Below, in pieces: positions 1 to 24,000 of a stretch of 24,000 nt of DNA. Under the pieces are notes generated by a model, which had not been told where the DNA came from, made no database searches, and saw only the letters and a program-made list of their open reading frames with translations. Source of the stretch: Clostridia bacterium (lineage in GTDB: Bacteria; Bacillota; Clostridia; Christensenellales; UBA1242); the NCBI GenBank assembly GCA_017478185.1, contig JAFVEA010000009.1, forward strand, positions 235,858 through 259,857, written 5' to 3'. A program made the position numbers and the translations under genes. Each line of letters starts with the position of its first letter. The stretch's first letter is position 1.

Positions 1-74
1 TAAGTGAAGAAAATGGTTTTGCATACAAAAATTTAAGCAAAAAAGCAAAAATTTCTTTAGGGCTTGAAATATAA
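1..74 (+). CDS. 3' end of an upstream ORF entering from the left edge (...SEENGFAYKNLSKKAKISLGLEI*). By operon position it could be the V-ATPase subunit that precedes subunit A
   Basis: The frame is open from base 3 to the TAA at 72-74, directly upstream of the ntpA Shine-Dalgarno (SD) sequence. Identity rests on synteny only. Confidence 0.35.
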   Translation, partial: SEENGFAYKNLSKKAKISLGLEI

Positions 75-85
75 TAGGAGGAGAA

Positions 86-1849
86 ATGCAAGGAAAAATA
101 ATCAAAGTTTCAGGAGCGCTTGTTGTGGCCGAAAATATTATGGACGCAAAGCTTTTTGATGTTTGTTTGGTGTCTGAAAAAGAACTTGTTGGTGAAATTA
201 TTGAAATACATGGCAATAAGGTTTCAATTGAAGTTTATGAAAACACCGATGGCTTGAAAGTTGGGGATATTGTTAAAAACACCCAAAAGCCACTATCCAT
301 TCAGCTTGGCCCAGGGCTTATTGGCAATGTTTTTGATGGCATTGGGAGGTCACTAAACGACATTTATGAAAGCTGTGGTGACCGCATAAAAACTGGGGTT
401 AAAGTGCAAACACTTTCTAGTGACAAAAAATGGGAGTTTGTTGCTCAAAAAAAAGTTGGTGAAAGTGTTTTTGCGGGAGATGTTTTGGGTTATGTTCAAG
501 AAAGCGGAATAATACAGCATAAAATTATGGTTCCAAACAATGTTTCCGGAAAATTAACAAGCATAAAATCAGGAGAGTTTTCTGTTTTGGATGTTGTGGC
601 AAAAATAAAAACTTCAAACGGAGTGGAAGATGTTTGTTTAAGTTCTTTTTGGCCAATAAGAATAAAAAGGCCTTTCAAAAAGAAAATTGAAATCACAAAA
701 CCATTAACAACAGGGCAAAGAGTTATCGACACATTTTTCCCGTTAGCTTGTGGTGGGGTTGCTGCTATTCCGGGGCCATTTGGAAGCGGAAAAACTGTTG
801 TTCAGCATCAAATTGCCAAGTGGAGTGATGCTGATGTTGTGGTTTATGTTGGGTGCGGAGAGCGTGGCAATGAAATGACTGACGTCTTGCAAGAATTTCC
901 AACGCTTTTAGACCCTAAAACAAAAAAATCACTTATGGAAAAAACAATTTTAATTGCAAACACTTCAGATATGCCAGTGGCTGCCAGAGAAGCCAGCATC
1001 TACACTGGAATAACCATAGCAGAATATTATAGGGATATGGGCTATAATGTTATTGTTATGGCAGATTCAACTTCAAGGTGGGCAGAGGCTTTGCGTGAGA
1101 TGAGTGGAAGGCTGGAAGAAATTCCAGGAGAAGAGGGTTATCCAGCCTATTTGGGAAGTAGGCTTGCAAGCTTTTATGAAAGGGCGGGGAATGTTCAAAC
1201 TTTAGGGCAAGAAACAAGAGTTGGTTCAGTTTCTTGTGTTGGTGCCGTTTCTCCTCAAGGAGGCGACCTTAGTGAGCCAGTGTCTCAGGCAACTCTTAGA
1301 ATTGTTAAAGTGTTTTGGGGGCTTTCTTCAAGCTTGGCTTATAAAAGGCACTTTCCAGCAATAGATTGGCTGATTAGTTATTCTGGTTATGTTACAAACT
1401 TAAAGTCATATTATGCTCAAAATTTATCTTATGAGTTTTTGGATAGAAAAAATCTTTTAATGAAAATTTTGCAAGAAGAAAAAGAACTTGATGATGTTGT
1501 GTCTTTAATGGGATTTGATGTTTTGGGAGATAAAGATAAAACCACTTTGGATGTTGCAAAAATTATTAGAGAAGATTATTTGCATCAAAACGCTTTTGAT
1601 GAAATAGACACTTATACCTCACTAAAAAAACAAGACAAAATGCTTAAATGTGTTTGTGAGTTTGCTTGTCAGGCTAAAGAGGCAATAGAAAAAGGCGCCA
1701 CATATGAGCAGATTATCGACCTTCCTTCACGAGCGCTAATTGGAACAATGAAATACACAAAAGAAGAAGAATTAGAAAAAATAGATGATATCATAAGCGC
1801 CATAAAGTCTGATTTTTTAATGCTTAACAAAAAGGAGGAAAAGGAGTGA
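86..1849 (+). CDS. ntpA: V-type ATP synthase catalytic subunit A
   Basis: 587 aa. Walker [10 protein letters not shown], then GERGNEMTD and the [27 protein letters not shown] block typical of A/V-type A subunits. Strong SD AGGAGG before the ATG. Confidence 0.95.
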
Positions 1850-3219
1850 TAAAATATTATAAAACCATAAAAGAGGCCAGTGGTTCAATTATTCTTGTTA
1901 GTGACATAAAAGGCGCTATGGTTGGCGAGCTTGTGACAATTGTTGAAAAAAATGGTGGTGTTAGATATGGAAAAGTTCTTGAAATTTATGATGAAACAGC
2001 AGTTGTTGAACTTTTTGATTCGGCAAACAGCCTAAATTTGCAAGAAAGCAAAATAAGATTTTTGGGCAAAGGGCTTGAAGTTGGTGTTTCAAAAGATATG
2101 CTTGGAAGAGTTTTTAATGGTTTGGGCAAGGTAAGTGATGGCGGACCAGAAATTATTCCAGATAAATTTATTGATGTAAATCAAGGACCAATAAATCCAG
2201 TGGCAAGAGATTATCCAAACGAGTTTATTCAAACAGGTATTTCAGCAATTGATGGCTTAAACACTTTGGTTAGAGGGCAAAAATTGCCAATTTTTTCCGC
2301 AAGCGGACTTCCACACTCTCATCTTGCCTCACAAATTGTTAGGCAATCAAAAGTTTTGGGTGAAAATGAACAATTTGCCATAGTTTTTGTTGCTATGGGC
2401 ATATCAAATGATGATGCAAGTTATTTTTTAGAAGATTTCAAAAAAACTGGTGCAATAAAAAACACTGTTTCTGTTATAAATCTTGCCAGCGACTCAAGTG
2501 TTGAACGAATTTCAGCTCCACGAATTGGACTAACTATTGCTGAATATTTGGCTTTTGAGCTTGATATGCAAGTTCTTGTTGTTATGACCGATATAACAAA
2601 TTATGCTGAATCATTAAGAGAAATTTCAAGCGCAAGAGATGAAATTCCAGCACGAAGGGCATACCCTGGATATATGTATACAGATTTTGCCAGCTTATAT
2701 GAAAGAGCGGGAAGAGTTAAGGGGAAAAGGGGTAGCATAACGCAAATTCCAATTTTAACAATGCCGGATGACGATAAAACTCACCCAATTCCAGATTTAA
2801 CTGGATATATAACTGAAGGGCAAATTATGCTTTCAAGGGATTTATACAAAAAAGGCATATATCCGCCAATTGATGTTTTGTCTTCACTTTCAAGGCTAAA
2901 AGACAAAGGCATTGGGCAAGACAAAACAAAAAGTTATCATAGCGACCTTTTAAATCAACTTTTTTATGCTTATTCAAGAGGAAAAAATGCAAAAAATCTT
3001 TCAATAATTTTGGGTGAAAATGCAATTTCAACCATGGATAAAAAATACGCTAAATTTTCTGATAATTTTGAAAATCAGTTCATAAATCAAGGAGAATATG
3101 AAAACAAAAGCATCGAAAACACGTTAAAAACTGGTTGGAAACTTTTAAAAGATTTTCCTAGGGGCGAATTAAAAAGAATAAAAGACAAAAATTTAAACAT
3201 TTTGTTGGAGGAAGATTAA
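1846..3219 (+). CDS. ntpB: V-type ATP synthase subunit B
   Basis: 457 aa. N-terminus [10 protein letters not shown] and the block [42 protein letters not shown] are typical of V-type B subunits. GTG start overlaps the ntpA TGA (GTGA), preceded by GGAGG. Confidence 0.95.
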
Positions 3220-3220
3220 T

Positions 3221-3847
3221 TTGGAAAACACAAACATAAATCCAAACAGAATGGAGCTTAGAAAAGTTCGTGAAAAAGTGAAAGTGGCATTAAAAGGTCA
3301 CGGGCTTTTAAAAGATAAAACAAGTGGACTTATAAAAATCTTTTATAGAGTTTTAAAAGAAACAAGAGATAAAAGGCAAGAGGTTGAAAAAGAATTTAAA
3401 AGTATATTAAAAGATTTTCAAAATGTTATGATGAATTTAAGTGAAGAAGAAGTGGCCTTGCTTTTAACCATTTCGAGTGAGCAAATTTCACTAAAATTTG
3501 ATGAAATATCAAATATGGGAGCAATATGCCCAAACAATGAAATTGAAGGAAAAATATCAAAAAAAACAGCTTATTCTCCACTTTCATCAAGTTTTCAGTT
3601 TGATTTGGTTACAAAAAGATTTTTAGATTTGTTTCCAAAAATAATAGAGCTTTCAAACACAGAAAAAAGCGCTTATGTTTTGGCGGATGAAATAGAAAAA
3701 TGCAAGCGAAGAACAAAGGCTTTAGAAAATGTTTTGATTCCTCAATATGAGTCGCAAATAAAAAGAATTGAACAAAAACTTTCAAACAATGAATTAGAAA
3801 ACACGGCAAGGTTAAAAACAATCAAAAACAAGAAAAAATCAAATTAA
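3221..3847 (+). CDS. ntpD: V-type ATP synthase subunit D
   Basis: 208 aa. N-terminus NINPNRMELRKV...ALKGHGLLKDK is the typical subunit D signature. TTG start 10 nt after GGAGG. Position follows A and B. Confidence 0.9.
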   Translation: MENTNINPNRMELRKVREKVKVALKGHGLLKDKTSGLIKIFYRVLKETRDKRQEVEKEFKSILKDFQNVMMNLSEEEVALLLTISSEQISLKFDEISNMGAICPNNEIEGKISKKTAYSPLSSSFQFDLVTKRFLDLFPKIIELSNTEKSAYVLADEIEKCKRRTKALENVLIPQYESQIKRIEQKLSNNELENTARLKTIKNKKKSN

Positions 3848-3857
3848 AATTAAAAAG

Positions 3858-3879
3858 CTTAGTTTAACTAAGTTTTTTT
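3858..3879 (+). terminator. Rho-independent terminator of the V-ATPase operon
   Basis: CTTAGTT / AACTAAG stem followed by T7, 10 nt after the ntpD stop. Confidence 0.7.
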
Positions 3880-3910
3880 GTTATAAATTTAAGACATTTT
3901 AAAAGCTTTA

Positions 3911-3919
3911 TGTTATAAT
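3911..3919 (+). promoter_or_regulatory. Extended -10 element (TGTTATAAT) upstream of the ABM remnant
   Basis: TGnTATAAT match read directly from the sequence. No convincing -35 identified. Confidence 0.35.
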
Positions 3920-4030
3920 GAGCTAAGTTTTTAAACAAAAAAATAGTAGTTTTAAGAAAACTGGAAAAGATATGATGAATTAGAGAGTTTTTTAAAAAAT
4001 TAAAACATAAAAAATTTTATGGGAGTTTGT

Positions 4031-4213
4031 ATGAGTATAACTTTTAACATTTATTACACAGGCAAAAACAACAACGCAAAAAAATTTGCTAAAGAAATGC
4101 TTTCAAGTGGAATTGTTGATAAAATCAGGGCAGAAAAAGGGAACCAAAAATATGAATATTTTTATCCAGCAGAAGATGAGCAAACTGTTTTTGTTAGGTT
4201 TTCTTTAATTTAG
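4031..4213 (+). pseudogene. Truncated antibiotic-biosynthesis-monooxygenase (ABM)-type gene, N-terminal two thirds only
   Basis: MSITFNIYYTGKNNNAKKFAKEMLSSGIVDKIRAEKGNQKYEYFYPAEDEQTV matches, from memory, the N-terminal part of roughly 95-aa clostridial ABM proteins. The frame ends after 60 aa with unrelated residues (FVRFSLI*), where the family normally continues into a DSW..QEALD.HH segment. GGGAG SD sits 5 nt before the ATG at 4031. Confidence 0.5.
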
Positions 4214-4225
4214 TTTGTTAATAAG

Positions 4226-4254
4226 TTGTTGTTTTTAATTTTTTATGATATATT
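4226..4254 (+). promoter_or_regulatory. Sigma-A-type promoter of the three-gene cassette
   Basis: -35 TTGTTG (4226-4231), 17-nt spacer, extended -10 TGATATATT (4246-4254), about 20 nt upstream of the ATG at 4274. Confidence 0.45.
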
Positions 4255-4273
4255 AAAAACAAAGGAGAAAAAT

Positions 4274-4798
4274 ATGGAATCAAATCAAAGGAAGCTGTTA
4301 AGCAATTTTTTAATTAGTGGAACAGCGGTTATTGTGTTTTCACTTTTAGATGCGATAAAACTTGTTATTTATTTTGTTGTGGATCCAATGTGGCGTTTTG
4401 TGATTGAAGATATTTTTAACACAAATCAAGAGCTTGCGTGGATAAACTTTTTGCTAATTTTTGGTTTCACTATTATTGAAGCTATTTTGGGCTGTTTTGT
4501 TGGATTTTCAGCTAGAGCCGAGGCAAGAGGAAAAAGGCGTAATATTTTTTATGTGGTTGTTGCAATAATTACAGCTGTGGTTTTGGGAATTAGCTCGATT
4601 TTCGCGATAATTCAAGCATTTTTATATGAAATATCAGCATTATCAATTATTGAGGCATTTATTTCTGCAGGATTTAGTTTTGTTGTTGTTTATGCTCTTG
4701 TTGATATTATAATTTGCTCCTTAAAAATTAGGAAGTTAAAAAAACAGGATAATGGCTCTAAAAATGATAACAAACAAAAAAACGAGGAGGTGATGTAG
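4274..4798 (+). CDS. Hypothetical integral membrane protein (about 4 TM helices, Lys/Asn/Asp-rich C-terminal tail)
   Basis: ATG at 4274 follows AAAGGAGAAA. The track start at 4226 lies inside the promoter. Four long hydrophobic segments. The stop is 2 nt before the next gene's start. I recognise no family. Confidence 0.75.
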   Translation: MESNQRKLLSNFLISGTAVIVFSLLDAIKLVIYFVVDPMWRFVIEDIFNTNQELAWINFLLIFGFTIIEAILGCFVGFSARAEARGKRRNIFYVVVAIITAVVLGISSIFAIIQAFLYEISALSIIEAFISAGFSFVVVYALVDIIICSLKIRKLKKQDNGSKNDNKQKNEEVM

Positions 4799-4800
4799 TA

Positions 4801-5958
4801 GTGCAAGAAGATTTCCATTATTATGCAACTTATTGTGCGGCATATATAGCAGGTTATAATCATGAGGATTGTTTAAAAATTTGTTATGGCGCTCAACTTG
4901 TTGATTTGTGTTCAAAAACTTTTTTAACAAAAATTGGCGGACCAACACAAGCTGCAACAACGCAACTTTCACTTGAAATGATGGACATAAGAAAAGATGT
5001 TTTAGGACTTCAAGAAATAACTCGTATTTGGGCTTCTTTTCATTTTTTGCCATATGACCTAAATAGGACGCCAGATAAAAAGGTTCCCAAAAAATATTTG
5101 TATAAATATCGCCTTATTTGTGACACAAACAGTGACCTTTTGGTTGATACAATAAATTTAGCAAAAGACAAAGGGCTAGAGGCAATTGGGCTTTCAGTTC
5201 ATATTTTGGCAGACACTTGGGCACATCGTTATTTTGCTGGCACTCCTTCTTTGGTTATAAACAGTCCAAGCGGGTTTGTGGAACTTGTTGAGGGCAAAAA
5301 TGGCCTAGAAGAAAGAAAATTAAAGTTTAGAAACAGTCCTTTTAAGCCAGATGACCTCAAAAAGAATATTTTCACATGCAGTATGCTTCAAGCAGATGAA
5401 AATGCCATAATGAATCTTGGGCATGGCAGAGCTGGGCATTTGCCTGATTATGGTTTTATGCGCTATAAATATATGCCCGCATGGAAAAATTATGAAGAAA
5501 TAATAAAAGATAACCCAAAAGATTATTATAATGCTTTTTGCCAAATGGTTTATGCATTCAAGTTTTTTAGGGGTGAGATAAAATCATTTAAAAAGAATAC
5601 ATATGCTTTTGAAGATGTTGAAAAATATAAAGAAAGGATAAATAATATTTTAAAAGTAAGAAGGCTTAGTATGAGCGAAGATTGGAAGGCTTTTGGAGAG
5701 ATGCTTTCTAATGAAAAAATAGAAAGCTTTAAACTGTTTAAGTATGAAAAAGAATATGTTCAATCTAGTGAAAAAAGCAATACATATTTGGGAAGATTTA
5801 TTTTGGCTGCCCTTGCTCAAAAAAGTATGGTAACAAACAGAATTTATAAATCAAAAAATCCACTTGCTGGGATTTCTGTTGATTATGAAAAAAACGGGTT
5901 AAAGGGTATGAAAGAATACTTTGCTCTTTTAAAAACAATTAAAGGAGGCGAAAAATGA
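4801..5958 (+). CDS. Hypothetical His-rich soluble protein, possible metal-dependent hydrolase (zinc phospholipase C / P1-nuclease-like motif pattern)
   Basis: 385 aa. GTG start 10 nt after GAGGAGG. Conserved-looking motifs: DFHYYATY at the N-terminus, WASFHFLP, HILADTWAHRYFAG, LGHGRAGHLPDYG. The pattern resembles a widespread uncharacterised family (I believe Pfam DUF6765; this is from memory and unverified). Confidence 0.8.
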   Translation: MQEDFHYYATYCAAYIAGYNHEDCLKICYGAQLVDLCSKTFLTKIGGPTQAATTQLSLEMMDIRKDVLGLQEITRIWASFHFLPYDLNRTPDKKVPKKYLYKYRLICDTNSDLLVDTINLAKDKGLEAIGLSVHILADTWAHRYFAGTPSLVINSPSGFVELVEGKNGLEERKLKFRNSPFKPDDLKKNIFTCSMLQADENAIMNLGHGRAGHLPDYGFMRYKYMPAWKNYEEIIKDNPKDYYNAFCQMVYAFKFFRGEIKSFKKNTYAFEDVEKYKERINNILKVRRLSMSEDWKAFGEMLSNEKIESFKLFKYEKEYVQSSEKSNTYLGRFILAALAQKSMVTNRIYKSKNPLAGISVDYEKNGLKGMKEYFALLKTIKGGEK

Positions 5959-6485
5959 ACACTTTGAAAAAAACTTTTAGTATCATTTGGGCTTTGCTTG
6001 TTTTGATGATTTCATACTTTATGATAACTGACCCAGAAGTTGGGCATGTTGTTATTGTTTTTGTTATTGGTTTTGGACTTATTTTAAAAGGCATAAAGTA
6101 TTTATATTTTTATTTTAAAATGGCAAAATATATGGTTGGTGGAAAAGGCATATTTTATTATGGAATTATATACTTAAACTTGGGAATATTCACCTCAACT
6201 TTGTTTGATATTCAGCATATTTATATAATGATTTATTTGCTTGGAATGTATCTATTTTGGGGATTTATATCAATTATGCGTGCTCTAGAAATGAAAAAAA
6301 TGGAATCACACTGGAAAATGAAAATGATTGAAGGTGTTGGATATTTTGTTATTGCCGTTTTGGGGATTGTTTTTATAAATTCTGTTATGGCAGCGTCAAT
6401 TATTTATTGTGTTGGCTTAATGTATTCTGCAGTTATGAGGATTATTGCAAATTTTCGCCAAACTGCCATTGTTTATATACAATAA
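5955..6485 (+). CDS. Hypothetical integral membrane protein (5-6 TM helices; loosely HdeD/DUF308-like)
   Basis: 176 aa. ATGA overlap with the upstream gene, strong SD AAAGGAGG. Almost entirely hydrophobic helices. Confidence 0.8.
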   Translation: MNTLKKTFSIIWALLVLMISYFMITDPEVGHVVIVFVIGFGLILKGIKYLYFYFKMAKYMVGGKGIFYYGIIYLNLGIFTSTLFDIQHIYIMIYLLGMYLFWGFISIMRALEMKKMESHWKMKMIEGVGYFVIAVLGIVFINSVMAASIIYCVGLMYSAVMRIIANFRQTAIVYIQ

Positions 6486-6644
6486 AATTAAAAATTTATA
6501 AAAAATTTATGATTTTTAAAACAACTTCAAAAAGTGTTTTAGAAGGTTTATCTAAAGAAATAGAATTTAATTTTTCAGTTTTAAAATCAGTTAATGAATT
6601 AAGTTTTTAAGGTTAAATTTTATTATAATTCATTCATTTAGACA

Positions 6645-6674
6645 AAAAAGAACTTTGTGGTTCTTTTTATTTTT
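6645..6674 (+). terminator. Rho-independent terminator closing the cassette
   Basis: AAAAAGAAC / GTTCTTTTT 9-bp stem, TTTGTG loop, followed by a T-rich tail. Confidence 0.75.
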
Positions 6675-6795
6675 ATATGTTTTTAAAGTTAATGGGCTAT
6701 AGGTGCATACTTTTTTATATCTAAAAATTGATGTGTTAATTTTTTGTTCTAACAAAAGTGGCTTGTCCATATATTAGTTAGGGGAGAAAAAAGTT

Positions 6796-7710
6796 ATGTT
6801 AGAAGGAATTTTGCCAGATAGAATTTCACGGGCATTAAATGAACTCAATCCAAAAGGTTTAAGAGAAATAAGAATAAGAGTTAAAATGCCAATTATGATA
6901 GACTATGGAACAAACTTTTATTTGGGTGAAAACGGCATTGTTGACAGTTCGGAATATGCTTTAAGTTGTTCATTTGAAGAAATGCAAGACATTGTTTTTA
7001 AGGCTTGTGAATGTTCTGTTTATGCTCACAACGAAGAACTTAAGCTTGGATTTGTAACTTTAACAAATGGGCAGAGAATTGGAATATGCGGTGAAGTTAT
7101 AACTGAAAATGGCATAATAAAAACGATAAAAAATTTTTCTTCCATAAACATAAGAATTCCTCATCAAGTTGCAAATTGTTCACTAAAAGCTCTTCCTTAT
7201 CTTTTTGATGATAATGGAGTTTTTAACACTTTGATAATAGCTCCGCCGGGGGCGGGAAAAACCACTTTTTTGCGAGATTTGTGTTTTCAGCTTTCAAACA
7301 AAAATATTGAAAAAAACTTACTTTTAATTGATGAGCGAAATGAAATTGCAAATTTGGTTAACGGAAAGCCTTCGTTTTTTGTTGGAAATGTTGATGTTTA
7401 TTCTTATGCAAGCAAAAAATTTGGATTAGAAAACGGAATAAGAACACTTTGCCCGTCTGCTGTTTTGATGGATGAGCTTGGAAAAGAAGAAGATATTTTG
7501 GCTTTAAATTATGCAATAGGTTCTGGGGTAAAAATAATTGCAACAGCACACGCCACAAACTTAAATGATTTGTTTTTAAAACCTTCTTTTAAAAACTTGC
7601 TATCTTTAAGGGTTTTTAAAAGATTTGTTGTTTTGTCTAACAGAAATGGAACGGGAACTTTTGAAGGGGTTTTTAATGCCGACAAAATTTGTGTGAGCGA
7701 AAGGATTTAA
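6796..7710 (+). CDS. spoIIIAA: Stage III sporulation protein AA (AAA-type ATPase)
   Basis: 304 aa. Walker A APPGAGKTT and Walker B AVLMDELG. GGGGAG SD. First gene of an eight-gene spoIIIA-like operon. Confidence 0.9.
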   Translation: MLEGILPDRISRALNELNPKGLREIRIRVKMPIMIDYGTNFYLGENGIVDSSEYALSCSFEEMQDIVFKACECSVYAHNEELKLGFVTLTNGQRIGICGEVITENGIIKTIKNFSSINIRIPHQVANCSLKALPYLFDDNGVFNTLIIAPPGAGKTTFLRDLCFQLSNKNIEKNLLLIDERNEIANLVNGKPSFFVGNVDVYSYASKKFGLENGIRTLCPSAVLMDELGKEEDILALNYAIGSGVKIIATAHATNLNDLFLKPSFKNLLSLRVFKRFVVLSNRNGTGTFEGVFNADKICVSERI

Positions 7711-7711
7711 A

Positions 7712-8179
7712 ATGAAGCTTTTTGTTGTTATTTTAATAAGTTTGTTTATTATTTTGATAGGATATCTTTATTTTAGAAAAACGCACAAAAAAATACAGTT
7801 TTATAATGATTTTTTAAGTTTTTGCGAAGAAATTGAAACAGAAATAGGCTTTTTTCAAAATAATATAAAAAACATTTTAGATAAACAAAATTATAAATCC
7901 AGTTTTCAAGAATTATTAAATAACTTTAAAAACAAAACACTTCAAAAGTTTTTAAATGAGCAAAATTTTTTAACGCAAAATGAGCAAACAGAGATATTTT
8001 TGTTTTTTCAAAAACTGGGCAGAGCAAACAGTGAAACAGAGATAAAAGAAATACAAAATTATAAAGAAAAATTAAAGAATAAAATAAACAATTTAACAAA
8101 TTTTGAATTTAAAAAAAGCAAACTAAAATTTAATCTTACAATTTGTTTTTCGATGTTTGTTTTTATTATTTTGTTGTAG
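7712..8179 (+). CDS. spoIIIAB: Stage III sporulation protein AB
   Basis: 155 aa, with an N-terminal and a C-terminal TM segment. Called from size and its position between AA and AC. Confidence 0.8.
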   Translation: MKLFVVILISLFIILIGYLYFRKTHKKIQFYNDFLSFCEEIETEIGFFQNNIKNILDKQNYKSSFQELLNNFKNKTLQKFLNEQNFLTQNEQTEIFLFFQKLGRANSETEIKEIQNYKEKLKNKINNLTNFEFKKSKLKFNLTICFSMFVFIILL

Positions 8180-8186
8180 GTGAAAA

Positions 8187-8384
8187 ATGGATGTTGAAGT
8201 AATTTTAAAAATTGCTGGAATTGGAGTTTTGGTTTCTGTTATTTGCCAAATTTTAAAACAATCTGGCAAAGAAGAAATTGCAACTTTGGTGAGCTTATCA
8301 GGACTAATTGTTGTTCTTGCGATGATTGTTGATATGATAAGTGGTTTGTTTGAAAGTGTTGGACATCTTTTTTATTTGTTTTAA
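8187..8384 (+). CDS. spoIIIAC: Stage III sporulation protein AC
   Basis: 65 aa, two TM helices. ILKIAGIGVLVSVICQILKQSGKEE matches the typical SpoIIIAC N-terminus. Confidence 0.9.
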   Translation: MDVEVILKIAGIGVLVSVICQILKQSGKEEIATLVSLSGLIVVLAMIVDMISGLFESVGHLFYLF

Positions 8385-8399
8385 CGGTGGTGAAAAGTT

Positions 8400-8789
8400 T
8401 TGGAAATCATCTTTAAGATTATTGGAATAAGTTTAATAACAACAATAAGCATATTGTTAATAAAGCCAACAAAGCCCGACATAGCAATGATTGTGGGTTT
8501 AGCGGGTGGTGTTTTTGTCTTTTTTTACATAATAGACCTAATTGAGGATGTTTTTGGGCTTTTTAATTATATTATGGAAATAACAAATCTTGATTCAAAA
8601 CTTTTTACCATTTTAATCAAAATGATTGGAGTTGGTTATATAACTGAATTTAGTGCCAATTTATGCAAAGATAGCGGAAACTTAGCGATGGCAGGCAAGC
8701 TTCTTTTGGCAGGCAAACTTGTTATTTTTGTTATGGCAATTCCAATAATAACCTCACTAATTGAGTTAATTGTGAGTATAATGCCATGA
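8400..8789 (+). CDS. spoIIIAD: Stage III sporulation protein AD
   Basis: 129 aa. TTG start after GGTGGTGA. MEIIFKIIGISLI... and GYITEFSANLCKDSGNLAMAGKL are typical SpoIIIAD features. Confidence 0.9.
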   Translation: MEIIFKIIGISLITTISILLIKPTKPDIAMIVGLAGGVFVFFYIIDLIEDVFGLFNYIMEITNLDSKLFTILIKMIGVGYITEFSANLCKDSGNLAMAGKLLLAGKLVIFVMAIPIITSLIELIVSIMP

Positions 8790-9985
8790 AAAGTAAGATT
8801 ATTTTTGTTTTTTTGCTGTTTTTAATGATTTTTTGGGTGCCAACAGCTTCAACTGTTTTTGCCACTGAAAATGATGAAGAAAAGCAAGAAGACATACAAA
8901 AAGAATTGGAAGATGCCACTTTTGAGCAGCTAAATAGCGTTGACTTTTCAAAGCTTCAAGATATTTTAAATGATTTGGATGAAAACAGTAAAAAAGCGTT
9001 TGGTTCTAATAGTTTTTTAGACAAAACACAAAAAATTTTAAATGGTGATTTTCAAAATGATTATCAAAGTTTTTTTGGTGCTTTGTTTTCCACTTTTTTT
9101 AGTGATATTTTAAAGTTTTTGCCTCTTTTAATAACAATAGTTATAATAACTGTTTTATGCAATATTATAGGAAGTTTTAAAAGCAGTGTTTCACAAAATG
9201 GAGTGTCTCAAATAATAAATTTTGTTTGCTTTGGTGTTGCTTCTTTAATTATTATTTCAGTTGTTGTGTCACTTTTTGGAACGGTTAAAAGCTCGTTAAA
9301 AACAATGCAGACAGAAATGAACATAATTTTTCCTATTTTGTTAACTTGCCTTGCAAGCGTTGGAGGGAGCGTTTCAGTTGGAATATTTCAGCCAGTTGTG
9401 GCAATACTCGCTAACATTGTTGTTAATGTTTTTGTGTTTGTTGTTATGCCAATTTTTGTTTTTATGTTTGTTTTAAACATAATCAACAATTTTTCAGATT
9501 CAATAAAACTAAACAAATTAATTTCTTTTTTGTCTAGTGCACTGAAATGGATTTGTGGAATTTCGTTTAGCGTGTTTTTAGGAGCTATATCTCTTCAGGG
9601 GATTGTTGCGGGGAGTTTTGACAGTGTTTCAATAAAAGCCACAAAATTTGCATTAAAAAGTTATGTGCCAATTTTGGGAGGTTATTTATCTGACGGGTTT
9701 AATATTGCAATGGCAGGAAGTGTTTTAATAAAAAACGCAGTGGGGGTTTCTGGAATTTTGCTTATTTGCTCAAGTGTTATAATTCCAATTATAAGCATAA
9801 TTTGTTTTATGCTTTTGTTAAAATTAACAGCGGGGATTTTAGAGCCAATAGGTGATAGCACTATACCCAATTTTTTGTATCAAGTTTCAAAAACTTTAAG
9901 CCTTTTAATTATGATTGTTTTGGGTGTTTTGTTTATGTTTGTGATAACTGTTGGATTAATTTTATGTATGGCAAACATAGTTTAA
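8786..9985 (+). CDS. spoIIIAE: Stage III sporulation protein AE
   Basis: 399 aa. Signal-like N-terminus, then a polytopic membrane domain. ATGA overlap with AD. Size and position fit. Confidence 0.9.
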   Translation: MKSKIIFVFLLFLMIFWVPTASTVFATENDEEKQEDIQKELEDATFEQLNSVDFSKLQDILNDLDENSKKAFGSNSFLDKTQKILNGDFQNDYQSFFGALFSTFFSDILKFLPLLITIVIITVLCNIIGSFKSSVSQNGVSQIINFVCFGVASLIIISVVVSLFGTVKSSLKTMQTEMNIIFPILLTCLASVGGSVSVGIFQPVVAILANIVVNVFVFVVMPIFVFMFVLNIINNFSDSIKLNKLISFLSSALKWICGISFSVFLGAISLQGIVAGSFDSVSIKATKFALKSYVPILGGYLSDGFNIAMAGSVLIKNAVGVSGILLICSSVIIPIISIICFMLLLKLTAGILEPIGDSTIPNFLYQVSKTLSLLIMIVLGVLFMFVITVGLILCMANIV

Positions 9986-10477
9986 ATGAGGTTGGATATG
10001 AGTGAAGTTTCAGGTTATTTGTTAAGCGTTGTTGGAGTTGTTTTGTTTTCTATTGTTTTAGACTTAATATTAAGCGATGGAACAACAAAAAAGTATATTA
10101 AAAGCATTATGTCTTTAATACTCATTTTTGTTTTGGTTAGCCCGCTCCCAAAAATAATTAAAAATGATTTAGATTTTTCTTTTATAAATAGCTCAGTAAA
10201 ATTAAATGAAGAATATCAAAATGTTGTTTTTGAGCAACAAAAAAATCAAACGGAAAAAGATTTAGAAAAGTTTCTTTTTAATGAAGGATTTAAAAACATA
10301 AAAATAACAATTTGGGCAGATAACTTAAATGGCTTTAAGATTAACACTATTTTTGTCGATTTAACAGGTTTGGTTCTAGCAGAAAAAAATCAGCATATAA
10401 ATAAATATGAGGCTATAAAAATCTTGCTTATAAAACAAACTGGAATTAAAGAGGAGCAGGTGATTTTTAATGATTAA
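9986..10477 (+). CDS. spoIIIAF: Stage III sporulation protein AF
   Basis: Two N-terminal TM helices plus a soluble domain; called from position in the operon. The ATG at 9998 (GAGG 6 nt upstream) is an equally likely or better start. Confidence 0.8.
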   Translation: MRLDMSEVSGYLLSVVGVVLFSIVLDLILSDGTTKKYIKSIMSLILIFVLVSPLPKIIKNDLDFSFINSSVKLNEEYQNVVFEQQKNQTEKDLEKFLFNEGFKNIKITIWADNLNGFKINTIFVDLTGLVLAEKNQHINKYEAIKILLIKQTGIKEEQVIFND

Positions 10478-11045
10478 GTTTGATTTTTTAAATAAGTTTA
10501 AGTGGTTTCAAAAATTAAAAAGCATAAAACACATAAAGCTAATTCTTGTTTTGTTTTTAACTGTTTTAATAATATTTATTTACTTTTATGATTTTAAATC
10601 CACTTCAAAAACTTCAAAAAACGTAACACAAACTTCAGGCAGTTCCTCAACTTCAGTTTATGCCAAAGAACTTGAGCAAAGGTTAGAAAACACTTTGTCA
10701 AAAATCAGTGGAGCTGGAGAAGTTAAAGTTATGATAACTTTTAATGGAGTAACAGAACTTGTTCTTGCCAATCAAAAAGATGAAAAAACAACCTCAACAA
10801 AAAATTCAACATCAAGTGGGACAAATGAATCAGAAACAACAACAGTTAGCACGGAGCCAATTTTAATAACTGAAAATGGGGCAACAAATCCAATTGTTTT
10901 AATGGAAATTTTGCCAGAGATAAAAGGAGTTATTGTTGTTGCACAAGGGGCAGACAACATAAGAGTTAAGTTAGACTTATTAAAAGCCGTGCAGGCACTG
11001 CTTTTGGTTGAATCAAATCAAGTGGAAATTTTTAAAGGAAATTAA
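10470..11045 (+). CDS. spoIIIAG: Stage III sporulation protein AG
   Basis: 191 aa. N-terminal TM, Ser/Thr-rich insert, GAGEVKVMITF... and EIKGVIVVAQGADN blocks typical of the SpoIIIAG ring-building domain. Confidence 0.8.
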   Translation: MIKFDFLNKFKWFQKLKSIKHIKLILVLFLTVLIIFIYFYDFKSTSKTSKNVTQTSGSSSTSVYAKELEQRLENTLSKISGAGEVKVMITFNGVTELVLANQKDEKTTSTKNSTSSGTNESETTTVSTEPILITENGATNPIVLMEILPEIKGVIVVAQGADNIRVKLDLLKAVQALLLVESNQVEIFKGN

Positions 11046-11059
11046 AAGGAGAATTTATT

Positions 11060-11542
11060 ATGTTTACTAAAAAAAAGAAAATAATAGTTTTAACATCAAT
11101 GGTGGCGCTACTTGTTTTAACTGGATTTTTAAATTTAACACTAAATCAACAAGCAATTTCAACAACATCAACACAAACTGTGCAAACATCATCTCAAAGC
11201 TTTTTTGAGGCTTACAGAATTGATAGAAACACAGCAAGAGAACAACAATCACTTTATTATAAAGCAATAATTGAAAGCGAAAACTCAACACAAGAAGCAA
11301 AACAAGAAGCACAAACAAATTTAAATTTAATGGCATCAAAACAAGAACAAGAACTTGTTTTAGAAAGTTATATTTTGGCAAAAGGCTTTAATGATGCAGT
11401 GGTGTCTTTTACGGATAACTATGTTAATGTTATGGTTAAAGGAGCTGAGCTAACCGAAGCTCAAGTGGCTCAAATTGTTGAAGTTGTTCAACAGCAAACT
11501 TCAAAATCTATAGATAATATAAAAATTATACCCGTTGAATAG
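11060..11542 (+). CDS. spoIIIAH: Stage III sporulation protein AH
   Basis: 160 aa. N-terminal TM. FFEAYRIDRNTAREQQ resembles the SpoIIIAH FF..aRl.Re motif. Last gene of the operon. Confidence 0.75.
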   Translation: MFTKKKKIIVLTSMVALLVLTGFLNLTLNQQAISTTSTQTVQTSSQSFFEAYRIDRNTAREQQSLYYKAIIESENSTQEAKQEAQTNLNLMASKQEQELVLESYILAKGFNDAVVSFTDNYVNVMVKGAELTEAQVAQIVEVVQQQTSKSIDNIKIIPVE

Positions 11543-11571
11543 TTGCGCTAAAAAAAAATATATGTTATACT
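11543..11571 (+). promoter_or_regulatory. Sigma-A-type promoter upstream of the asp23-like gene
   Basis: -35 TTGCGC (11543-11548), 17-nt spacer, extended -10 TGTTATACT (11563-11571). Confidence 0.45.
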
Positions 11572-11602
11572 TTTTGTATATTTAAAGAGGAAGTATTTAT
11601 AT

Positions 11603-11971
11603 ATGAATCTAAAAACTCAGAATGTTGCAAGTGACGGTTTGGTAACTTATAATAAAAATATTTTGTTGTCAATAATAAATTTAGCAGCAAAAGAAATAAG
11701 CGGAGTGGCTTCGCTTTGCGCTAATTTTGGTGGTAATTTTTTTAAAAAGTTATTTTCAAAAAATTATTATGAAGGCGTTCACGTTTCAAACACAAAAGAT
11801 GGTTTAATAGTTGATATTTATTTAAACATATATTCAAACTATAATGTTGCAGATGTGGCGTTTAGAGTTCAAGAAAATGTTAAAACAGGAATTATGTCTA
11901 TGATAAATATGTCAATAAGTTCAATAAATGTTAGAGTTATGGGCGTTGAGTTTGTTGAAAACAAAAAATAA
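11603..11971 (+). CDS. Asp23/Gls24-family (alkaline shock protein-like) protein, counterpart of B. subtilis YqhY
   Basis: 122 aa. The IINLAAKEISGVASL motif and the conserved position just upstream of nusB match Bacillus/Clostridium synteny. Confidence 0.8.
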   Translation: MNLKTQNVASDGLVTYNKNILLSIINLAAKEISGVASLCANFGGNFFKKLFSKNYYEGVHVSNTKDGLIVDIYLNIYSNYNVADVAFRVQENVKTGIMSMINMSISSINVRVMGVEFVENKK

Positions 11972-11977
11972 AATATT

Positions 11978-12003
11978 CCCTCTTTTTAAGAGGGTTTATT
12001 TTT
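11978..12003 (+). terminator. Hairpin plus T-tract between asp23-like and nusB (terminator or attenuator)
   Basis: CCCTCT / AGAGGG stem, TTTTA loop, then TTTATTTTT. It ends only 17 nt before the nusB ATG, so read-through must feed nusB unless there is an unseen promoter. Confidence 0.6.
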
Positions 12004-12019
12004 GTTGGAGGGAATTAAA

Positions 12020-12415
12020 ATGAGCAGAAAAAATGCAAGAGAAAAAGCATATCAAATATTGTTTGGATTAAAAAGCTTTGATAATGATGAGCAGTGGCAA
12101 ACTTCTCTTTCTGAAATGCAAAAAGAGTGGAATTTAGATGACGAAGATATATCTTTTGCAAAAGATATATGTTTTGGTGTTGTTAAAAATTTTGAAAGCT
12201 TAAAACAAATTCTTGAAAAAAATTTAAAAGGTTATAGTTTTGAAAAGCTTTATAGGTCAGATAGAACCATACTTTTAATTGCTTTATATGAACTTAATCA
12301 CACAACAACGCCTCAAAAAGTTGTTATAAATGAAGCTGTTGAAATTAGCAAAAAATATGGCATTGAAAAAAGCCCAAAGTTTGTTAATGGAGTTTTGTCA
12401 GGAGCGATAAAATAA
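12020..12415 (+). CDS. nusB: Transcription antitermination factor NusB
   Basis: MSRKNAREKAYQILF N-terminus and VINEAVEISKKYG...PKFVNGVL C-terminal motif. GGAGGG SD before the ATG at 12020. The track start at 12002 is a TTG extension. Confidence 0.9.
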   Translation: MSRKNAREKAYQILFGLKSFDNDEQWQTSLSEMQKEWNLDDEDISFAKDICFGVVKNFESLKQILEKNLKGYSFEKLYRSDRTILLIALYELNHTTTPQKVVINEAVEISKKYGIEKSPKFVNGVLSGAIK

Positions 12416-13602
12416 TGGAAAATATGATAAGTGTAACGCAATTTTCCACTTATGTTAAACAGATTTTTAGCGCTGAGGAACTACTTCAAAACATACAAAT
12501 TTATGGAGAAGTTTCAGATTTAAAAATCTCAAGAGGAACAGCATATTTCAGCTTAAAAGATAGTGATGCGCTTTTGCCTTGTGTTGTGTTTAATTTTGAA
12601 GGTCAAAATTTCAGCCTCCAAGAAGGCGATATGGTCATTGTTAGAGGAAGCCCAAATTATTACATAAAAGGTGGGAGATTTTCTTTTGTTGTAAAAGAGA
12701 TAAAAGCTTATGGTCTAGGGCTTATTTATCAGCAGTTTTTAGAGATGAAAAACAAGCTTGAAAAAGAAGGTTTGTTTAACAAAGAAACAAAAAAACCTCT
12801 TCCAAAAAACATAAAAAAAATTGGAGTTATAACCTCACAAACGGGTGCGGTTATACAAGATATTATTGATATTTCAAGGCGCAGAAATCCAATGCTTAGC
12901 ATTTTGTTGTTTCCGGCAAAAGTTCAAGGAATTGGCGCAGAAAACACCATCATAAGTGGATTAAAAGAACTAGACAAAACTGATGTTGATGTTATAATAA
13001 TCGCAAGAGGTGGGGGCTCGCTTGAAGATTTAAGCCCATTTAACACTGAAGCTATTGCAAGAGCAATTTATGAAACACAAAAAATGGTTATAAGCGCTGT
13101 TGGGCATGAAACGGATTTCACAATTGCCGATTTTGTTTCAGACCTCAGAGCTCCAACGCCATCAGCAGCAGCCGAAATTGTTTCTGTTGACACAGCATCT
13201 CTTTATGAAAGAATGAACACAGCTCTTCAAAAAATAGAACAAGCTGAAAACAAAATCATAACAAATTATTTTGAAAAATTAAATAATCTAACAGAAGATA
13301 TAGTTTATCAAACAGAAAACTATTTAACACAAAAATATATTCCATTAAAAGATATGTTAATAGGCATAAAATATGAAATAGACAAATTTTTAACCAAAAA
13401 AGAACAAAATTTTAAACTTCTTTTAAGCAAAATTGAACTAAACAACCCAATTTCAATTTTAAGCCATGGATATGCAACCATTGAAAAAAACAATCAAAGA
13501 ATAACAAAGTTAGAAGAGATTAAAATTGGTGATGAAATTGTTGTTAATTTAAGTTGTGGAAATATATTTGCAAATGTAACAAAAAAGGAGCAAAATAAAT
13601 GA
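12415..13602 (+). CDS. xseA: Exodeoxyribonuclease VII large subunit
   Basis: 395 aa. OB-fold N-terminus (VSDLKISRGTAYFSLKD), then the IGVITSQTGAVIQDI and ARGGGSLEDL motifs. Confidence 0.9.
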   Translation: MENMISVTQFSTYVKQIFSAEELLQNIQIYGEVSDLKISRGTAYFSLKDSDALLPCVVFNFEGQNFSLQEGDMVIVRGSPNYYIKGGRFSFVVKEIKAYGLGLIYQQFLEMKNKLEKEGLFNKETKKPLPKNIKKIGVITSQTGAVIQDIIDISRRRNPMLSILLFPAKVQGIGAENTIISGLKELDKTDVDVIIIARGGGSLEDLSPFNTEAIARAIYETQKMVISAVGHETDFTIADFVSDLRAPTPSAAAEIVSVDTASLYERMNTALQKIEQAENKIITNYFEKLNNLTEDIVYQTENYLTQKYIPLKDMLIGIKYEIDKFLTKKEQNFKLLLSKIELNNPISILSHGYATIEKNNQRITKLEEIKIGDEIVVNLSCGNIFANVTKKEQNK

Positions 13603-13805
13603 CTTTTGAACAAAATGTTAAAAGATTAGAAGAAATATTAGAAGAATTAGAATCTGGCAAGATATCTTTAGATGAAGCAAACAAGCTTTTTCAAGAAGCA
13701 ATCAGTTTGTCTAAAAAAAGTTATGAAATGCTTAGTGAGTCAAAAGGCAAAATAACTGTTTTGAAAAAAGAAATTGAAAGTTTTGTTGAAAAACCTTATG
13801 AATAA
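13599..13805 (+). CDS. xseB: Exodeoxyribonuclease VII small subunit
   Basis: 68 aa. FEQNVKRLEEILEELESGKISLDEANKLFQEA is the canonical XseB helix. ATGA overlap with xseA. Confidence 0.9.
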   Translation: MTFEQNVKRLEEILEELESGKISLDEANKLFQEAISLSKKSYEMLSESKGKITVLKKEIESFVEKPYE

Positions 13806-13841
13806 GGTGATAACTTTTGTTTGTTTTTAATATAATAATAT

Positions 13842-14444
13842 ATGCGGGCAGAACAAAACGAGCAAAACATAGAAGTTTTATCTAACAAAAACACAAAGCA
13901 TAAATTTAGTGGAAAATTATGGTATTTAGAACTGTTTTTTTCCTCTCTTTTTTTGTGTTTTATGTTTGCAATCATATCTCAATTAACTTTATTAAATTCT
14001 GGTTTAGCGCTGGCACTTTTTTTGGTTTTGGTGTTGATTTTTGTTTCTGTTTTGTTTGATATAATAGGCGTTGCAGTTGCTGCCAGCAACATAAAACCAT
14101 TTTTAGAACTTAAAAAAGCAGGAAAAACAAAAGGCGTTAATATGGCAATAAAAATGGTGAAAAATGCCGATAGAGTGTCTTCAATTTGCACTGATGTTGT
14201 TGGAGATATTTGCAGCATTGTTAGTGGCGCAAGCGGTGTGGCAATTTCAATTATAATAATATCAGAACTTCCAAGCATAAGCAGTGCAGTTTTATCCACT
14301 TTGATTAGCTCGTTTATTGCCGCCCTAACTGTTTTGGGGAAAGCTGTGGGCAAATCATTTGCGTTAAATTCTTCAACAAAAATTTTGTTGTTTTTTGGCA
14401 AGATTTTAGAATTTTTTAGTTTTAAAAAAAATAAAAAAAATTAA
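13842..14444 (+). CDS. Hypothetical membrane protein (tentatively CNNM/DUF21-like transmembrane pattern)
   Basis: 200 aa, with 3-4 hydrophobic helices flanking a Lys-rich loop (LELKKAGKTKGVNMAIKMVKNADRV). No SD. The ATG lies 6 nt after a TATAAT (13831-13836). The family call is a weak impression only. Confidence 0.7.
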   Translation: MRAEQNEQNIEVLSNKNTKHKFSGKLWYLELFFSSLFLCFMFAIISQLTLLNSGLALALFLVLVLIFVSVLFDIIGVAVAASNIKPFLELKKAGKTKGVNMAIKMVKNADRVSSICTDVVGDICSIVSGASGVAISIIIISELPSISSAVLSTLISSFIAALTVLGKAVGKSFALNSSTKILLFFGKILEFFSFKKNKKN

Positions 14445-14475
14445 AGCAATCATAAAAAATTGATTGCTTTTTTTG
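14443..14475 (+). terminator. Rho-independent terminator
   Basis: Perfect 10-bp stem AAAGCAATCA / TGATTGCTTT, 8-nt loop, T5 tail. Confidence 0.8.
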
Positions 14476-14512
14476 TTCATTTGTTCTATAATAAAAATTA
14501 GAACAAATGTTT
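14464..14512 (+). promoter_or_regulatory. recN promoter with a LexA (Cheo-box)-like operator
   Basis: -35 TTGCTT (14464-14469), 17-nt spacer, -10 TATAAT (14487-14492). GAACAAATGTTT (14501-14512) fits GAAC-RNRY-GTTY. A perfect 11-bp inverted repeat CATTTGTTCTA (14478-14488) / TAGAACAAATG (14499-14509) brackets the -10. Confidence 0.55.
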
Positions 14513-14525
14513 GAGGTGAATTTTT

Positions 14526-16190
14526 ATGATAACAAAATTAAGAATACAAAATTTTGCACTAATTGAAGATTTAACTTTAAATTTAACAAACAATTTGGTT
14601 GTTTTTAGCGGAGAAACTGGGTCTGGAAAATCTATTATAATAAATGCAATAAATTTTTTGATAGGAGAGCGGGCCGACAAAACTTTTATTCGAAATGAAA
14701 GTGATTTTATGCAAGTTGATGGAATTTTTAAGATAAGTGAAAAAGCTAAAAAAATCTGTGAAAATTTTGGAATAAAAGCGGATGATGAGCTTTTAATTAC
14801 AAGAAAAATTTCATTAGATGGCAAGTCTGAAGCAAGGGCAAATGGTGAGATTATAACAATATCTATGTTAAAACAAATAACAGAAGCTTTGGTTGATGTT
14901 TGTGGTCAGCATCAAAATCAAAGTTTGTTAAATCCTTTAAACCACCTAACTTTTTTGGATGAATATAATTACCCACAAAGCCTAAATGATTTAAAAAAAG
15001 TTATTCAAAACCTAAAAATTGTTCATCAAAATCTTAAAAAATTTGGTGGTGATGATGCTTCAAGAGAGCGAGAAAAAGATATTTTAAATTTTGAACTTAG
15101 TGAATTAGAAAATGCTGAAATTGTTGAAGGCGAAGATGAAATTCTCCAAGAAAAACAAAAATTATTTCAGCACACTCAAAAATTGCTGGAGGCAATAAGT
15201 TTGGCAAGTGCTTGTTTAAGCGGTGATGACAACTTTTCTGTTGATAATTGCTTGTATGGCGCAATAAAAAACTTAAATTCAGTTATAAATATTGATAAAA
15301 ACATAGAAAATGAGTATAACAGATTAAATTCAGTTCAAATTGAGTTAAGTGACATAAAACAAAGTTTAGAAGATGTATTAAATGGTTATGATTTTAGTGA
15401 AGAAGAGTTTTTAAGGGTGGAAAACAGACTTTCACTTTTAAAAAACATAAAAAGGAAGTATGGTGGCAGTTTAAGTGAGGCTTTAAATTATCAAAAAAGC
15501 TTAAAAGAAAAGTTGTATTTTTTAGAAAATAGCGAACAAGAAATTAAAAAATTAACAGAAGAAAAAAATGATTTAACAAAAAAAGCTTATGATTTGTGTG
15601 AAAAAATAACAAAACACAGAAAAACTATTGCAAAAATTTTTGAACAAAAAATAAAAGAAGAATTATCCACTCTTGGAATGGAAGAAGCAAAACTTGTTGT
15701 TGATTTTAAACAAAAAGAGATTTTTGATGAAAATGGCATTGATGAAATAAATTTTATGTTTTCAGCCAACATAGGAGAACCCCTAAAGCCTTTAACAAAA
15801 GTTATTTCAGGTGGAGAAATGTCTAGATTTATGCTTGCTTTTAAAACTGTTTTGGGGAACAAAAACAGCACACCAACCCTTTTGTTTGATGAAATAGACA
15901 GCGGAATTGGTGGCGAAACTGGTTATATGGTTGGCCTAAAGCTTAAAAGTTTGGCAAAAAATGCTCAAGTTATTGTTGTAACACACCTAGCTAGCATTGG
16001 TGCTATGGCAGACAAGCATTTTAAAGTTTTTAAAACTCTTAAAACAAGCAGAACAATCACAAATGTTTTAGAGCTAACAGAACAAGAAAAATTAACTGAA
16101 ATAGCTCGGCTTGCGGGTGGGTTTGAAGGAGATTTTGCAAAGGATTATGCAAAAAAGCTAAAATTAAAAGTTGGCCAGTTAAGCGCTTAA
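14526..16190 (+). CDS. recN: DNA repair protein RecN
   Basis: 554 aa. N-terminus LRIQNFALIEDLTLNL, Walker A GETGSGKS, long coiled-coil middle, signature SGGEMSRFMLA, Walker B LLFDEIDSGIGG. Confidence 0.95.
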   Translation: MITKLRIQNFALIEDLTLNLTNNLVVFSGETGSGKSIIINAINFLIGERADKTFIRNESDFMQVDGIFKISEKAKKICENFGIKADDELLITRKISLDGKSEARANGEIITISMLKQITEALVDVCGQHQNQSLLNPLNHLTFLDEYNYPQSLNDLKKVIQNLKIVHQNLKKFGGDDASREREKDILNFELSELENAEIVEGEDEILQEKQKLFQHTQKLLEAISLASACLSGDDNFSVDNCLYGAIKNLNSVINIDKNIENEYNRLNSVQIELSDIKQSLEDVLNGYDFSEEEFLRVENRLSLLKNIKRKYGGSLSEALNYQKSLKEKLYFLENSEQEIKKLTEEKNDLTKKAYDLCEKITKHRKTIAKIFEQKIKEELSTLGMEEAKLVVDFKQKEIFDENGIDEINFMFSANIGEPLKPLTKVISGGEMSRFMLAFKTVLGNKNSTPTLLFDEIDSGIGGETGYMVGLKLKSLAKNAQVIVVTHLASIGAMADKHFKVFKTLKTSRTITNVLELTEQEKLTEIARLAGGFEGDFAKDYAKKLKLKVGQLSA

Positions 16191-16260
16191 TTAAATATTT
16201 TTTACATACATATTTTTATATTATTTAAAAAGACTATATTCTATGGGAGTATGGTCTTTT

Positions 16261-17301
16261 ATGTTTGAAAAAATAAAAAATTCAATGTTAAAATTTTTGT
16301 TTATTACTTTTTTAATGTTTTATTTTTTAAATCCGCAAGCGTCTATTAAGGAGTGTTTTTCGGCCACTTCACAACAAATGGTTTCAAAAGTGATTTTGGG
16401 TGGGGAAAGTGTTGGTTTTGAATATTTTGGTGATGGAGTTTTGGTGGTTTCAAACAATAGAGTTTTGTTGGCAGAAAGTTACATAAACAACATAAACAAC
16501 TTGGTTTTAACTGGTGGGGATATAATAAAAAGCATAAATGACCAAAATGTTTTTAATTCAAAACAAATATCAGACATTTTAAATGGTCAAGATGCTGGAA
16601 AAGAAGTTAAAATAGATTTTATTCGAAATGGAAAAGTTTGTCAAACTTTTTTAAATCCAGAATATGATGTTTTTGCAAAAAAATTTAAATTGGGCGTTTG
16701 GGTTAAAGATGAAATAAGTGGGGTTGGAACATTAACATACATAAATCCTAAAACAGGTTATTTTGGAGCACTTGGGCATCCAATAACAACAAACACTGGT
16801 CAAAAACTTGGGGTTAAATCTGGAACAATTTATAATTGTGATATTGTTGATATAGCAAAAGGTTCAAAAGGGGTTCCAGGGGAACTTAAAGGAGTTATAT
16901 CCAGAGATAAAGCCATTGGTTCAGTTCACAAAAACAGTGATTTTGGAGTTTTTGGAACAATAAAAGACAAAAAGATGTTATCAAGACAAAATCTTGTTGA
17001 TATTGGTGGAAAAAACACCATAAAACCAGGTAAGGCAACAATGTTTTCTTGTGTTGATAATAATGAAGTTAAGGGATATGAGATACAAATTATTAAAACA
17101 AGTTATCAATCAGTTTCAAATGATAAAAGTTTTGTTATAAAAGTTGTTGATGAAAATTTAATTAAAAAAACTGGTGGAATAGTTCAAGGTATGAGCGGAA
17201 GCCCCATAGTTCAAAATGGAAAGCTTGTTGGAGCTGTTACGCATGTTTTTACCAATGATGCAACAAAGGGTTTTGGAATTTATATAGACTGGATGTTATG
17301 A
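16261..17301 (+). CDS. spoIVB: SpoIVB signalling peptidase (S55 family)
   Basis: N-terminal TM, PDZ-like segment (GDIIKSINDQNV), GIGTLTY-type motif (GVGTLTYINP), catalytic-Ser motif GMSGSPIV. The ATG at 16261 has GGGAG 11 nt upstream; the track start at 16243 is less likely. Confidence 0.9.
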   Translation: MFEKIKNSMLKFLFITFLMFYFLNPQASIKECFSATSQQMVSKVILGGESVGFEYFGDGVLVVSNNRVLLAESYINNINNLVLTGGDIIKSINDQNVFNSKQISDILNGQDAGKEVKIDFIRNGKVCQTFLNPEYDVFAKKFKLGVWVKDEISGVGTLTYINPKTGYFGALGHPITTNTGQKLGVKSGTIYNCDIVDIAKGSKGVPGELKGVISRDKAIGSVHKNSDFGVFGTIKDKKMLSRQNLVDIGGKNTIKPGKATMFSCVDNNEVKGYEIQIIKTSYQSVSNDKSFVIKVVDENLIKKTGGIVQGMSGSPIVQNGKLVGAVTHVFTNDATKGFGIYIDWML

Positions 17302-17307
17302 TTTTTG

Positions 17308-17348
17308 TAAAATATTTTAAAATATTGTTGATTATTTTAAAATATTGT
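17308..17348 (+). repeat. Phased AT-rich direct repeats in the spo0A promoter region
   Basis: ATTTTAAAATATTGT occurs at 17314-17328 and 17334-17348. The core TAAAATATT occurs at 17308, 17318 and 17338 (spacing 10 and 20 bp). Confidence 0.7.
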
Positions 17349-17356
17349 GCTATACT
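17328..17356 (+). promoter_or_regulatory. Sigma-A-type promoter of spo0A
   Basis: -35 TTGATT (17328-17333), 17-nt spacer, extended -10 TGCTATACT (17348-17356). GGGGGA SD at 17376-17381. Confidence 0.5.
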
Positions 17357-17391
17357 CAAAACAGAAAGCAAAATCGGGGGATGTAAAAAGT

Positions 17392-18075
17392 ATGTATGGC
17401 ATATACTATTCAGAAGAAAATGAATTTATAAATTCTAATTTAAAAATACTGCTAGACAAAAATGATATTTGTTTGGATTATACAAACAAAATAAATGAAT
17501 TACTCAAAAAAGTGTTAAATTTTAGACCTAATTTAATATTTTTGCAATTTAAAACAAAAGAATTTAAAAAATTATTTTATGATATTTTTTCAAAAGAATC
17601 TATGTTTTATATGCCGTATGTTTTCATTATTGATGAAAATTCTTGCAAAAGCCAAAATGGAGAGAGCTTGGAAGAGGTTTTAGAAAAAATAAAATATCCA
17701 AAAATGGAAAATATAAATAAAAATATACCAATAAATATTTTAAAAAATTTAAACACTTTATTGGTTGGGATGGGCTTTTCAGCAAAAAACAGAGGATTAA
17801 TATTTTTGAAAGATGCTATAAAATATTATGTTTTTTCTTCAACAGAAAAAGATATAACAATAACAAAAGTTTTGGATTATGTTTCAAAAATTCATAAAAC
17901 AAATGTTGAAAATGTTGAACGAAGCATACGAGTTGCGATAAATGTTGCTTGGGCAAAAATCAAGCCAAAAGAAGCAAGCGCTTTTTCTGGGGTTGATGAA
18001 ATTTATTTTTTAACAAAGCCCACAACAAAACAATTTATTATTGATATTAGTGATATATTGCTTTCAAAAGCTTAA
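17392..18075 (+). CDS. spo0A: Spo0A-like sporulation master regulator with a degenerate (pseudo-)receiver domain
   Basis: The C-terminal domain is collinear with the Spo0A effector domain (ITKVLDYVSKIHKTNVENVERSIRVAINVAW ... KPTTKQFI). The gene lies directly after spoIVB, as in Bacillus and Clostridium. The start at 17392 is supported by the SD and by the promoter overlapping the track start at 17347. Receiver anomalies are described in the findings. Confidence 0.8.
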   Translation: MYGIYYSEENEFINSNLKILLDKNDICLDYTNKINELLKKVLNFRPNLIFLQFKTKEFKKLFYDIFSKESMFYMPYVFIIDENSCKSQNGESLEEVLEKIKYPKMENINKNIPINILKNLNTLLVGMGFSAKNRGLIFLKDAIKYYVFSSTEKDITITKVLDYVSKIHKTNVENVERSIRVAINVAWAKIKPKEASAFSGVDEIYFLTKPTTKQFIIDISDILLSKA

Positions 18076-18116
18076 TTTTATTGCATAAATAAACATTTTA
18101 AAACATATTTTTTAAT

Positions 18117-18755
18117 ATGTCTAAAAACATTTTAAAACGAAACACTTATATAAAATACTCAATCACAGACCATTTTAAAAAATATAAATGGATTTATTTA
18201 ATTTTGTTTATTTGCTTGATTTTAGGTTTAATTTTGGGCTTTGTTGTTGGGTTTAAAAGGGCAGATAATTTTTCTTTAAGTGATTTGCCAGATAGCAGTT
18301 TGGTTGATTTTATAAACAAAAAAATTTCAGCGGCTTCTTTGTTTTTTTCTAGAATTTGTTCATTTTTTGGACTAATTTTTTTGTTTTGGTGCATAAATTG
18401 TAAGAAATTTTTAAGTTTTATAACTTTTATAATTGTTTTTTATAGGGCTTTTTTAATAGGTATAAATTGTGCCATTTTAATGTTTATTTATAAGTTTGGT
18501 GGAGCAATCAATGTTTTTTTGGTTATTTTGCCAACGCATCTAATTGCACTTGTTTTGTTGCTTTGTTTTGGCGCTGTTTGCGCTTATTTTGCATTTAATG
18601 AAAAAAATATTGGCTATGGCACATTTAGTGGTTATTTTTTTAGAGAAGCAAAAGCGGTTTTGTTTACCGTGGTTGTTGGTGCAATTTTGTGTTATCTCTT
18701 TGAAGCTTTGCTTCTTCCGCACATATCTTCAGCAATATTTATTGGAATAAACTAA
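18117..18755 (+). CDS. spoIIM: Stage II sporulation protein M-like membrane protein
   Basis: 212 aa, about 5 TM helices. The layout and motifs (ILPTHLIAL resembling VLPQNLIII; C-terminal LFEALLLP resembling LFEAYVSP) match B. subtilis SpoIIM as I remember it. No SD before the ATG. Confidence 0.6.
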   Translation: MSKNILKRNTYIKYSITDHFKKYKWIYLILFICLILGLILGFVVGFKRADNFSLSDLPDSSLVDFINKKISAASLFFSRICSFFGLIFLFWCINCKKFLSFITFIIVFYRAFLIGINCAILMFIYKFGGAINVFLVILPTHLIALVLLLCFGAVCAYFAFNEKNIGYGTFSGYFFREAKAVLFTVVVGAILCYLFEALLLPHISSAIFIGIN

Positions 18756-18809
18756 AAACACATAAAATATAAATTTTTGCAAAACATAACAACAAAAGGA
18801 GAAAAAGTT

Positions 18810-19985
18810 ATGTTTAAAACAAAAAATAAATATTTTTATTTAATAATTTTTATGTGTTTATGTTTGATAATAAATTTATTTGGCGGTTTTATGAGTGTAA
18901 AAGCTGAAGAAAATGATTTAACGCCAAACAGCAAAGCTTCATGCTTAATGGAATTTGAAACAGGCAAGATTTTGAGTGAAAAAAACAGCTTAACAAAACT
19001 TCCAATTGCAAGCGTTACAAAACTCACAATGCTTTTAATTGTTTTTGAAAAAATAGACAATGGCGAAATTGATGTTGAAAAAGAAATAACAATTTCAAAA
19101 AATGCGTCAAGCATGGGTGGCTCACAAGTGTTTTTAGAAGAGGGTGAAAATTGCAAGATAAAGAACTTGATAAAATCCATAATTGTTGCTTCAGCAAATG
19201 ATTCAAGTGTGGCGCTAGCTGAAGAAGTTGCTGGCAGTGAAAAAGCTTTTTGTGAACTGATGAATCAAAAAGTAGATCAGTTAAAATTAGAAAACACTCA
19301 TTATGAAAACTGCACAGGGCTTCCAGCTCCTATGCAATATTCTTGCGCAAAAGATGTGGCAACAATTATGCGAGAAGTGTTAAAACATCCATTATATTTT
19401 GAGTTCAGCAAAATTTGGATGGAAGATTTTGTTCATAGTGGTGATAGAGTAACAACAATGGCAAACACCAACAAATTAATTAAAAACTATCAGTTTTGCG
19501 ATGGAGGAAAAACTGGTTCAACAAATGAGGCGGGCTATTGTTTATGTTCAACTGCAAAAAAAGATAATTTAAGGCTTATTTCAGTTGTTCTTGGCTCAAA
19601 AAGCTCAAAAGATAGGTTTGGTGAGTCAAAAAACCAGTTTGAATATGGATTTAATAATTTTAACTTAACAAAGCTTGTTGATAAAACTTTAAACCTTTCA
19701 ACACAAACAAAGCTAGAAAAAGCAAATCAAGATGAAATTTTGTTGTTTGCTGAAAAAGATTATTTTGAGGTTTTAAAAAGAGGAGAGCAATCTAATTTAA
19801 TATTAAAAATAGACCTTCCAAAAACGCTCAAAGCCCCTTTAAAAAAGGGTGATGTTGTTGGAAAAATTCAAGTCACAGAAAATGATATATTAATAGATGA
19901 AATAAATATTTTGGTTAATTGCGATATAGATGAAATAAGTTATAAAAATATATTAAAAACCATAGCGGAAAAGTGGTTAATTTAA
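18810..19985 (+). CDS. D-alanyl-D-alanine carboxypeptidase (S11 low-MW PBP, DacB/DacF-like)
   Basis: Signal peptide, SxxK (ASVTKL), SxN (SANDS) and KTG (GKTGST) motifs. AAAGGAGAAAAA SD before the ATG at 18810. Confidence 0.9.
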   Translation: MFKTKNKYFYLIIFMCLCLIINLFGGFMSVKAEENDLTPNSKASCLMEFETGKILSEKNSLTKLPIASVTKLTMLLIVFEKIDNGEIDVEKEITISKNASSMGGSQVFLEEGENCKIKNLIKSIIVASANDSSVALAEEVAGSEKAFCELMNQKVDQLKLENTHYENCTGLPAPMQYSCAKDVATIMREVLKHPLYFEFSKIWMEDFVHSGDRVTTMANTNKLIKNYQFCDGGKTGSTNEAGYCLCSTAKKDNLRLISVVLGSKSSKDRFGESKNQFEYGFNNFNLTKLVDKTLNLSTQTKLEKANQDEILLFAEKDYFEVLKRGEQSNLILKIDLPKTLKAPLKKGDVVGKIQVTENDILIDEINILVNCDIDEISYKNILKTIAEKWLI

Positions 19986-20092
19986 TTAAATTTAAATAGA
20001 TTATAGTTATTTGCTTAAAATGAAAAAATTGCAAAAAATTATAAAAAATACTTTTTTGAATAAAGTGAACACATAATTTATGAAAAGAAATA

Positions 20093-20129
20093 AAAAATCA
20101 CTTAAAAAACCAAGTGATTTTTATTTTTT
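20093..20129. terminator. Bidirectional rho-independent terminator
   Basis: AAAAATCACTT / AAGTGATTTTT 11-bp stem with an A-run on one side and a T-run on the other. Confidence 0.7.
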
Positions 20130-20220
20130 GAGTTATCAAGATGGTTTTAACTGCCAACCTATGCTTACCAAGGAATAAACACACTCAAAAAGTTCATTGC
20201 TGATACCCAAAATATACATA

Positions 20221-20249
20221 AAAGCTCCATTTTTAGGGGCTTTTATTTT
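20221..20249 (+). terminator. Orphan terminator-like hairpin
   Basis: AAAGCTCC / GGGGCTTT stem (one G-U pair), 7-nt loop, then TATTTT. No + strand gene ends here. Confidence 0.45.
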
Positions 20250-20343
20250 GCTTAAAACAAAATTGCATACGCCAAGTGCCTTAGTGTCTGGCAATTATAT
20301 TATATAATAAATTATTGAAAAATTGATGCAAAATAGAACTCAA

Positions 20344-20354
20344 TATGATATAAT
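20344..20354 (+). promoter_or_regulatory. Extended -10 promoter word TATGATATAAT
   Basis: TGnTATAAT match 21 nt upstream of the ATG at 20375. The same 11-mer precedes the next three genes. Confidence 0.45.
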
Positions 20355-20374
20355 AAATTTATGTGGAGAAATAC

Positions 20375-21151
20375 ATGGAATTAAAAATTGAAAAATTATC
20401 ACCAAATGAATGTGCAAATATAATAACATGCTTTTTAGATGGTGGAAGTTGGGAAAACGATGTAAGAAAAAATTTATTGCCAGACCTTTCTAACAATCCA
20501 ACAAAAACAGAAATTTCAAAACTTATTAAGAAAAAATATGAGTTAAACGAAAAAAACTATGAGGAAAACATTGAAAAGTTTTTGGAGTGGTGGGAAAGCG
20601 ATGGGAATTTTGATTATCAAGAACTTTTAAGCCTTATGGAAACCAAAGGGCCTAAAAACAGAGAATCAATCACTTGGCAAGTTGGAGATACATTTATTTG
20701 TCCAAGAGATATAGAAGAATGGTCTTTTGTTATGTCCGCAAGTTTTTGGAAATGGGATGCAATAAATGTTTCACTTCATGAAATAACGCACTTTGTTTGG
20801 TTTGAAAAAGTTAAACAAATTGAGGGGATTAAGCACTTTAGCCAAAATCAAGAAGATGAAACCTATTTACCATATTGGCTTTTAAGTGAAATTGTTATTG
20901 ATCCAATTTTAAATTCGAGCACATTTGCAAAAAAATATGAGATGACATGGAAATCCTATCCAGAGTTTTATGATATAAAAATCAAAAATAAAAATTTGAT
21001 GAAATATATAAAAACATTGTGGAATGAACGACAAAATTTTGATGATTTTTATGAAAAAAGCAGTAAGTTTGTTTATGGTAATTGGCGAGAAATAAATAAA
21101 CAGTATTTAAATAATTTCAACAATCAAAATGTAGAAGAGTTGCAAAAATAA
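20375..21151 (+). CDS. Hypothetical protein with an HExxH zincin-type motif (putative metallopeptidase)
   Basis: 258 aa from the ATG at 20375 (GGAG 5-6 nt upstream). Single HExxH (LHEITHFVW). No signal peptide or TM helix. Family not recognised. Confidence 0.75.
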   Translation: MELKIEKLSPNECANIITCFLDGGSWENDVRKNLLPDLSNNPTKTEISKLIKKKYELNEKNYEENIEKFLEWWESDGNFDYQELLSLMETKGPKNRESITWQVGDTFICPRDIEEWSFVMSASFWKWDAINVSLHEITHFVWFEKVKQIEGIKHFSQNQEDETYLPYWLLSEIVIDPILNSSTFAKKYEMTWKSYPEFYDIKIKNKNLMKYIKTLWNERQNFDDFYEKSSKFVYGNWREINKQYLNNFNNQNVEELQK

Positions 21152-21186
21152 CTCAACTTTAAAAAGTCCAGTGCTCATACATTCTA

Positions 21187-21214
21187 AAAGTCCGATAACC
21201 ACGGGCTTTTTTTG
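21187..21214 (+). terminator. Rho-independent terminator
   Basis: AAAAGTCCG / CGGGCTTTT stem (one G-U pair) followed by a T-run. Confidence 0.65.
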
Positions 21215-21242
21215 TTTTTAAAATAAGACAAATAGAAATTTT

Positions 21243-21253
21243 TATGATATAAT
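21243..21253 (+). promoter_or_regulatory. Extended -10 promoter word TATGATATAAT
   Basis: Identical 11-mer, 19 nt upstream of the ATG at 21272. Confidence 0.45.
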
Positions 21254-21271
21254 AAAAACGGAGTATATATT

Positions 21272-22063
21272 ATGTTTAAGTTTTTTAAAAATAGTAATAA
21301 AAAGGCAATAGAAAGTTATTATACTGTTCATAATCTATCAAAAGCACAGAAATTGTGTACTGGAAAGGGTGTAAAAATTGGAATAATAGATTGGCTTTTT
21401 GGAAATGAAAAAGACCAATTGTATTCAGGGTTTTATGATCCGACAGAAATGGGATTTTTAGACAACAAAGAACATGGTTATGCTATGGCAAGCACTCTTA
21501 AAGAGATTGCACGCGATTGTCAAATTTATGCTATCAATGGCATAACAAAAGGATGTTTAGATGATGATATGCTAAGGGTAAAATTTTTACAAAAAGCTGT
21601 AAATTACGCTATTGAGAATAATATTCAAATTTTAACATATTCTCACAAACCGATAGTAGATGAAGACGCAATAAAAGAACTGCAAAAAATTTTAGACTTT
21701 GCAGAGAAAAATGACGTTTTAACTATCTTTTTGCATTGTAATCTAAAAAATAATATTATGCCTGTTGCCATTGGTTCAAAAATAGAGAATGAGATAGCTG
21801 AAATTTTTTATATTTATCAATATAATTATAATTCATTAAATCCTATTGCGTATAAAAAATGGTTAGACAGCAAAAAAACAGATCAAACCTGTTTTTTATC
21901 ATGGTCATCAATGACTCCAGTTTTGGCGGGGTTTGTTGCGTTACTACTTGAGCAAAAACCAGAATTAACAAAAAAAGAGATTATACAATTATTAAACAAA
22001 ACTTCTAAAAACAAAATTCCAAATATTTTGGAAGCAGTAAACCTACTGAAAACTAATTACTAA
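21272..22063 (+). CDS. Small subtilisin-like (S8) serine peptidase, no signal peptide or propeptide
   Basis: 263 aa. The Asp (GVKIGIIDW), His (KEHGYAMAS) and Ser (SWSSMTPVLAGFVALLLE) motifs occur in subtilisin order and spacing. GGAG SD. Confidence 0.8.
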   Translation: MFKFFKNSNKKAIESYYTVHNLSKAQKLCTGKGVKIGIIDWLFGNEKDQLYSGFYDPTEMGFLDNKEHGYAMASTLKEIARDCQIYAINGITKGCLDDDMLRVKFLQKAVNYAIENNIQILTYSHKPIVDEDAIKELQKILDFAEKNDVLTIFLHCNLKNNIMPVAIGSKIENEIAEIFYIYQYNYNSLNPIAYKKWLDSKKTDQTCFLSWSSMTPVLAGFVALLLEQKPELTKKEIIQLLNKTSKNKIPNILEAVNLLKTNY

Positions 22064-22126
22064 ATATGCAAATATTTTTTGATGATTTTTGGGTAATAAA
22101 AAAAGCCCATAAAATTGGCGTTTTAC

Positions 22127-22171
22127 TGGAGCTACTGATGGGAATCGGAACCATGACCCCCACCTTACCAA
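22127..22171 (-). pseudogene. Decayed 3' fragment of a tRNA gene (anticodon loop to CCA; loop reads TTGGTAA, consistent with Thr-GGU)
   Basis: The minus strand reads TTGGTAA-GGTGG-GGGTC-ATGGTTCCGATTCCCAT-CAGTAGC-T-CCA. That parses as anticodon loop, 3' anticodon stem, variable loop, T-arm (two substitutions versus ATGGGTTCGATTCCCAT), 3' acceptor strand, discriminator and CCA. No matching 5' acceptor strand, D-arm or 5' anticodon stem lies upstream. Confidence 0.5.
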
Positions 22172-22234
22172 TCCGACTTAAAGATTTTATATGGTTTAAC
22201 ATACTATATATTGTGTTTTAAAATTTATATTTTT

Positions 22235-22255
22235 CAATATGTTGTGTGCATATTG
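22235..22255. repeat. Perfect 7-bp inverted repeat (operator-like)
   Basis: CAATATG (22235-22241), then TTGTGTG, then CATATTG (22249-22255). Confidence 0.6.
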
Positions 22256-22290
22256 TTAAATATAATTTTTTTTATTCATTATTTTTCATA

Positions 22291-22384
22291 TTTTGTAGAT
22301 TTTTTCACACCAAATTTTGTAGATTTTTTGTAGATTCTATCAGTAAATTGGATTTTTTTATTTTTAAATTTTGTAGATTTTTTT
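22291..22384 (+). repeat. Cluster of four direct repeats, TTTTGTAGATT(TTTT)
   Basis: Copies lie at 22291-22305, 22315-22329, 22326-22337 (variant ending TTC) and 22369-22384. A degenerate AAATTGGATTTTTTT lies at 22346-22359. Copies 2 and 4 share AAATTTTGTAGATTTTTT. Confidence 0.85.
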
Positions 22385-22445
22385 GGGCTTACATTATTTT
22401 TTGGCAAACATTTTCAGAAACAATTTAAAGACAAAAATTTTAAAT

Positions 22446-22456
22446 TATGATATAAT
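22446..22456 (+). promoter_or_regulatory. Extended -10 promoter word TATGATATAAT
   Basis: Identical 11-mer, 26 nt upstream of the ATG at 22482. GTGAGGT SD lies between them. Confidence 0.45.
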
Positions 22457-22481
22457 TATAGAGAGCAAAAGTGAGGTAATT

Positions 22482-23204
22482 ATGAAATACTTTGTGTCTT
22501 CAGATATTCACGGTTTTTTTGATGAGTGGATGCTTGCTTTGAAAAATAGTCATTTTGATATAAACAATCCAGAACATAAAATTATTGTTTGTGGTGATTT
22601 GTTTGATAGGGGCAGGCAACCAAAACAAATTATAGATTTCATTGTATCTCATAGAGATAAAATAATGGTCATTCGTGGTAATCATGAAGATTTAATGCAA
22701 GCAATGATTTATAGAAATAAAAATAATTCAATGGATTTGTCTAATGGAACAGCGCAAACAATTGTTGATTTATGTCCAGACTGGTTAATAAGTAAATTTG
22801 ATTTAACAGAGATAACAAAAGAAACTGGACTTCAAGAGGTTTTGGATTTATGTGTGGACTACTATGAAACCTCAAAGTATGTTTTTATACATGGTTGGAT
22901 ACCTATTATTGAGAATTGTTATGAGTATGATGCAGATTGGAGAACAGCCAGAAAAGAAAGATGGGAAAAGGCTAGATGGCAAAATCCAGTTCTGATGTTT
23001 AGGAATAAAGTATTTGAACCAAACAAAACTATTGTTTGTGGTCATTGGCATTGTTCAGCTCTTTGGAAAGAAGCTTATCCAACTAAATATGAAGAATTTG
23101 GAGAAAAAGCAAACTTTGAACCATTTATCACCAAAGAAATGATTGCTTTAGACGCTTGCACAGCGTATTCAAAGAAAGTGAATTGTATAGTGCTGGAGGA
23201 TTGA
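22482..23204 (+). CDS. Metallophosphoesterase, PPP/lambda-phosphatase-like Ser/Thr phosphatase
   Basis: 240 aa from the ATG at 22482. Motifs in order: DIHG, GDLFDRG, GNHED, HG, GHWH. The track start at 22383 lies in the repeat region and has no SD. Confidence 0.85.
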   Translation: MKYFVSSDIHGFFDEWMLALKNSHFDINNPEHKIIVCGDLFDRGRQPKQIIDFIVSHRDKIMVIRGNHEDLMQAMIYRNKNNSMDLSNGTAQTIVDLCPDWLISKFDLTEITKETGLQEVLDLCVDYYETSKYVFIHGWIPIIENCYEYDADWRTARKERWEKARWQNPVLMFRNKVFEPNKTIVCGHWHCSALWKEAYPTKYEEFGEKANFEPFITKEMIALDACTAYSKKVNCIVLED

Positions 23205-23261
23205 TTAACTAAGGTATGGATTAAATCTTTTTTTGCTTTGCTATATACATTTGCAGAAATA

Positions 23262-23272
23262 TATGATATAAT
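23262..23272 (+). promoter_or_regulatory. Extended -10 promoter word TATGATATAAT
   Basis: Identical 11-mer, 27 nt upstream of the ATG at 23299. Confidence 0.45.
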
Positions 23273-23298
23273 TTTAGTATTGTATGTTGAGGTAGATT

Positions 23299-24000
23299 AT
23301 GAAATTAAATCAATTAGATAATGTTTTAGATAAATTTCTAGACAACAAAGAATTATCTGTAATTTTAATAAATGGAAGTTGGGGGATTGGTAAAACATAT
23401 AAAATTTTATCTTATAGAGATAATTGTAACAGAAAGGATGTAAAGTTTTTATATTGCTCTTTTTTTGGAAAAAAGAACTTAGATGAAATAAATACAGTTT
23501 TTTATAATCAATTACATCCTTGTCGTAAGGTGTTAAATGTTGTTAATCATGTTGTAAAGCTGGCAGAAGCAACTGTATCTATCAGTAGTGGCTTAAATCT
23601 CACATTTAAAAACGATTCAACAAATAAAGACAAACGATTAAAATTAAAAAGTAAGAAAAAACAGTTAGTTGTTATTTGTGATGATTTAGAAAGGGTTAGT
23701 AAGGATATTGATAAAGATGATATTATAGGTTATTTTAATGAACTAATTTTGCAAGGTATAAAAATTGTCATATTAGCGCATATAAAAAAAGAAGATCAGT
23801 TTAGTGAGTATAAAGAAAAAGTTGTTGATAGGATATATCAGATAAGTGAAACCCAAGAAAGTATAATTAAAGATATAATGGGTGATAACAATAATTTATT
23901 TAATAATAAGCTTAAAAAATTAATTAATAATAATTTAAGGATGTTGAAAAAGTCAATAGTTCTTTATAATCAAATAGTATGTTTTTTGAATGAAAATAAT
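23299..24000 (+). CDS. KAP-like P-loop NTPase, 5' partial (runs off the window; absent from the ORF track because no stop is reached)
   Basis: My own translation gives MKLNQLDNVLDKFLDNKELSVILINGSWGIGKTY... The frame is open for 234 codons to base 24000. Walker A GSWGIGKT, Walker B LVVICDDLER, then NNNLRMLKK, which resembles the KAP NPRxxKR motif. TGAGGTAG SD. Confidence 0.8.
   Translation, partial: MKLNQLDNVLDKFLDNKELSVILINGSWGIGKTYKILSYRDNCNRKDVKFLYCSFFGKKNLDEINTVFYNQLHPCRKVLNVVNHVVKLAEATVSISSGLNLTFKNDSTNKDKRLKLKSKKKQLVVICDDLERVSKDIDKDDIIGYFNELILQGIKIVILAHIKKEDQFSEYKEKVVDRIYQISETQESIIKDIMGDNNNLFNNKLKKLINNNLRMLKKSIVLYNQIVCFLNENN

Follow-up and report, generated by a model that had tools for sequence, protein, structure and literature searches.

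The gene at 17392-18075 (+ strand) of a 24,000-nt stretch of DNA (hereafter, the window) is, judged by its position and its profile alignments, the spo0A orthologue of an uncultured low-GC rumen/gut Clostridia lineage. The N-terminal half of the encoded protein is, on the alignments, a receiver derivative from which the acceptor Asp, the conserved Thr and the conserved Lys have disappeared together with α4-β5, the element for switching and dimerisation, and its C-terminal half is, by sequence and fold matches, a normal Spo0A DNA-binding and activation domain. Because these receiver elements are all missing, canonical His-Asp phosphotransfer to the protein appears very unlikely. We put the probability at roughly 0.6 that it is a phosphorylation-independent Spo0A orthologue with a pseudo-receiver, steered by its abundance and/or by a partner protein or ligand.

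Genomic context and gene start

The window is low in GC (26-37%) and every large gene in it lies on the + strand, as do all features described here. V-type ATPase A/B/D genes come first, followed by two unknown genes, the spoIIIAA-AH operon (6796-11542), asp23, nusB and xseA/xseB. After xseB the order continues with a gene for a 200-aa membrane protein, recN (14526-16190; TIGR00634, 472 bits), spoIVB (16243-17301), the spo0A-like gene, a spoIIM-like membrane protein gene (18117-18755) and a PBP5-type D,D-carboxypeptidase gene. SpoIVB, encoded directly upstream of the spo0A-like gene, matches TIGR02860 above its cutoff (312 bits) and Peptidase_S55 at E 2e-76. The spoIIM-like assignment comes from a weak, below-cutoff match to TIGR02831 (E 1.8e-6), and such a gene is found directly 3′ of the spo0A-like gene at the sampled loci of the clade described below. 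With the spoIIIA operon, sporulation machinery is retained. An Rfam scan found no RNA family in the window.

The arrangement spoIIIA...nusB...xseAB...recN-spoIVB-spo0A is that of B. subtilis, which we take to be ancestral in Firmicutes. The same gene block surrounds homologues of 22-33% identity at loci L002-L005, which come from GTDB genomes of uncultured Clostridia or Christensenella sp., at L014 (protein P0009) and at L016 (P0033). In relatives' loci L008 and L014, spoVAC/D/E and yunB lie close downstream. The left flank of the locus holds the V-ATPase operon only. Since the syntenic block is common to relatives as distant as this, 17392-18075 represents the positional spo0A. An earlier reading from the sequence only had proposed the same on the basis of the place right after spoIVB, and the TIGR02860 match of SpoIVB together with the deep synteny bears it out.

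The open frame around the gene spans 17347-18075 and contains an ATG at 17392, giving a protein of 227 aa plus stop; this gene call draws on the ORF, its start, the Spo0A_C match and an end-to-end profile alignment. A ribosome-binding site, GGGGGA (17376-17381), stands 10 nt before the ATG, with its GGGG kept in relatives, and the N-terminus M-x-x-[IV]-Y-Y is common to the protein and all its aligned homologues. We consider ATG 17392 the real start because GGGGGA precedes it, the homologues start alike, and an upstream GTG extension would overlap a candidate promoter. The latter, found by a consensus scan, is of sigma-A type (TTGATT, a 17-nt spacer and (TGc)TATACT; 17328-17356) and its function is presumed. 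It is nearly invariant in the window species and its two closest sister species, although coding dS among the three is 0.3-0.9. Scanning the window for 0A-boxes (TGNCGAA) returned 5 sites against 4.9 expected, thus no enrichment, and none upstream of the spo0A-like gene. We count the missing enrichment against our preferred explanation.

Effector domain

Residues 122-221 (17755-18054) score 55.1 bits (E 8.2e-15) with the Pfam family Spo0A_C (PF08769), whose cutoff is 25. The recognition-helix motif, VERSIRVAINVAW, occupies residues 175-187 and keeps the core (V)ER-IR-AI--AW. Sequence comparison with PDB entries 1fc3/1lq1 by phmmer (E 3e-9) and fold comparison with the same entries by Foldseek (E 1e-4) agree with this assignment, which the sequence-only reading had already given to the C-terminal ~105 aa. 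The NCBIfam Spo0A equivalog TIGR02875 reaches 40.5 bits against a cutoff of 200, and does so through the effector region only.

N-terminal domain

The domain preceding the effector (residues 1-112; 17392-17727), delimited with an AlphaFold model and hhalign, escapes the usual receiver models. Pfam Response_reg (PF00072) gave no match to it even at E<=1, NCBIfam likewise gave none, and a profile search of the PDB returned non-significant receiver matches only (E 0.3-1.2). Its relation to receivers emerges from profile-profile comparison. Aligned by hhalign over the full length, the clade to which the protein belongs and canonical Spo0A are collinear across residues 3-227 (probability 99.8%, E 1.3e-28), and the clade N-domains alone align to Spo0A receivers at E 1.8e-4. 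As canonical reference we used P0051, which matches the B. subtilis Spo0A receiver structure (PDB 9phz) at E 3e-38. The B. subtilis numbering of D10, D11, D56, T86 and K108 was verified against the same structure.

Mapped on this reference, the positions of the catalytic residues are occupied by other amino acids. Both profile alignments place E8 and E9 (codons 17413-17418) on the Mg2+-binding acidic pair D10/D11, and Gln52 (codon CAA, 17545-17547), not an Asp, on the phospho-acceptor D56. Asp81 (codon GAT, 17632-17634) falls on the conserved Thr/Ser that closes β4, T86 in B. subtilis. The three substitutions suggested by simple inspection (DD to EE, acceptor Asp to Gln, Thr to Asp) are therefore all upheld by the profile mapping. 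The same inspection had also taken the N-domain to be collinear in length with a receiver, pairing IKYPKMEN with the B. subtilis ILKPFDMEN so that K101 would be the conserved Lys, and on these two points the alignments disagree. Gaps in both the clade and the profile-profile alignments reveal an 18-residue deletion, with its junction between the codons of S87 and Q88 (17653-17654), that takes out α4/β5 and the conserved Lys relative to both relatives and canonical Spo0A; hence the N-domain is not of receiver length. The distance from β4 to α5 is 12 residues in the spo0A-like protein, compared with ~26 among relatives and 30 for canonical Spo0A. The profile alignment pairs residues 88-107, IKYPKMEN included, with α5 and the first part of the linker, and both the clade alignment and a modelled helix at 93-101 likewise speak against the proposed pairing. 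The linker had been described as about 30 aa shorter. It is indeed shorter, by ~13 residues, but does not account for the whole length difference, since the ~40-residue shortfall of the protein is made up of the 18-residue deletion plus this shorter linker.

The two closest sister species, whose proteins are 88% and 76% identical to that of the window, show equal protein length, the same deletion and Q52. Among the three closest species Gln thus does not vary, and neither do E8, E9, N10 and E11 or Y5, Y6, S7, T31, T55, S67 and S70. At the Asp81 position the sister species have Glu and Asn. Positions whose conservation is specific to the clade include Y5, L37, P46 and the motif S70-x-F72-x-x-P75.

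AlphaFold models the full-length protein at pLDDT 85.9 and the N-domain alone at 88.5. The predicted N-domain alternates β1 (2-7), α1 (15-23), β2 (27-31), α2 (34-44), β3 (48-52), α3 (56-65) and β4 (76-81), after which a turn of two residues leads to a short strand (84-87) and then to a single helix (93-101). By Foldseek, on which our fold comparison of this domain is based, the best PDB matches of the model are receivers, all of them weak (E 0.02-0.2): the NtrC4 REC domain (TM 0.56), BaeR, Spo0F, KdpE, DivK and the CikA pseudo-receiver. Taking predicted fold and alignments together, we read the N-domain as a reduced, receiver-derived pseudo-receiver.

A clade of spo0A orthologues with degenerate receivers

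An exhaustive HMM search of 1.84 billion representative proteins returned 296 matches at E<=1e-3, of which only 16 were below 1e-10; the best were full-length relatives of ~260 aa. We aligned the 152 proteins that were retrieved with HMMs for both types of N-domain, divergent and canonical, and placed the 39 divergent full-length members (clusters at 50% identity), every one of them metagenome-derived, on a neighbour-joining tree. By these alignments the window protein does not stand alone: it belongs to a deep clade of positional spo0A orthologues whose receivers are degenerate, and the sampled members of this clade are adjacent to spoIVB.

Asp stands in the acceptor column of 28 of the 39 members, which in itself speaks against phosphorylation independence across the clade, and the other 11 have a different residue. 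Gln is confined to three, namely the window protein and its two sister species. The remaining replacements are Glu (P0011, P0017), Pro (P0012, P0068), Lys (P0009), Ser (P0086, P0014) and Asn (P0069). On the tree the acceptor Asp was lost ~7 independent times, an approximate count given that the tree carries no bootstrap. The other catalytic positions are more thoroughly eroded: both acidic-pair positions are acidic in only 6/39 members, many having Lys-Lys or Asn-Lys instead, Thr/Ser occurs at the conserved Thr column in about 8/39, and the Lys is sporadic. None of the 22 clade members tested matches Pfam Response_reg. With acidic pair, Thr and Lys mostly gone and the Asp repeatedly lost, degeneration of the Mg2+-binding pocket appears to be general in the clade, and several branches appear able to dispense with the Asp.

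Two groups of candidates were set aside. Spo0A_C proteins of the Response_reg type whose acceptor residue is Asn, Glu or Ser (P0044, P0056, P0072 and others) are probable paralogues; P0044 is not linked to spoIVB and adjoins capsule genes at its metagenome locus. L007 proved to be a phage-like locus, and its Spo0A copy consists of the effector only.

Proposed mechanism

In canonical Spo0A, phosphorylation relieves an inhibition exerted by the receiver and drives dimerisation. B. subtilis Spo0A becomes constitutively active through sad67, a mutation in the receiver domain (PMC4689505). We propose that the spo0A-like protein of the window would be active without phosphorylation. Its output would be set by the amount of protein made, which the conserved candidate promoter fits, and/or by a partner protein or ligand acting through the still-conserved N-domain, a domain that may double as a constitutive dimerisation module. 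The protein would have continued its role in sporulation, and spore formation would probably be started by a route other than the textbook kinase signal.

An extension of this proposal to the clade of at least 39 clusters, whose sampled members are spoIVB-linked, is more tentative, and we hold it at somewhat below even odds: these would be still-sporulating gut/rumen Clostridia in which Spo0A, as far as the alignments indicate, is uncoupled from His-Asp phosphotransfer and takes another input, be it the abundance of the regulator, a partner protein or a ligand of the remodelled N-domain.

Selection and alternative explanations

Selection on the genes of the locus was estimated as dN/dS (Nei-Gojobori) among the three closest species, all of which carry Q52 and which differ at synonymous sites by a dS of 0.23 to 0.9. 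Values for the spo0A-like gene are 0.14-0.25 in the N-domain and 0.19-0.21 in the effector domain, next to 0.15-0.16 for recN, 0.14-0.20 for spoIVB and 0.11-0.14 for the spoIIM-like gene. At 0.14-0.25, the N-domain is maintained and thus not decaying. Judged by its distribution, the Asp-to-Gln change is older than the split of the three species; given the low dN/dS in all three, sporulation genes have been kept under purifying selection after it.

These estimates weigh most on the alternative that the gene encodes a relic or repurposed regulator, retained for, e.g., stationary-phase regulation in a lineage where sporulation is lost or is not started by the Spo0A orthologue. Such an origin would agree with a receiver active site that is degenerate clade-wide and has repeatedly lost its Asp, with a TIGR02875 score of 40 bits where the cutoff is 200, with 0A-boxes that are not enriched in the window, and with a clade whose members are uncultured and represented by metagenomes only. 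It fits poorly with an intact spoIIIA operon, spoIVB and spoIIM-like gene, with spoVAC/D/E and yunB being intact in sister genomes, and with purifying selection on spoIVB and the spoIIM-like gene that is as strong as on recN in the very species that carry Q52. We consider this explanation unlikely, even if it is the best placed of the alternatives.

Slightly less probable in our estimate is a non-canonical control of the N-domain, through phosphorylation at a different site (a Ser/Thr/Tyr modified by a Hanks-type kinase, or an acidic residue) or through a metal or small ligand occupying the remnant E8/E9 pocket. The purifying selection on the domain implies that it has some function, and E8, E9, N10 and E11, along with several Ser/Thr/Tyr residues, are invariant in the three closest species; across the wider clade, however, E8/E9 are not kept. 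Nor is there a conserved Asp near the pocket, as the sister species have Glu or Asn instead of D81, and the deletion has removed α4-β5, which transmits the phosphorylation signal in receivers.

It is improbable that a canonical spo0A lies elsewhere in the genome and that 17392-18075 is an accessory, divergent paralogue. Spo0A_C proteins do occur in metagenomes outside the spoIVB locus, as P0044 beside capsule genes, and phage-borne effector-only copies exist as well (L007; PMC10294663), but the gene considered here fills the ancestral spo0A slot after spoIVB within a long syntenic block, and clade members of 22-33% identity sit in the same slot, so that a displaced canonical copy would be needed in every lineage. 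Finally, a sequencing, assembly or gene-calling artefact in 17392-17700 is ruled out for practical purposes by at least three independent assemblies that encode the identical protein (NCBI MBR1925874.1, on 540 kb; ENA ERZ28654714, on 311 kb, and ERZ27256832; Logan SRR12529323) and by two other species with equal length and Q52, whose substitutions follow the codon pattern of a selected gene.

Relation to known systems

Having weighed these alternatives, we retain the phosphorylation-independent Spo0A orthologue as our preferred reading and place the window protein, within the Spo0A family, among response regulators with a pseudo-receiver. With canonical Spo0A (B. subtilis, G. stearothermophilus, C. 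difficile; TIGR02875) it shares effector domain and fold, the order of the two domains, the recN-spoIVB slot and the recognition-helix core. It differs in a receiver that Pfam and NCBIfam do not recognise, in the Gln acceptor and the Asp in place of Thr, in the absence of α4/β5 and the Lys, and in a linker ~13 residues shorter.

Regulators with aspartate-less or pseudo-receivers in other families include HP1043/HsrA, GlnR, RitR and Streptomyces WhiI. Aspartate-less receivers (ALR) are common in response-regulator families other than Spo0A (PMC4395418, PMC12632262), ChxR being an example (PMC4395418). The window protein resembles ALR regulators in combining a fold that is probably REC-derived and lacks the acceptor with a DNA-binding output, in its presumed independence of phosphorylation and in a repeated origin of this state. 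The examples named have OmpR-, NarL- or other outputs, whereas the output here is Spo0A_C, a combination for which a limited full-text search gave no precedent at the spo0A locus, and the N-domain is further reduced (no α4, β5 displaced or absent) to the point of going undetected by PF00072.

Two further comparisons come from the Spo0A family itself. Phages encode truncated, effector-only spo0A homologues (PMC10294663), whose effector domain is likewise free of phospho-control by a receiver; these copies have no N-domain and reside in phage genomes, unlike the window gene, which keeps a selected N-domain in the chromosomal spo0A slot. The sad67 allele, by altering the receiver, renders Spo0A active in the absence of the phosphorelay (PMC4689505), as we presume for the window protein, but alleles of this type are engineered or selected laboratory mutants of a normal Spo0A, while the state described here occurs naturally, has become fixed in several species and goes together with missing catalytic residues. 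In a limited full-text literature search we met no account of an Asp-less or dead receiver in a chromosomal spo0A orthologue.

Implications

Work on the initiation of sporulation in clostridia centres on the kinases and phosphotransfer proteins that feed Spo0A (PMC6136694, PMC11210211), and reviews and surveys of the subject assume a phosphorylatable Spo0A (PMC6136694, PMC11210211, bioRxiv 10.1101/2022.02.25.481979). Spo0A~P has been described as the universal trigger of endospore formation (PMC11115286). Equivalog models miss Spo0A proteins such as the one described here: the NCBI entry MBR1925874.1, from a metagenome-assembled Clostridia bacterium, is annotated as hypothetical. Marker-based predictions of sporulation in gut MAGs may for this reason score such lineages as lacking spo0A.

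The protein would also offer a natural system for asking what receiver domains do besides accepting phosphate. If our reading is true, it would mean that the decision to sporulate can be wired differently in genomes that keep the sporulation machinery. Should its extension to the whole clade hold as well, the rule that phosphorylation of Spo0A triggers sporulation in all endospore formers would have an exception.

Neighbours of the spo0A-like gene

By far the most conserved gene of the neighbourhood encodes a 200-aa multi-pass membrane protein (13842-14444, + strand) located between xseB and recN, which shows 92-98% amino-acid identity between species, with a dN/dS of 0.02-0.06, as compared to 76-92% identity for their other genes. 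No family could be assigned to it, the CNNM/DUF21 match being weak and below cutoff. The order xseB, membrane protein, recN is common to the window, the sister-species loci L008 and L010, L012 (which reaches past the window's right end) and L013, and similar-sized ORFs occupy the same position in the more distant relatives L002-L005. In L014 (4608-5063) and L002-L005, argR/ahrC (~151 aa) separates the membrane-protein gene from recN, an arrangement also found in B. subtilis; Arg_repressor domains identify it in L014, and ORFs of matching size stand in its place in L002-L005. The gene is absent from this position in the window (14445-14525) and in both sister species.

The spoIVB-spo0A intergenic segment 17314-17356 is near-invariant in three species, even though their synonymous sites have diverged by 30-90%. 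It contains a promoter-like site, TTGATT-17-TATACT with a TG extension, and a 15-bp direct repeat, ATTTTAAAATATTGT (17314-17328 and 17334-17348), which could be an operator.

Further out, the V-type ATPase operon is separated from spoIIIAA by genes (4801-6485, +) for a 385-aa DUF6765 protein (E 5e-69) and for a membrane protein of the DUF308 type. No family was found for two ~262-aa proteins at 20363-22063 (+), the second of which has a marginal match (E 1e-4) to the subtilase C-terminal end. A phage-type integrase is found on the contig just past the window's right end (L012 18231-19613).

Other Spo0A_C proteins without the acceptor aspartate

In eight retrieved Spo0A_C proteins (P0034, P0037, P0044, P0056, P0072, P0104, P0117 and P0141) the acceptor residue is Asn, Glu or Ser, although the HMM of canonical Spo0A receivers still scores their receivers above noise, at 18-152 bits. 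Since P0044 has a precomputed Pfam Response_reg match and adjoins capsule-synthesis genes (locus L015) rather than spoIVB, at least some of the eight are probably aspartate-less Spo0A-like paralogues.

In L007, a phage-like locus on a contig of Candidatus Gallispira edinburgensis, the stretch 3693-6312 holds a gene resembling N-acetylmuramoyl-L-alanine amidase (4293-5147) and, ~0.9 kb further downstream, an effector-only Spo0A_C match (6001-6312). This arrangement fits the truncated spo0A genes carried by phages (PMC10294663).

Annotation of the spo0A-like gene

The product of 17392-18075 (MBR1925874.1) is publicly annotated as 'hypothetical protein' because it scores 40 bits with the Spo0A equivalog model (TIGR02875), against a cutoff of 200. 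Owing to this miss, marker-based sporulation predictors may count the lineage as spo0A-negative.
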